The notes below the pieces were generated by a model. That model saw only the letters and a list, made by a program, of their open reading frames with translations, was not told the DNA's origin and ran no database searches. Source: a virus (Duplodnaviria; Caudoviricetes). Taken from it: a stretch of 52,346 nt of DNA. The position numbers and the translations under genes are program-made. Shown in pieces: positions 1 to 52,346 of this stretch (positions are counted from its first letter, which is position 1; each line of letters begins with the position of its first letter). The stretch lies in IMG/VR virus record IMGVR_UViG_3300044708_000075, positions 1-52,346 of that record; one strand, given 5' to 3'.

Positions 1-32
1 GACTTCCGCGACGTGCTGAGCGAAATCGGCGC
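1..32. repeat. Terminal direct repeat, left copy (circular assembly overlap)
   Basis: gacttccgcgacgtgctgagcgaaatcggcgc matches 52315..52346 except a/c at position 25. Confidence 0.9.
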
Positions 33-120
33 GCATCCATACTCCCACGCGCTCGTCGGCTTGGCCACGTTCCTCGGGACGATCGCGCTGCTGGTCGTGC
101 CGACGCTGGTGCTGCGATGA
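1..120 (+). CDS. 3' part of first early gene (starts at 52156 and wraps the junction); C-terminal hydrophobic segment
   Basis: DFRDVLSEIGAHPYSHALVGLATFLGTIALLVVPTLVLR* is in frame with ATG 52156 through the terminal repeat; stop overlaps ATG 117. Confidence 0.7.
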   Translation, partial: DFRDVLSEIGAHPYSHALVGLATFLGTIALLVVPTLVLR

Positions 121-542
121 GCTTCGAGGAGCGCTTTTGGTCAAAGGTCGACCGCCGCGGCCCCGGGGAATGCTGGGAATGGCGCAGTTATTTGGCTGGC
201 CGCAGATACGGAGCAATTTGGCGCGATGGCCGCGACGAACGCGCTCACCGTGTCAGCTGGGAATTGGCGCACGGGCGACCCGTGCCGAATGGCATGGTCG
301 TCTGCCACGCTTGCGATAATCCGCTGTGCGTTAATCCCGAACATCTTTGGATCGGTACTCAGCAGGACAATGTTCGCGATCGTGACGCAAAGCGGAGGCA
401 TGTAACTCACTGCGCTACGCATTGCCGGAACGGCCACGAACTCACGCCAGAAAACACGATTTCGCAAAATGGCTGCCGCCAGTGTCGGCAATGCCGGCGA
501 GCATCTTGGCGCAGATATTCTCGCCAGAAGAGGGCGGCATGA
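117..542 (+). CDS. HNH homing-type endonuclease
   Basis: RFWSKVD..ECWEW, AHRVSW, VCHACDNPLCVNPEHL..GT..DN, then C-terminal HCRNGH..CRQC. Confidence 0.9.
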   Translation: MSFEERFWSKVDRRGPGECWEWRSYLAGRRYGAIWRDGRDERAHRVSWELAHGRPVPNGMVVCHACDNPLCVNPEHLWIGTQQDNVRDRDAKRRHVTHCATHCRNGHELTPENTISQNGCRQCRQCRRASWRRYSRQKRAA

Positions 543-733
543 CCCGCCCGATCCATTACGAGGTTGAGGTCTTGTACGCCACTTCGACCGGCCCCGCGTG
601 CGGCTTCGCTGCGACTGGCAAGCTGACCGACGATCCCGAGCAGGTCTCGTGCAAGAAATGCCGCAAGCTGTGCGGGTTCGATGAGCAGCTGACCGAGGTT
701 CACGGCGATCCGTTTCTGGCGAGGGCGGCATGA
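539..733 (+). CDS. Small Cys-rich hypothetical protein
   Basis: ATGA overlaps on both sides; ACG..VSCKKC. Confidence 0.6.
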   Translation: MTRPIHYEVEVLYATSTGPACGFAATGKLTDDPEQVSCKKCRKLCGFDEQLTEVHGDPFLARAA

Positions 734-972
734 CCTCGCATCACCCCGCGATCCGCGCTCGCTCGCTTACCAACGTCCTCACCGACCTGCGCCACGCGCG
801 CCGCGATTGGGAGCAAGCGCTTCATGATCGGAGCGCAGACGCCGAAGACCGCGCGACCGAGGCCGAAACTCGGCTCGAGGATCTACGCGACGAGTTCTGG
901 CTCAAGTTCACCGAAGCGACCGGGCTCACCGTCGAAGCGCTGATGAAGGCGCGAGAGGACTGTCTGCTGTGA
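730..972 (+). CDS. Hypothetical protein
   Basis: Coupled ORF with typical codon usage. Confidence 0.65.
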   Translation: MTSHHPAIRARSLTNVLTDLRHARRDWEQALHDRSADAEDRATEAETRLEDLRDEFWLKFTEATGLTVEALMKAREDCLL

Positions 973-1877
973 ACGCGCCCCTCAAGCAGCCGCTCGGCGA
1001 CCCCGACCACGAATACCGCTCGACGCACGTCGGCGCGTCGGAATGCGCAGCCCTGTTCGACTGCTCGCCCTACGTTACGCGGTTCGAACTCTTTCACCGG
1101 AAAGCTGGCAACATCGCCACGCCCGACCTCAGCGACAACGAGCGCGTGGAGTTCGGCATCCGGCTCGAGCCCGCGATCATCGCCGCCGCCGCCGACCGCT
1201 ACGGCTATCAGCTGGAGGAAACGCCGCGACGACTCACCAACGGCAAGGGTCTCGGCGGACACCCCGACCAGCTGGCGACCGACGAGCGCGGCCCAGGCAT
1301 CATCGAGATCAAGACCGCGGACTGGTTGGTGTTCAAGCAGTGGGGCGACGAGCCTCCCGAGCATTATCTCCTTCAGGCGATCGCCTACGCCGGACTCGCT
1401 GGCCGCTTGTGGTGCGACATCATCGTGCTCGTCGGCGGCAACCGGCTCGAGCGCTTCTGCTACGACTTCCGGCCGAAGATCTACGCCGAGATCGAGCGGC
1501 GCGTGGAGCAATTCTGGCAGAGCATCCGCGCCAACGATCCGCCGCCGGCCGATTACACCAAAGACCTGGGCACGATCGCCGACCTTTACCGCGAGGGCAC
1601 GGACGAAGTGGTCGACCTGACCGCCGACAACCTGGCCCACGAGGCAGCGGCGGCGTTCCTCTTCGCGAAAGAGGCTCGGTTGGACGCCGAGAAGCGGGAG
1701 GACGCCGCCAAGGCCGAGCTGCTCGACAAGCTGGGCGCTGCGTCATGCGCGAAGCTCAACGGCTTCACGGTGCGCGCGACGACGGTTGCGGCGGTGCCGG
1801 AGCGGCTCGCCGAGCCGGGCGAGATCATCAAGGGGCGGCGGGCTTACCGGCGTCTGACTGTGAAGGAAGTGGCATGA
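969..1877 (+). CDS. YqaJ/lambda-exonuclease-family recombination nuclease
   Basis: VGASE, G..LEP, GHPD, IIEIKT, YLLQ motifs; upstream of RecT. Confidence 0.9.
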   Translation: MNAPLKQPLGDPDHEYRSTHVGASECAALFDCSPYVTRFELFHRKAGNIATPDLSDNERVEFGIRLEPAIIAAAADRYGYQLEETPRRLTNGKGLGGHPDQLATDERGPGIIEIKTADWLVFKQWGDEPPEHYLLQAIAYAGLAGRLWCDIIVLVGGNRLERFCYDFRPKIYAEIERRVEQFWQSIRANDPPPADYTKDLGTIADLYREGTDEVVDLTADNLAHEAAAAFLFAKEARLDAEKREDAAKAELLDKLGAASCAKLNGFTVRATTVAAVPERLAEPGEIIKGRRAYRRLTVKEVA

Positions 1878-2128
1878 GGCACTTCCGGCCGCGCCCCTAT
1901 GATCCGAACCGCAAGGACACGCGGACGCCCGCGCAGAAGAAGGCGCAACAGCGCAACTTCCGCATCTTCCAGCTGCGCGGCCTCGCCAGCTTCCGGTTCA
2001 TGCTCACCGGCGAGCGCCGCGACGCGCTGCTGCGCCTCGTCGACCAAGAATTGCGGGCAATCGGCGCCGAGCCGGAAAGCGCTCGTATCGCCCAGCACAA
2101 CGAACAAATGGAAAAGGAGTTTTCATAG
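1874..2128 (+). CDS. Hypothetical basic protein
   Basis: ATG 1874 overlaps the upstream stop; stop overlaps RecT start. Confidence 0.6.
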   Translation: MRHFRPRPYDPNRKDTRTPAQKKAQQRNFRIFQLRGLASFRFMLTGERRDALLRLVDQELRAIGAEPESARIAQHNEQMEKEFS

Positions 2129-3222
2129 TGGCCACCCAACTCGCCGAGCGTACCGCCAGCCCGATCACCGTTTTTCGGCAAACGCTCACGCAGCCCGCAT
2201 TCCGCGAGCAGCTGAAGATGGCCCTGCCGAGCCACATCTCGGAGGACAAGTTCATCCGCGTGGCGCTGACCGCGGCGCAGCAGAATCCGGACCTGCTCAA
2301 TCCGCAGAAGGTCGACCGCAATTCGCTGTTCGGATCGCTGGTTAGGGCGGCCCAGGACGGGCTTCTCCCCGACGGCCGCGAAGGCGCGATCATTCCGTTC
2401 AAGGGCCGGGCCCAATGGATGCCGATGGTCACCGGCATCATGACGAAGGTGCGCCGTTCGGGTGAGATCGCGGCGTGGGAAGCGTCGGCCGTCTACGAGC
2501 GCGACACGTTCGAGCGCCTCCTCGGCGACGACCAGCGCATCTATCACAAGCCGTTCGAGGACGGGGATCCCGGCCAAGTGATCGGTGCCTATTCGATCGT
2601 CACGTTCAAGGACGGCACCAAGAGCCGAGATTACATGCCGCGGTGGCGGATTGAGAAGGCTCGCGAACAGAATCCCATCGGCAAGAATAGCCTGATGTGG
2701 ACGAAGTTTTACGACGAGGGCGCGGTCAAGACCGTGATCCGCCACCACTCGAAGCGTCTCCCCATGTCGACGGACGTCGAGGCGATCTTCGAGCGCGACG
2801 AGACCATGACGCCGGCGGGCGGCTTTCGCGAGCCCGAGACCGTTGCCGAGCCCGTCGTTCCCATCTCCCGCTTGGACGCGATCGAGCATTCCATCGACGC
2901 CGAGCCCGAGCCGCCCGCCGAGCCGGAGGTCATCACGGAGCAGGCCGAGGAGCTTGAGGCGGAGATCGAGGAGCAGCCCGGCACCCTCGGCGAGCAGCTT
3001 GAGGCCGACCACCCCGGCAAGGCGATCGCGGACAAGATCATCGCGGAGATCAACTCGCCCGAGTGCAACGCTGTCCTCGACGTCGCCGCGGTCCTCAATC
3101 GCCACGCTGCCGACATGGCGGCCATGCTCGACGAGGACGCCGTGCGCATCGAGATCGCCGCCGACAAGCGGAAGGCCGAGATCCGCGCTGAGCAAACGAA
3201 GACGAAGGAGCCAACCGAGTGA
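2128..3222 (+). CDS. recT: RecT-family ssDNA annealing protein with acidic C-terminal extension
   Basis: AAQDGLLPDGREGAIIPF, GAYSIV, W..FYDEGAVKTVIRHHSKRLPMS. Confidence 0.9.
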   Translation: MATQLAERTASPITVFRQTLTQPAFREQLKMALPSHISEDKFIRVALTAAQQNPDLLNPQKVDRNSLFGSLVRAAQDGLLPDGREGAIIPFKGRAQWMPMVTGIMTKVRRSGEIAAWEASAVYERDTFERLLGDDQRIYHKPFEDGDPGQVIGAYSIVTFKDGTKSRDYMPRWRIEKAREQNPIGKNSLMWTKFYDEGAVKTVIRHHSKRLPMSTDVEAIFERDETMTPAGGFREPETVAEPVVPISRLDAIEHSIDAEPEPPAEPEVITEQAEELEAEIEEQPGTLGEQLEADHPGKAIADKIIAEINSPECNAVLDVAAVLNRHAADMAAMLDEDAVRIEIAADKRKAEIRAEQTKTKEPTE

Positions 3223-3479
3223 CGTTGGAGAAACGCAAACGCGACAACGCGCGGGAGATGCTGGTGCAAGGCCCGTTCACGTTCGGCGAATGCTCGGTCG
3301 ATACGGAGAGCGAATGCGAGGGCGCGGCCGTGTTTGCGGCTGACGGCCAACCCTTGGCGATGTTCTCCTCGGATTGCTTCGTTGGCGGCAAGGAAGAGGC
3401 GCTCGGTGCTGCGGAGCTCATTTGCGATTTGCTCAACATCGGTCGGACCAGCGGTTTGATGGAAGATCGGGCAGCATGA
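3219..3479 (+). CDS. Hypothetical protein
   Basis: GTGA overlap with recT; RBS aaggag. Confidence 0.55.
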   Translation: MTLEKRKRDNAREMLVQGPFTFGECSVDTESECEGAAVFAADGQPLAMFSSDCFVGGKEEALGAAELICDLLNIGRTSGLMEDRAA

Positions 3480-3504
3480 CAGGGCAACAGCAGAGGAATG
3501 GGAA

Positions 3505-3828
3505 ATGAGCGAGAAGGTTAGCGCGCTGGTCGAGTTCTTCCGCGAGGAAGCGGCCATATGGGGTAACCAAGGCGACCTCGAAGGCTGGTCAACTGAAGAG
3601 ACCGCGATTCACTTTCTGCGCGAATATCGGCAACTCGGACTGGCCAAAGCGGGAGACTGGGACGCGATCCTCAATCACATCGGCTTCGTGCTGCGCATCG
3701 AGCTTGCTCGGCACCCAGCAATCGGAACGAATATCTCGCTGAAGGAAGCTGACGCGCTCGTTACGGATCTGTCGTCAAGGCTCACCTACGACATCCATAA
3801 GCGTCTCGACCCGAGTTACGACTCATGA
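3505..3828 (+). CDS. Hypothetical protein
   Basis: ORF in the early operon. Confidence 0.6.
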   Translation: MSEKVSALVEFFREEAAIWGNQGDLEGWSTEETAIHFLREYRQLGLAKAGDWDAILNHIGFVLRIELARHPAIGTNISLKEADALVTDLSSRLTYDIHKRLDPSYDS

Positions 3829-3868
3829 CCCGCTACCACGGTGATGATCGCGGTGTCGGTAGCGATGC

Positions 3869-3959
3869 TGGGCGATGCGGCTTCGCCGCCGCTCTGCCGC
3901 CCTTCGGGTTGAGTCCTGTTTCACGGTCTCAATCAAAGACGGCTGCCGCTATCGCAAAG
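3869..3959 (+). repeat. Structured element copy 1 (about 90 nt, multi-hairpin)
   Basis: TGGGCGATGC..hairpin..CCCTTCGGG..CGCTATCGCAAAG, shared with 5273..5361. Confidence 0.6.
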
Positions 3960-4042
3960 TGCCAGCACGACTGGTTGCTCTTTGCCAATGAGCTTGTCGC
4001 GGTGCGCGTCTGTCGCTGCTGTGGCTTGCAGGAGGACGTATC

Positions 4043-4249
4043 GTGAAGGCGGGCATCGGCTTGGACGACTGGAAACTGCCAATCTTTCGGAGGCGGCTCG
4101 CAGAGGCTGGCTACCAATACCGGGACGCTGGGCCGTTCACTGGCGACACCACCTTTTTGACCGTCGAAACCAACGACTTCCTCGCTCTTAAAAAGGTGAT
4201 CGAGGAATGTGAAGCCGAGTGCCGGAATACGAAGAAAGGCAGCAAATGA
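4043..4249 (+). CDS. Hypothetical protein
   Basis: RBS aggagg; KAGIGLDDWKLPIFRRRL. Confidence 0.7.
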   Translation: MKAGIGLDDWKLPIFRRRLAEAGYQYRDAGPFTGDTTFLTVETNDFLALKKVIEECEAECRNTKKGSK

Positions 4250-4611
4250 AAATCCGCGCCAAGCGATGCACTGTCAAGGGCAACTCAGTCGATCCGCTGA
4301 AAGCCCCGCCGCACGCACCAACCGATGAAAAGCTGGCAGACGGTCAGAACGCCGACCACTACGTTCTCTGCCCCGAGGATCGCGCCAAGGGGTACGTTGA
4401 GCCACTGCGCATCGATTACATCCATGAGAAATGCGGCGGGCGCACAACCATGCCTCGCGCTTGCGCTGAGACCTACGCGGTCGATCCATATTACTACGGC
4501 TCGACCTTCTGCTGCCATTGCCACGGTTACTATCCGGTCGGCGAGAACGGCGAGTTCATCTGGAACGATGGAAGCCGCCAGAAGGTCGGCACAAGGCGCG
4601 CACAGCCATGA
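4246..4611 (+). CDS. Cys/His-rich hypothetical phage protein (likely Zn-binding)
   Basis: YIHEKCG..T.M..AETYA.DP.YYGSTFCCHC. Confidence 0.75.
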   Translation: MKIRAKRCTVKGNSVDPLKAPPHAPTDEKLADGQNADHYVLCPEDRAKGYVEPLRIDYIHEKCGGRTTMPRACAETYAVDPYYYGSTFCCHCHGYYPVGENGEFIWNDGSRQKVGTRRAQP

Positions 4612-5048
4612 AGAATCTCTGCTCTCCAGAAATCGGTCGCTACCGCTTCACGCACCCCCTTGGTGAAGTCGCCGATGAGTTGCGGGCGTATGGCGGCGCG
4701 TTTCAAGTTCCCTTCAAAGGTATGATCAACGGCTTTGGCTACCGCGTGCTTCTGCGGGTGATCGCAAGTCGCGGTGGGGGCTCGGCGGACATCGGTGGCG
4801 ATGACCCGTACAGCCGATGGGATCACGTCAGTGTCTCACTCCCCGACCGTTGCCCGACATGGGAAGAAATGTGCTTCGTCAAGGAATTGTTCTTCGAGCG
4901 CGGTGAGCCTGCAATGCAGCTTCATCCGGCCAAAGATTACGTCAACAACCATCCTTATTGTCTGCATCTGTGGCGCCCGCTCGACGCAGAAATTCCGCTG
5001 CCCTTCGCCGAGATGGTCGGCATACCAGGGCTGGAGTTCGCAGCATGA
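4608..5048 (+). CDS. Conserved phage hypothetical protein
   Basis: WDHVSVS..RCPTWEEMCFVKELFF..YVNNHPYCLHLW signature. Confidence 0.8.
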   Translation: MKNLCSPEIGRYRFTHPLGEVADELRAYGGAFQVPFKGMINGFGYRVLLRVIASRGGGSADIGGDDPYSRWDHVSVSLPDRCPTWEEMCFVKELFFERGEPAMQLHPAKDYVNNHPYCLHLWRPLDAEIPLPFAEMVGIPGLEFAA

Positions 5049-5227
5049 CCTACCACGACGGCGCAAGATGCCCCGGATGCAATCGATCGCAATGGCTGAT
5101 CGGGCGGAGGTACGCAGAGTGCGCGTTCTGCCACGCAGCGCTTCCCCTTGCCTCGCAACCTTGTGAGCCTCGGCCGATGATGAAGATGGGCCAGGGGGGT
5201 GGAATTATTCGCCGGGTGTTCGCATGA
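5045..5227 (+). CDS. Small zinc-ribbon protein
   Basis: CPGC..AECAFC; coupled start and stop. Confidence 0.65.
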   Translation: MTYHDGARCPGCNRSQWLIGRRYAECAFCHAALPLASQPCEPRPMMKMGQGGGIIRRVFA

Positions 5228-5272
5228 ACGAGAAAGGCAGCATAGCCATGTCACAAGATGAGATGGGGTTGG

Positions 5273-5361
5273 TGGGCGATGCCTTTCAGGCCCGCGCTGC
5301 GACCCCTTCGGGGCTCAGCCGCTTCGCGTCTTCGTGCCAGCATCGCATCGCTATCGCAAAG
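5273..5361 (+). repeat. Structured element copy 2, ends at the RBS of the 5373 gene
   Basis: Same termini and CCCTTCGGG core as 3869..3959, with different hairpin sequences. Confidence 0.6.
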
Positions 5362-5372
5362 GAGAAAACACA

Positions 5373-5867
5373 ATGACCACTGCCACTGCCGCACGTCTCT
5401 ACGAGGCACAACATCTCGCAGAAATGGAAGGGCGTGGTTACGTTGTGTTCAACCCGCACAACAAGCCGCTCAGCGATTTGCCGGTGATCTACGGCTTCAA
5501 TAACGGCGGCTATCCAGGACTATATCAGGCGACCCTCATCGCGGCGGACGGCACCGCGCTCGGCGGACACGGCTGCTCGACCGAAGGCTATATGCTTCAC
5601 GATCTCGGCATTCTCGAAGGAACGCGCCCCGACCGGCACGAGCGTTTCCGCGAGCACTATCCAGACGGCTATCGCATGGACTTCGTGAGCTACGCCGACG
5701 CGAAGGACCACCCAGGACTAAAGCGAGCGTTTGAGTTGAACCGCGCCGCGCAAGGGATCGAAGCGGCGACAGCCGGCGAGACAACGGAGATTGGCTCGAC
5801 CGAAGGCAAGAGCCCGGTTCGCGACAGCGAATGCGCCCAAACCCCAACCAATCGGAGCAAGCCATGA
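5373..5867 (+). CDS. Hypothetical phage protein
   Basis: RBS aaggag; LPVIYGFNNGG..HGCS.EGYM.HDLG..HYPDGYRMDFV. Confidence 0.75.
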   Translation: MTTATAARLYEAQHLAEMEGRGYVVFNPHNKPLSDLPVIYGFNNGGYPGLYQATLIAADGTALGGHGCSTEGYMLHDLGILEGTRPDRHERFREHYPDGYRMDFVSYADAKDHPGLKRAFELNRAAQGIEAATAGETTEIGSTEGKSPVRDSECAQTPTNRSKP

Positions 5868-6577
5868 ATGCTGAGATAACGGAGGCTATGATCGAAGCTG
5901 CTGCGAGCGCATTCTTCGCTGTCACGGCAGACCAAATCGGCAAAGCCGGATCGAGCTACAGCGCCCTGCCTGAGGCATCCAAGGACAAGGTTCGCATTTG
6001 CGCCAGAGCGGCGCTCGCAGCAGCACTCTCAGCCAACACGGTCGCACCTGACATGACAGAAGCAGAAATCGACGCTGGCCTCGACGCGATCTTGGCGAAG
6101 GACGACACCGAAATAATGCTCGACGAACTGCGCGAGTTGTTCGGTGCCGACCTCGACGTGGATAGCCGGTTCACAATCGCTCAAGTCATTACGGCGATGG
6201 AGCGCAGCTTCGAGCAGGGCAAGGCGCATATCGAGATGGTCAATCGTGCCGCAGCCGAGGCCGCACGGCGCACAGCAGAGCCCACCGATTACTGCGGCAT
6301 CGTGGTTATGGATGACGATGCGGAGTGGCTGATCGCGTTGGCGGATGATTTGAGCGTCCACGGTCTAGGCAATGAGCGGCGGCTTGAACTGCGCTACATC
6401 GCCGAACGCATCGCATCCAAGCCCGCAGATGGGCTGCTGGCCGAAGCCGCTGACAATCTCGAATATGCTGCGCAGATGCTGGACGAGGCCGGGAACGATG
6501 TAGGTGGCGGGTTCTGCCAGCGCCAATGCGACAAGTTCCGGGCGTCCTTACCACAAGCCAAGGGGGATGCGGAGTGA
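5864..6577 (+). CDS. Hypothetical protein
   Basis: ITEAMIEAA start; coupled to neighbours. Confidence 0.65.
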   Translation: MNAEITEAMIEAAASAFFAVTADQIGKAGSSYSALPEASKDKVRICARAALAAALSANTVAPDMTEAEIDAGLDAILAKDDTEIMLDELRELFGADLDVDSRFTIAQVITAMERSFEQGKAHIEMVNRAAAEAARRTAEPTDYCGIVVMDDDAEWLIALADDLSVHGLGNERRLELRYIAERIASKPADGLLAEAADNLEYAAQMLDEAGNDVGGGFCQRQCDKFRASLPQAKGDAE

Positions 6578-6762
6578 ACAAACGGGAAGCTCGCAACTGG
6601 GTCCGTAACCACTGGGTTGACTATATCGCCAACGCCGATTGTCCGGATTTTCCGCCAGAGTTCGATGACGCGCTCTGTGCTGTTTGGAGTGACGAGTGTC
6701 TGCGGATTGCCCGCCGCATTGCCCGCGTCGCTCTCTCATCTGATGGAGATGACCGTGAGTGA
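6574..6762 (+). CDS. Hypothetical protein
   Basis: GTGA overlap. Confidence 0.5.
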   Translation: MNKREARNWVRNHWVDYIANADCPDFPPEFDDALCAVWSDECLRIARRIARVALSSDGDDRE

Positions 6763-7030
6763 GGCGCTGATCCCGATTTGTCGCCACGGCTTGCCATTGG
6801 GAGAGTGCGCCTTGTCAGCTTCACGAGGCTGCTCTGAGGCGTTCCTTGGCGCAACGGCGGAGGGGATCGAGGAACTGCTGCGCGATACCTTTTTTGAAGG
6901 GATGCGGGAAGGGTCGGGCGAGAAATTGAGCAACGTCGATCTGTATGAGGCTTGGGATGCGTCCGAAGCGCTTTCCAGCTTCCAGAAACAATTGAAGCCA
7001 GCCCCATCGGGACATGGGGAGGACTTATGA
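6755..7030 (+). CDS. Hypothetical protein
   Basis: RBS ggag, GTG start. Confidence 0.5.
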   Translation: MSEALIPICRHGLPLGECALSASRGCSEAFLGATAEGIEELLRDTFFEGMREGSGEKLSNVDLYEAWDASEALSSFQKQLKPAPSGHGEDL

Positions 7031-7326
7031 TGAAGGATTCTAAGAGTGGGGCGCGTCCGCAAGCGGACCAGGCCACTCAGGCTCCGCCCGAAGCCCCTGA
7101 AGGGTCTTCGCCATACGGTGAGTGTCCTTCGCGCAAGGAAATGGCCGAGCGCACCATCATCCTTATCATCGATGCGAATTACCACACGGCAATCTCAAAG
7201 GCGCGGTCAACGGCGAAGCAGATCGTGAACGCGCTAGAGGTGTTCGAGGAATTGGAGCGCCTTCAAGTTCTGTACGGCAGGCTGGTCGCCGCTGTGGACG
7301 CAGACGCAAAGGCGAAGCAGCCATGA
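7027..7326 (+). CDS. Hypothetical protein (5' part overlaps a hairpin-rich element)
   Basis: RBS ggagg; ATGA overlap. Confidence 0.5.
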   Translation: MMKDSKSGARPQADQATQAPPEAPEGSSPYGECPSRKEMAERTIILIIDANYHTAISKARSTAKQIVNALEVFEELERLQVLYGRLVAAVDADAKAKQP

Positions 7327-7730
7327 CCAAACCCCATGACCTCGATGAGCTTGCATCTCGTGTGGAATCTGCGAGCGGGCCAGATCGCGAGTTGAGCGCA
7401 GAGATAGCGCTTGCAATTCACGATTGGCTGCATGAGGCCGAGGGCAATAAGCCGCTCAACTGCCGAATACGCAATTCTCTCGGATCGCCCGTTTACATCG
7501 GTGGGGAAACGGGCCGCGCGATGGACTACACCGCCTCATTGGACGCGGCAATAGCGCTCATGACGGAGGATTGCATCGTCACCATCGGCGGCGGCTTGGG
7601 CATCGGGACAGCGGCCATCGAGGCTAGCGGCAATATCTTCGCCAGCAAGGCAGCAACCCCCGCACTCGCTCTCACCGCAGCCGCACTTCGCGCCCGTGCA
7701 TCCCTTACAAGATCATTGGGAGGGGGATGA
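7323..7730 (+). CDS. Conserved phage hypothetical protein
   Basis: LASRVE.ASGPDREL..EI..YTASLDAA..AATPALALTAAALRAR. Confidence 0.75.
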   Translation: MTKPHDLDELASRVESASGPDRELSAEIALAIHDWLHEAEGNKPLNCRIRNSLGSPVYIGGETGRAMDYTASLDAAIALMTEDCIVTIGGGLGIGTAAIEASGNIFASKAATPALALTAAALRARASLTRSLGGG

Positions 7731-7731
7731 A

Positions 7732-8244
7732 ATGGGCGGCGCTCGCCCGTTCAGTCCGGAGACGATTCGGCTCTTGTCGCGCATCGAGCGCGGCGCAGAC
7801 GATGACTGCTGGCTCTGGCAAGGCCCCGTTCTCCGTAGCGGTTACGGCAATGCGGGGTCGTGGTTCTACAAGAACGTAGGGACGATCCTCGTTCACCGCA
7901 TAATATATCTGGCGATAAAAGGCGAACTACCGGAGCCGCCATTTATCCTCCGCCATACGTGCGATACGCGGCTGTGCTGTAATCCGCGCCACTTAATCCC
8001 AGGCACCCGCTTGGACAACATGGCCGACATGGTGGCTCGTGGCCGTTCGACCAAAGGCCGCGCTGTCTTAGGGCATGGCGAGAATCACCCCCGCTCCAAA
8101 CTAACTGATAGCGCAATCAAGTTGGTATTCGACTTGCATGGTCGGGGGCTGTCGCGCCGAAAGATCGGAGCAGAAGTTGGTGTTTCGGGGGCACAGATTG
8201 GGCGAATCCTGCGGAGAGAGAGCCGTGCTTGCCAAGCCGTTTAG
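7732..8244 (+). CDS. HNH homing-type endonuclease with C-terminal HTH
   Basis: DDCWLWQG, VHR..Y, LRHTCDTRLCCNPRHL.PGT..DN, GENHPRSKLT, SRRKIGAEVGVS. Confidence 0.9.
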   Translation: MGGARPFSPETIRLLSRIERGADDDCWLWQGPVLRSGYGNAGSWFYKNVGTILVHRIIYLAIKGELPEPPFILRHTCDTRLCCNPRHLIPGTRLDNMADMVARGRSTKGRAVLGHGENHPRSKLTDSAIKLVFDLHGRGLSRRKIGAEVGVSGAQIGRILRRESRACQAV

Positions 8245-8542
8245 CCCCGAAACATTAGCTCAGCGCTGGGGTTGCTCTGGCGAACTAGTTCGGCAAATGT
8301 GCCGGCGGGGCGAGCTCGGCTATTTCCGCTTGGGCAAGCTCATTCGGATACCCGCCAATGAAGTCGAGCGCCTAGAGTGCCAGAATACCGCCTTGTGTGG
8401 CACCGAGACCAATGGAGTCTCGCCTACACAGGACCGCGAGGCCGCGTTCGAGTCGCGACTGGAGCGGCTGACCGGGGAATCGCCGAAGCTCGCGCTAGTG
8501 CAATCTGGCGCACCCGCTCCAGGCCAAAGTCGGAGAGGGTAG
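8225..8542 (+). CDS. xis: Excisionase (winged HTH)
   Basis: FSPETLAQRWGCS..VRQMCRRGEL..FRLGKLIRIP..EVERLE, directly upstream of integrase. Confidence 0.8.
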   Translation: MLAKPFSPETLAQRWGCSGELVRQMCRRGELGYFRLGKLIRIPANEVERLECQNTALCGTETNGVSPTQDREAAFESRLERLTGESPKLALVQSGAPAPGQSRRG

Positions 8543-9339
8543 CCGACCTATGGCAACCCTACGTCGCCGACCGGGCGATGACCAAGCAGGCCAAAGCCAG
8601 GTTCGCGTCCCTGTGGAAAACGCTGGAACCGCATTTCGGCTACAAGCTCGGCAAGGCGATCAGCAAGGCCGACTGTCGCGACTATGCGGCCATGCGGAAG
8701 CGGGCGGGCAAGTCGAACTCAACGGTCAAGACCGAACTCGAGGCGCTCAGAGCATGCCTCAGATGGCACTACGGGAAGGAAGCGCCGCAGATCCCGGCAC
8801 CGCCCCCATCGAAGCCGAGGGACCGGTTCCTGACCAAAGAGCAACGGGATCGGCTGTTGTCGGCGATCGACACGCCTCACGTCAAGCTGTTCGCGATCCT
8901 CGCCTTCACGACAGGAGCAAGGATGGGCGCGATCCTCGATCTGACCTGGGACCGCGTGACGGCGGAAACGATCGACTTCATGCCCGCCGGGCGCGACCAG
9001 ACGAACAAGCGCCGCACCGTGGTTCCGTTGAACGAACAGGCGAAGAAGGCGCTGGCGGAAGCGCGCCCAGCTGCGCTGACCGATTACGTGATCGAGTACG
9101 GTGGGAAGCCGGTCAAGAGCGTGAAGAAGGCCATCGCGGCTGCATCACGGCGCGCGGGGATCAAATGCTCGCCCCACGACTTCCGGCGATCGGCGGCGAG
9201 GTGGATGGCGGAAGCGGACGTACCGATGGAGCGCATCGCGCAGTTCCTGGGCCACACCTCGACCCGCATTACCTACGAGACCTACGCCCGCTTTTCACCC
9301 CGGTTCATGGCGGACGCGGCGGCGGCTTTGGACTGGTAG
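8377..9339 (+). CDS. int: Tyrosine recombinase / phage integrase
   Basis: TGAR (R), HDFRR (HxxR), LGH..YETYA (H,Y); attP follows immediately. Confidence 0.95.
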   Translation: MPEYRLVWHRDQWSLAYTGPRGRVRVATGAADRGIAEARASAIWRTRSRPKSERVADLWQPYVADRAMTKQAKARFASLWKTLEPHFGYKLGKAISKADCRDYAAMRKRAGKSNSTVKTELEALRACLRWHYGKEAPQIPAPPPSKPRDRFLTKEQRDRLLSAIDTPHVKLFAILAFTTGARMGAILDLTWDRVTAETIDFMPAGRDQTNKRRTVVPLNEQAKKALAEARPAALTDYVIEYGGKPVKSVKKAIAAASRRAGIKCSPHDFRRSAARWMAEADVPMERIAQFLGHTSTRITYETYARFSPRFMADAAAALDW

Positions 9340-9378
9340 GTGGTTCAAATGTACCACCCGACGCTTTCGGAAAAAGGC

Positions 9379-9422
9379 GGTGGGCGGTGACGGGCTCGAA
9401 CCGCCGACCCTCTCGGTGTAAA
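9379..9422 (-). other. attP core: 3' half of tRNA-Val(TAC), anticodon loop to acceptor end
   Basis: Minus strand reads TTTACACCGAGAGGGTCGGCGGTTCGAGCCCGTCACCGCCCACC (anticodon TAC, T-loop GTTCGAG); no 5' half present. Confidence 0.9.
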
Positions 9423-9604
9423 AGGGATAGCCGCCAGCAAATCTGCCGTTTTCTGGACAATCTCAGAGACGGTTTCGCCAACGTCGCTCTAGGGACGCAA
9501 TGGCGGGGTGGTTCATGCGGAACCAGCCGACGCTCTCGGGACTAGCGCACCATCACAAAGCAATACACCGCAAGCAGATTAAGCCCGTCCTGAGCAAATC
9601 GCTA

Positions 9605-9712
9605 TCAGCGCACCTGAACGAAGCAAATCGACGCCAGCACATTAGCACATACGAATCCACCGAAGGCTCCGATGACCAGCCAGCAGATGATCTGGAAAGC
9701 GAGGAGCATCAC
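9605..9712 (-). CDS. Small hydrophobic protein at end of lysis operon
   Basis: MLLAFQIICWLVIGAFGGFVCANVLASICFVQVR; GTGA overlap with o-spanin stop. Confidence 0.5.
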   Translation of the reverse strand: MMLLAFQIICWLVIGAFGGFVCANVLASICFVQVR

Positions 9713-10071
9713 CGCTCGCACTCCGGATATTTCGGCGGCTCCATCGGCGGCAACCCGGCACTCACCCGCAGCAGCGGATCGGCTTTCACCGCATAGGCGA
9801 CGAAGCTGCATACCTGGGCCAATGCGAGGTCGAGCGCCTGAGACACGTTCGCCGGCCGCTTGGGCAAGGGGCTCGGTAGCACCGGCACATCGGCGGGCTT
9901 GATCGGCTGCACGGCTACGGGCTTGACGACCTCCACGATGCGATCACGGACAGCTGGGGTCTGGCATCCGGCGAGCGACAATGCTAGAATAACCACGGTT
10001 GCGGCGGTGCCGATGTGGTTCGAGTCCCGCCTGGTGGCTAAGGTATCGTCGCAACTATTCCTCATCGCCAC
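9709..10071 (-). CDS. o-spanin (Rz1-like lipoprotein)
   Basis: Lipobox VILALSLAGC, Pro-rich mature part, overlaps i-spanin end. Confidence 0.75.
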   Translation of the reverse strand: MAMRNSCDDTLATRRDSNHIGTAATVVILALSLAGCQTPAVRDRIVEVVKPVAVQPIKPADVPVLPSPLPKRPANVSQALDLALAQVCSFVAYAVKADPLLRVSAGLPPMEPPKYPECER

Positions 10072-10499
10072 GTCTCCTCAACTGCCTTGGATGGCTTGCA
10101 GACGGCGCTAGAAGGCACCGTAGAGCGCGAAGACGCCCTCAGACGCTCAGCGGTCGCCTCGGCCCCGCGCGCGCGCGTAGCGGCCCTTACAACGGCTTGC
10201 GCGGCCTCGGCCTGTGCCTGCTTGGATTTGGCCGCGAGATCGTTCACCGCCGCGTTCTGGCTGGCGATGGCGGATTTGAGGTTGGTGACGGACTTGCCCA
10301 GCTCGGCAATCTGCACCGCGACTTGGCCGCACGCGAGCTTCTGGTTGTCAGCAGCGGTGCGCGTTGTCTGGCAAATGAGGACGAGCTTTTCGCCCCGGCT
10401 TTCGGCTAGAGACTTGTAATGCTTGAGCCCGAGGATGAGGCCGACTAGGATCAGCACCCCGACGCCAGCGCCGATGAGCTTCATGTAGAGGCCGCTCAT
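10062..10499 (-). CDS. i-spanin (Rz-like)
   Basis: N-terminal TM then Ala/Lys/Gln coiled coil, C-terminal Cys. Confidence 0.75.
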   Translation of the reverse strand: MSGLYMKLIGAGVGVLILVGLILGLKHYKSLAESRGEKLVLICQTTRTAADNQKLACGQVAVQIAELGKSVTNLKSAIASQNAAVNDLAAKSKQAQAEAAQAVVRAATRARGAEATAERLRASSRSTVPSSAVCKPSKAVEETWR

Positions 10500-10750
10500 T
10501 TCCCCAACCTCTTCGCCAGCAGCGGTATCGGGCAGTCCTCACCGTGGCTCACCGTCCCGTCCGGATGCGGGAAGCTGTCACAGATTTTGCAGGAGCCATC
10601 GTGCTCATCGAAGGCGGCTTCCCACAGAGCGATGAGCAAGGGCCGGTCGCGGTTGGTTTCCTTGACGGTCTCACGCGGGTTGGCGTCTGCCTCGGCTTTG
10701 CTGGCGAACCGTCCGGAGACGGCGCTTCTGATACGGCTGAAGGCGTTCAT
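10496..10750 (-). CDS. Hypothetical protein with Cys/His cluster
   Basis: CKIC..H..DCP; ATGA coupling to i-spanin. Confidence 0.5.
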   Translation of the reverse strand: MNAFSRIRSAVSGRFASKAEADANPRETVKETNRDRPLLIALWEAAFDEHDGSCKICDSFPHPDGTVSHGEDCPIPLLAKRLGK

Positions 10751-10959
10751 GCTATGCGATCCTTGTAATGAGGGATGTTGCTGCTGTTGACGGGGCACAG
10801 GGTTAGGAGCCGCCACGGTACGACGCTTGCGGGCTCGGATGCGGGGATCTTCTCGACGAGCGGGAGCCCGTGGTTGTTGGGATCATCGGCAATCGACGCG
10901 ACGCAGGCGAACATCAGGGCGAATGCGCTCAGCCAGATGATGCCGATGAGGAATTTCAT
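10747..10959 (-). CDS. Small secreted/membrane hypothetical protein
   Basis: Signal-like N-terminus MKFLIGIIWLSAFALMFAC. Confidence 0.45.
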   Translation of the reverse strand: MKFLIGIIWLSAFALMFACVASIADDPNNHGLPLVEKIPASEPASVVPWRLLTLCPVNSSNIPHYKDRIA

Positions 10960-11441
10960 GGCATCTGCTTCCCGGTATCGGCGGGCTTGGGCGCTTCGGC
11001 AGTCGGTACCGGCGCGCTAGGCGGGTTGACAACCTTGACGGGCGTGGCGTCGTCGGGATCGTCGCGGCTGACATCGAACTCAATCCCAGTTGCGGCCACT
11101 TTGCCGGACGCTCGCGCGCCAGCAATCACGACGACAACGAGGACGACCAGCACCAAGTTATAGCCGCCCATCGAAATGAGCAGCGCGTTCGCCTCTGCCT
11201 GCACTTGGAGCTTCAGCAAATCGACGCACGCGACCAGGCCGACGAACGTGTTGCCGGGGGTGATCCGCTCGGCCTGCAGCGCCCTGGAACAAAAGTCCGG
11301 ACTGGAAAGCACGGCCAGTAGCTTGAGGATGGTATAACCAAGGAACACGCCGGTCGCCATGACGCACAGCACGGCGAACGTGCTGATCGGGTTCTTCGCT
11401 AGTGTCAGCGCTAAGGTGCGCCATCCTCCTGGGCGAGTCAT
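10956..11441 (-). CDS. Holin-like membrane protein
   Basis: 2-3 hydrophobic segments, charged/Pro-rich tail, directly downstream of endolysin. Confidence 0.55.
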   Translation of the reverse strand: MTRPGGWRTLALTLAKNPISTFAVLCVMATGVFLGYTILKLLAVLSSPDFCSRALQAERITPGNTFVGLVACVDLLKLQVQAEANALLISMGGYNLVLVVLVVVVIAGARASGKVAATGIEFDVSRDDPDDATPVKVVNPPSAPVPTAEAPKPADTGKQMP

Positions 11442-11953
11442 GCTGCCATCCCCTTTGCCTTGGCGCGCACGTCCTCAACGCGGGTCGTCCAGCCGTGGCC
11501 GAAGCGATCGAACGTCTGCAACTGGCGGAGGAAGTTGAGCCGCCATGCGCATACCGTGTCGATCAGTGCCGCGGCGGGCTTGGATGCGACCGTCGCCAGC
11601 GTCACCGGCCCGATCTGTCCGTCCTCAACCGCGCCGACGGCTCGCTGGAGGTATCTCGAGGCCCGGTTGGCACCCGAGTTCACCGCGAAGTCGAAGATGC
11701 AGTAATCGAGGCCGGCGGGCAGATCGTCGCAGCGGCAGGTGTTCCAGTAGCGGCGGCGGTAGATCGCCCCGATCTCGTAGCCGTTGATTTGCCGGACGCT
11801 GCGCTGCGCCAGCCCTTCGCCCGCCCGCCAATCGTCGTAGACCGCCTGCGTGACGCCCTGGTTGGTTGCTCCGCCTGGATCGCGCGGATCGTTTACGAAG
11901 CCGCCTTCGTGCTGGAGGACGAGCGCTAGTGACTGGGCGAAGTTCTCTTTCAC
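11438..11953 (-). CDS. Endolysin, glycoside hydrolase family 108 with C-terminal peptidoglycan-binding region
   Basis: HEGGFVNDPRDPGGATNQGVT, FDFAVNSG, DGQIGPVT, FGHGWTTR; GTG start after ggagg. Confidence 0.92.
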   Translation of the reverse strand: MKENFAQSLALVLQHEGGFVNDPRDPGGATNQGVTQAVYDDWRAGEGLAQRSVRQINGYEIGAIYRRRYWNTCRCDDLPAGLDYCIFDFAVNSGANRASRYLQRAVGAVEDGQIGPVTLATVASKPAAALIDTVCAWRLNFLRQLQTFDRFGHGWTTRVEDVRAKAKGMAA

Positions 11954-12354
11954 GCTGGCCCTCCCGGGATGACCTTGAAGATGATGGCGATGATTGCCGC
12001 GACCGCGACGACAACGGCGGCGGCCATTGCCCATAGCTGCCCCGCGCCGATCGCCTTGTTGGCGGCGGCGATGTCCTTGTCCTCCAGGTTCTTCAGCCGC
12101 CGTTCCGTCTCGGCCTTGTCGGCAAAACTCTTTTGAGCATCGACCATCGCCCCGCGAATCTCATTGGATGCTTCAGCTCGTTTGTCGGCGGCGGTTTCGG
12201 CTTTCAGGATCGCCTTCTCGGAAGCGGCCATTGCAGCGGCCACGGCCTTCTCGGCGGCGGCAAGGGCAGTCGTCACGGCTTCGCGATCGGCAGTGCGGAG
12301 CGCGTCGAAGTGCTCCTTAAGCGTCTCGATCGTCCAGACTTGCTCGGCGGTCAC
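11950..12354 (-). CDS. Coiled-coil protein with C-terminal TM
   Basis: AVTTALAAAEKAV..KAETAADKR then hydrophobic tail. Confidence 0.65.
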   Translation of the reverse strand: MTAEQVWTIETLKEHFDALRTADREAVTTALAAAEKAVAAAMAASEKAILKAETAADKRAEASNEIRGAMVDAQKSFADKAETERRLKNLEDKDIAAANKAIGAGQLWAMAAAVVVAVAAIIAIIFKVIPGGPA

Positions 12355-12686
12355 GGCCCATGCTCCGCCGGCCAACCCAAAATATGAGCTTTCTCGTGGC
12401 AAGCGATCCGCGCGAACTGCTCGTGCAGGAACAGACACGGGTTCGGCAGCGCCATTTGGGGCGGGCTTTTCGTCGCGCAGGCGATCAGCAGCTTGCCCTC
12501 CGGAGCGCCGCCGCAAAGCTGCGTGACCGTCTCGGGATCGGCGAAATGTACGGCGGCGTTCGCGGAGCCCATGTAGCGCACGGGCGGGACCGGGATGAGC
12601 GCGATCGTCTCGGCTTCCGTTCGCTCAGCCGTGAGGTCGGAGATTTCCACCACGAGCGGCAGGAAGATCAGCGGCGGCGGGATCAT
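12351..12686 (-). CDS. HExxH-motif protein (minimal zincin-like)
   Basis: LIACA..ALPNPC..FARIACHEKAHILGW. Confidence 0.6.
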   Translation of the reverse strand: MIPPPLIFLPLVVEISDLTAERTEAETIALIPVPPVRYMGSANAAVHFADPETVTQLCGGAPEGKLLIACATKSPPQMALPNPCLFLHEQFARIACHEKAHILGWPAEHGP

Positions 12687-13090
12687 TTGCCGTTGCCCCG
12701 CTTCTTCGCGTCGGCCTCGCGCTCTTCGGAGACGATGCGCTGAGCTTCGTTCCGCGCCCTGCCGATGCCGTCACTGTAGCCCTTCAAAGCCGAGATTTCC
12801 TGCATCAACTTGGCTTTGTCGGCTTCGAGAAACGCGATCTTGTCGCCCTTCGCGACATTCTCTTCGCGTTCGACCTTGAGCGCCTCGTAAACACGATCGA
12901 GCTCTTCGAGGATGCGGCTATGAGCGGCGGCTCTCTCCTCCGCCTTTGCTTTCCGATAAGCGATCCATTGCTCGAGCATGGCTGGCGCGCCGTTCCACAT
13001 GCGGACGGCAAGCAGGAACAGGATCGCGGTGCTGGTCCAGGCCGCGCCAGTAATCGAGAAGATTTGGCGCAGGGCGTCGCCATCAACCAC
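12683..13090 (-). CDS. N-terminal TM plus coiled-coil protein (holin/antiholin-like)
   Basis: TM AAWTSTAILFLLAVRMW followed by a charged coiled coil. Confidence 0.6.
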   Translation of the reverse strand: MVDGDALRQIFSITGAAWTSTAILFLLAVRMWNGAPAMLEQWIAYRKAKAEERAAAHSRILEELDRVYEALKVEREENVAKGDKIAFLEADKAKLMQEISALKGYSDGIGRARNEAQRIVSEEREADAKKRGNGK

Positions 13091-13637
13091 CGCCCCCTCC
13101 GCCGATCGCGGCCGAGCGATATGAGGGCGCAAGGTGGCGCTTCGCACGCCTGCTGTAGGCCGGAGAGAATTCGACGATGTTGGCGCCGAGTGCTTCCCGG
13201 CGGGCCAGACGGTGAGCGGCGCGCCGGTTCGCGAGCGGCTCCGCACCAGCCAGCAGGAATTGTGCTGTCGTGATGAAATAGAGCGCCCAGTATTTATCGC
13301 CGAGGGTGCTAACGTAGACCGGCCAAGCTCCGAAGAAGAACAGGGCGAGGATCCATGCGTCCCATGGAGTAATCGCAGGCCACGGATTCCGGCCGGCGCG
13401 GACGATGCCCTTGGCGATGATGAACGCCACCACGGCGATGTCGGCCTTCATATATTCGGACAGCGCGAGTCCGTCGCCGGTCTTGAGATAATAGGCCTGC
13501 CCGACCAGCCATGAGATGGTGAGCGCGAGCGCGGTGGGGTTCCTCAGGCCTAAGCGCAGGCGCGGTCGCCATTGGATCGCCGCGGGGATCCCGACGCAAC
13601 CGACCACCAGCCACATGATGATCTCGGGCGTCGTCAC
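13083..13637 (-). CDS. Multi-pass membrane protein
   Basis: About 5 hydrophobic segments; GTG overlaps the stop of the upstream peptide. Confidence 0.7.
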   Translation of the reverse strand: MTTPEIIMWLVVGCVGIPAAIQWRPRLRLGLRNPTALALTISWLVGQAYYLKTGDGLALSEYMKADIAVVAFIIAKGIVRAGRNPWPAITPWDAWILALFFFGAWPVYVSTLGDKYWALYFITTAQFLLAGAEPLANRRAAHRLARREALGANIVEFSPAYSRRAKRHLAPSYRSAAIGGGGGG

Positions 13638-13786
13638 GGGAAGATGAGCGCCGGATCGTTGTGCGGCGGCGGGCCGTGGCCGCCGTCCTTTTTCGAAGGC
13701 GGCTTGCCTGGAGCATCCTCTTGCGGATCGACTGGCGGCACCGGATCCGGCTTGAACGGATTTGGCTGATCGGGCTGCGTCGCCAT
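13634..13786 (-). CDS. 50-aa Pro-rich peptide (below ORF-track cutoff)
   Basis: RBS gaggag; MATQPDQPNPFKPDPVPPVDPQEDAPGKPPSKKDGGHGPPPHNDPALIFP*; late promoter just upstream. Confidence 0.7.
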   Translation of the reverse strand: MATQPDQPNPFKPDPVPPVDPQEDAPGKPPSKKDGGHGPPPHNDPALIFP

Positions 13787-13824
13787 GATGATGCTCCTCG
13801 ATGGCTGGAGGCGTGACCATCAGG

Positions 13825-13859
13825 ACGATATTGCGGCTGCTCTTTTGGCTGTAGGTTCG
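13825..13859 (-). promoter_or_regulatory. Late promoter motif (lysis operon)
   Basis: CGAACCTACA-N19-TATCGT. Confidence 0.75.
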
Positions 13860-13890
13860 TGCCGTTCAGGGACAGCGGCGAGAAATCGAG

Positions 13891-13919
13891 TTGCCGATTA
13901 TTTAACAGGGTCTTATGTT
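13891..13919 (+). promoter_or_regulatory. Sigma70-type promoter of the moron
   Basis: TTGCCG-N17-TATGTT, then RBS taaggagg before GTG 13945. Confidence 0.55.
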
Positions 13920-13944
13920 GCCCGCCGCTCGGTAAGGAGGGCGT

Positions 13945-15090
13945 GTGTTCGATTGGCGTTATCTCGCTGCGCCGGTGTTCGTCGCAGTGATGCTGCCGAT
14001 GCTTCCGATCGTGGGCCCGCGGGACGGCGATCTTGCCGTCTGGCTCATTCCGTGGATGAGCGAGATTCACCGGCTTGGTTGGCATTCGATCGCAGGCGGC
14101 TTCTCGGAATATTCTCCGGCCTACATCTACGTTTTGAACCTGTTCGCTTGGGTCCATGATCCGGTTGCAGCGGTGAAGCTCGCCAATGTGCCGTTCATCG
14201 CCCTGCTGGTGTTCGGCGTGAACGCCTTGGCCGGCCGGACCGCCGCCGCTGTGTCGCTTCTCTTGCCGACCTTGCTCGTCAACGCTTTCGGCTACGGCCA
14301 GTGCGACGTGATCTTTACCGCATTTCTCGTCTGGTTCGTGGTCTTTGCCGAGCGTGAGAAGCCTGCACTAGCAGCATTGATGTTCGGGCTGGCCTTCTCA
14401 TTCAAGGCGCAAGCTGTGTTCCTCGCACCGGTCGTCTTCTATCTATTGCTCGCTGGCCGGATGAAGCTTCGCCATGCCGCCCTGATCCCGCTGACCTATG
14501 TGGCGATGATGGTCCCCGCAGCCATCGCTGGAAGGCCGTGGGGCGAGCTGCTGACCGTCTATCTCAACCAGACCAATGTCAGTGACCGCCTCGCGCTCAA
14601 CGTCCCCAACCCATGGTGGCTGCTGCAATTCTTCGTCAGCTACCGAACCGGCGTTGTCGCGGGCCTGATCGCTGGAGTTGTCGCGTCATTGGCCCTCGCG
14701 CTGTGGGCGTGGCGAACCAAGCCGCCGATCCTCTTGATGGCTTGTCTCGCTGCTGCGATCTTGCCGTTCGTGCTGCCCAAGATGACGGGCCGCTATTTCT
14801 TCGTGGCCGATGTGCTGACCCTCGCCATGGCATTTCGCAATCCGAAGACATGGCCGATTGCCGCTTCGATCCAAGCCGGATCACTGATCGCTTATGCGAC
14901 CCATTTCCTGACGTTCAGCACGGCGCTATTCGCCCTTGTTCCGTCGTCGCTAGGCGTTTGCCTGCTGTGCCTTTATGCTTTCCGCGATGCGCCGCGCAGA
15001 CAAAATCATCCTCGGCTTGGTAGTGGCCGTGATCATTTGGTCGTGGCTCGCGATTATGATGGGTTGGATCAATCGTCCCTACGATGTTGA
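13945..15090 (+). CDS. Polytopic GT-C-fold glycosyltransferase (GT87/mannosyltransferase-like), lysogenic-conversion moron
   Basis: About 10 TM segments; EYSPAY, YGQCD, FKAQ, LPKMTGRY; opposite strand to the late operon, own promoter. Confidence 0.75.
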   Translation: MFDWRYLAAPVFVAVMLPMLPIVGPRDGDLAVWLIPWMSEIHRLGWHSIAGGFSEYSPAYIYVLNLFAWVHDPVAAVKLANVPFIALLVFGVNALAGRTAAAVSLLLPTLLVNAFGYGQCDVIFTAFLVWFVVFAEREKPALAALMFGLAFSFKAQAVFLAPVVFYLLLAGRMKLRHAALIPLTYVAMMVPAAIAGRPWGELLTVYLNQTNVSDRLALNVPNPWWLLQFFVSYRTGVVAGLIAGVVASLALALWAWRTKPPILLMACLAAAILPFVLPKMTGRYFFVADVLTLAMAFRNPKTWPIAASIQAGSLIAYATHFLTFSTALFALVPSSLGVCLLCLYAFRDAPRRQNHPRLGSGRDHLVVARDYDGLDQSSLRC

Positions 15091-15092
15091 GC

Positions 15093-18000
15093 CTACGTCG
15101 CAGTCCGGCTCGGCGGGGTGAAGCTCGTTCCGCTCGGATAGCGACAGATGTTCGAGATTTTCACGCGACCGAAGCGGCCGTTGATGTCGCGGCCTGAGGA
15201 GAGAAGCGAATCCGTGCCGACGAAGAACGTGTCGCTCGAAGTGGTTGGCGCGCCAGCCCAAGCATTCGTCGCGGACTGAACACCGTCGATATACAGCCGC
15301 CACGTCCCGCCGTCGCGAACGACGGCGACATGGTGCTCTGATCCATCTAGCACGACGCCTGACGTGAGCAGCGCGGTGGCGCTGCTGAAGGCGTCCGCGA
15401 AGAACTTTACCCGGCCGGCGCCGTCGAAGAAGAAGGAATGGCGCGAGTTGCCAGATGCGCTTCTTGACGACGTGCCGCCGACCTCCGCCGCCGCCTGGTT
15501 GGTATGAAATTCTGTCGTCCAATCGGTCGTGACATCGAACGTCGAGCCGCCGGCCCATGTCGCCCAATCGCCAGTTCCGTCGCAGACGAGTTGGCTGTTG
15601 CCCGTATCGCAGGATGCGCCGCCGACGAGCGTGCCCGTCGCGCTGTCTACTTCATTGATCGGTGGCGACACTTGGAAGCGCGCGAGGAAGAGCGTGTTGG
15701 CGTCAGGCGCACCGCCATTTTCGCCGACCGCCGACATGGCGCCACTTCCCGAACCGCTGAATGCGCCTGAGCTATTGGCAACCCCGGTCCCACTGAACGC
15801 CCCAGCCCCGCTGCCGGACAATGCGCCAGGAGCCACCAGCGCGCCAACCGGGCTGAACACGCCGACGCCTGCTGAACCTTCGGCGCCGCCAGCGAACCCG
15901 ACCGTCACCCAGTGGTCGAAATACTGCAGGCTCTCGAAGGTGCCGTCGGCGTCGATCCGCTCGGATGATGTGCGCAGGATCACGACCGGCGCGCTGCCGA
16001 ACGAGGCGTCAGGCACGTCGAAGGTGGTTCCCGTCAATGCATCATGGGTCGCGAGGACCGTAGTCCCGTCGGCCCCATCGATAACCGTGATCGTGGTCGT
16101 CTGATCGGCTTCGGGCGCGGTCGTCGCGTCTGTCCACGACAGCACTTGCGAATCCTCGGTGGTCCGGTTGCGGTTCGACCAATCGACCGTCACCCATGGA
16201 TCGGGGCGCGCAATCGCGTCGATCGGATCGTCGGCGCTGCTGAACGCCACGCCATAAGCTTTGACGTTGGCCGGACGCGACGGAAGCCACGGACGATCGT
16301 CGAGCGTGTGGGTGAGGAGCGGCGCAGCGAACAGCGGCAAAAGTCCGCGGCTCGTCCTCGTCAGCAGGCGGTAGGTGACTTCCTCTGCAGCCGAACGTGT
16401 GACCGGATCTTCGAAGAGCGTGCTTTCATCGATGAACCAAACTTCGGTGCCGGCGGGCCAAGCGCGGGGTACCGTGTCGAGAACGCCGCGCTCGAGGTCG
16501 TAGGTCGAGCCCGTGGCCGTCACTAGTGCGATCTCGGTCATCTCTTCCGTCCCGTCGCCGATGATCGCGAAGCCGCCCTGCACCGGCTCGGTGGTTCCGA
16601 CGACATCCGTGAAGGCAACGCCAGCGCTTGTGGCCTCCGCATCGAGGTCCGCGGTCAGCGTTGCGCGGCCGAGGATATTGTTCGTCGCGAGACTGTCCCA
16701 TTCGGTCGAGCCGTCCGCCAACGTGATTTGGCCCGCGAGCTCGTAATTATAGGCGTCGGCGTTGGAGGTCGACGCGAGGATGCCCGCCAGAACGTCGGGA
16801 TATTCGCCGCCAGCGATCGAGGTGACGCCGTTGACCGCGAAATAATAGGGCAGCGTGAAGACCGCCTGATGCTCCATTGCTGACGGCTCGGCGGACGGGT
16901 CTTCCCACTCGCTGGTCGGCGGCGTCACGTAAGCACCTGCGTCGAGGCCGAACACATCCTCGATCAGCGACAGCTTGATCGACGGATCGCCGGGCTTGCC
17001 GTAATCGATGCTCGTCACGCGAACGACGATGCCATCGAGCCCGTACTCGGGCCAATCGACCTTGAGGACGGATGCCGGTCGCAGGAAATAGAACGAGCGA
17101 TCGACCTCAGCCTGCATGGTTGCCAGCGGAGCGCCGGCCGAGCGTAGTTCACGCATCGCCAGTCGCATCGCCAGGTCGCTGTAACGCACTCCGTAATAAT
17201 TCCGGCTGTCGCTGACGAGCCCGCCTTGGGTCGCGATGCTCGCCAGATCCTGGGCGGTGACCGTCTCGTCCTGCTCGTTGTCGGGGTTCGTCCAGGTGAC
17301 GTTGATCTCGTTGACGATCTCGCCCCACAGCTTGCGGCCGAAGTTCTCAAGGTTGGCGCTCGATGGGTCGATCGTCGGCAGGTCGTCGGGGTCGTAGTCG
17401 CCGCGGATCAGCTTGAGGGTGAGCAGGCCCGTCTGCGGATCGACGAACAGGACTGCGTTGGCGTGGTTCAATATCTCCTGGATGAAGTCCTGGATGGTCG
17501 ACTGGCGCGTCCACAGCAGCGAGATCCCCAACGGCTCGTCGAACAGCGTTTGAGCCGCCGCATCGAAGCTGCCCACGTCGATCAGTGTCGACGGGCTCCC
17601 CATGCCCCAGTCGGTATCGGTCAGCGCCTCGTAGATGATGTGGGCCGGGTTGGCGTCACGCTCGCCGCGGTCGAGGAACCGGATCGTCTGGTGCGTCGTC
17701 GGCTGCGTCCAGATCGCGTGGTTCACCGGGTCGTAGAATTCCTGGGGCCCGCTGCTTTCAACGACCCAGTCATTCGGGTCTACCGACCGGCGCACGGTCC
17801 CATCCTCGAGCGAGATTTCCGAATAGGCCGACCAGAAGGTCGTCTTGAAGGGATCGTTTTCAGGGACGTTGGTGTCGGGGCCGCTGAACGTCCCGCTATC
17901 CTTGATCAGTCCGGTCTCGTCGTCGATCGTGTAGAACTTGCCATCGGAGACGACGAAGAAGTGGTGATAGGCCGCGACGTGGCAGAAGCGCGGATCCGTG

Positions 18001-19085
18001 GGCCCGCCGCGCGTGACCAGGCCGGTGACGACGAAGCTCGTTCCACCGTCCATGGTCTCGATGGTGAAGTCGGCGCTCGATCCGAGCGGCTGCGACAGTT
18101 TCCAGATGACGGCGTTGTCGTCGACGCAGAAATCGCGGACCGCTTCGGGGCCCGCAACATAGACCCCCATGTCGTCATAGCCGCCGAGGCTGTCGATCCC
18201 GGTGAGGACGCTGAGCCCGTCAGCTAGATCGAAGACGCGCGTCGGACCGACGAACCACGGGGAATCGGTCGGCGTCTTGGCGTAGGGACCCCCGGGCGGG
18301 CAGGCATAGAGCGCCGAAACCACATCGACGCCTGAGATATATTGCCCGACCGCATAGGCCGTCCCGTCATTCGCGAGTGCCCAGTTCCAGACGGTGCCGG
18401 TGAATGCGTCGCTCGCGAGATTCTCGGCGATGCGCTGCCGGGTTTCCAAGTCCCACCATTCGACTTCCTGCTGACCGCCGACGGCCATGATTCCGCCGGC
18501 CGCGTTCGAATAAGTGCCGTCGGTGATGATCGTGGCGGTAGGCTGCTCGAATGGGAATTGATCCGTCCCAGGCTGCGGGATGAGCGCGATGTCAGGATTG
18601 AGGCCCTTCGGCGCTCGCTCGACCGTGATCCACGTCCCGGGCAAATAGGGCTGGTTCGCGCTCCAGTAGAACCCGGCAGCACCACTGATGCCGCCGAACA
18701 ATGAACTCAGGATTCCCCCAATGCTCCCTCCGCCTCCGCCCCCGAAGCCGCCACCGCCGACGAAGAAGGCGGAAGCGATCCCGCGGAAGCCGACGCAGTC
18801 CTCGCCGCTCGGGCATCCGAGCCGGGTCGCCAGGACGTCGGGCAGGATTTGGTCCGAGAGGCCGGGGAGCCAGTGGACGGTGCCGACGGCGCCGCCCTCC
18901 TTCTTCTTTCCGCCGAACAGGTCCGGCTTGTTAATAGAGATCGTCGACTGCGAGGTGACGTAGCCGGTCCACGCCTCTTTTTCCTTGATGATGATGCGCT
19001 TGATCGCGTCCGCCACGCTGCAGACGCCGTAGTGGATCGACATGTAATAGAGGTCGACCTCGACCTTCGGGCTGCTCTTACCCAC
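15093..19085 (-). CDS. Tail tip / host-specificity protein (gpJ-like) with internal insert and C-terminal LamG/concanavalin-like domain
   Basis: YYMSIHYG, LFGGKKKEGG, DANPAHIIYE.LT..DWGMG, NEINVTW, LERGVLDT; C-terminal HHVAVVR..RLYIDG..NGRFGRVKIS. Confidence 0.85.
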   Translation of the reverse strand: MGKSSPKVEVDLYYMSIHYGVCSVADAIKRIIIKEKEAWTGYVTSQSTISINKPDLFGGKKKEGGAVGTVHWLPGLSDQILPDVLATRLGCPSGEDCVGFRGIASAFFVGGGGFGGGGGGSIGGILSSLFGGISGAAGFYWSANQPYLPGTWITVERAPKGLNPDIALIPQPGTDQFPFEQPTATIITDGTYSNAAGGIMAVGGQQEVEWWDLETRQRIAENLASDAFTGTVWNWALANDGTAYAVGQYISGVDVVSALYACPPGGPYAKTPTDSPWFVGPTRVFDLADGLSVLTGIDSLGGYDDMGVYVAGPEAVRDFCVDDNAVIWKLSQPLGSSADFTIETMDGGTSFVVTGLVTRGGPTDPRFCHVAAYHHFFVVSDGKFYTIDDETGLIKDSGTFSGPDTNVPENDPFKTTFWSAYSEISLEDGTVRRSVDPNDWVVESSGPQEFYDPVNHAIWTQPTTHQTIRFLDRGERDANPAHIIYEALTDTDWGMGSPSTLIDVGSFDAAAQTLFDEPLGISLLWTRQSTIQDFIQEILNHANAVLFVDPQTGLLTLKLIRGDYDPDDLPTIDPSSANLENFGRKLWGEIVNEINVTWTNPDNEQDETVTAQDLASIATQGGLVSDSRNYYGVRYSDLAMRLAMRELRSAGAPLATMQAEVDRSFYFLRPASVLKVDWPEYGLDGIVVRVTSIDYGKPGDPSIKLSLIEDVFGLDAGAYVTPPTSEWEDPSAEPSAMEHQAVFTLPYYFAVNGVTSIAGGEYPDVLAGILASTSNADAYNYELAGQITLADGSTEWDSLATNNILGRATLTADLDAEATSAGVAFTDVVGTTEPVQGGFAIIGDGTEEMTEIALVTATGSTYDLERGVLDTVPRAWPAGTEVWFIDESTLFEDPVTRSAAEEVTYRLLTRTSRGLLPLFAAPLLTHTLDDRPWLPSRPANVKAYGVAFSSADDPIDAIARPDPWVTVDWSNRNRTTEDSQVLSWTDATTAPEADQTTTITVIDGADGTTVLATHDALTGTTFDVPDASFGSAPVVILRTSSERIDADGTFESLQYFDHWVTVGFAGGAEGSAGVGVFSPVGALVAPGALSGSGAGAFSGTGVANSSGAFSGSGSGAMSAVGENGGAPDANTLFLARFQVSPPINEVDSATGTLVGGASCDTGNSQLVCDGTGDWATWAGGSTFDVTTDWTTEFHTNQAAAEVGGTSSRSASGNSRHSFFFDGAGRVKFFADAFSSATALLTSGVVLDGSEHHVAVVRDGGTWRLYIDGVQSATNAWAGAPTTSSDTFFVGTDSLLSSGRDINGRFGRVKISNICRYPSGTSFTPPSRTAT

Positions 19086-19281
19086 GGCGCAGCGCTCCGG
19101 CGACCACGCGCTCGGCCATGGCATCGCCGGTGGCGAGCATGGCTTCGGCGCTCACCCCGTTCTTCAACACATCGCGAAAGTCGAAGCCGTGATCGGTGAA
19201 CCAGCGCTTGGCCCCACTCGCGCAATACCCGGCGCGGCGCACGTCGGTGATCGTGATGACGAGATCGGGGGGCGCATCCAC
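19078..19281 (-). CDS. Small tail assembly protein
   Basis: ITITDVRRAGYCASGAKRWF..HGFDF..GDAMA; position in tail module. Confidence 0.75.
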   Translation of the reverse strand: MDAPPDLVITITDVRRAGYCASGAKRWFTDHGFDFRDVLKNGVSAEAMLATGDAMAERVVAGALRRG

Positions 19282-19287
19282 GCTGAG

Positions 19288-19322
19288 ACTTTGCCCGCGC
19301 GCATGGCGGCGCTGTAGGTTCG
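19288..19322 (-). promoter_or_regulatory. Late promoter motif (leaderless geometry)
   Basis: CGAACCTACA-N19-CAAAGT-N6-GTG(19281). Confidence 0.65.
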
Positions 19323-19325
19323 CGC

Positions 19326-19556
19326 CTAAGCTTTGACCTTCTGCGTCTTGACCTTCTTATCGCCGAACCAAAGGACGTTGAGACCCTTGACCGTTATGGT
19401 CCCGAACGGGACGGGGATCGGGCGCCCGGCATCGGCGGTCGGGTCCTCGAAGTCAGTGGTCGAGTCCGGCTTCGGTGCTTTCGGGTGCGGCAGGAGGACG
19501 ATCGACAGAGCGGCCACCGCGACGGCGATTGCAACGACGATGAACCAGGCGACCAT
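19326..19556 (-). CDS. Short tail assembly protein (gpI-like)
   Basis: Hydrophobic N-terminus, PTADAGRPIPVPFGT..NVLWFGD. Confidence 0.8.
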   Translation of the reverse strand: MVAWFIVVAIAVAVAALSIVLLPHPKAPKPDSTTDFEDPTADAGRPIPVPFGTITVKGLNVLWFGDKKVKTQKVKA

Positions 19557-19565
19557 GGGGCGTCC

Positions 19566-20441
19566 TCAATAATAATTGTTGTACGTGCCGATCGGATTCT
19601 TGACCGGGATCCACGGCTCGCCGCCGTAATTCGGAAGGTTCGTCGGCGTGCTGGCGTCTTCCGGCACATGCAGTCCTTCGCAGTCGCCGCCCTTGGATGC
19701 GAGCGCCTGGTGATTGCAGCCGAGGACAACATCGACGCTCATCGCCACAGTCACATCCTTCGCGATGCCCGAGAGGGAAAGCGTATCGCCGGATATGCGC
19801 AGGATCGTGCGCCGGTCCGTGAGGCCATCGTCGTTGACCCATTCGAGCAGCCCGCCGAGGAACTTCGCCGGATCGAACGCGCCTTCCCAGCCTGCGTCCA
19901 GCGTGACCGTTGCGCCGGTCACTGAAGCGACCGTGGCCGTCACCGTCTTGCTCGCCTTGTCGGCGCGGCATTGCGGTCCGTACAGCTGGTGCGGGCACCC
20001 GTACTGATAGTGCCGCCTCAGACCAGGCCGGCGCAGGGAAGTAGATACGGGCTCGGCCGACAGCACGGCTTCACCACCCTCACGCTGAGCGGCGACGATG
20101 CGGCCCGCCCAAACGACGAGGAATTCGCTGTCGGGATCGCCGATGTGCCCTTGGCGAATGACGAGGCTGACCACATAGGCCGGCGGGTAAACGCGGAATA
20201 ACTCGGCGAGCCCAGTTCCCATGTCGGTGTTGATCTTGATCGCCGATTTGTCGAGCGTGCCGTCGGCGTTGATCGTGTCGCGCTGGATCGGGACCGGCGT
20301 GTAGGTGATGCCGTCCACCGTCTGCTCTTCGGTCGAATCGGTGTATGCGTAATAATCGGACAGCCCAGGCCCGAACGTGAACTTGAACAGCTGGATCGGA
20401 TCGCCAAGCGCCCGACTGCCTTCGAAATCCTCGAAGCTCAT
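19566..20441 (-). CDS. DUF2163/BR0599-type tail hub protein (gpL-like)
   Basis: YQYGCPHQLYGPQC, LGCNH..C..NYGGEPWIP.KNP. Confidence 0.85.
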   Translation of the reverse strand: MSFEDFEGSRALGDPIQLFKFTFGPGLSDYYAYTDSTEEQTVDGITYTPVPIQRDTINADGTLDKSAIKINTDMGTGLAELFRVYPPAYVVSLVIRQGHIGDPDSEFLVVWAGRIVAAQREGGEAVLSAEPVSTSLRRPGLRRHYQYGCPHQLYGPQCRADKASKTVTATVASVTGATVTLDAGWEGAFDPAKFLGGLLEWVNDDGLTDRRTILRISGDTLSLSGIAKDVTVAMSVDVVLGCNHQALASKGGDCEGLHVPEDASTPTNLPNYGGEPWIPVKNPIGTYNNYY

Positions 20442-21643
20442 GAGTAGACCTGCTGAAACGAAAGGCGCGCGCCGGCCGTGAGCGGCGTCCGCCAACTGGT
20501 GACCATGTCATCGGAAGCGAAGCGCGAGAGGTTCATGCGCGAGACGCGCGCGACGTTGCTGCTCGACAGCGCCACGCCCCAGGCCGCGTTCACCGTGACG
20601 AGAGTGTCCAGCCCGCTCGCAGCAATGTCGGTGATGCGCCGATAGAGCGTGGTGCCGCTCGTGAGGCAAACGGCGACGCCTTCGTTGACGGCCGAGTAAT
20701 CCGTGCTGGCGAAGTCGTTGGCGAGCTCCGGACCGTCGGCGAGAAAAGTCGTGGAGCCGGACCCAGGCGTGTCGGCGAGCACGAAATCCTGCTCCCACGT
20801 CGGCAGATAGAAAGCCCCGCGGCGGCCCTTCATCCGGTCGAAGAATTGCTCGAGCTGCGTTGCCAGCGTCAGGCCGAGGCCGTTGTATTCGGCGTCCAGC
20901 GTCCGGCTGTAGCGCAGGATCGGGCGGAACTGGGCCGTGCGGCCGCGCTCATAATCGACCTTGTCGATCGGCCAGATGTGCCCGACCGAAGGCGCGCTCG
21001 CATAATCCGGCTGAGGGGTGAAGACCTCAATGCCGCCGAGGCCGGCCCAGGCGCTTCCAGTCGTGCGCGCCGGCTCTCCGCCTGGATAGCAATCGATGTG
21101 GACGTCGATCGCCGCTGCGTCCCGGTTGAGGCGCGAGGACGTGAGCCTGCCGTCGAACAGGCCGAAGAATGTCGGGCGCAGCACATCGCCGCTGGCCCAA
21201 TTGTGCTCGAGCGGGTCCTCGAGCGTGATTGTCGTTCCCGCCACGCTGGCGACCACGACTTCCTCGATAACTCCGTCCGCGCAGAGGACGAGCGGTTGCC
21301 CAGCGCTCGCCCATACCGGCACTGGCGAAATCGTGAGCGTGTCTGTCGTTGCGAGGCTTGCGTCCGTCAGCCGGGCCCAGCGCGCGAAGTCGGGAACGAC
21401 GACGGGCTTGTCCTGCCACGCGCGGAGATGATGATCCGAGGCCCGTCTAGCATCCCCGCTGACGACCGTTCGGTAGTCCGCCGAGAGCCGCGGCTGATCT
21501 CTGGTCGCGCGGCGCTGCTCGGTTCCGTCGCGGCTCGTGATGATGTCAGTGAGGTACGACCGCTTTACATCGAAGCCGCGGCTCCAATCTGGCGCATAAC
21601 GCCACAGACGGGCAACCGTCGGCGTGTCGACGTCGTAGCTCAC
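20438..21643 (-). CDS. Distal tail protein-like
   Basis: YLTDIITSRDGTEQR, FF.RMKGR..AFYLPTW; follows tape measure. Confidence 0.75.
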   Translation of the reverse strand: MSYDVDTPTVARLWRYAPDWSRGFDVKRSYLTDIITSRDGTEQRRATRDQPRLSADYRTVVSGDARRASDHHLRAWQDKPVVVPDFARWARLTDASLATTDTLTISPVPVWASAGQPLVLCADGVIEEVVVASVAGTTITLEDPLEHNWASGDVLRPTFFGLFDGRLTSSRLNRDAAAIDVHIDCYPGGEPARTTGSAWAGLGGIEVFTPQPDYASAPSVGHIWPIDKVDYERGRTAQFRPILRYSRTLDAEYNGLGLTLATQLEQFFDRMKGRRGAFYLPTWEQDFVLADTPGSGSTTFLADGPELANDFASTDYSAVNEGVAVCLTSGTTLYRRITDIAASGLDTLVTVNAAWGVALSSSNVARVSRMNLSRFASDDMVTSWRTPLTAGARLSFQQVYS

Positions 21644-24600
21644 GAACCGGGCCTGTTGATCTGCGCCTTGTAGTGGCTGGCGTTGTCGCCGACGTGCGCG
21701 ATGATGGCCCGGGAACCGTGGCCGGTCTTGACGCCCCGGGCAATGACATCGCCCGAATCCACGGTCGGATAGAGATTGACCTCCGGCATGGCGCGGATCG
21801 CGGTCTCGACGATGCCCCTGAGTTGCGCGAGGTCGGACGATGAGAAGCCGCCTTCGCCGCCGCGCCGGATCACGTCATTCGACGGCCGAATTCCGCCGCC
21901 GGGAAGCCGCCCGTGCTGGTTCATGTAGGCGAGATTGTCGTAGCCGATAGCGCGTGCCGACTTGGCCTTGATCACGAATTCGTTCGGCGACGTCGGGGTG
22001 AGGATGGTGTCGCTGGTGTCGCCCCCCGGCCCGAAGATGCGCCCACCGCCTGCTTTCGGAGCACCGAGCAGGGTCGCAAGGCTGACGGTGCTGGCCAAAG
22101 CGGCTGCGGCGGGCCCGGCATTCGCGCCGAGGGTGGCAAGGGACGCGAGCGCTGCCGGTCCGGCCCAAGCGGCTCCTGCGGCGGCCGCGGCGGCGGTCGT
22201 GGTGCCGATTGCCGCAGCACCCAGCGCGGCGCCGATGGTATGGAGCTCGATTTGCTGGAGAGCCAGCTTGATCAGGTCGGTGGCGAGAGCCTGAAGCACA
22301 GCCCGCCCGACATCGCCGAGGCTGGTGAAGTTGACGATCGCGTTGGCCAGTGCGTCGTTGAAGGTCGCCAGGCCATGCGCAGCAACGGCTTCTAGGGCTT
22401 CGTCAATGCGCTCCGCGGTGTCAGGAATCGAATTGAAGAAATCCTGCATCGGCGAGGCGTTGCCGCGGGCGTTGCCGGTGTGGGCGTTCGCCTGTTCACG
22501 AGGGAGATCCTGCAAGCGCTGGCGGGCAATAGCCGCATCGGCCTCGGCGCGTTCCGCTGCCGCCAGGTCCTGCGCGCTCTTCGTCCGTTCGGCTTCGGCC
22601 TTGAGCCGGTCGGCGAGCGAAATCTGAGCCTGCAACCGCATCCGCTCTTCTTCGAACTGGATGTCGATCAGGCGGTCTTCGATCCTGCGCCGCTGAGCCG
22701 CCGTGCGCGCGAGCCCTTCCTCGGACTGCAGCAAGTCTTTTTGCGCGTCGAACAGGCCCGTCTGAACGACGAGCGCGTTCTCGTTGCGCGCTTCCTGCTG
22801 GCGGAAAAGCTCCTGCTGCTTCCGGCGCTCGACGAGTTGGTCGCGGAGTTTCGCGCGCTCGTTGTTGATGTCGATGAGCTGCTGAGCTTCCTCGGCGGTA
22901 TATTTGCCTTCGTTCTCTCGCGCCTTGACGTTGTCCTCGTACTTCTGGCGCGCCGCCTCGACCGCCAGATGCTCGATGGTCGCAGCCTCTTCAGCCGAGA
23001 TTCCGAAGTCACGCCGTGCATCGAGGATGTCTGCCTCGAGCGACGCTTTCTCGTTGATGAACTGGCGCAGCCGCTCCTTTTCCTGCTCGATCGTCTGAAC
23101 GAGCGCAGCCGCGCCGCGTGACACCGCGCCGGAACTGTCGCCGATGCGCTTGGCAATGGCCGCCGCGGCGCTCGCGACCGTGCCCTTCAGGAAGGGGTTG
23201 CCGGCGAGCACATCCTTGCTGAGGAATGAACTTGTCTGAGCGCCTGCGCCCGCCGCGAAGAACTTGCTGGCGTCTTTCGATCCGAGCAGGTGGACGGTGT
23301 AGAGATTGGCGGCCGTGATCTTCTGGCCCGCCGTCTTGAGCACCGCGACGTAATCGTCCGTCGCTTTGTCGATCACCGCATCGGCGATAGCGCGGATGTT
23401 GCGGAAGCCGAGCTTGGCCGCATCGCTGAGCGCTGCCTTATCGGGGAACAGCCGGTTGAAATAGCTGAGCCAAGTGCTCGGCATGAATTGCCCGAAGCCT
23501 GCCGCCGACGAACCCATCCGGTTCGGGCCCGTTCCCTCGGCGCCGATCACCGCCTGCTTGAACTGCTCGCGCGGGTTGATCTTCGCGGCTTCCTTCGCGG
23601 CCTCCGCTTGGGCTTCGAGTGCGGCGGCAAGCTTGCGGACCTCGACCGCGTAGGCCTTGACGTCGAGCTGGCCGCTCTTCAGCCGCTTGTTGAGAATTTC
23701 GATATTCGAAGTCGCGGGGACAAAGTCGACGCCGAACGCTGCGGCGTCCTTCGCTGCCTTGGTCATCTCCTCGCGAGCGGCGCTCAGTTGATCAGACATT
23801 GCGGCGAGCGCCGGATTGCCGAGTTCTATATTGCGTAGCGCCGCGAGATATTTCTGCCCGAAGAGATCGGCCTTGGCAGTGAGATCGGCGATCGCCTTGC
23901 CCGCTGCCTCGCCGACAATAATCTGTCCCTTGGTGATGCGGCCCTGCGCTTCGGTGACAGCCTTTTCCAAGTTGGCGATCTGGATCGTGCTCTCGGCGAT
24001 TTGCTTCCCGAGATTCGCAGCGGTGACGGATTGCCCGCCAGCCGCGGCGCCCTGGCCGATACCGACCTGCGGTCTGTTCGCAATCGCAAGCTGGCGCTCT
24101 AGATCAGCCTTGCGCTTCTTCTCGTCCTCGAGGTCCTTCTTCAGCTTGTCGAGATCGGCCTGAGCCTGACGGAGGTCGGCGTTGTCTGTGGCCTCCTGAA
24201 CGGTCAGGCGCTTGCCCAGCTCCTCGTTGAGCTTGTGCTGCCGCTCGATCAGACCGTCGAGCGTCTGCGACCAGATGCGGTCGGCTTCCTCGCTCAGCCG
24301 GGTCTTTGCGGCGTGTTCCTTGAGCTTTTCGACGAGGTCGCCGACCGACTCCGAACTATCCTTGTGCTTGGATATGAAAACGCCGAGAATCGTGATCGCT
24401 CCGAGTAGCGCGGCGCCCCAGCCGGTGGACAGAAAGCTAGCGAAACGAGCTAGCTTTCCCCCTGCGCCAGCGACCGCGTTGGCGACCTGCGGGCCCTGCT
24501 GCGCCAGGATGATGAACGGGCTCGTGCCCATCGAGACCTGAGTGCCGATGTCCGAAATCTGGTAGCCGAGATTGCGGGTGGCCTGCTGGGTCGCCCTGAG

Positions 24601-24888
24601 ACTTCTTTCGGTCTTCTTCGCCCCAGCTTCGACTTTGTTGGCGGTGCCTGAAAAATTGTCGCCAGCGGCGGATGCCCGCTTGAAGGAGTCCGCCAGCCCG
24701 TCCATGCCGCCCGCCGCCTTGAACTCGGCGGCCGACATCTTGATCTGGCCTTTTTCGACGCGCTCGGCACTCTTCGTGACGCGATCCGCGTTCGCTTCGA
24801 ATGACTTTGCCGATTGAGTGACCTTGCCGTCGAAATTATCGACCTTCGCGATCAGTTCAACGACAACGCGGTCCGCATCGTAGGGCAT
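21640..24888 (-). CDS. Tape measure protein with internal lysozyme/lytic-transglycosylase-like domain
   Basis: NLGYQISDIGTQ..QQGPQ, long helical Ala/Glu/Lys region, AE..SSAAGFGQFMPSTW..YTVHLLG, C-terminal GG.I.GPGG.TSD. Confidence 0.92.
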   Translation of the reverse strand: MPYDADRVVVELIAKVDNFDGKVTQSAKSFEANADRVTKSAERVEKGQIKMSAAEFKAAGGMDGLADSFKRASAAGDNFSGTANKVEAGAKKTERSLRATQQATRNLGYQISDIGTQVSMGTSPFIILAQQGPQVANAVAGAGGKLARFASFLSTGWGAALLGAITILGVFISKHKDSSESVGDLVEKLKEHAAKTRLSEEADRIWSQTLDGLIERQHKLNEELGKRLTVQEATDNADLRQAQADLDKLKKDLEDEKKRKADLERQLAIANRPQVGIGQGAAAGGQSVTAANLGKQIAESTIQIANLEKAVTEAQGRITKGQIIVGEAAGKAIADLTAKADLFGQKYLAALRNIELGNPALAAMSDQLSAAREEMTKAAKDAAAFGVDFVPATSNIEILNKRLKSGQLDVKAYAVEVRKLAAALEAQAEAAKEAAKINPREQFKQAVIGAEGTGPNRMGSSAAGFGQFMPSTWLSYFNRLFPDKAALSDAAKLGFRNIRAIADAVIDKATDDYVAVLKTAGQKITAANLYTVHLLGSKDASKFFAAGAGAQTSSFLSKDVLAGNPFLKGTVASAAAAIAKRIGDSSGAVSRGAAALVQTIEQEKERLRQFINEKASLEADILDARRDFGISAEEAATIEHLAVEAARQKYEDNVKARENEGKYTAEEAQQLIDINNERAKLRDQLVERRKQQELFRQQEARNENALVVQTGLFDAQKDLLQSEEGLARTAAQRRRIEDRLIDIQFEEERMRLQAQISLADRLKAEAERTKSAQDLAAAERAEADAAIARQRLQDLPREQANAHTGNARGNASPMQDFFNSIPDTAERIDEALEAVAAHGLATFNDALANAIVNFTSLGDVGRAVLQALATDLIKLALQQIELHTIGAALGAAAIGTTTAAAAAAGAAWAGPAALASLATLGANAGPAAAALASTVSLATLLGAPKAGGGRIFGPGGDTSDTILTPTSPNEFVIKAKSARAIGYDNLAYMNQHGRLPGGGIRPSNDVIRRGGEGGFSSSDLAQLRGIVETAIRAMPEVNLYPTVDSGDVIARGVKTGHGSRAIIAHVGDNASHYKAQINRPGS

Positions 24889-24894
24889 TCTCGC

Positions 24895-24929
24895 AGCCTA
24901 AGGAGCGCCGCAGGGAGGCTGTAGGTTCG
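24895..24929 (-). promoter_or_regulatory. Late promoter motif (leaderless geometry, tape measure)
   Basis: CGAACCTACA-N19-TAGGCT-N6-ATG(24888). Confidence 0.75.
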
Positions 24930-24933
24930 CGGT

Positions 24934-25182
24934 CTAGTGGATCAGACGCGGGTCGGCGTTGATGCGCTCGAGCAGCGGGATCGCGATTGCAGGATCCGGC
25001 GCGTCGACCTCAGTCGAATGGGCCTCATTCCAGTTCCACAGTAGCGCTTCGTACTTCCACAGCGACAGTCGGTCGGCCTGCTCGGGCGGAATGTTCATCA
25101 TCGCGCAGTTGGTGAGCGCTAGGGCGTAGTCGAAGTACCCGTCTTCTCGGCCGCCCGCTCTTGCGCGGGCTGGTCTTTTTTT
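24934..25182 (-). CDS. -1 frameshift extension of tail assembly chaperone (gpGT-like)
   Basis: CCA AAA AAA GAC slippery run (25176..25182); -1 frame open to TAG 24934: ..GYFDYALALTNCAMMNIPPEQADRLSLWKYEALLWNWN.. Confidence 0.75.
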   Translation of the reverse strand, partial: KKRPARARAGGREDGYFDYALALTNCAMMNIPPEQADRLSLWKYEALLWNWNEAHSTEVDAPDPAIAIPLLERINADPRLIH

Positions 25183-25568
25183 GGCGGATCATACCCTACA
25201 ATTACCGCGCCGAGGATCGATGCGGCCATGCTCCAGCTGTCGCTCAGCGGGCGCCCCATGACGTAAGTGTCGACGAGGCGGTTGGCCAGCATAGGCGTGA
25301 CCTTGACCTCTTCCCCATTCACGGTGCCCTTGCCACCGCCGATCAAGGCGTGGCGAACGGTCTCAATGATGTCGAGGGCGTAGAATTCCGCCTGCCCGGG
25401 CGCGAGGATGACATCGTCGCCCACCTGGTGACAGCCCTTGAGCACACGCCCGAACAGCCCGCCGATGCCGATGCCGCACTTGCGCTGGAGCTCGTTAATC
25501 TGTGGGAGCGGTAGCGCGAACGTGTATGAGCCGTCCGCGAACTCAAGTTCGATCGTGTTATCCGGCAT
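25119..25568 (-). CDS. Tail assembly chaperone (gpG-like)
   Basis: FADGSYTFAL..ELQRKCG..ETVRHALIGGG; between tail tube and tape measure. Confidence 0.85.
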   Translation of the reverse strand: MPDNTIELEFADGSYTFALPLPQINELQRKCGIGIGGLFGRVLKGCHQVGDDVILAPGQAEFYALDIIETVRHALIGGGKGTVNGEEVKVTPMLANRLVDTYVMGRPLSDSWSMAASILGAVIVGYDPPKKDQPAQERAAEKTGTSTTP

Positions 25569-26026
25569 TACGACGGGGTGACTTCAGTGAAGCTCCACGG
25601 TCCGTCGGATGCGATCGTCAACGAGAGAGTGGCGAAATTCTCGTCCGCCGAGTTGACCTGCAGGTTCGTGATGATGCCGGAGCCGGAATAGTAGCCCTGG
25701 TAGACCTCATCGTCGGTCGGCTCGGTGAAAAGGTAGCGCCAGTGATGAGGCTGGCCATCGTCCGCGGCCTGGATCGCTTCGAGGTTCGAGCGGTTCATGA
25801 CGCCTTCGCCGGTGAGGTCCCACTGCTCGCTGGTGATGATCAGGTTGCGAACCGGGACGTTCTCGGGATCGGCGCAGTCGCGCGTATTGACGTCGTTCGA
25901 ATTGTGCTGGTGCGTGAAGTTGCGAGTGGTGATGCCGCAGAGGGCGGTGAAGGTCTCCGTCGGCGTGGCCCCGTCGCCCAGCATGAGCGAGAAGTAGGTG
26001 CCGCGTAGGATTTTCGGCTGCGCCAT
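25568..26026 (-). CDS. Major tail tube protein
   Basis: LGDGATPTETFTALCGIT, DCADP, IASDG; RBS ggagg. Confidence 0.88.
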   Translation of the reverse strand: MAQPKILRGTYFSLMLGDGATPTETFTALCGITTRNFTHQHNSNDVNTRDCADPENVPVRNLIITSEQWDLTGEGVMNRSNLEAIQAADDGQPHHWRYLFTEPTDDEVYQGYYSGSGIITNLQVNSADENFATLSLTIASDGPWSFTEVTPS

Positions 26027-26081
26027 CTATAACCTCCGTCAACGGGACGCGCCGCCTCACGGCGGGGCTTGATTTGAGGCG

Positions 26082-26116
26082 AATGTACCTTCGCGCCCTC
26101 TCGCGTTGTAGGTTCG
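26082..26116 (-). promoter_or_regulatory. Late promoter motif (tail tube)
   Basis: CGAACCTACA-N19-TACATT. Confidence 0.75.
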
Positions 26117-26536
26117 TTAGGAAGCGACCGTGGCTTCGAACCGGTTGATGCCGTGCCAGGCCGACGCCTCAGCCGCATCGGGGATAATCTGAGACCCGAC
26201 CCAGCGGATGTGCGCATCGGCGGAGAAGTCGCCGCCAAGGGCCAACGTAACCCCGTCGAGCGCCGAACTCACCGCGAAGTTGATGTCGGCGAGCTCGTCT
26301 TCGAACGTCTCCTTTGAGAAGGAATGGATCGAGAAGCTGATCACCGCTCCGTCGAGGCATTGCCCCTTGAACGGGACCGCGTCGGGTGCGCCGTAGCGGG
26401 TGAACGGCCACGCCAGCTTTGCCGGGGTGCGCATCCCGTAATTCTGGTCTTCCGGCACGAGGTTGGTCAGAACGGTATCAGCCCTGAGGGTCTCGATCAC
26501 TGCCTGTCGCAGCTGGAGGCTCGTGTCGCGCGCCAT
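26117..26536 (-). CDS. Tail terminator (DUF3168-like)
   Basis: LRQAV..LRAD..WPFTRYG..WHGI.RFEA; upstream of tail tube. Confidence 0.8.
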   Translation of the reverse strand: MARDTSLQLRQAVIETLRADTVLTNLVPEDQNYGMRTPAKLAWPFTRYGAPDAVPFKGQCLDGAVISFSIHSFSKETFEDELADINFAVSSALDGVTLALGGDFSADAHIRWVGSQIIPDAAEASAWHGINRFEATVAS

Positions 26537-26544
26537 CGTTGTCG

Positions 26545-26871
26545 TTAGCCGGCGTCATCAGCCACGGTCGGCCGATCAGCGGACCGACGAGCGCGAGAAG
26601 CGTTCGCGTTACCCACTGATGCGCCTGGCTTAGCGTTGGCGGCAGTTGTCGGCCCCTTCCTGCGGCGTGTCCTGACGCGCTTGCCCTTGCCGCCCTTCAC
26701 GGAGCGGGCCGTCGCGTCGATCTTGCCCTCGATAGCATAGCCCTTCTTCGTGGCGTAGTCAGCGATTTCATCCTTGACCAAGCGCTCACCGGTTTCGCTG
26801 AATTCCGTGATCGCGGTCCGGTCGGGCCAGCGGTAATCGAACGGCGTGAGAACGGTGATCCAGCGGGCCAT
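26545..26871 (-). CDS. Hypothetical basic protein in neck module
   Basis: FDYRWP..A..KGYA then Lys/Arg-rich tail. Confidence 0.65.
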   Translation of the reverse strand: MARWITVLTPFDYRWPDRTAITEFSETGERLVKDEIADYATKKGYAIEGKIDATARSVKGGKGKRVRTRRRKGPTTAANAKPGASVGNANASRARRSADRPTVADDAG

Positions 26872-26873
26872 GG

Positions 26874-27281
26874 CTACCCTTTCACGGCTTGGTTGACGGC
26901 TCCCCTGACGAGCGCGATGACTTCCTTCTTCTTACGGCGCGCGGCCGGGCCCATGTAGGGGCGGGCCCCCATCTTTGAACTGCCTGCTTCTAACGGGACC
27001 GCGTAGGGCGCGTTGCTGCTGACCTCGACGCGCAGCGGAGCGACTTGGGTGGTCTCAATGTGAGTTCTCAGAACGCCGGTGTCTTCGTTCGGGGGTTCGC
27101 CCGGAAGCGAGGGGACGTGGTTCTTACCGCTCACCGCGCCTTCGGTGATCAGATGCGCGGCTTCCGCCCGGATCAATTCGCCGCCAGCGTAGAGCGCTTG
27201 CCCGACGCGCTGGACCGTTTGCGCGCCAGCTAGGCCGGCCAGCCGAGCATCGACCTTGTCACGACCCGTTATTCGCGGCAC
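26874..27281 (-). CDS. HK97 gp10-like neck protein
   Basis: SLPGEPPNEDTGVL, APYAVPLEAGSSKMGARPYMGPA. Confidence 0.85.
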   Translation of the reverse strand: MPRITGRDKVDARLAGLAGAQTVQRVGQALYAGGELIRAEAAHLITEGAVSGKNHVPSLPGEPPNEDTGVLRTHIETTQVAPLRVEVSSNAPYAVPLEAGSSKMGARPYMGPAARRKKKEVIALVRGAVNQAVKG

Positions 27282-27636
27282 CGGCCAGCCTCCCGCGCAA
27301 TTCGTAGTAGGCTTTGCAAGGATCCTGCGCGACACTGGCGATGCTCCACCGCTGGCCGCTCACTTCGATCTCGCAATCGGCATCGATTGGATCGACGCCA
27401 GTCGCCAGAACGATGATGCGCTGGTCGGTATCGACATAGCCTGGGCTGTCGCGCATCGCTTGGGTCGTGGAATCGAGTTGTGCCTTGACCGTAGTGCCCC
27501 CATCGAACCCATTGCCGACGCCGCCGCCCGAGCCGTCATCGGCACCCTCAATCGGGCGATAAAGCGTGGCGTCCAGATAGAGGCCCGAGAAGGCGCCGGA
27601 GAACGCAGCCGCAAGAGCACCGTCGAGCAAGCTCAT
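27259..27636 (-). CDS. Head-closure protein
   Basis: D.RIIVL..W.I.SV.QDP; position after the adaptor. Confidence 0.7.
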   Translation of the reverse strand: MSLLDGALAAAFSGAFSGLYLDATLYRPIEGADDGSGGGVGNGFDGGTTVKAQLDSTTQAMRDSPGYVDTDQRIIVLATGVDPIDADCEIEVSGQRWSIASVAQDPCKAYYELRGRLAGAANNGS

Positions 27637-28340
27637 CCGTAATAGGCCCACGGATAGGCGGGAACGGTGCCGGTGGGCTGGATTCGTGGCCCGCCGCGGT
27701 TGCGCCGGAGCAGCGCTTCATATTCCTGGCCGTAGCGCGAGGCCGAGAGGTCGCCATTAAGGCGAGCGTTCGCGGCGTCGTTGGTGAAGCCAAGCTCGAG
27801 CGTCCCTGACTTCATGCGCGTAATGCCCGCCGGGATGCTCGCGAGCGATTCCGCATCAGTGCCGAGGCCCGCCAGCGTCATGTTGTGCGCCGCCAACGCC
27901 ATCAGGCCCGTCGCATAATCGCCTTCGCTCCACGCATTCGTGACGAAGCGCTCGGCATCGGTCAGCCAGTATTGGATTACGCCTGCGTCGATCGCAGTGA
28001 AGGCCGGATAGCGGGCCTGCAGGTGCGCTGGCAGCGGCTTGGCGTACCCCGTCGGGACGAGCGCTTCGAATTCCTTGCTGGAGATGAATAGCGAGACCGA
28101 ATCGTCATCCTCGCGCCCTCCGGTTGTGACCCACGCAATGCGGAAAACGCTTGTCTCGCCCGCTTCGCCACCCGAAAGCTCGACCGTCCATTCGGCGCCG
28201 GTCCGGCTTGCACTGTCGATGTTCACAGTCCCGACAAGGCGCTCGAACGTCGACGAGAGGACGCTGTCACCTTCATCAAGCGGGATCGTGTAGAGGTAGT
28301 CGAGGACCGCATCCGGGTCTTTGGGTGGCCACGTCTCCAT
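27633..28340 (-). CDS. Head-tail adaptor (DUF4054-like) fused to an N-terminal KDP..LDY beta domain
   Basis: N-terminal WPPKDPDAVLDY..TTGGR; C-terminal LQARYPAF..LTDA..LAAH..SRYGQEY. Confidence 0.75.
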   Translation of the reverse strand: METWPPKDPDAVLDYLYTIPLDEGDSVLSSTFERLVGTVNIDSASRTGAEWTVELSGGEAGETSVFRIAWVTTGGREDDDSVSLFISSKEFEALVPTGYAKPLPAHLQARYPAFTAIDAGVIQYWLTDAERFVTNAWSEGDYATGLMALAAHNMTLAGLGTDAESLASIPAGITRMKSGTLELGFTNDAANARLNGDLSASRYGQEYEALLRRNRGGPRIQPTGTVPAYPWAYYG

Positions 28341-28346
28341 GCGTCG

Positions 28347-28380
28347 AAATTACCCGCTGGCCCTGCGGCGCTGTAGGTTC
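28347..28380 (-). promoter_or_regulatory. Late promoter motif (leaderless geometry)
   Basis: GAACCTACA-N19-TAATTT-N6-ATG(28340). Confidence 0.75.
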
Positions 28381-31097
28381 CCTGCGGCTCGGCGCGGAGG
28401 TCCGAACTCGCCCCCAGCTTGGCGATCGCTGAGCGTTCCTGCCGCTTGGCGCGGCGTGTTGGAGCCGGAAGCCGAACGCTCGTCTTCGGTGCCATGCCTG
28501 CGCCGCTCGCCAGGCACGTCGAGCGCGATATGGCCGCGGATCGACCATCCGCCCTGCCCGACGACCGATACGCTTGCCTCGGTGATCGACTGGCCAGCAC
28601 CGACCATGACGCCGAAGCCAGCCGAGATCGCGGCTCCGGTGGCGTAGACCGAGGGCGCGGGGTTCAGTGCGCCAGCGCCGGCGGCGCTCATCGTGCTTGG
28701 CCGGACCTGCGCGGCCGTTTCCGCGAGGCCGCCACTGCAGGAAGCCGAAACCGCCGCAGGCTTGACCAAGGCGCCGACGTCGGAAAGCGTTCCCGATCCG
28801 GAGGCATTGAGGGCGGCCGCGGCGATTGTCCGCCCAGTCGGAGTTAGCGAACCAAGCCCGCCCGCCGTGAGAATACCGATCGAATAGCCGCTGATCTGCC
28901 CGTCGATCGTAAGCAATGCCGCACCGGAACCAGCGAACGCGCCCGTCGCCGTGACCGACCTGGCGAAGGCGACGCTTCCCGCGCCGTGCCCAGCAAACGT
29001 GCCAGAAGCCACCACCAGCGCGCTCGCGGCGAAAACGGCTGTGCCGGAGCCGGAAAGTGCTGATGGCGCTAGAATCGCGCCTGAGGCGGCGAGAGAGGCA
29101 ATTCCAGCACTGCCGAAGTCCGCCGGCGTGACTGCTCGGCCCTGCTCGGCAAGAGCGCCGACTCCGGCCAGCGACAGCGAAACCTCATGGATGGCGAGTG
29201 ATGTGCCAGCGAAATCGGACGATCCGGCGCTTGAGAAGGCGGCAGTCGTGAACGCAGTCTCGTCGCCAGCCCAGGAGGAGAGGCCGACGCCCGAGAAGAC
29301 GCCTTGCGCTATCGCCAGTGCGTCGAAGGCGAGCGAGCCAGCCCCGGCACCGGAAAGCGCGGCTTCAACGGTCTCTTCGCCAGCGGCGGCAAGATTGCCC
29401 GCGCCACTTGCGGATAGGGCCCCGGAGGCCGTGTTGCTGCCCTGCTCGCCGACTGCGGCCAGGTCGCCCGAGCCGCTGGCGGAGAAAACGCCTTCAGTGG
29501 TCTCGGCACCCGTGCTGGCGAAATCGCCGATCCCCGATACCGAAAGCGCCGCAGGTTCAAGCGCACGGCCCTCGGCGGCGAGATCAGAGGCACCCGAGGA
29601 GGACATGACCGCCGTCTCGATCGCTTGCCCGTCATTCGCAGCAGTTCCGATACCGGCCGCCGAGAAGGCAGCCGCTGCAGTGGACCCGCCGATCGCGCCG
29701 AACGTGCCGATGCCCGCGCCCGATAGGGCTGTGGTCGCAATCTCGACTGCGGTGAGCGAGGTCGCTGCAATAGCGCTGAGCGATAGAGATGCAGTCGCAA
29801 TGGCTTGGCCGGTTTCGGCAACCGCTGCGGCCCCGCTGATCGAAAGCGTGGCTCCAGCGGTTGCCTGACCGACGGGCGATGCGGTCGCGATCGCACTCGC
29901 CGAAAGCACCGCTGCGGCGACGGCTTGCCCGGCGATGCTAGTTGATACCGTACCCGAGCCAGCCAGAACCCCAGCGGCGATCGAGCCGCCAGCAGCCGTC
30001 AATGCACCAGCGCCAGCGCCGGAAAGGGCCGCAGCTTCAATACCGCGCCCGACTTCTAGCAGAGCGCCCACGCCAGAACCGGAGAAGCTCGCCTGCGCCG
30101 TGGATTGGCCAGCCTCGGCGAGCGCTCCTGCCCCAGCGCCCGACAGCGTCGCCGCTGCAGTGCTTTGCCCGACCGGTGAAGTCGCCCCAACGCCAGCCCC
30201 CGATAGCGTCGTGGTGGCCAGCATCAATGCGGTTACGGAGAGCGCGCCGATCGCCGCCCCTGTGAACACGCCGTTGACGAGGTAGCCGCCATTGCCGGAG
30301 AGCGAACCAGCCCCGCTTCCTGAGAAAGCCGCGGGCTGAATTCCGGCACCCGCCAACGACGTCGCTCCAGCGCCGCTCAGCGCCATGCTCTGCTGCGAGA
30401 TCGAGCCGCCAGCGATGGAGGCCGATCCTGTGCCGGAAGCAGAGAAGTCGCTGCCGACCGGATTTTCGTAAACCGCGACCGTGAAGCACACCCATTGCTC
30501 GGTCGCACTGGTGAACGTGCCAGGGTCTTCGGAACTGACCGTTGCCGACCTGTCGCCAGAATATGTCGAGGCTCCGTTGGAGCCGCCGCCAACAGAACTC
30601 AGTGCGTTAGTGTAGCCACTCGGTGGGGCAGTCGCCTGCGTGGTGCTGTCGCCGCAGCGAGCCGCGAGCAAGACGCAAGCCTTGGAACCGACCGATAGAG
30701 TCAGATTCGGCGGGTCGGAATTTGTCGACGATCCGTTGGTTTTGGCAGCTTCAACGGCGAGAGACGTGCCGCTGAGCTGATAGAAGGTTCCAGAATATTG
30801 CTCGCTGGCGGTCGACGAGATGTTGAGCGTCGGCATCCCCGACGAGCCGGAACTGCCGGCGAGGCATTTGAACAGCGCGCCCGCAACAGAGGTGCTGTTC
30901 GCATCCTGATCAACCTTCGCCCAACCCGCATCTGAACCGGCGCCTACGGTAAGAGTCGGATTGCCGTCAGCCGCAATGAAGGCGATGAACAGGTCGCCTG
31001 CATTCCAAGATGTGAAGCTGGGCGCCGGACTCCACGATGTCGCGTTTGAGGTCGGGCCGGTGATGGCGCCACGGCGTTGGACAACCGCGACGGCCAT
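28350..31097 (-). CDS. 915-aa Ser/Thr/Gly/Ala-rich repeat protein, probable virion fiber
   Basis: About 210-aa N-terminal beta-rich domain (AGDLFIAFIAADG), then roughly 30 degenerate 20-aa repeats such as AAATLSGAGAGALAEAGQST. Confidence 0.75.
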   Translation of the reverse strand: MAVAVVQRRGAITGPTSNATSWSPAPSFTSWNAGDLFIAFIAADGNPTLTVGAGSDAGWAKVDQDANSTSVAGALFKCLAGSSGSSGMPTLNISSTASEQYSGTFYQLSGTSLAVEAAKTNGSSTNSDPPNLTLSVGSKACVLLAARCGDSTTQATAPPSGYTNALSSVGGGSNGASTYSGDRSATVSSEDPGTFTSATEQWVCFTVAVYENPVGSDFSASGTGSASIAGGSISQQSMALSGAGATSLAGAGIQPAAFSGSGAGSLSGNGGYLVNGVFTGAAIGALSVTALMLATTTLSGAGVGATSPVGQSTAAATLSGAGAGALAEAGQSTAQASFSGSGVGALLEVGRGIEAAALSGAGAGALTAAGGSIAAGVLAGSGTVSTSIAGQAVAAAVLSASAIATASPVGQATAGATLSISGAAAVAETGQAIATASLSLSAIAATSLTAVEIATTALSGAGIGTFGAIGGSTAAAAFSAAGIGTAANDGQAIETAVMSSSGASDLAAEGRALEPAALSVSGIGDFASTGAETTEGVFSASGSGDLAAVGEQGSNTASGALSASGAGNLAAAGEETVEAALSGAGAGSLAFDALAIAQGVFSGVGLSSWAGDETAFTTAAFSSAGSSDFAGTSLAIHEVSLSLAGVGALAEQGRAVTPADFGSAGIASLAASGAILAPSALSGSGTAVFAASALVVASGTFAGHGAGSVAFARSVTATGAFAGSGAALLTIDGQISGYSIGILTAGGLGSLTPTGRTIAAAALNASGSGTLSDVGALVKPAAVSASCSGGLAETAAQVRPSTMSAAGAGALNPAPSVYATGAAISAGFGVMVGAGQSITEASVSVVGQGGWSIRGHIALDVPGERRRHGTEDERSASGSNTPRQAAGTLSDRQAGGEFGPPRRAAGNLQRRRASG

Positions 31098-31100
31098 TTA

Positions 31101-31565
31101 CTAGCCGCCCATGATATCGGCGTTGAAAATCTGATCCGGGGCGACACCGAGAATGTCGATGTAGTCGCCGCTATCCAACGTGAGGCGCGTATCGGTGATG
31201 CCGTCATTGTTGGGGTCGACCGCGCTGACGAACAGGTGCGCTGTGCCAGTCCAGTTGGTCAGCACCTCGCCGTCGTAGAGCGTGCCGTTGCCGGCGCCGA
31301 AGTCGAACACGTCCGAATAGGTATGCGAGCCAGTGTCGATCATGATCTTGTCTTCGCCGGGCGTGAAGCCGGCGACCTGATCGTGGCCGTCGCCAGTGCG
31401 GAAGGCGACCGTATCGCGCGCCGTGTCGTTGCCGTCAGTGACGTCGATGAAGTCGTCACCGTGCGCGCCCTCGAGCCAATCTGCGCCGCGGTGGCCGGTA
31501 ATCGTATCGTTGCCCGAGGTGCCGAGCAGATAGTCGGCTTTGTTCGTGCCGTTGATGTTGGCCAT
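31101..31565 (-). CDS. RTX/hemolysin-type Ca-binding repeat protein
   Basis: GTNKADYLL GTSGNDTIT GHRGADWLE GAHGDDFID, then GDGHDQVAGF.PGEDKI; RBS aggaaagg. Confidence 0.8.
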   Translation of the reverse strand: MANINGTNKADYLLGTSGNDTITGHRGADWLEGAHGDDFIDVTDGNDTARDTVAFRTGDGHDQVAGFTPGEDKIMIDTGSHTYSDVFDFGAGNGTLYDGEVLTNWTGTAHLFVSAVDPNNDGITDTRLTLDSGDYIDILGVAPDQIFNADIMGG

Positions 31566-31583
31566 GGTCTTGCCTTTCCTGAA

Positions 31584-31823
31584 TTACTTCGCGGCCTTCT
31601 CAGCCCTCGCCAGCGCAGCCTTGTGATCGGCTTTCACCTTCTCGCGCGCGGCCAGCTTGAGTTTGAGAATTTTCGCAGGATCGGTGATGCCGTCCTTCAG
31701 CGCCTGGAGCGTCGCCTCGTTCATCGCTTCCTCGATCGATTTGCCACTGAGCCCCGGACCGAGCTTACCGCCTGCGCTGGTGCTCATGGCCGCGGCCGCG
31801 ATAATTCCCTTTTGCTTAGGCAT
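31584..31823 (-). CDS. Small basic hypothetical protein
   Basis: RBS aggag; IEEAM.EA..DGITDP..I..AAR resembles the C-terminus of the upstream ORF. Confidence 0.7.
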   Translation of the reverse strand: MPKQKGIIAAAAMSTSAGGKLGPGLSGKSIEEAMNEATLQALKDGITDPAKILKLKLAAREKVKADHKAALARAEKAAK

Positions 31824-32289
31824 GGATCACTCCTGTTGAACCAAGCAGTTGCTTGAGCGTCTTCGCTCGCGCGTCTTGGATGCGAGCCCTGACGAACGGC
31901 GTGTCGAGCAGCTTGCCGTCGGCGTCGGCCTCGAGGACGGCCTCGCTCATCGCGTCCTGAACCAGCTTGGCGACTGGCTTAAGCGCTGGCGAATTGCTGT
32001 TCGCGGACACGAAGACCGCCGAAACGACGACGGGATAAAGGCGTTCGGCCTTGGGTTTGAGCTCGTCGGGGAGCCCGGAAGGCAAACTGTGGTCGACGAG
32101 CCAGCGGTGGGACCAGGCGCGCAGCTTGAAATCGATGCGCGGGTTCTGAGTCCGTGCGTGATGCAGCACGATCTCGGCTTCATCGTCGTTTTTTGGACCA
32201 GGCAGGTGCGGAAACAATTCGGGCCAGCCCTTGAGCAACCGCCAGTGGTCGCCGTCGCGTAGAACTTGGTCGCAGGCCGCCTGAGACAC
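31816..32289 (-). CDS. Hypothetical phage protein
   Basis: W..LFPHLP.P..LHHART..RAWSHRWL..LPSGLPDELKP. Confidence 0.7.
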   Translation of the reverse strand: MSQAACDQVLRDGDHWRLLKGWPELFPHLPGPKNDDEAEIVLHHARTQNPRIDFKLRAWSHRWLVDHSLPSGLPDELKPKAERLYPVVVSAVFVSANSNSPALKPVAKLVQDAMSEAVLEADADGKLLDTPFVRARIQDARAKTLKQLLGSTGVIHA

Positions 32290-32293
32290 GGCC

Positions 32294-32728
32294 CTAGTCC
32301 AGCGTGACGGTGCTGGCCGTCGTGAGCCGCGGAATGACGCCGGCGCTCGGGATCGAGATATTCGGCGAGATCGCACCGTTGACGATGACGTCGGTCGCGC
32401 CGCCGCCTGATTTACCCAGCTGCCCGTGGGTGATCGTGGTTCCGGACGCGCCGCTCGAGGGGAAGTCGACATTGGCCGCAAAAGCTGTGGATCCGCCTGA
32501 CGGCGCCGAGAAGCCGCTGGTCGTGCGGACGATATTCTGGCGGGCATAGTTGGTATAGGCGCTCTCGCTGGTCGACATGGTGCCGGTATCGCCTGGATCG
32601 GCGGTCGCGAGGGCGGCGACGATGTTGGTTTCAGGCGATGAGGTCGCGTTGATCGCGTAGTTCGTCCAGGTCGTGGCGTTGAAGATGAGGGCGAGGATCG
32701 CATTCTCGGCGACATTGCTGAACGACAT
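32294..32728 (-). CDS. Small structural / fiber-associated protein
   Basis: SNVAENAIL.LIF..LATADPG..E..YTNYARQ..FP..ITH. Confidence 0.75.
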   Translation of the reverse strand: MSFSNVAENAILALIFNATTWTNYAINATSSPETNIVAALATADPGDTGTMSTSESAYTNYARQNIVRTTSGFSAPSGGSTAFAANVDFPSSGASGTTITHGQLGKSGGGATDVIVNGAISPNISIPSAGVIPRLTTASTVTLD

Positions 32729-32760
32729 GGCGGCGGATCCCTCTCAATTCGGCTTGGCGC

Positions 32761-32795
32761 ACGATAAAGCCGCGAGAGCTGGCGCTGTAGGTTCG
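32761..32795 (-). promoter_or_regulatory. Late promoter motif (fiber module)
   Basis: CGAACCTACA-N19-TATCGT. Confidence 0.75.
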
Positions 32796-33689
32796 TTACA
32801 CGCCGCAGAGCATGAGGTTGTCGAAGCCGAGCATCTTCGCGAGCGATTGCGCGTGCGGCATGTTGTCCGCGATCGCATCAACCTGCCCCGGCCAATGCTG
32901 CGCTGTCTGTGTGAAGGCGATGACGCCGTCGACCTGATGCCCGTTGAGCGCCGCCTGCGCTTCCTTCCACACCGACGGGCGCCGGCCGAGGACGAGTCCG
33001 GTCCGCCCGCCGTCGAGCCGATAGTGCTGGCTCACCCACGGATGCCCGATCGCGTCCCACGGCTTCACGTTGCCGGGGAAGAACATGATCTTGCCTTCCG
33101 GAGCCGCGCCCCAGCGGACCACCCCGTCACCGGGCCCGAAAGTGCGTTCGCCGCGGCCGAGTACGTGCCCGATCCACGCCTGGTCTGAGCCGACGTAGCG
33201 CGCGCTCGCGATCTCGGCCTCCTGCGGGGTGAAGCGCTCGTAGACCTGAGGCCTGGCCCCCGCCGTCATCATGATCATTGAGCCGTTGTAGACATAGCGG
33301 TGGTTCTGCTGAGACGGGCTGCAGATGACGAAATCGTTCGGCAGGCTCAGCAAGGCGTCGATGTTGGCCCCGATCACGCAGTCGAGGTCCATGGCGACGA
33401 AGCGCTTGCCGAATATCCGCCCGGCATCGCGGCGGAACATGGAGATGCGGCGGTAGCAATTCGGCTTTCCCTTGCGCCAGCGAGCCGTCTCGAGGCCGAC
33501 GAATTCGCCCGGCGGCTTGATGATGCGGATCGAAGGGTCGATGCCGTCCGGCGTGTCGGTGACGCAGGAGAGGCGGATGTCGAGCGTGCAATGGCGCCGC
33601 ACCATGGCTGCCCAAATGTTGACGTGGGTGGCCGTGAACGCCGTTCTTCCCCCGACCTGGTTCCACAGCCAGGAGATGACGTGGATCAC
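32796..33689 (-). CDS. GT-A glycosyltransferase (GT8-like motifs) with short C-terminal extra domain
   Basis: CVTD, FVAMDLDCVI (DxD), YNGSMIMM, GSDQAWI, FFPGNVKPW. Confidence 0.8.
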   Translation of the reverse strand: MIHVISWLWNQVGGRTAFTATHVNIWAAMVRRHCTLDIRLSCVTDTPDGIDPSIRIIKPPGEFVGLETARWRKGKPNCYRRISMFRRDAGRIFGKRFVAMDLDCVIGANIDALLSLPNDFVICSPSQQNHRYVYNGSMIMMTAGARPQVYERFTPQEAEIASARYVGSDQAWIGHVLGRGERTFGPGDGVVRWGAAPEGKIMFFPGNVKPWDAIGHPWVSQHYRLDGGRTGLVLGRRPSVWKEAQAALNGHQVDGVIAFTQTAQHWPGQVDAIADNMPHAQSLAKMLGFDNLMLCGV

Positions 33690-34420
33690 AGCACGCGCTC
33701 CCACTCGAATTGCAACACCTTGACCTCGTGCTCCTCGCCGCGCTCCCATTTGGCGCGCATGATCGCCTTCTTCGCGCCCTCGTCGCGACCTTCCTTGCGC
33801 GGGAGCGTGGTCGTCGACGCATCTGAAACAAGCCCGCGCCAGTAGCGGGTCAGGGCAACGCGCTTGAGGTGCCCGCGCCGGCCGACGTGGAACGCGCGCT
33901 GCCGGAACATCCCGTCGGTGCCATAGACACCGCAGAAATCCTCGTCGTAGCCGCCGATCTTCCAGTAGAGCTCGCGGGTCAGGACAAAACTGTTCGGATG
34001 CGGCTTGGGCCGCCCGTCCTTCCCGATCGTCGGCTCGCCAGTATCAGCTTCGACCCGGTGCAGCGTGTAGACCGTCTCGTCGTCCATCTTGTCGAGACGG
34101 CGCAGCAGCGCGTCGGCGGCATCAGCGGTCAGCAGGTGATCCATGTCGGTCAGGAGCAGCCAGCCCTCATCGGCGACGTGCGCGCCGAGGTTGCGGGCCG
34201 CGTGCTGGTGCCAGGGCCGGTCCTCGGTCACGCGGTAGATCGAGATCGGGAGCAGGTTTGCGGGGCACGGGACGTCGATCGCGGGCGCGGTAGGCGAGCC
34301 GTCGTCGATGATGATCACCTTGAACTGTTCGCGGATGCGCTCGGGCCAGTCGTGCCACGTCCGATAGTGGATCCGCAGCATCTCGCTGTTCATATAGTAC
34401 GGGAGAACCATCGTGATCAT
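33686..34420 (-). CDS. GT-A glycosyltransferase (GT2/GT7-like)
   Basis: IIIDDGSP, ARNLG, LLTDMDH (DxD), IGGYDEDFCG.YGTD. Confidence 0.85.
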   Translation of the reverse strand: MITMVLPYYMNSEMLRIHYRTWHDWPERIREQFKVIIIDDGSPTAPAIDVPCPANLLPISIYRVTEDRPWHQHAARNLGAHVADEGWLLLTDMDHLLTADAADALLRRLDKMDDETVYTLHRVEADTGEPTIGKDGRPKPHPNSFVLTRELYWKIGGYDEDFCGVYGTDGMFRQRAFHVGRRGHLKRVALTRYWRGLVSDASTTTLPRKEGRDEGAKKAIMRAKWERGEEHEVKVLQFEWERVL

Positions 34421-35262
34421 GCGAGCGCCTGCGTCCTGGTGCACCAAACGGGAATTCCGACCTCGCGCGCGATGATCGCGCCCTGCTTGGGGCAGCTTTC
34501 GATGAAGAATTCGACGCCGAGGTCTTTGACGATCCGAGCCTTCCACCCGCCGCGGCCGCCGGCGAACTTCATCGCGCTCATGCGTTCGGCCTTCGAGTGA
34601 AACGGCGTCATGTGCAGCGCTTCGAACTGGATCCCATGCCGGGCCAGCCATTCCTCAGTCTCGCCGCGGTACTTCTCGAGCCTTCCCGTCACGATGTGGC
34701 CGATCGGGCGTTGCGGGATGAACAGCGGCTCGACGTCGCGCAGGAAGGTTACATAGCGCGGGCCATCGTCGTTCTCGGCCTTGGTATTGTCGCGGCAGAG
34801 CACGCCGTCGAAGTCGAAGCCCCAGCGCGGGAGCCGCCGATGCTTCCACAGATTCCACCCGAAGGCGCGCGGGCCTCGACAATCTTCAAATACGATGTCG
34901 ACGATCTGCGACGGATCCTCGACCTGATACGGCCCATAGACGCAGAGCCGCGTTATTTTGGCACTTTTGGGCAACATGGCAGCGGCGCGGGCCATCGCTG
35001 ATCCCTTATTGACGGTATCGTCGACCAGCAGGACGCGCTGCCCAGGGGCCTCCAGCTTTCCGCTTCGGCCATAGATGACGCCTTTGGAATACCCGATTGG
35101 ATCGGCGAGAGGCATTTGCAGATGTGTGGCGAGGATGCTCGCAGGCAGCATCCCGCTTCTTGGAATGCCGACGATAACATCGAAGGATGAGCGGTCGAGG
35201 CGATGCAGATTGGCTGCGACCGCGCGCGCCATGTCGGCGACCGAGCGGACGTTAAGTGACAC
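34417..35262 (-). CDS. Phosphoribosyltransferase plus HAD phosphatase; putative dual-domain ribofuranosyltransferase
   Basis: VIVGIPRSG, PRPP loop VLLVDDTVNKGSAM; HAD motif FDFDGVLC, VTGRLEKYR, K..FFIES. Confidence 0.8.
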   Translation of the reverse strand: MSLNVRSVADMARAVAANLHRLDRSSFDVIVGIPRSGMLPASILATHLQMPLADPIGYSKGVIYGRSGKLEAPGQRVLLVDDTVNKGSAMARAAAMLPKSAKITRLCVYGPYQVEDPSQIVDIVFEDCRGPRAFGWNLWKHRRLPRWGFDFDGVLCRDNTKAENDDGPRYVTFLRDVEPLFIPQRPIGHIVTGRLEKYRGETEEWLARHGIQFEALHMTPFHSKAERMSAMKFAGGRGGWKARIVKDLGVEFFIESCPKQGAIIAREVGIPVWCTRTQALA

Positions 35263-35881
35263 GTCCGCCCTTCCTCATATTTTCTCCGGCCCAGAGCGGC
35301 TGCAAGTTCGTGAAGTGGCAAGCCTGGGCCAGTTCCGCGGGGTCCGATAGATCGAACGAAGCGAGCGGCCTTATGTGATCAAGGTGCCAAGCGCCCCAAT
35401 TGGACCACGCCATCCCCTGAGCAAACTTGCCTTCGATGTAGGATTTCGCATCTTCAATGGAGCATCCGAGCAGCTTAATTGCCGATCCGGCCTTCCCACT
35501 CTTGCGCAGCGCATTAGAAATCCGGCCTCTTATCGTGTGCCGAAGCCGAAAGATTGGGTCGCTTTCGCGTCGGTGCTTGGCGCGCTGCACCACACCGGCG
35601 ATGATGCGGTCGCGATTTTTCTGATACCGGCGTTGGCGTTGGTCACGGTAGCGCTCGCGCCGAATTTCGCGGATTGCGGAGGGCGGTGGACGCAGCCGAG
35701 CCTTCACGCGCTTGCAATCAACGCAATGGCTGTCGCTGACCATTCGCTCGGACCAGTGGCCATGAGTACAGGGTCGGCCGAGATAATACCGCGTAAGGCC
35801 AGCATCGCGCGCCTCTATGCGCCCAATAACCAGCAGAAAAGGCTGGCTTCGCGGCTTACCGGAAAGATGCCCGTTACGCAT
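35252..35881 (-). CDS. HNH-type endonuclease
   Basis: YYLGRPCTHGH..CVDC; LLGCS..GMAWSNWG.WHLDHIRPL.SFDL..HFTNLQPLWA.EN..K. Confidence 0.85.
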   Translation of the reverse strand: MRNGHLSGKPRSQPFLLVIGRIEARDAGLTRYYLGRPCTHGHWSERMVSDSHCVDCKRVKARLRPPPSAIREIRRERYRDQRQRRYQKNRDRIIAGVVQRAKHRRESDPIFRLRHTIRGRISNALRKSGKAGSAIKLLGCSIEDAKSYIEGKFAQGMAWSNWGAWHLDHIRPLASFDLSDPAELAQACHFTNLQPLWAGENMRKGGRVT

Positions 35882-35920
35882 GAGAAACCGTAGCGCAAAT
35901 AGCGGGAATCGGCCACTTAT

Positions 35921-36472
35921 TTAGCACCCTTTCCTCCCCCGCAGCCCCATGTTCACCGCCCGATGCGTCTTCGCACCGCGCGGCACCTTGGCCTCTTCCA
36001 GATCGACCAGCCCAGCCTTCGCGAAACACTCCCGCATGTACCGCGGCGTCAGGATCGCACGGTGCATCCAATGCGTTCCCGAACCTTTGCGGTTATAATT
36101 AAGCAACCGCCCCGTACCCCACAGGAACGGGTGATCGCGGTGGAGATCGCGGCGCCAAGCCCCGGGCCGCGGACCGGCGCCGCCATCCTCCCAATCGACC
36201 AGCTGGCGCATCATTCGCGCGCCGTCGACGGTGTGAACCTCCAAAGTGCCGCCTGCCTTCAGGATCCGCGCCCATTCGGCGATCACGCCCTCGACCTCGT
36301 ACCATTCGACGTGCTCGATGCAGTGCGATGAATAGACCACGTCGAAGGTCGCGTCAGGAAACGGCGGCTTGCGCGCATCGCCTACATGGTCGGTGATCGG
36401 TGTCGGAACGACGTTCAACGTCTCGAACCCGGGCAGGCGCTCGTGCCCCGGCCCGATCTCCAGGCACCTCAC
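35921..36472 (-). CDS. Class I SAM-dependent methyltransferase
   Basis: LEIGPG, GDA..PF.DATFDVVYSSHCIEH, EWARILKAGG; no DPPY/NPPY or PC motif of DNA MTases. Confidence 0.85.
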   Translation of the reverse strand: MRCLEIGPGHERLPGFETLNVVPTPITDHVGDARKPPFPDATFDVVYSSHCIEHVEWYEVEGVIAEWARILKAGGTLEVHTVDGARMMRQLVDWEDGGAGPRPGAWRRDLHRDHPFLWGTGRLLNYNRKGSGTHWMHRAILTPRYMRECFAKAGLVDLEEAKVPRGAKTHRAVNMGLRGRKGC

Positions 36473-36813
36473 TTTTTGGCTTTCGCTCGCCGCTTCCTGC
36501 GCCGCTTGGCCGGAGCTTTCGGCTTGGGCTGTTCTTCGCGTTCGTCGGAAAAACTTCCCTGCCCGTCCGCCGATCTCGGGAGACTGCCCCCGGGCTTGCC
36601 GTCGCCGTCATGATCGAAGCGAGAGATCAATTCCTCAGGAACCGCGGGAAGCTCGGCGTCGGGCTCCTCGACCTCGAAGAACGGCTGCTTGCGCACGCGC
36701 GAGATTTCGAGAGGAACGACTGATCGCGTGGCTCCGGGCGGGACAAAGACGAGGCCGCCCAAGGTGTAAATACCCTGAGCGGCCTTCGACGTGTTTTTAA
36801 TCCGGTACTCCAC
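36469..36813 (-). CDS. Hypothetical protein downstream of MCP
   Basis: RBS gagg; FDHDGDGKPGGS motif and basic tail. Confidence 0.7.
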   Translation of the reverse strand: MEYRIKNTSKAAQGIYTLGGLVFVPPGATRSVVPLEISRVRKQPFFEVEEPDAELPAVPEELISRFDHDGDGKPGGSLPRSADGQGSFSDEREEQPKPKAPAKRRRKRRAKAKK

Positions 36814-36825
36814 CGGCTACCTCAC

Positions 36826-37794
36826 TTAGCTGCCGGATGCGGACGTGATCTCGTCGACGTAGGCCATTGCGCCCGGCAGGCGGATCTCGGTGCCGCCGGT
36901 GCGGGCAATGACGCCCTGCTGGTAGTGCATGAGGCCGACACGATGCACCGGAAGAACGCGCCGCGGCATCGGGAGGTGGAATTTCAGCACTTCCGGAGCC
37001 TTGCGGTACACGATCATGCGGCCGCCGCCGTCCTGGGAAGCCGTCGCGAGCGCGCGCAACGGCGCGATGTCGAGCGGCAGGCCAGTTTCGGCGGTGTAGA
37101 TGTTGTTCTTCCGCATGTAATCGAGCGCCGACATGGTGCCGCCCGAGTCGGTGAGGCGGCGGGTCGCGGCGAGCCGGAACGCCTGCGGAGGCAAGCGGAC
37201 CGTATCGGCCTGCTCGACCTCGCTCGAATTGGCGCGAACCGCTTCGAGACCGGCGTTGACGTCGGCTACCATCTCGTCGGCATCCTTGCCGTACCAGAAG
37301 GTCGAGCCGCTGACGGTCGCAGCATCGAAACGCTGGACGTTGCCGTCATTGGCGAGGCCGGTCGAATTGACCTCGTCGGATCCTGCGATCGCGATGTTGT
37401 AGAGCAGCCGCTCGACATCGTCGGCAGCGCCCATCGCGTCGTCGTTCACGACGTTGATGTTGTAGAGCTGGCCCTGCTCGGTCTCTTCGAGGCTCCATTC
37501 CCAGCCGGCGCCGACCATGAAGAAGTCATGAGTGAGCAGCGAGCGGGTGGTCTTGCCGAAGGGGATGTCCTTCGCCTTGCCGGAGATGATCTTGGCCTGG
37601 CCGCTGTGGTCGGCAATGCGGAACTGCGTGCCGATCGACCAGGGGTTGCCCTCGGTGACCACCGGAATGCTGTCCGCGTAGTTGTACGAGGGATAACGGC
37701 GCTGGTAGATCGCCGCCTCGATGTTGCGACCCTGCGCGGTGACGAAGGCGTAAGCAGCCTGCTCGTCAGAGATAAACGTCGGCATGGCAGTCAT
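36826..37794 (-). CDS. Major capsid protein (DUF2184-type, HK97 fold)
   Basis: RNIEAAIY..Y..IPV, GWEWSLEE, GLAND, GRMIVY, RTGGTEIRLP.A.AYVD. Confidence 0.88.
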   Translation of the reverse strand: MTAMPTFISDEQAAYAFVTAQGRNIEAAIYQRRYPSYNYADSIPVVTEGNPWSIGTQFRIADHSGQAKIISGKAKDIPFGKTTRSLLTHDFFMVGAGWEWSLEETEQGQLYNINVVNDDAMGAADDVERLLYNIAIAGSDEVNSTGLANDGNVQRFDAATVSGSTFWYGKDADEMVADVNAGLEAVRANSSEVEQADTVRLPPQAFRLAATRRLTDSGGTMSALDYMRKNNIYTAETGLPLDIAPLRALATASQDGGGRMIVYRKAPEVLKFHLPMPRRVLPVHRVGLMHYQQGVIARTGGTEIRLPGAMAYVDEITSASGS

Positions 37795-37807
37795 CTCATC
37801 AAGCTCC

Positions 37808-38293
37808 CTACGACAGGCGGCGGTTGCCGAGCGAGACTTCGACGATGTCGTCGGCACCTCCGCTCGTTTCGAAGCGTGCGTCCGGAATGGCGACGTTGGT
37901 GCCGCCGCTCGCGGTACTGTATTTGCCGGTCGCGCTGTCCCACGAGACATCATCGCCAGCCGCGACTGTGCCGCCGGCGGTGACGAAGATCGAACCCTGG
38001 GTCAGGAGCGCGGCCTGGGCATATTGCCCATACTGATCGGGAGTGGCGGCATTCGGCGCGACGGCCCGGTTGAGGATCGCGATGCCGAGGAAAGCGGCAC
38101 CGGAAACCATCAGGCGGCAGAGGTGATCGCCGGCAGCCGTTGTGTCCGCGCTGCGGGCCGCGGGTTGGCCGAAGCCGAGGCCGCCAGCCGTCTCAACCGT
38201 GCGGCTGATCGAGTTGAAGGTTTCCTCGTTCGCGATCGCGCCGGGCAGGCCGACGGCGGGATTCTCGGAATAGGTGCTCTGAGCAATGGCCAT
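37808..38293 (-). CDS. Head decoration / cement protein
   Basis: GLPG.IA..SRTVE..FG.P..FLGI..G.IFV; between protease and MCP. Confidence 0.8.
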   Translation of the reverse strand: MAIAQSTYSENPAVGLPGAIANEETFNSISRTVETAGGLGFGQPAARSADTTAAGDHLCRLMVSGAAFLGIAILNRAVAPNAATPDQYGQYAQAALLTQGSIFVTAGGTVAAGDDVSWDSATGKYSTASGGTNVAIPDARFETSGGADDIVEVSLGNRRLS

Positions 38294-38307
38294 GTCGATC
38301 TTTCCCT

Positions 38308-38862
38308 TTACGCGGCTTGCAGATGCTTGGGCTTCGAAGCTTCCGCGAGATCCTTCAGCATCCCGTCGTAAGAATCGCGGACCTTGGCATCGTCGGTCTT
38401 GGTGTCGGCCTGGTCGCGGATCGCGTCACGCACCGGGTCGGGCTGCTTCACGTCCTTCGCGAGAACCTTGAACGCACCGCCGATCGCGGCTTCGTCCAGA
38501 TCCTTTGCGCTGTCGCCGAGCTTGGCTTCGACCACGGCCTGGCGGATTTCCGCTTCGGTCTTGCCGTCGGTGACCACTTTGGGATCGATCGCCTTGGCGG
38601 TCGCGACGAGCGCGGCGCGGTCGGCGGCGAGCTTTTCGAGTTGCTCGGGCTTGACCTCGGCGTCTTTGAGCTTCTGCTCGAGCGCCGCGATCTCGCCATC
38701 CTTGGTGGAGACGGTGGCGGTCAACTCGCCGACCTTTTCATCGGCTTTCGCCTTGCCGTCGGTGAGGTCTTTGACCTGACCTTGCAGCTTCTCGATCGCG
38801 ACCTTGGCCTGGTCCGAAACGTCCGTGACCTGGAGGCCATCGATCATGAGAGTGTGCGGCAT
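38308..38862 (-). CDS. Nested in-frame scaffold protein (internal start MPHTLMIDG)
   Basis: GGAG-N8-ATG with an internal late promoter upstream. Confidence 0.65.
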   Translation of the reverse strand: MPHTLMIDGLQVTDVSDQAKVAIEKLQGQVKDLTDGKAKADEKVGELTATVSTKDGEIAALEQKLKDAEVKPEQLEKLAADRAALVATAKAIDPKVVTDGKTEAEIRQAVVEAKLGDSAKDLDEAAIGGAFKVLAKDVKQPDPVRDAIRDQADTKTDDAKVRDSYDGMLKDLAEASKPKHLQAA

Positions 38863-39561
38863 CTTGTCTTCTCCGTTTTGCCGGTCTCGAGCCCGGCGTA
38901 GGAAATCAACGTCATCCCGACGTGGAGCGCTCGTTTTATCGTCGGCGGTTTTGTCGTTGTAGGTTCGTTCGTCGAACAGCAGCAGCTCGAAGGCATCGGC
39001 GGGGAGCGACGTGCAGCGCGCAGCGTCGGCGATCCGGCATTCGGAGCCGGCGCGTCCCTGATCGACGATCGCAACATGGTTCCCGCGAATGGACGCTTGG
39101 CGGACTGGGCACTTGGTTCCGTCCGGCGCCGTATAATCACCGAACTCCAGGTCAGCCGCATAGCCGTTGCTGAGCTCGCGCTTGCCGGCCTCGACCGCGC
39201 CGATCGCCGCAGCGTCGGTCAGCAATAGGTCGAACGCGACATGCTCCCCGTCACGAACGGCGCCCATGACTACGCCGCGTGCATGATCGCGCCAATTGTC
39301 GGCGTTGACGGCGGCGCTCGGATGGTTGTCAGTGACCGGCTTGCCGATGAAACTGTGGACCGCCTTCTTATCGAACACGGTCGCTTCGTCGCGCAGGACA
39401 TTGACCACCGCCTGGTCGCGGAGCCCGTGCTTGTTCTCAGGATCGACCTCGGCGCCAGTGTATTTATAGACCCCGGTGCGACTGGCCTTTGCTCTGACGG
39501 CAAGGTAGCCGTCTGCGGTCTTGCGCGGCGCGTCTAGGGTCAATTTGTCAGCAAACAGCAT
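38308..39561 (-). CDS. Prohead protease/scaffold (DUF2213)
   Basis: TADGYL..RTGVY.Y, GKPVTDNHP, KRELSNGY, NHVAIVDQGRAG; coiled-coil C-terminal half. Confidence 0.9.
   Translation of the reverse strand: MLFADKLTLDAPRKTADGYLAVRAKASRTGVYKYTGAEVDPENKHGLRDQAVVNVLRDEATVFDKKAVHSFIGKPVTDNHPSAAVNADNWRDHARGVVMGAVRDGEHVAFDLLLTDAAAIGAVEAGKRELSNGYAADLEFGDYTAPDGTKCPVRQASIRGNHVAIVDQGRAGSECRIADAARCTSLPADAFELLLFDERTYNDKTADDKTSAPRRDDVDFLRRARDRQNGEDKMPHTLMIDGLQVTDVSDQAKVAIEKLQGQVKDLTDGKAKADEKVGELTATVSTKDGEIAALEQKLKDAEVKPEQLEKLAADRAALVATAKAIDPKVVTDGKTEAEIRQAVVEAKLGDSAKDLDEAAIGGAFKVLAKDVKQPDPVRDAIRDQADTKTDDAKVRDSYDGMLKDLAEASKPKHLQAA
38933..38967 (-). promoter_or_regulatory. Late promoter motif inside the protease gene
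   Basis: CGAACCTACA-N19-TAAAAC. Confidence 0.65.
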
Positions 39562-39567
39562 CGCCCA

Positions 39568-39602
39568 AAATTACGGGCGCGGGCGGTCAGGGTGTAGGTT
39601 CG
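39568..39602 (-). promoter_or_regulatory. Late promoter motif (leaderless geometry, protease)
   Basis: CGAACCTACA-N19-TAATTT-N6-ATG(39561). Confidence 0.78.
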
Positions 39603-39706
39603 CTGGGTGAGCCGAATAAGGGCTCGAATATATGCTTAAACATATAATGCTCGCTATGTGTATGGATTAGCGCGGTAAAATCCGTGCATTTAGTGAGCGG
39701 GCAAGC

Positions 39707-39734
39707 AAAAGGGGCCGAGTTTCCCCGACCCCTT
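39707..39734 (-). terminator. Rho-independent terminator
   Basis: Minus strand AAGGGGTCGGGGAAACTCGGCCCCTTTT. Confidence 0.65.
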
Positions 39735-39756
39735 CCGCGCAGGCCCCATCCGGCGT

Positions 39757-40023
39757 TTAACTGGCAGCGTCTTCGGCGTCCTCTTCGGCGGTAAGACCGC
39801 GAATGGCCTCTGCGGCCGCTTCGGCTTGGCCGGCGAGCGCATCGACCTGCGCCTGGTCGTTGTTGTCGGTCGCGGGGTTGCGGATCGCTGCGGCGAGGGC
39901 ATCGAGCCCAGTGGCAATGTCGGCGAATGCTGCGGTCAGCCTCGAGAAGTCGGCCATGTATAAAACTCCTATGAAAACAAGGAACCCAATGGCAGTTGCC
40001 AACGCCCAAACCGCCGCTTCCAC
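39757..40023 (-). CDS. Small Ala/Asp-rich helical protein; two in-frame starts (40023 with TM, 39957 without)
   Basis: aaggag-GTG at 40023 and aggag-ATG at 39957. Confidence 0.6.
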   Translation of the reverse strand: MEAAVWALATAIGFLVFIGVLYMADFSRLTAAFADIATGLDALAAAIRNPATDNNDQAQVDALAGQAEAAAEAIRGLTAEEDAEDAAS

Positions 40024-40043
40024 CGATGTCTCCTTACGAGGTC

Positions 40044-40078
40044 GGTTTACTCGTCAGCGGTGCGCGGCTGTAGGGTCG
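40044..40078 (-). promoter_or_regulatory. Late promoter motif
   Basis: CGACCCTACA-N19-TAAACC. Confidence 0.6.
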
Positions 40079-40248
40079 TTCGCCGGCCGCCAGCCCTTCC
40101 GATAGCGCCGGGCGGTGCGCGCGGAGACGCCGGCTTTCCACGCCGCGCGCTTGATCCCCTCGCCCTCAGCCAGCAGCGTCCGCACTTTCTCGACACGTTC
40201 CGCCGACCGCTTCTGGCGAGCGGCCATGGCGTGCTGCTGTAGCGTCAT
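40054..40248 (-). CDS. Small HTH protein
   Basis: LLAEGEGIKRAAWKAGVSARTARRY. Confidence 0.7.
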   Translation of the reverse strand: MTLQQHAMAARQKRSAERVEKVRTLLAEGEGIKRAAWKAGVSARTARRYRKGWRPANDPTAAHR

Positions 40249-41066
40249 GCGGCCTCATCCATTTCCGCGAACGTGACAACGCCTTGGGCCGTGCATCCGC
40301 AAAAGGGCGGGACCCCAGGCATGTCAGCAGGCGCGATCCCCGGATGCGCCCACGAATAGACCTGCCCGTTGCGAGCGAGATGCCAGGTTCGGGGATGCGC
40401 CTTGCCGGAGTGCCGCCACTTGAACGACGTGACCCCAGCCTGCTCCTGCCGCGCCTGGTTAAGCCGCGAGCCGAGCTTCACCGTCTGATCGGCGGCAATG
40501 CGCCGCGACCGCGCGCGTGCCAGCCCGACGGTTTCGCTGATCTCCTTCGCGATCTCGGCCGCGGGAGCTCGACGCTGGAACCCGGCGAACACCGAATTGG
40601 CGATCTTGCGCCTCGTCTCTTCTGACACATCCTTGATCAGGGCCGTGTTCCACTCGAGCGTCGCCTCGATCGTGTCGGTCATGTCCTCGGCGGTGAGCAC
40701 GGTCGAGAGGTCGACGCTTGTCGCCGACATGACGTTGCTGACCCACTTGCCGCGGTGCACGCGCTCGACATTGAGCGCCCAGCGGCGAAGGTCCGGCGTG
40801 AGGATGAGCACCAGCCGGCGGATTTCCTCGGCGATCTGGTCGATCGCGCTTCCCGTGCTGGCGGCGGTGTCGTGCCGCAGTTCGCTCAGCGTCCGCGCAT
40901 ATTCGTCGACGATGACGGGCGCGCGCTCGGCCCACAATGCAACGACCCTCAGGTAAAGCAGCGCGAGGTCGCCAGCCTGGGCCTGCGTCGGCGCGATGTT
41001 GGCCAGCGTGATCGGGCGCTTCGAGGGGCGGCGGGCATGGCGCGCGAGATCGACCTTGGGCGCCAC
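40245..41066 (-). CDS. Minor head protein (SPP1 gp7/MuF-like)
   Basis: IAADQT.KL, FKWRHSG..R..H.ARNG, PG..PFCGC. Confidence 0.88.
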   Translation of the reverse strand: MAPKVDLARHARRPSKRPITLANIAPTQAQAGDLALLYLRVVALWAERAPVIVDEYARTLSELRHDTAASTGSAIDQIAEEIRRLVLILTPDLRRWALNVERVHRGKWVSNVMSATSVDLSTVLTAEDMTDTIEATLEWNTALIKDVSEETRRKIANSVFAGFQRRAPAAEIAKEISETVGLARARSRRIAADQTVKLGSRLNQARQEQAGVTSFKWRHSGKAHPRTWHLARNGQVYSWAHPGIAPADMPGVPPFCGCTAQGVVTFAEMDEAA

Positions 41067-41069
41067 AAT

Positions 41070-41183
41070 TCAGAACAGCAGCGCGCCGAGCACGAAACTG
41101 GCCCCAGCGACCGCGGCTACGGTGAGGACGATCCTGCCCTTGAACTGCTTCAGCACGAAGGCTGCGGCTTCGGATTCTTTCAT
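41070..41183 (-). CDS. 37-aa single-TM protein
   Basis: RBS aggag; MKESEAAAFVLKQFKGRIVLTVAAVAGASFVLGALLF. Confidence 0.55.
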   Translation of the reverse strand: MKESEAAAFVLKQFKGRIVLTVAAVAGASFVLGALLF

Positions 41184-41193
41184 GGCGTCACTC

Positions 41194-41346
41194 CTATGCG
41201 AGCATTCGGCTGGCGATCAGGGCGGCGACGAGAAACGCGCCGGCCAGCATCCCGAGGGCGACCTTCGAGACGCGGAACACGGTCGGGAACGACGCGATGA
41301 CCAAGCAGACGAGCGCGCCGATCAGCAGGAAGAGAGAGATGCTCAT
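41194..41346 (-). CDS. 50-aa two-TM protein
   Basis: RBS gagga; MSISLFLLIGALVCLVIASFPTVFRVSKVALGMLAGAFLVAALIASRMLA. Confidence 0.55.
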   Translation of the reverse strand: MSISLFLLIGALVCLVIASFPTVFRVSKVALGMLAGAFLVAALIASRMLA

Positions 41347-41349
41347 GGG

Positions 41350-43365
41350 CTATTCCTCGGTGAGTGTTTCTTGCCAGTCGTCGACGATCTCAGCAAAAAT
41401 CTCCGGTCCGAAGACGAGCTCGCCGCGGTAGGGTTCAACAGTCGCGAGATCGACGCCATCGCCGTCGTAGGTGATCGTGACGTGGGGCTGGTAGTCCTCG
41501 AAATCGTGGCTGGCGCCGTTGCGAACCATGTCCTCGTGCCGCCACGACAGCGGCGACGAACTGAACAGCAGCACGACCGCGCCATCGCCGCCAAGCGCTT
41601 CGACCAAGCGCGCGCCACCGGGCGGCACCTTCAGCTTGCCCTCCGCATCTTGGTCCCAGCCAGAACCCATCTTCATCCAGTCGACTGCGGTCTTCGAATA
41701 GAGGACCGTGACGTGCATCTCGTCGACGGGAACGGTGGTCTTGAAGCCCTGCGCCTTCGCCCATTTGATCAGCGCATCGGCATTGAGCAGCTTGCGGCTG
41801 ACGTAGAGCGTGCGCGGCGAGGCGTCCGCGAGCAGCAACATGGCCGCGTCTTTCGGCTTGATCGTGCCGGCCTTGCGCATTTTTGTAACGAGCGCGACTT
41901 TCGTCGGATCGGGCTGCTTGGCGGGTGGCTGTTGCTCGAGCGGCGGCACCAGCGTCTCGTCGGGCTGGTTGAGCGGATCCAGCGACGGATCCGCCGCAAT
42001 CGCAGCCTCCGCATCCTCGAACGCCTTCTCAGAGCCCGGGAAGCGACCGCTCTCGATCATGGAATTCTTCGCGATCTCGGACAAAGCGATGTCGGGAATG
42101 AGCCCGCTGTCGGCGTAGACCTTGAACGTGTCCGCGCGCTGCTTCTCGATCGTCGCTGCGTCCTTCTCGTCCATTTGCGCCAAAGGCGCGAATTCGTAGT
42201 AGACGTCGCTGGGCTTCGAGCCGAGCGCGGACGGGATCAGCAGTTCGTCGATGCGATCCAGCGCCGGGCACAGGAGCTCGTTCTGGCGGGCGCGCACCAT
42301 CGCCTGATAATCGCGCTCCTCCCCATCGCCGGTCGATTGCAGGCCCTTGGGCGAAACGCCGAGCAGGCGGGTGAGTGGAATGTCCGCGGCGCCAGCGACC
42401 GCGTTGAGGAAGGATTCCATGATCTCGGGCATCCCGGCCCAGGTGACCTGGAACTGCGCCCACTCCTCCTCCTTATCGAGGATCTTGGCCCGCCATACCG
42501 ACTGCCCCATCTTCGCCGCGCTGAGGCGTCGGCCGAGCCTTCCTTCGTATTCCGGTGTCGAGGCCATGGCGGTGAGATCGGGGATCTTCAGGATGTCGAG
42601 CTTGGCCTCGTCGATGAGCGCCGCGAACCCGTCCTGCGCCAAGGTCGCATTGCGCACCGCCTGGCCGATCGACTGCATGATCGGGTCGCCCCAAAACCAC
42701 GACGCGCCGGTGATCATCGAGCCTTCGGGTGCGCGCTGGCCGATGAACGGAACGACGCGCGACGGGTGAAGCTTGACCTGCTTGCCGTCGGTCGTGTTGA
42801 TGGTGAAGTTCTCGGGCTGGCCGAACCAAGGATCAGCGGGATCGCGGCGCTCGGTGCCTTCGGTCAGCTGGTAGCGGCTCATCACGTGGACATAGGTTAG
42901 GCCCCCTTTCGCCACCGCTTCGACGTTGAGCTCTTCCTCCGGGTTCGCGTCTTTCGTGCCGAGGATGAGCGCGCTGCCGCCGAACAGCCGCGAGAGGACC
43001 AACGCGCGCTGGCACTTGGCCTTGAGCTGCAGCCGCTTTTCCTCCGCCTCGAGCTTCTCGATGACGTCGCCTTCGGCCTGCCAGTCGCGCCATTCCCGGG
43101 TCATGTCGAACGGCGGGATGTCGATGATCTTGCGAACCAGCCAATCCTCGCGATAGGCGGCCTCGGCCTGCACCGGATCGAGCGGCGTGAACGTGTAGAA
43201 ATCGTAGACGCGGCGATCGACGGTCGTGCCCTTGCCCGACATGATGTTGGTGAGGCCGTCGGACCCGAAGAACGAGACCACGTTCTGGCGGGCGGGGATG
43301 ATCTCGCCGCCGCCGTCCATCAGGAATCCCGGCTTGGGGCGGACGTTGACGATGCGGCCGGACAT
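41350..43365 (-). CDS. Portal protein (DUF1073-type) with C-terminal 2H-phosphoesterase (Acb1-like) domain
   Basis: AYREDWLVRKIIDIP..MTREW, RLFGG, LHPSRV, IPLTRLLG.SP.G..TG; C-terminal MHVTVLYS and YQPHVTITY. Confidence 0.9.
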   Translation of the reverse strand: MSGRIVNVRPKPGFLMDGGGEIIPARQNVVSFFGSDGLTNIMSGKGTTVDRRVYDFYTFTPLDPVQAEAAYREDWLVRKIIDIPPFDMTREWRDWQAEGDVIEKLEAEEKRLQLKAKCQRALVLSRLFGGSALILGTKDANPEEELNVEAVAKGGLTYVHVMSRYQLTEGTERRDPADPWFGQPENFTINTTDGKQVKLHPSRVVPFIGQRAPEGSMITGASWFWGDPIMQSIGQAVRNATLAQDGFAALIDEAKLDILKIPDLTAMASTPEYEGRLGRRLSAAKMGQSVWRAKILDKEEEWAQFQVTWAGMPEIMESFLNAVAGAADIPLTRLLGVSPKGLQSTGDGEERDYQAMVRARQNELLCPALDRIDELLIPSALGSKPSDVYYEFAPLAQMDEKDAATIEKQRADTFKVYADSGLIPDIALSEIAKNSMIESGRFPGSEKAFEDAEAAIAADPSLDPLNQPDETLVPPLEQQPPAKQPDPTKVALVTKMRKAGTIKPKDAAMLLLADASPRTLYVSRKLLNADALIKWAKAQGFKTTVPVDEMHVTVLYSKTAVDWMKMGSGWDQDAEGKLKVPPGGARLVEALGGDGAVVLLFSSSPLSWRHEDMVRNGASHDFEDYQPHVTITYDGDGVDLATVEPYRGELVFGPEIFAEIVDDWQETLTEE

Positions 43366-43372
43366 GGACGCG

Positions 43373-43407
43373 AAATTACGGCGAGGCGGGCTTAGGCTGT
43401 AGGGTCG
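43373..43407 (-). promoter_or_regulatory. Late promoter motif (leaderless geometry, portal)
   Basis: CGACCCTACA-N19-TAATTT-N7-ATG(43365). Confidence 0.78.
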
Positions 43408-43585
43408 CTAGGCGGAGAAGGGAGGGGCATCCAGTGCGTCGGCTCGATCGGAGAGTAAGTTTCTTCGCCCATATCCCACCAGCGCTGCTCGCTTTCGACC
43501 CATTCAGGAATGACGCAATAGCCAGCCCACACGAGAATTGCCTCACCCCCTTCGGCGCAGTTTCAATCGGATGCCAGCCAGCCAT
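43392..43585 (-). pseudogene. DUF551-like gene broken by a 1-nt frameshift in a G5 run
   Basis: WHPIETAPK in one frame; EAILVW..PTHWMPLPSPP in another; the switch is at 43546..43550. Confidence 0.7.
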
Positions 43586-43598
43586 GCTTCACCCTACC

Positions 43599-45149
43599 TC
43601 AGAAATTGTCCCAGCTGTAGCTCGAACCCAGCGCCAGTTCGTTCAGCGCATCGGCGAAGGCGTCCACCTGATCGTCGAACATCACGTTGGGAAACCCGCA
43701 CACCTCGTCGAGGAAGGCTTCGTTCCACGGGCCCCGCAGCAGCTTCACATTGCCCGCCTCTGCCTGAGCCGATGCAGGACGCGCCCTAGTCGCCTTGTCG
43801 CCAGTGATCGGCTTCACGACCGCCGCATAGCCCGCCAGCAGCTTGACCTTGGTCTCGGCGTCGGCCTTGCCCGCGGCGCCTGGGTCCTGCGGCATCCGGA
43901 TCGTGACCAGCGTACCATCCTGCGAAGCGGTGTTTTTGAGCGTCTTCTCGACCTCCGACGCGCTCCATCGCCCACGCAGCACATCGTCGACGTAGAACAC
44001 CCCATCGGCCATCGCCATGCGCAGGCCCACCGTCCAATCCGGCTGCTTGCCCGCCGTCTGCTTCGATGCGGCGAAGTCCCAAGCGCGCACCCTGCGCCGA
44101 ACCTTGGCGGGCAGCGCGTCGACCACTTCAAAATCGCTGCGCTGGAACATGCCGCCGGTCCGCGGCGCAGGTCGCTGCTGGAACTGGCCCGCAACCGCAT
44201 ATGAACCCATCGGCACCTTGTCGCGCTCGACCACGTCCCGGGGAAAGCGCTCGGGGAACAGCAACTCGCCGTCGGTTGAGCGCGGATCCCTGAACCCGAT
44301 CGACGTGGCACACGCCCGCTCAGGCTCGAACTCCATCGGCAGCATCAAATGCTCGTAGCCGAGGTGCAGCGCCAGGATGGTCCCGCTGACGTCCTGCTCG
44401 TGAAGCCGCTGCATGATGACCACGATTGCCGATTTCTCCGGGTTGTTGAGGCGCGTGGGCACCGATTCGCGGAAGGTGCGGATGGTCGACCCACGCTCGG
44501 TGTCGCTATCTGCCCCGTCAACGCTGTGCGGGTCGTCGATGATCACCCGATCCGCGCGGCCGCCGGTGAGGCGTGAGAACGGGATGCCCTGCCTGAAGCC
44601 CGTGGCGGTATTGCTGAACGACATTTCGCCGGCGCGCACCAGCTGGACATGATCGCCCCACAGCTCCTGGTACCATTCCGAGCTGACGAGATCGCGCATC
44701 CGGCGATTGTCGCGCTTGGCGTAGTCCTCCGAGTAGCTCGAGCCGATGATGCGGGTCGCTGGTCGTCCCACCGGGCCCCATTCCCACGCCGGCCAGAAGA
44801 CACCCGTCATCAGCGACTTCATCGTGCCAGGCGGAATGTTGATCAGCAGCCGGTTGATCTCGCCGCGGGTGATCGCCTCCAGATGCTCCGCGATCGCTTC
44901 GACATGCCACCCGTGGATGTACGGGTTCGACGGCTCGAGGACGTGCCACGCTTCCTTGATGAAGCCGGTCAATGTGCGGCAGCGGGCCCGGATGCTCTCG
45001 GCGTTGTTGTGGCGCCGCTGACGCTCGGCCTGGAGCGCGCGCAGTTCATCCCGGCGCGCCTTCTCATCGAGCAGCGGCAGGAGCTCGCGCTTGACCTCAA
45101 TGGGTAGTGAGAGAATTTCGGTCAGGTTTACCGGTGATGCGTGCGACAA
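43599..45149 (-). CDS. terL: Terminase large subunit
   Basis: LINIPPGTMKS, TGGRADRVIIDDP, MQRLH..D, WDFAA, DDQVDA. Confidence 0.95.
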   Translation of the reverse strand: MSHASPVNLTEILSLPIEVKRELLPLLDEKARRDELRALQAERQRRHNNAESIRARCRTLTGFIKEAWHVLEPSNPYIHGWHVEAIAEHLEAITRGEINRLLINIPPGTMKSLMTGVFWPAWEWGPVGRPATRIIGSSYSEDYAKRDNRRMRDLVSSEWYQELWGDHVQLVRAGEMSFSNTATGFRQGIPFSRLTGGRADRVIIDDPHSVDGADSDTERGSTIRTFRESVPTRLNNPEKSAIVVIMQRLHEQDVSGTILALHLGYEHLMLPMEFEPERACATSIGFRDPRSTDGELLFPERFPRDVVERDKVPMGSYAVAGQFQQRPAPRTGGMFQRSDFEVVDALPAKVRRRVRAWDFAASKQTAGKQPDWTVGLRMAMADGVFYVDDVLRGRWSASEVEKTLKNTASQDGTLVTIRMPQDPGAAGKADAETKVKLLAGYAAVVKPITGDKATRARPASAQAEAGNVKLLRGPWNEAFLDEVCGFPNVMFDDQVDAFADALNELALGSSYSWDNF

Positions 45150-45468
45150 TGCGCGCCTCCAACTCTTCGTCGCTCAAGTTCGCATATTCGATCGGACCGC
45201 CATCGGCTCCAGTATGCTCATGCGATTGGCGAGGGCGCCCATAAGCCCGGTCGAGCAGTGCCGTTGCGGCTGTGACGCGGGCGCTCTCCGAAACACCCTT
45301 CTCCGCGACATCAACCAATGTTTTCAATGCTTTGGGCGAGTGGGCCTTGGCCAAATCCTCGATCCGCCCCTTCTGTTCGCGGGTCGCACGATTGATCACG
45401 CCCTTCGGCCGACCAGCGCCAGGGCGGTGACCTCCACGTTTTGATTTTGCTTTGATATTCTCGGGCAT
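45097..45468 (-). CDS. terS: Terminase small subunit
   Basis: RGGHRPGAGRPKG..N, AATALLDRAYGRP, HTGADGGPI..LSDEEL. Confidence 0.85.
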   Translation of the reverse strand: MPENIKAKSKRGGHRPGAGRPKGVINRATREQKGRIEDLAKAHSPKALKTLVDVAEKGVSESARVTAATALLDRAYGRPRQSHEHTGADGGPIEYANLSDEELEARIVARITGKPDRNSLTTH

Positions 45469-45470
45469 GA

Positions 45471-46070
45471 TCAGGATTCTACCCCCGCGCCGTCGCTCGA
45501 CTGTAGGGTCATGCGAACCGCGAGGTCGTGCTCGACAATCCGGTTCTTTCGTGAGCGATAATCGCCGCGGGTGTCGAAGACCGGCTCCTCACGATGCGCA
45601 TTCGGCTCAAACCCCTTGCTACACGCCAGCTTGACCATCTGCGCCGGCGACATGCGCCTGGAGCCTACCCACCAATCGCCCTGCGGCGTCGGGCTGACGA
45701 TGAACCCGCCGTTGCGGATCACACGCAGATGCTGGGCGGCATGGCGAGCGAGCGTGATGCTGACCTCGCGCCGATCGCGAATGGCTGGCGACCGCGGGAC
45801 TGCGCCAGTGGCCCGATGCTCGACCATGCAGGATGAGCGGGTGAGCCAGTTGCCCTGGGCGCGCTGGTGGCGGACATATTCCGAGCGGAGTTTGATGAGC
45901 CGTTCCTTCCCTCGTTCAGTGAGCCAGCGGTTGATCGTTGAGCGCCGGGCCCGGTACCAAGTCTCGCAGCCGAGACGACCGACCTCGATGAAGATCACGT
46001 CGAAATCATCCGGACACTTGCGCAGCGGCGGCCGGCCCTTGGGCTCGAGTTTGAGCGCCCTAGTGGCCAT
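45471..46070 (-). CDS. Hypothetical protein with possible HTH; candidate late regulator
   Basis: CPDDFDVIFIE.GR..WYRARRSTINRWL; last gene before the first late promoter. Confidence 0.6.
   Translation of the reverse strand: MATRALKLEPKGRPPLRKCPDDFDVIFIEVGRLGCETWYRARRSTINRWLTERGKERLIKLRSEYVRHQRAQGNWLTRSSCMVEHRATGAVPRSPAIRDRREVSITLARHAAQHLRVIRNGGFIVSPTPQGDWWVGSRRMSPAQMVKLACSKGFEPNAHREEPVFDTRGDYRSRKNRIVEHDLAVRMTLQSSDGAGVES
45476..45510 (-). promoter_or_regulatory. Late promoter motif (leaderless geometry, terS)
   Basis: GACCCTACA-N20-TAGAAT-N7-ATG(45468). Confidence 0.7.
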
Positions 46071-46287
46071 GGGGATGTTTCCTCGCTTTGCGCTTCCCCA
46101 GGCATGTGCTGGCGACGTCACCGTTGAGCTTCAACCGAGCGCCGTTCCCGAGCTTGATCGTGCCGCAACCGAACGCTGCTGCCTTGTCGATCGCTTTGAC
46201 CGTGAGCGCCGCGCGGATCCCCTCCACGTCGACGCCGTGCTGGCGTTCGAGAAAACGCAGGACCGCATGATCGCTGACGTAGGCCAT
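46060..46287 (-). CDS. Small hypothetical protein with SDHA..R.LER motif
   Basis: VSDHAVLRFLER..GVDVE. Confidence 0.7.
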   Translation of the reverse strand: MAYVSDHAVLRFLERQHGVDVEGIRAALTVKAIDKAAAFGCGTIKLGNGARLKLNGDVASTCLGKRKARKHPHGH

Positions 46288-46300
46288 CACCCGCCACTCC

Positions 46301-46461
46301 TGCGCCAGTCAGCTACGGACGCTGAGGTTGCGTGCGTCAGTTGTTCCCCTTTAGGGGTAACTGACGCAAAGCACCTACGCTGCGTCACTTCTGCGTCAGT
46401 CGTGCGTAAGTCGGTGAAGGTCATTCCGTGGCCCATTTTCCGACCTCCACGAACTTACGCA
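46301..46461. repeat. Iteron-like 9-mers plus palindrome; putative replication origin
   Basis: TGCGTCAGT-like at 46301, 46333, 46381, 46392, 46403; inverted at 46360, 46453; CCCCTTTAGGGG core. Confidence 0.65.
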
Positions 46462-47692
46462 TGTGCCGTTGCGCGTCTTCCTTTTCGACGACTTCGAGGG
46501 CGCCGTTGCCGATCCATTGGGCGACGATCTTGGCGATGCGCTTGCGGCAGTCGTCGAGGTTGAGACCGAGGACCCGAGCGACCGGGATACCGACCCATTC
46601 GGATGAGCGGGAATCAAGGCGCCATTCGCCGTTCGCGATCGCCTTCTGGCTTGCGATCAGATGAGCCGTGGATATGCCTTCGAACAGCTCCGGCCATTGC
46701 CACGGACACGCCACCCCGACCTGATCGCTATTGTCGAGGCTGACGTTGTTCATGCGATACCAGGCCGCCTTCTCGGGCGGCGCCAGGTTCGCCTTGTCGT
46801 TCTGCGTGCGGAAGTAGAAGCCGCGCTGGTCCTCGGGGACGCCGGCCATCGCCGCCTCGTCGGGGGTCATGCGGTTGAAGACGATGACGCTGCGCGCCGC
46901 GTCGACCAACGCTTTGGCACCGCGGGCGGACTCGGCGTTGCTCTCCTGCCCGTTGCCCTTGCGGACATGGTGGACGAGGTTGACACTGCAGTTGCACTCG
47001 TCGGCGAGGCGGCCCCAGGCTTTGCTCACGGCGTCGATCGCGCGGTTGTCGTTCTCACTCACCTCGTGGCTGCTCACGAACGGGTCGATGATGAGGCTGT
47101 CGATTGCGCGCTCGAGGATCTGCGCCTTGATCTGCTCATAGACCGGCTGGACGATGCGGGCGCCGTACTCGGTCTCAGTGGCGATGACGCAGCGCTGGTC
47201 GCGGCCGGAGTCGACGTAGAGCCGGCCTTCGACGTCCTCTGGCTTGATGTGAAACCACTTGGCCGTCGCGTGGATGCGGCGCTCTGATTCCTCCGCCGGG
47301 TCCTCGAGATTGTAGAGCCAGACCGTGAGCGGGCCGTTGTGGATAGGAACGCCGTACAGGTCGCGGCCTGAGGCCATCGCTAGGGCTTCTCCTATTTTGA
47401 CTGAGGATTTTCCTGTTCCGCCGGCGGCGACGTCGACGCTGACGAAGCGGCGGAGGAGATGCTTGCCGTACAGCCACTGGCGGGCGGGAATCTCGGTTTC
47501 AGGGCGCCAGGCGAACGGGGTCGCAATGATCGGCGGCCGGTCGTCTGGCGGTGCAGCGTCGTAAGCCTCGGGCGGGGCGAACGGGATGACGTTGCCGAGC
47601 TCGCCCGGCTGTGCGGGGAGCGCAGGCACGGGTCCGTAGTCGTTCACCCAATCGTCGCTAGTGAGGTCAGCCACGCGCATCTGCCTCCCCAT
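46421..47692 (-). CDS. RepA-like (AAA_25) replicative helicase
   Basis: Walker A AAGGTGKS, YNLED, Walker B LIIDPF, ENDN, LVHHVRK, ARGA..L.DAARS, KAN. Confidence 0.9.
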   Translation of the reverse strand: MGRQMRVADLTSDDWVNDYGPVPALPAQPGELGNVIPFAPPEAYDAAPPDDRPPIIATPFAWRPETEIPARQWLYGKHLLRRFVSVDVAAGGTGKSSVKIGEALAMASGRDLYGVPIHNGPLTVWLYNLEDPAEESERRIHATAKWFHIKPEDVEGRLYVDSGRDQRCVIATETEYGARIVQPVYEQIKAQILERAIDSLIIDPFVSSHEVSENDNRAIDAVSKAWGRLADECNCSVNLVHHVRKGNGQESNAESARGAKALVDAARSVIVFNRMTPDEAAMAGVPEDQRGFYFRTQNDKANLAPPEKAAWYRMNNVSLDNSDQVGVACPWQWPELFEGISTAHLIASQKAIANGEWRLDSRSSEWVGIPVARVLGLNLDDCRKRIAKIVAQWIGNGALEVVEKEDAQRHMRKFVEVGKWATE

Positions 47693-48020
47693 CGCTGAGA
47701 GGCAGCCGCGGCTGGTACAGCGTGTCGAAGCTCGAAGCAGCGCACACGCAGCTAAGGCACAGCCGCCGGAGCTCGCGCAGCTGGTCGCGGCTGATCGCGA
47801 AGCTCAGCGCCGATTCGTTCGCGACATTCTCGACCACATCGAGCAGCGCCCAGGCTGGGGTGCAGGCGACCTGCTTCGTCGCGATCGCACGGTCGCGCAT
47901 CAGCAGCAGGCTCGCGCGCAGTTCCAGTTCCTCGCCATCGCAGAGGGGACGCATTGCTTTTACGACCGAGAAGAAATCTTCGCGCCGCAAAGTCCTCGGA
48001 AGGATGGCAGGCTCGTTCAT
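47667..48020 (-). CDS. Hypothetical protein
   Basis: ATGA overlap with the HNH stop. Confidence 0.55.
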   Translation of the reverse strand: MNEPAILPRTLRREDFFSVVKAMRPLCDGEELELRASLLLMRDRAIATKQVACTPAWALLDVVENVANESALSFAISRDQLRELRRLCLSCVCAASSFDTLYQPRLPLSDGEADARG

Positions 48021-48742
48021 AGACCAGCCTCGAACATGTCGGGCCAATGGCGATTCCGCTTGGCGATGTTCACATCGGACGGAATGATTTGCAGATTCGC
48101 TTCGCAGTGAAGACCGCAGACAGTATCGCCTTGGAGCGGGACGATGTGGTCCACATGGAAGTCAGGGCCGAGCAAACGCGCGGTTCTATAGATCGCCTCG
48201 ATTTCTATGCGGCTGGCCCAGGACGGAAGGGCGCGAAGTTTAGCGGCCCTATGATTTTCCTTGTGAACCTTTGCCCGATCGGGATTCTCGCGCGCCCATG
48301 CGGTAGCGCGTTCTACGGCTCGTTTTTGTTTCGCGGGGATGTGCTTGTTGCGATGGTGCCGCAGCCGACTCTTTTCGCCTCTGATCTCCCTGTTCGCCGC
48401 ATCGTAGCGCTGCGAAATGGCTCTCGCCTCCTCGGGTTTTTTCCTGCGCCATTGGGCCGCCCATTCGCGGCCGCATTCTCGGCAACGGGATTGACGCCCA
48501 TCCACTTTCGCCTTGTTGGGCGGGAAGTCGGAGAGCGGCTTTTCAATCTTGCAGTTGGTGCAAGCCTTCGCTTCAGGTAGAGGCCGCGAACGACGCGCGG
48601 CGTTCCAGCATCCTACGCACAGCCCGGTCGAACCAGCCCTGCCTAAAGACCTTTTCTCGAGCGTGCTCTTGCTGAGAGGGTTGCCGCACGTGGCGCAGTT
48701 ATCGCTCGGCACATGCACGGGGAGAGGCGAGGCGTCGTTCAT
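48017..48742 (-). CDS. HNH endonuclease with N-terminal Cys clusters
   Basis: C..C pairs, PSWA, FHVDHIVPLQG..VCGLHCEANLQII..N..K.N. Confidence 0.9.
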   Translation of the reverse strand: MNDASPLPVHVPSDNCATCGNPLSKSTLEKRSLGRAGSTGLCVGCWNAARRSRPLPEAKACTNCKIEKPLSDFPPNKAKVDGRQSRCRECGREWAAQWRRKKPEEARAISQRYDAANREIRGEKSRLRHHRNKHIPAKQKRAVERATAWARENPDRAKVHKENHRAAKLRALPSWASRIEIEAIYRTARLLGPDFHVDHIVPLQGDTVCGLHCEANLQIIPSDVNIAKRNRHWPDMFEAGL

Positions 48743-49023
48743 GCCGGCACCCGCATGTCATCGGTAAGCAGGAGCACGGGGATCGGGCCGTTGCCGCGCT
48801 TCCGGTTGCACTTCTCATGCGCAGGCCGGAGGTTGTGGATCTTGCTCGACCCGCCTTTCGAGAGCGGGTGAACATGGTCGACACTGATGACGTCGCCCAA
48901 GGCGATCGCGCGGCCGCAAAGCCAGCATGACCGGCCGTAGAGCGCGACCATCTTGTTACGCAGTGACGCCTTGCGCTGAGGATTTCGCATCAGGTGGCGG
49001 CGCTTCAGAGCAGTCGGGCTCAT
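48739..49023 (-). CDS. Small HNH endonuclease
   Basis: CWLCG, SVDHVHPLSKGG..NLRPAH..CN..RGN. Confidence 0.88.
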   Translation of the reverse strand: MSPTALKRRHLMRNPQRKASLRNKMVALYGRSCWLCGRAIALGDVISVDHVHPLSKGGSSKIHNLRPAHEKCNRKRGNGPIPVLLLTDDMRVPA

Positions 49024-49214
49024 ACCCCCAGCCTCCCCTGCCGCGCTTGCGCCAGCATCTGCTCCACAACCGCCGGCCGGACATTGAACTGCGCCGCCAG
49101 CTTCTCCGGCGTGAACTCGGCCAGGCGCTCGCGCGTGCAGCCGCTGAGCAGCATCGACAGCGAGGCCTTGGCTTTCTTGCCGGAGATGTTGCTGGTGCGG
49201 TGGGGGGATTTCAT
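49020..49214 (-). CDS. Small hypothetical protein
   Basis: Coupled ORF; EKLAAQFNV HTH-like segment. Confidence 0.6.
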   Translation of the reverse strand: MKSPHRTSNISGKKAKASLSMLLSGCTRERLAEFTPEKLAAQFNVRPAVVEQMLAQARQGRLGV

Positions 49215-49507
49215 GCCGCCACCTTGGCGCTCAGCCGCTTGGGGATATCGATCGTCTCGCCGCCCTTGGCGTAGACGCGGCTCCGCGTTGCCGGTTTGAC
49301 GATGGAGCAGCCGCTCCCGAGAATCAGCACGTTCCCATAGGACATCGGATAGACGCGGACCTTGCTACCCGATGCCTTGCGCCAGCGATCTGTTTCCGCC
49401 TTGGCGAAGGCGAAGTAATCGGCCTCGTCCAAATAGATTCCGCGCACCTCCAATTTGCGCCACCGGGCCTTTTCCAGGGCAGCGTCTATGCGGTCGTAGA
49501 GACTCAT
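49211..49507 (-). CDS. Hypothetical protein
   Basis: Coupled ORF. Confidence 0.6.
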   Translation of the reverse strand: MSLYDRIDAALEKARWRKLEVRGIYLDEADYFAFAKAETDRWRKASGSKVRVYPMSYGNVLILGSGCSIVKPATRSRVYAKGGETIDIPKRLSAKVAA

Positions 49508-49806
49508 CCCCACGGCTCCCGCAGCAGCAGCCCGACCGAGAGCGAATCGACGTCGCGCCGAAGCTCAGGATCGGTGGCGTAAAGCCGGTCGACGGTGCGC
49601 ACGGCATGGATGACCGTCGTGTGGTCGCGGTTGCCGAACAGCCGCCCGATCGCGGGCAGCGACTGCGGCGTCATCTGCTTGGAGAGCGTCATCGCGATCT
49701 GCCGCGGCCGTGCGACTTCGCGGTTCCTGCGCATCGAGATCATATCGATTGCCGCGACGTTGTAGCGCTTGCACACGGCGGCTTTGATATCGGCGACGAG
49801 GATCAT
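49504..49806 (-). CDS. Stand-alone DnaA C-terminal (domain IV) HTH protein
   Basis: S.RR.REVARPRQIAM.LSK..T..SLPAIGRLFGNRDHTTVIHAVR. Confidence 0.9.
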   Translation of the reverse strand: MILVADIKAAVCKRYNVAAIDMISMRRNREVARPRQIAMTLSKQMTPQSLPAIGRLFGNRDHTTVIHAVRTVDRLYATDPELRRDVDSLSVGLLLREPWG

Positions 49807-50246
49807 GAGAACCTGCCGATGAATGGGGCGCCGATGGAACGTAAATATTCCAGCGCGCTCTGCTCCTGCCGGAAGACTCCGCAATGGTGGCCTTGGCGGT
49901 AGAGCGTGTTCAGCTGATCGCGCTGGTTCGGAGTCGGCGGCTCATGCCCGTTTTTGAACTCGAGGAAGGCCACGCCGCCGGTCCAAGTGCACACCACATC
50001 AAGCGCGCCGGATTTCATGCCCTCGCGCTTCGCCTTGTTGACCTCCCATTGCGTTCGCTTCGCAGCGTTGGGCACCGCGAACACGTTCACGGCGGGGCAG
50101 ATAATCCGCACAGCGTTCAAGAATGCGAGCTGGCGCTTTTCTTCCGAGCGCGGATCCTTGTCCTTCGGATCGATGTGCCACGGAAGATCGTGCTCTTCGA
50201 GGTCGTCAAAGAAGGGCGCGGCCGATACGCTGGCCGAGCGGGTCAT
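49803..50246 (-). CDS. VRR-NUC domain nuclease
   Basis: SE..Q, AVPN, EG.KSG..D, FLEFK, P.PNQ. Confidence 0.85.
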   Translation of the reverse strand: MTRSASVSAAPFFDDLEEHDLPWHIDPKDKDPRSEEKRQLAFLNAVRIICPAVNVFAVPNAAKRTQWEVNKAKREGMKSGALDVVCTWTGGVAFLEFKNGHEPPTPNQRDQLNTLYRQGHHCGVFRQEQSALEYLRSIGAPFIGRFS

Positions 50247-50485
50247 TTGCCGACCCCCAGCTTATCGTCGAGCCGCGAGCCCCATGCTTCCTGGGCGCGA
50301 AACCATACGGTGACGCCCATCTCGGCTTCGCCCGCGATATATTGGGCGACCATCTCATCGGAGCGGCCGAGAATGGCGCCCATGTCGGTGAGGGTCAGCC
50401 GGTCCTCATTCTTGATTTGCAGGAGCGCCGTACCGATCGCGGCGAGCAAGTGTGAATTGCCAAGGATAGTTGGGCGGGAGGCCAT
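50243..50485 (-). CDS. CII-like HTH regulator
   Basis: LTLTDMGAILGRSDEMVAQY..G..EMG; position downstream of cro. Confidence 0.6.
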   Translation of the reverse strand: MASRPTILGNSHLLAAIGTALLQIKNEDRLTLTDMGAILGRSDEMVAQYIAGEAEMGVTVWFRAQEAWGSRLDDKLGVGK

Positions 50486-50714
50486 TATATGACGCCCCCG
50501 GAATGAGTGAGAGACGTTCCATGTGTATTTGCGTAACCGGCCCGTCCGCCTTGCTCGGACACCCCACCTCCGCTTTCGCGGGCGGGTCGCCTTTCAAATG
50601 TTCCCCACCTCGCCACGACCTACGGCACTCGACCGAAGAGTACCGACGCGGAGGTGTGGAACCTCGGGGGCATGAGCACCCCCGCGCCGGACGCGCCGTT
50701 GGGGTGGCGCGTGT

Positions 50715-51086
50715 TCATGCCATTGCCTTCAGTTCCGAGGCACGCCAATCAATGCGCTTCTCAGCGGGCACCAAGTGGCGATTGTAAAGGCGGTGTTCCA
50801 AGCGGAGAACCAAGGCGACGATCGCTCGCTCTGTTGCGAGCGCCTCGGCGCGAGTTTCTACCTTGGCGATCTTAAAGGCGTCGATGTTGCCTGCATTGCC
50901 AACCAGCCAAAGGTCAAACCCGTCAGGATTGAGCGGCGTCCCGTAGCCACGATCGCGGTGGCGCTTCATGCGCCGCGCACCCGACAACAGGGACTCAAGC
51001 CGCCGTTGCGGATCACCCGCCGTCTGGCCGACATAGCGGCACTCGGGATCGCCGCTGATGCGGAGCCCGTAGATGTAATAGCTCAC
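50715..51086 (-). CDS. GIY-YIG-like endonuclease
   Basis: YIYGL..RYVGQT..RR..ALATE..LYN. Confidence 0.7.
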   Translation of the reverse strand: MSYYIYGLRISGDPECRYVGQTAGDPQRRLESLLSGARRMKRHRDRGYGTPLNPDGFDLWLVGNAGNIDAFKIAKVETRAEALATERAIVALVLRLEHRLYNRHLVPAEKRIDWRASELKAMA

Positions 51087-51301
51087 GCCGCCGCTTCTTT
51101 CGACGCTGGCGGGACGAACTGGCGCCACTCAAGCAGCTTTCCTTTGAGCGCCGCGGCCTCAATGATCTTCGGCCAATACTGCGGCGGGATGTTATTCCGG
51201 TTGCGCCATTGACGCACCGTGACGCCGAGTTCGCCGATGTCGGTGGCCATCGTCTCGGCGTTGTCGTCCCAGACGGCGTAAATGGGTTTGAGGTGTGACA
51301 T
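51083..51301 (-). CDS. cro: Cro-like repressor
   Basis: MATDIG..TVRQWRNRNNIPPQYW..I; divergent from cI. Confidence 0.8.
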   Translation of the reverse strand: MSHLKPIYAVWDDNAETMATDIGELGVTVRQWRNRNNIPPQYWPKIIEAAALKGKLLEWRQFVPPASKEAAA

Positions 51302-51307
51302 GACGGC

Positions 51308-51364
51308 CATGATACACACCGTATCGGGCACGTCAATACCCGCCGTATCGCTACAGGCTGTATC
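51308..51364. promoter_or_regulatory. OR-like region: three 15-bp operators and the cro promoter
   Basis: GATAC-N5-GTATC 51311, AATAC-N5-GTATC 51335, GCTAC-N5-GTATC 51350; minus strand TTGACG-N16-TATCAT-N7-ATG. Confidence 0.8.
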
Positions 51365-51374
51365 CCCGTGGCTT

Positions 51375-52100
51375 ATGGGAACGCTCAAGTCAGGTCGGCT
51401 GAAGGCAGCAAGAGAGAAGGCGAGGTTCGCGTCGGCCGCGGAAGCCGCCCGCGCTTTTGGGTGGAAAGAATCCGCCTACCGCCACCATGAGAACGGAACG
51501 CGCGACTTCGGACCCGATGCAGCAAAACGCTACGGGCGGGCGTTCAAAGTTAAGCCAGGGTGGTTGCTCGGCCTGGATAACATTGACGGCGGGCCACCGC
51601 CGCAGTCGCAAGAGCAGGATGACTTTCTCGTGGTCAACGGCAGCATAGAGGCCGGGGCGTGGAGGGTTACTGAACAATGGAACGACGAGCGGTCCTTCGT
51701 CATCGAAGGGATGCCGTCTCCTATCCCGGGCGCCAAGCGCTTTGGACTAGTCGTGGTCGGGCGATCGATGGACGAGTTCTATGAACCGGGCACGGTGCTT
51801 GATTGCATCTCAATCTTCGACATGCCCGTGAAGCCGGTCACCGGCGATCACGTTATCGTCGAGTGCATTAGGTCCGACGGCCTACGCGAGCTCACGGTCA
51901 AAGAGTATCGCGAGGAGGACGGCCGCTACTGGCTCGTTCCGAAATCGACGAAGCCGGAATTCAAGCCGGTGGAGTACGCCGGCCCCGATGAAGAACATGC
52001 CAACGACTCGGAGGTCAGGGTGATCGCTTTCGTGATCGCCGCCTTCCCGCCGCGGACGCTCGATCTGCTTCGGCGCATGGGGATGATTCGCCCAGCGTAA
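51375..52100 (+). CDS. cI: CI-like repressor (XRE HTH plus S24 autoproteolytic domain)
   Basis: RLKAAR..AAEAARAFG..YRHHENGTR; IEAG, VVGRSM, LTVK. Confidence 0.92.
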   Translation: MGTLKSGRLKAAREKARFASAAEAARAFGWKESAYRHHENGTRDFGPDAAKRYGRAFKVKPGWLLGLDNIDGGPPPQSQEQDDFLVVNGSIEAGAWRVTEQWNDERSFVIEGMPSPIPGAKRFGLVVVGRSMDEFYEPGTVLDCISIFDMPVKPVTGDHVIVECIRSDGLRELTVKEYREEDGRYWLVPKSTKPEFKPVEYAGPDEEHANDSEVRVIAFVIAAFPPRTLDLLRRMGMIRPA

Positions 52101-52107
52101 ACTTTTT

Positions 52108-52148
52108 GATACATAGTGTATTGACAGGCCCGATACGCTCTGTATTGT
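52108..52148 (+). promoter_or_regulatory. OL-like region: two operators and the early promoter
   Basis: GATAC-N5-GTATT at 52108 and 52132; TTGACA-N16-TATTGT-N7-ATG(52156). Confidence 0.8.
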
Positions 52149-52155
52149 GCAGGGC

Positions 52156-52346
52156 ATGGAAAACAATCCTGCCCCGCTCCGCCTCGCTTCCGACAATCCC
52201 AACCCGTGGAACCGACCCGAGGCTTACTCGCCCGAAGCCATCGCCCGCATCCGCGCTCGCCTGAACGGCAAGCCGCGCCATATCCGGATCGGCTTCTTCT
52301 CCACCCTGCGCGACGACTTCCGCGACGTGCTGAGCGAACTCGGCGC
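52156..52346 (+). CDS. 5' part of first early gene (continues at 1..120)
   Basis: MENNPAPLRLASDN.. open through the terminal repeat. Confidence 0.7.
   Translation, partial: MENNPAPLRLASDNPNPWNRPEAYSPEAIARIRARLNGKPRHIRIGFFSTLRDDFRDVLSELG
52315..52346. repeat. Terminal direct repeat, right copy
   Basis: 31/32 identical to 1..32. Confidence 0.9.

What the first reader, a model, noticed from the sequence alone, without database searches (positions are those of the whole stretch)
34417..35262. Phage-encoded dual-domain ribofuranosyltransferase-like enzyme
Seen: type I PRTase (GIPRSG; VLLVDDTVNKG) fused to a HAD phosphatase (DFDGVLC; T; K; IES). Established: ribofuranose in bacterial O-antigens and capsules is installed by dual-domain enzymes that transfer ribose-5-phosphate from PRPP to a glycan and then dephosphorylate it. 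Inference: flanked by GTs, this is a glycan ribosylating enzyme, not nucleotide salvage; PRPP as donor removes any need for sugar-nucleotide genes.
Basis: partly seen in the sequence, partly recalled or inferred. Interest (0 to 1): 0.8.

Follow-up and report, generated by a model that had tools for sequence, protein, structure and literature searches.

The report
Phage-borne glycan ribofuranosyltransferase (WbaM-like)
A temperate phage carries a small two-part enzyme that most likely takes ribose-phosphate from the metabolite PRPP, attaches it to a sugar chain and then clips off the phosphate; it belongs to a four-gene sugar-decorating cassette, and it is not yet known whether the cassette decorates the virus particle or the host surface.

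Summary
ORF 34417-35262 (-) encodes 281 aa: an N-terminal type I PRTase (GIPRSG, VLLVDD) and a C-terminal capless HAD phosphatase (DFDGV, T192, K241, E255).

The reading as a glycan ribosylating enzyme is supported.
- It is 34-35% identical over both domains to the only phosphoribosyltransferase gene in the E. coli O183 and O105 O-antigen clusters. Both O antigens contain D-ribofuranose. A review states that the O183 gene (wbaM) was confirmed to add Ribf to GlcA.
- Cellular relatives sit in Wzx/Wzy polysaccharide loci and are fused to glycosyltransferases, flippases or methyltransferases, never to nucleotide-metabolism domains.

It is not a member of the biochemically characterised PRP-gPRT ribofuranosyltransferases. 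The domain order is reversed, the PRTase is a minimal purine-PRTase-like core, and the HAD resembles the T4 PNKP phosphatase.

In the phage it lies in a conserved cassette: methyltransferase, PRT/HAD, GT2 and a GT8-like transferase. In 11 of 12 loci this cassette is embedded in head-gene modules. A homing HNH gene is inserted into it in this window.

The acceptor is unresolved: virion proteins or host glycan. PRPP use and phosphatase activity are inferred, not shown.

The parts
34417..35262 (-). PRTase-HAD fusion protein (281 aa), WbaM-like putative ribofuranosyltransferase
   Evidence: ORF. Pfam PF00156. Model. 34-35% identity over residues 3-274 to the E. coli O183 and O105 cluster proteins.
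34843..35262 (-). N-terminal type I PRTase domain (about residues 1-140). PPi loop GIPRSG at 35152-35169. PRPP motif VLLVDDTVNKG at 35002-35034. Family-specific P131-R132-x-F134-x-W136-N137.
34420..34842 (-). C-terminal capless HAD phosphatase domain (about residues 141-281). Motif I D150-F-D152-G-V at 34795-34815. Motif II T192. Motif III K241. Motif IV E255 (IES at 34495-34503).
35921..36472 (-). Class I SAM methyltransferase, first gene of the cassette. Its start overlaps the stop of the preceding backbone gene (36469-36813).
   Evidence: PF08241 at E 4.4e-12. Present next to PRT/HAD in 9 of 9 related viral loci and in L091 and L092. 56% identical over 91 aa (E 3e-31) to the MTase domain fused to a PRT-HAD in P0132.
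35252..35881 (-). HNH/endonuclease VII-like gene inserted between the methyltransferase and PRT/HAD. It is not part of the cassette elsewhere.
   Evidence: phrog_1035 at E 1.7e-14. No tblastn hit in 0 of 9 related loci, where the MTase abuts PRT/HAD. Its stop overlaps the GTG start of PRT/HAD.
33686..34421 (-). GT2-family (GT-A, DxD) glycosyltransferase, 244 aa from ATG 34421. ATGA start/stop overlap with PRT/HAD.
   Evidence: PF10111 at E 7.5e-10 and PF00535 at E 1.2e-7. The overlap is read. Conserved in 9 of 9 loci. The 77 residues upstream in the listed ORF are an out-of-frame overlap with the HAD domain.
32796..33689 (-). Second glycosyltransferase (297 aa), GT-A fold of the retaining GT8/GT6 type, with no Pfam family.
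   Evidence: phrog_1962. 410 homologues, none named. Model pLDDT 93.8. Foldseek hits to GlyE, LgtC, LARGE1 and glycogenin at E about 1e-6 to 1e-5, TM 0.45-0.5. Conserved in 9 of 9 loci.
36826..37794 (-). Major capsid protein (context). The cassette follows it in the same operon after one small gene (36469-36813).
   Evidence: PF09950 at E 1.2e-63. phrog_264.

Best explanation
The gene encodes a compact two-step ribofuranosyltransferase of the WbaM type.

Proposed mechanism
- Step 1 (inferred from fold, conserved residues and family context): the N-terminal type I PRTase domain binds Mg-PRPP through the GIPRSG loop and the vicinal D81-D82. It transfers ribose-5-phosphate with inversion to a hydroxyl of a sugar acceptor, giving a beta-Ribf-5-P cap.
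- Step 2 (inferred): the C-terminal capless HAD domain removes the 5-phosphate. D150 is the nucleophile and D152 the acid/base. T192, K241 and E255 complete the site. The product is a beta-ribofuranoside.

The cassette
- The enzyme works inside a conserved, translationally coupled phage cassette: SAM methyltransferase, PRT/HAD, GT2 and a GT8-like GT.
- This cassette would build a short, probably O-methylated, ribofuranose-containing glycan. The two GTs would use host sugar nucleotides and the ribose would come from host PRPP.

Shown here
- Domain architecture and conservation of catalytic residues.
- Homology to the O183 and O105 O-antigen genes.
- Association of the family with polysaccharide genes.
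- Conservation and placement of the cassette.

Not shown
- PRPP use, phosphatase activity, the linkage, and the acceptor.

My odds
- About 0.75 that the chemistry is glycan ribofuranosylation.
- Given that chemistry, about 0.45 that the acceptor is a virion (head) protein glycan, because the cassette is co-transcribed with capsid genes.
- About 0.35 that it is a host envelope polysaccharide.
- About 0.2 that it is something else.
For: 1. Homology to O-antigen genes
- The protein shows full-length two-domain homology to the sole phosphoribosyltransferase gene in the E. coli O183 cluster (L100:9935-10918, between manB and wzx; 34% identity, E 6e-54; cluster).
- The same holds for the O105 cluster (L098:9927-10910; 35% identity, E 2e-55; clusters).
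- The review PMC7685785 (passages seen) lists D-Ribf in only nine serogroups, including O105 and O183.
- The review says O183 differs from O169 by a beta-D-Ribf-(1->4)-GlcA side branch. It also says that wbaM, 'a putative phosphoribosyltransferase gene', was confirmed for that transfer.
- By blastn, 13 of 5426 E. coli genomes carry such a gene. The 3 loci I opened are 2 O105 and 1 O183.

2. Fusions
- Among the 150 best of 2194 cluster representatives, 29 are 450 aa or longer, and I scanned 20 of them.
- 13 carry GT domains (GT2, GT4, RgpF, TOD1/MUCI70, GT28).
- 1 carries a Wzx-type flippase.
- 4 carry only a methyltransferase.
- 2 are tandem PRT-HAD duplications.
- 0 carry a nucleotide-metabolism domain.

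3. Neighbours
- I examined 114 ORFs flanking the homologue in 19 cellular loci.
- 19 match Glyco_trans_1_4, 12 match GT2, 8 match Polysacc_synt (Wzx) and 5 match Wzy_C.
- Paracoccus plasmid pMARC4 places the homologue between an LPS-biosynthesis (Wzx-like) gene and two GTs.

4. Catalytic residues of both domains are kept in 103 of 104 family members.

5. The Asp of the DDxxD[TS]G motif is seen in all five purine PRTases aligned. It is Asp in only 3 of 104 family members.

6. The HAD has a 36-46 residue motif I-II spacing. It best matches phosphatases that act on sugar-phosphate ends of polymers (T4 Pnkp, Pnkp1).

7. Cassette conservation and placement
- The cassette is conserved in 9 of 9 related viral loci.
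- The methyltransferase subfamily is also found fused to PRT-HAD.
- Start/stop overlaps join the genes.
- 11 of 12 cassette-bearing loci have it inside head-gene modules of at least three different head-gene types.
Against: - No biochemical datum exists for this protein. In what I could read, none exists for any member of this family either.
- The WbaM assignment rests on one sentence of a review. The primary paper was not held.
- NCBI's automatic GO term for homologues is 'nucleoside metabolic process'.
- One cellular context is not a polysaccharide locus: on the R. phaseoli plasmid the gene is next to a caspase-family gene, although a GT lies nearby.
- The characterised ribofuranosyltransferases did not appear in any sequence or fold list, so no direct link to proven PRPP-dependent glycan transferases was found.
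- Only 2 of the 9 Ribf-containing E. coli serogroups were found to carry a homologue by DNA search.
- The acceptor is unknown.
Confidence: 0.75

Rival explanations
1. The chemistry is the same, but the target is a host envelope polysaccharide (EPS, capsule, O-unit or glycolipid glycan). On this view the cassette is a lysogenic-conversion moron. It adds a methylated Ribf-containing side branch to lipid-linked repeat units on the cytoplasmic face, changing the receptor or antigen of the lysogen.
For: - All cellular relatives sit in Wzx/Wzy-type loci and so act on lipid-linked glycans.
- The phage is temperate, with an integrase at 8377-9339 and a CI-like repressor at 51282-52100.
- The cassette is accessory. 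Phages with a 69-70% identical capsid gene (L093, L094) lack it, and L095 has a smaller cassette at the same site.
- It occurs at several insertion points, and in L008 it sits beside a ParB-like gene.
- A precedent is recalled, not checked here: prophage-encoded cytoplasmic TarP modifies S. aureus wall teichoic acid.
Against: - In this window the cassette has no room for its own promoter. There are 12 nt between the capsid gene and the next gene, whose stop overlaps the methyltransferase start. No promoter or terminator signal rises above shuffled controls. It should therefore be silent in a lysogen.
- 11 of 12 loci place it inside head modules.
- The cassette contains no flippase, GT-C or membrane protein.
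- Close relatives are in Sphingomonadaceae genomes. From general knowledge, this group lacks classical O antigen.
Confidence: 0.27
2. The protein is a nucleobase/nucleoside enzyme. The PRTase would make a nucleoside 5'-monophosphate from a free base and PRPP. The HAD would act as a 5'-nucleotidase releasing the nucleoside, for salvage or for an unusual nucleoside.
For: - The nearest solved structures and profiles are purine PRTases.
- Weak NCBIfam hits go to XPRT, OPRT and APRT models.
- GO annotation of homologues is 'nucleoside metabolic process'.
Against: - All 7 NCBIfam hits are far below their cut-offs (best 34.4 bits against 138).
- The motif Asp shared by the five aligned purine PRTases is absent (3 of 104).
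- 0 of 20 fusions and none of the top 25 neighbour families are nucleotide-metabolism domains.
- The E. coli homologues lie inside O-antigen clusters of Ribf-containing serogroups.
Confidence: 0.05
3. The enzyme makes a lipid-linked ribose donor. It would phosphoribosylate undecaprenyl phosphate and dephosphorylate it to undP-Ribf, which another transferase then uses. This is what C. youngae ORF15 does with a UbiA-type domain.
For: - A PRP-type HAD fused to a PRPP-dependent transferase does exactly this in C. youngae O1 (PMC11127046, passages).
Against: - The protein has no membrane domain (model).
- No GT-C or flippase is in the phage cassette or in the O183 and O105 clusters beyond wzx and wzy.
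- The O183 Ribf is beta-linked, as expected for direct inverting transfer from alpha-PRPP.
Confidence: 0.05
4. Phosphoribosylation is the end product, or the acceptor is not a glycan (protein side chain, DNA or RNA end). The HAD would then serve another substrate, for example a 3'-phosphate as in PNKP.
For: - The HAD domain's best structural matches are nucleic-acid end phosphatases (T4 Pnkp, Pnkp1).
- phrog_415 'polynucleotide kinase' matches residues 190-221.
Against: - There is no kinase or ligase partner.
- The fusions and neighbours are glycan enzymes.
- The domain pair is invariably linked in the family, with full-length matches.
- The O183 and O105 context points to neutral Ribf in the product.
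Confidence: 0.05

Closest known systems
WbaM of E. coli O183 / Shigella boydii type 10, and the O105 cluster homologue (Wzx/Wzy-dependent O antigens)
   Same: - The two-domain architecture and length class are the same (327 aa against 281 aa).
- Identity is 34-35% over residues 3-274.
- All motifs are shared: GIPRSGM, LLVDDS, PRxFEWN, DxDGVLCxD, NDDG, VTxRLEKYR, K, FIES.
- Both are associated with GTs.
- The function reported for wbaM is addition of a beta-D-Ribf side-branch residue (PMC7685785 passages).
   Different: - The phage protein lacks the roughly 45-residue C-terminal tail of most cellular members (median family length 320 aa).
- It sits in a phage head-gene operon with its own MTase and two GTs, not in a chromosomal O-antigen cluster.
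- The acceptor is unknown.
- I identified the O183 gene as wbaM by position and annotation only.
Prototypical dual-domain ribofuranosyltransferases (PRP-gPRT): K. pneumoniae ORF5(O4)/ORF7(O7), H. influenzae Bcs3 CrpP-CriT, C. jejuni Cj1432 M+C domains, Salmonella STM0726, Thermobacillus composti structure
   Same: - The proposed logic is the same. A PRPP-dependent transfer of Ribf-5-P to a glycan is followed by HAD-catalysed 5-dephosphorylation.
- Both have a PRTase-like Rossmann core and use a DxD-type HAD nucleophile.
   Different: - The domain order is opposite: the known enzymes have the HAD at the N-terminus and the gPRT at the C-terminus.
- Their gPRT is 330-450 aa with three helical bundles. 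The ribose-binding acids are split between two loops (D680/E818 in CriT). Here the domain is about 140 aa with a vicinal DD.
- Their PRP has an alpha-helical cap of about 100 aa. Here the spacer is about 40 residues.
- They gave no sequence or fold match in the lists returned.
GpT/XGPRT-type purine phosphoribosyltransferases (S. solfataricus HGXPRT 4z1o, P. horikoshii 1vdm, H. pylori 7kl6, E. coli/Y. pestis XGPRT)
   Same: - They share the PPi loop, the acidic DD, the 5-phosphate loop Gly and the terminal F-x-W motif.
   Different: - The third Asp of DDxxD[TS]G is not conserved.
- There is a family-specific invariant-like R132 and N137.
- The domain is always fused to a HAD.
- The genomic context is polysaccharide, not nucleotide, metabolism.
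T4 polynucleotide kinase 3'-phosphatase domain / Pnkp1 (capless DxDxT HAD)
   Same: - They have the same capless architecture, which suits polymer-end substrates.
   Different: - There is no kinase domain.
- Motif IV is F-I-E-S with an invariant Glu.
- There is an invariant C156, R194 and R199.
Virion glycosylation of mycobacteriophages (Che8, Rita)
   Same: - These are temperate phages that encode glycosyltransferases and carry glycans on major capsid proteins. I saw this only as cited in PMC11256854 (passage). The primary paper was not held.
   Different: - Those GT genes lie near the 3' end of the genome, not in the head operon.
- No PRPP-dependent enzyme is reported in the passage I saw.
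- Virion glycosylation is not shown for this phage.

Membership tests
WbaM-type PRTase-HAD ribofuranosyltransferase family | Full-length homology (both domains, same order) to the phosphoribosyltransferase gene of the E. coli O183 O-antigen cluster | tested here: met
   34% identity, E 6e-54, residues 3-274. The O105 homologue gives 35% identity, E 2e-55.
WbaM-type PRTase-HAD ribofuranosyltransferase family | PRPP-binding elements of type I PRTases (PPi loop, vicinal acidic pair, 5-phosphate loop Gly) | tested here: met
   P34, R35, S36 and G37 in 102-104 of 104 sequences. D81 in 100 (plus E in 4). D82 in 104. G87 in 104.
WbaM-type PRTase-HAD ribofuranosyltransferase family | Complete HAD motifs I-IV | tested here: met
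   D150 in 103, D152 in 104, T/S192 in 104, K241 in 104 and E255 in 104 of 104 sequences.
WbaM-type PRTase-HAD ribofuranosyltransferase family | Genomic or physical linkage to glycan-assembly genes | tested here: met
   The phage gene is flanked by an MTase and two GTs.
WbaM-type PRTase-HAD ribofuranosyltransferase family | Product glycan contains ribofuranose; PRPP is the donor | not testable with these tools
   This needs biochemistry or glycan analysis. It is inferred only from the Ribf content of O183 and O105.
Prototypical PRP-gPRT ribofuranosyltransferases (Kelly et al. family) | N-terminal PRP (HAD) followed by C-terminal gPRT | tested here: not met
   Here the PRTase is residues 1-140 and the HAD is residues 141-281. 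The prototype order is stated in PMC11294581.
Prototypical PRP-gPRT ribofuranosyltransferases (Kelly et al. family) | Large gPRT with helical-bundle subdomains and ribose-binding acids on separate loops | tested here: not met
   The domain is about 140 residues with a vicinal D81-D82 and no helical bundles in the model.
Prototypical PRP-gPRT ribofuranosyltransferases (Kelly et al. family) | HAD with alpha-helical cap domain | tested here: not met
   The motif I-II spacer is 36-46 residues. Only one helix (168-176) lies between the strands. The cap is described.
Prototypical PRP-gPRT ribofuranosyltransferases (Kelly et al. family) | Detectable sequence or fold similarity to solved members (Bcs3, T. 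composti enzyme) | tested here: inconclusive
   They are not among the matches returned. The lists are truncated, so absence is not exclusion.
Purine/pyrimidine salvage type I PRTases | Type I PRTase core fold | tested here: met
   [not shown]
Purine/pyrimidine salvage type I PRTases | Conserved Asp in DDxxD[TS]G (present in all five purine PRTases aligned; its role as catalytic base is recalled from the HGPRT literature) | tested here: not met
   N85 in the window protein. Asp in 3 of 104 family members.
Purine/pyrimidine salvage type I PRTases | Score above the curated cut-off of an NCBIfam equivalog model | tested here: not met
   The best is 34.4 bits against a cut-off of 138 (XPRT). All 7 hits are below their cut-offs.

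The most novel reading that the evidence does not exclude
The cassette glycosylates the phage's own head proteins. The capsid operon co-expresses two GTs, a PRPP-dependent ribofuranosyltransferase and a methyltransferase. Together they coat the virion with a short O-methylated ribofuranose-containing glycan. This would be the first PRPP-dependent virion glycosylation, found in phages of Gram-negative (probably sphingomonad) hosts and spread as a mobile module between unrelated head-gene sets. It would also give the first biochemical handle on a second, compact and independently evolved class of ribofuranosyltransferase.
Probability: 0.35. Interest if true: 0.8.

Novelty: new member of a known kind. 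Interest (0 to 1): 0.6.

Why it matters
Ribofuranose in bacterial glycans had no known donor until PRPP-dependent PRP-gPRT enzymes were described. The protein here belongs to a second family with a different architecture: a minimal purine-PRTase-like core plus a PNKP-like HAD.

How widespread the family is
- At least 572 matching stretches were found in a collection holding one genome per species.
- 2194 cluster representatives match.

What is known about it
- It has a genetic assignment (wbaM) for the Ribf of Wzx/Wzy-made O antigens.
- I found no biochemistry or structure for it.
- Public annotation still files it under 'nucleoside metabolic process'.
- Linking sequence, fold and Ribf-containing serogroups gives a usable marker for ribose in uncharacterised polysaccharide loci.

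Why the phage context adds to this
- A conserved four-gene cassette is repeatedly embedded in head-gene modules of temperate phages.
- It therefore offers a tractable system for two questions. Do phages of Gram-negative hosts glycosylate their virions? Or do they remodel host glycans with a donor (PRPP) that needs no sugar-nucleotide pathway?

Tried and rejected
Direct link to the characterised ribofuranosyltransferases
- phmmer and a family profile against all PDB sequences returned only nucleotide PRTases, PRPP synthetases and Pnkp1.
- Foldseek and VIA-align over 48,161 chains returned the same kinds of proteins.
- Bcs3 and the T. composti enzyme were not listed. The lists are truncated, so this is not an exclusion.

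Cultured phages
- tblastn against 50,697 phage records gave no match.
- BFVD gave only single-domain matches with TMq 0.37 or less.

Own promoter or terminator for the cassette
- The scan found 2 promoter-like sites against 1.3 expected and 6 terminator-like sites against 5.7 expected. None is at the cassette borders.
- This is uninformative for non-E. coli promoters.

Capsid C-termini as a glycosylation hint
- Cassette-bearing close relatives end in ITSASGS. Two cassette-less relatives end in ISDVPS and IADVPA.
- There are too few loci, and they are too closely related, to mean anything.

Other contexts and serogroups
- L011 (an actinobacterial MAG carrying the same four genes) showed only an extra sialyltransferase-like gene and no phage structural hits among the 6 ORFs scanned.
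- Other Ribf-containing E. coli serogroups gave nothing beyond O105 and O183 by blastn at word size 11.

Sources and tools not available
- Senchenkova 2005 and Freeman 2023 are not held.
- Kelly 2022 was not found in the library. From memory its abstract speaks of 'the most abundant' ribofuranosyltransferase family, so it may already mention others. I could not check this.
- Literature searches for a description of this architecture found none.
- Complex prediction was not used, because an enzyme-substrate pair is not a suitable question for it.
Full report
**What is there**

The window is a complete 52,346-bp virus record of a temperate tailed phage.
- Genes found: integrase at 8377-9339, a CI-like repressor at 51282-52100 and an endolysin.
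- Also found: RecT, terminase, portal, tape measure and tail proteins.
- The late genes run on the minus strand.

ORF 34417-35262 (-) encodes 281 aa from a GTG preceded by a GAGGAAGG Shine-Dalgarno-like stretch.
- A database gene call starts 10 codons later (P0001).
- Homologues align from residue 3, and a 281-aa form lies in the same 90% cluster.

- GIPRSG (residues 32-37).
- VLLVDDTVNKG (residues 77-87).
- DFDGVLC (residues 150-156).
- T192, K241 and I-E-S (residues 254-256).

**Domains**

- Pfam PF00156 covers residues 9-97 (E 5.4e-10, above the gathering score).
- All seven NCBIfam salvage-PRTase models hit far below their cut-offs (best 34.4 bits against 138).
- An AlphaFold2 model built on 104 homologues has pLDDT 96.9 and pTM 0.90.

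VIA-align against 48,161 PDB representatives splits the model in two.

Foldseek and a family profile against PDB sequences (4z1o at E 1.3e-12; Pnkp1 at E 2e-5) agree.

The HAD is capless. The motif I-II spacing is 36-46 residues across the family.

**The family**

The two-domain protein is common.
- 680 word-indexed homologues were found.
- 2194 cluster representatives match at E <= 1e-3, and 536 at E <= 1e-30. Nearly all of the 150 listed match over both domains.
- 572 confirmed stretches were found in a one-genome-per-species collection. The taxa include Bacteroidota, Mesorhizobium, Sinorhizobium, Sphingomonas, Caulobacter, Stenotrophomonas, Psychrobacter, planctomycetes, Chloroflexia and a haloarchaeon.

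Nine residues expected for PRPP binding and HAD catalysis are kept together in 103 of 104 aligned members.

Family-specific, nearly invariant residues are D122, P131, R132, F134, W136, N137, C156, D158, N164-D165-D166-G167, R194, E196, Y198, R199 and W205.

**Why glycan, not nucleotide**

1. Fusions. Of the 29 representatives of 450 aa or more among the best 150, I scanned 20.
 - 13 carry glycosyltransferase domains (GT2, GT4, RgpF, TOD1/MUCI70, GT28).
 - 1 carries a Wzx-type flippase.
 - 4 carry only a methyltransferase (FkbM or Methyltransf_11).
 - 2 are tandem duplications.
 - None carries a nucleotide-metabolism domain.

2. Neighbours. I took 3 ORFs on each side in 19 taxonomically spread cellular loci. 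Three of the 22 chosen were dropped because my ORF caller missed the target. Of the 114 ORFs, 19 match Glyco_trans_1_4, 17 match Glycos_transf_1, 12 match GT2, 8 match Polysacc_synt, 7 match Polysacc_synt_3 and 5 match Wzy_C.

3. Plasmid pMARC4 places the gene between a Wzx-like gene and two GTs.

4. The decisive link is to E. coli O-antigen clusters.
 - A blastn search of 5,426 complete E. coli genomes with a Psychrobacter homologue found 11 genomes.
 - Re-searching with the E. coli genes found 13.
 - The three loci I opened lie between galF and gnd. Two are O105 clusters and one is an O183 cluster.
 - In each locus the homologue is the only phosphoribosyltransferase gene and sits next to wzx.
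 - The window protein is 35% identical (E 2e-55) to the O105 protein and 34% identical (E 6e-54) to the O183 protein over residues 3-274, with every motif conserved.
 - The E. coli O-antigen review (PMC7685785, passages only) states that D-Ribf occurs in just nine serogroups: O5, O20, O54, O105, O114, O153, O178, O183 and O185.
 - The review states that no nucleotide-activated ribose or precursor genes were known.
 - It states that O183 differs from O169 by a beta-D-Ribf-(1->4)-D-GlcpA side branch.
 - In L100, seven genes follow galF and then comes the PRT gene. This matches the review's description of seven shared genes followed by wbaM. The identification is therefore by position and annotation.
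 - The primary paper was not held.

**Evidence pointing the other way**

- The family even keeps the terminal F-x-W motif of GpT/XGPRT enzymes.
- However, the Asp of DDxxD[TS]G is present in all five purine PRTases aligned. From memory, this is the catalytic base of 6-oxopurine PRTases. It is N85 here and Asp in only 3 of 104 family members.
- I read the domain as a purine-PRTase-derived core recruited to an O-nucleophile.

**Relation to the characterised ribofuranosyltransferases**

The biochemically proven enzymes are K. pneumoniae ORF5(O4)/ORF7(O7), Bcs3 CrpP-CriT, Cj1432 and STM0726. They differ from this protein in four ways.
- They have an N-terminal capped HAD (PRP) and a C-terminal gPRT.
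- Their gPRT is 330-450 aa with helical bundles.
- In CriT the ribose-binding acids are D680 and E818 on separate loops.
- Here the order is reversed, the PRTase is about 140 aa with a vicinal DD, and the HAD has no cap.

None of those enzymes appeared in my sequence or fold lists. The protein therefore works like them on paper but fails three of their defining features. It belongs instead with WbaM.

In the searchable library I found no biochemical or structural description of this architecture.

**The phage cassette**

All 9 related viral loci keep the same four genes in the same order: Methyltransf_11-type MTase, PRT/HAD, GT2 and a 297-aa GT. Two further fragments keep MTase plus the start of PRT/HAD.

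Gene junctions overlap.
- The MTase start overlaps the stop of the backbone gene 36469-36813, which starts 12 nt after the capsid gene.
- The PRT/HAD stop and the GT2 start share ATGA.
- The GT2 stop and the start of the last GT overlap by 4 nt.

The 209-aa HNH/endonuclease VII-like gene at 35252-35881 is absent from all 9 loci. It is an insertion. A paralogue lies at 48017-48742.

The last GT has no Pfam family. Its model (pLDDT 93.8) has a GT-A fold nearest to the retaining GT8/GT6 enzymes GlyE, LgtC, LARGE1 and glycogenin.

The MTase is 56% identical over 91 residues (E 3e-31) to the MTase domain fused behind a PRT-HAD in P0132. This is a Rosetta-stone hint that methylation and ribosylation act on the same glycan.

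**Where the cassette sits**

Of 12 cassette-bearing loci, 11 have it inside head-morphogenesis modules on the structural strand.
- After a PF09950-type capsid gene: window, L001, L003, L091, L092.
- After a capsid gene only 30-31% identical to that one: L002, L007.
- After a protease-capsid fusion of another type: L004.
- Between that capsid type and the portal: L009.
- After a portal/MuF-like gene and before neck genes: L005, L006.
- Only L008 has it beside a ParB-like gene.

Phages with a 69-70% identical capsid gene (L093, L094) lack the cassette. L095 carries a different MTase plus only the last GT at the same site. The module is therefore mobile and accessory, yet it keeps landing in head operons.

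**Acceptor**

This cannot be settled computationally.
- Co-transcription with capsid genes, the lack of any promoter signal (weak evidence) and the head-module bias favour a lytic-cycle, virion-directed role. A precedent exists in mycobacteriophages Che8 and Rita, seen only as cited in PMC11256854.
- The temperate lifestyle, the accessory distribution and the lipid-linked-glycan role of all cellular relatives favour host glycan remodelling.
- Close relatives (71% identity) are in Rhizorhabdus and Sphingomonas genomes, so the host is probably a sphingomonad.
- I put virion glycans at about 0.45, host glycans at about 0.35 and other acceptors at about 0.2, given the chemistry.

**Verdict**

It is a phage-borne member of the genetically known, biochemically uncharacterised WbaM-type family, not of the PRP-gPRT family.
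- Its novelty is that of a new member of a known kind, in an unusual and conserved phage context.

Noticed in passing
window 35252-35881 (-) and 48017-48742 (-): There are two HNH/endonuclease VII-like genes (both match phrog_1035). The first is inserted inside the glycosylation cassette between the MTase and PRT/HAD and is absent from all 9 related loci. It looks like a homing endonuclease that has replaced the native start region of PRT/HAD, which now uses a GTG start overlapping the HNH stop.
   Followed up: partly
window 28350-31097 (-), 31101-31565 (-), 32294-32728 (-): Three genes lie downstream of the cassette. The first is a gp80-like head/fibre protein (PF23140). The second is a 154-aa protein with RTX calcium-binding repeats. 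The third is a 915-aa Ala/Gly/Ser-rich protein built of degenerate repeats of the LSGAGAGAL type, with no PHROG match. These may be head or tail fibres and could be glycosylation targets.
   Followed up: no
L093, L094, L095 (relatives with 66-70% identical capsid gene): The site after the capsid gene and the small orf114-like gene is a variable hot spot. L093 and L094 have no insert. L095 has a different methyltransferase plus only the GT8-like GT. The window group has the full four-gene cassette.
   Followed up: partly
window 33686-34651 (-): The listed 321-aa ORF is 77 codons too long. Its N-terminal part is an out-of-frame overlap with the HAD domain. It still gives tblastn hits in related loci, but only because the underlying DNA is conserved. 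Many long spurious ORFs of this kind occur in this 63% GC genome.
   Followed up: yes
P0123, P0124 (cluster representatives, 628 and 640 aa): These proteins consist of two tandem PRT-HAD modules. They might add two ribose residues.
   Followed up: no
L096 (Rhizobium phaseoli plasmid pRphaR650d): A 432-aa family member lies next to a caspase-family protein gene and near a GT and a type VI secretion VgrG gene. This is not in an obvious polysaccharide locus.
   Followed up: no
BFVD hits A0A6J5MQJ8, A0A6J5S5M9, A0A6J7WPK9, A0A6J5NAI8, A0A6J5R419: Several proteins of uncultured Caudovirales are named 'Prohead protease' (436-763 aa) and contain a HAD-like domain similar to the C-domain of this enzyme. 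This is an unexplained link between HAD domains and head genes.
   Followed up: no
L011 (actinobacterial MAG contig, 71% GC): The same four genes occur at 35-46% identity but in the order GT2, MTase, PRT/HAD, GT8-like. A sialyltransferase-like gene precedes them. No phage structural genes were found among the 6 flanking ORFs scanned.
   Followed up: partly
L045 (Salinigranum MAG): A haloarchaeal genome carries a 42% identical homologue, so the family crosses the bacteria-archaea divide.
   Followed up: no
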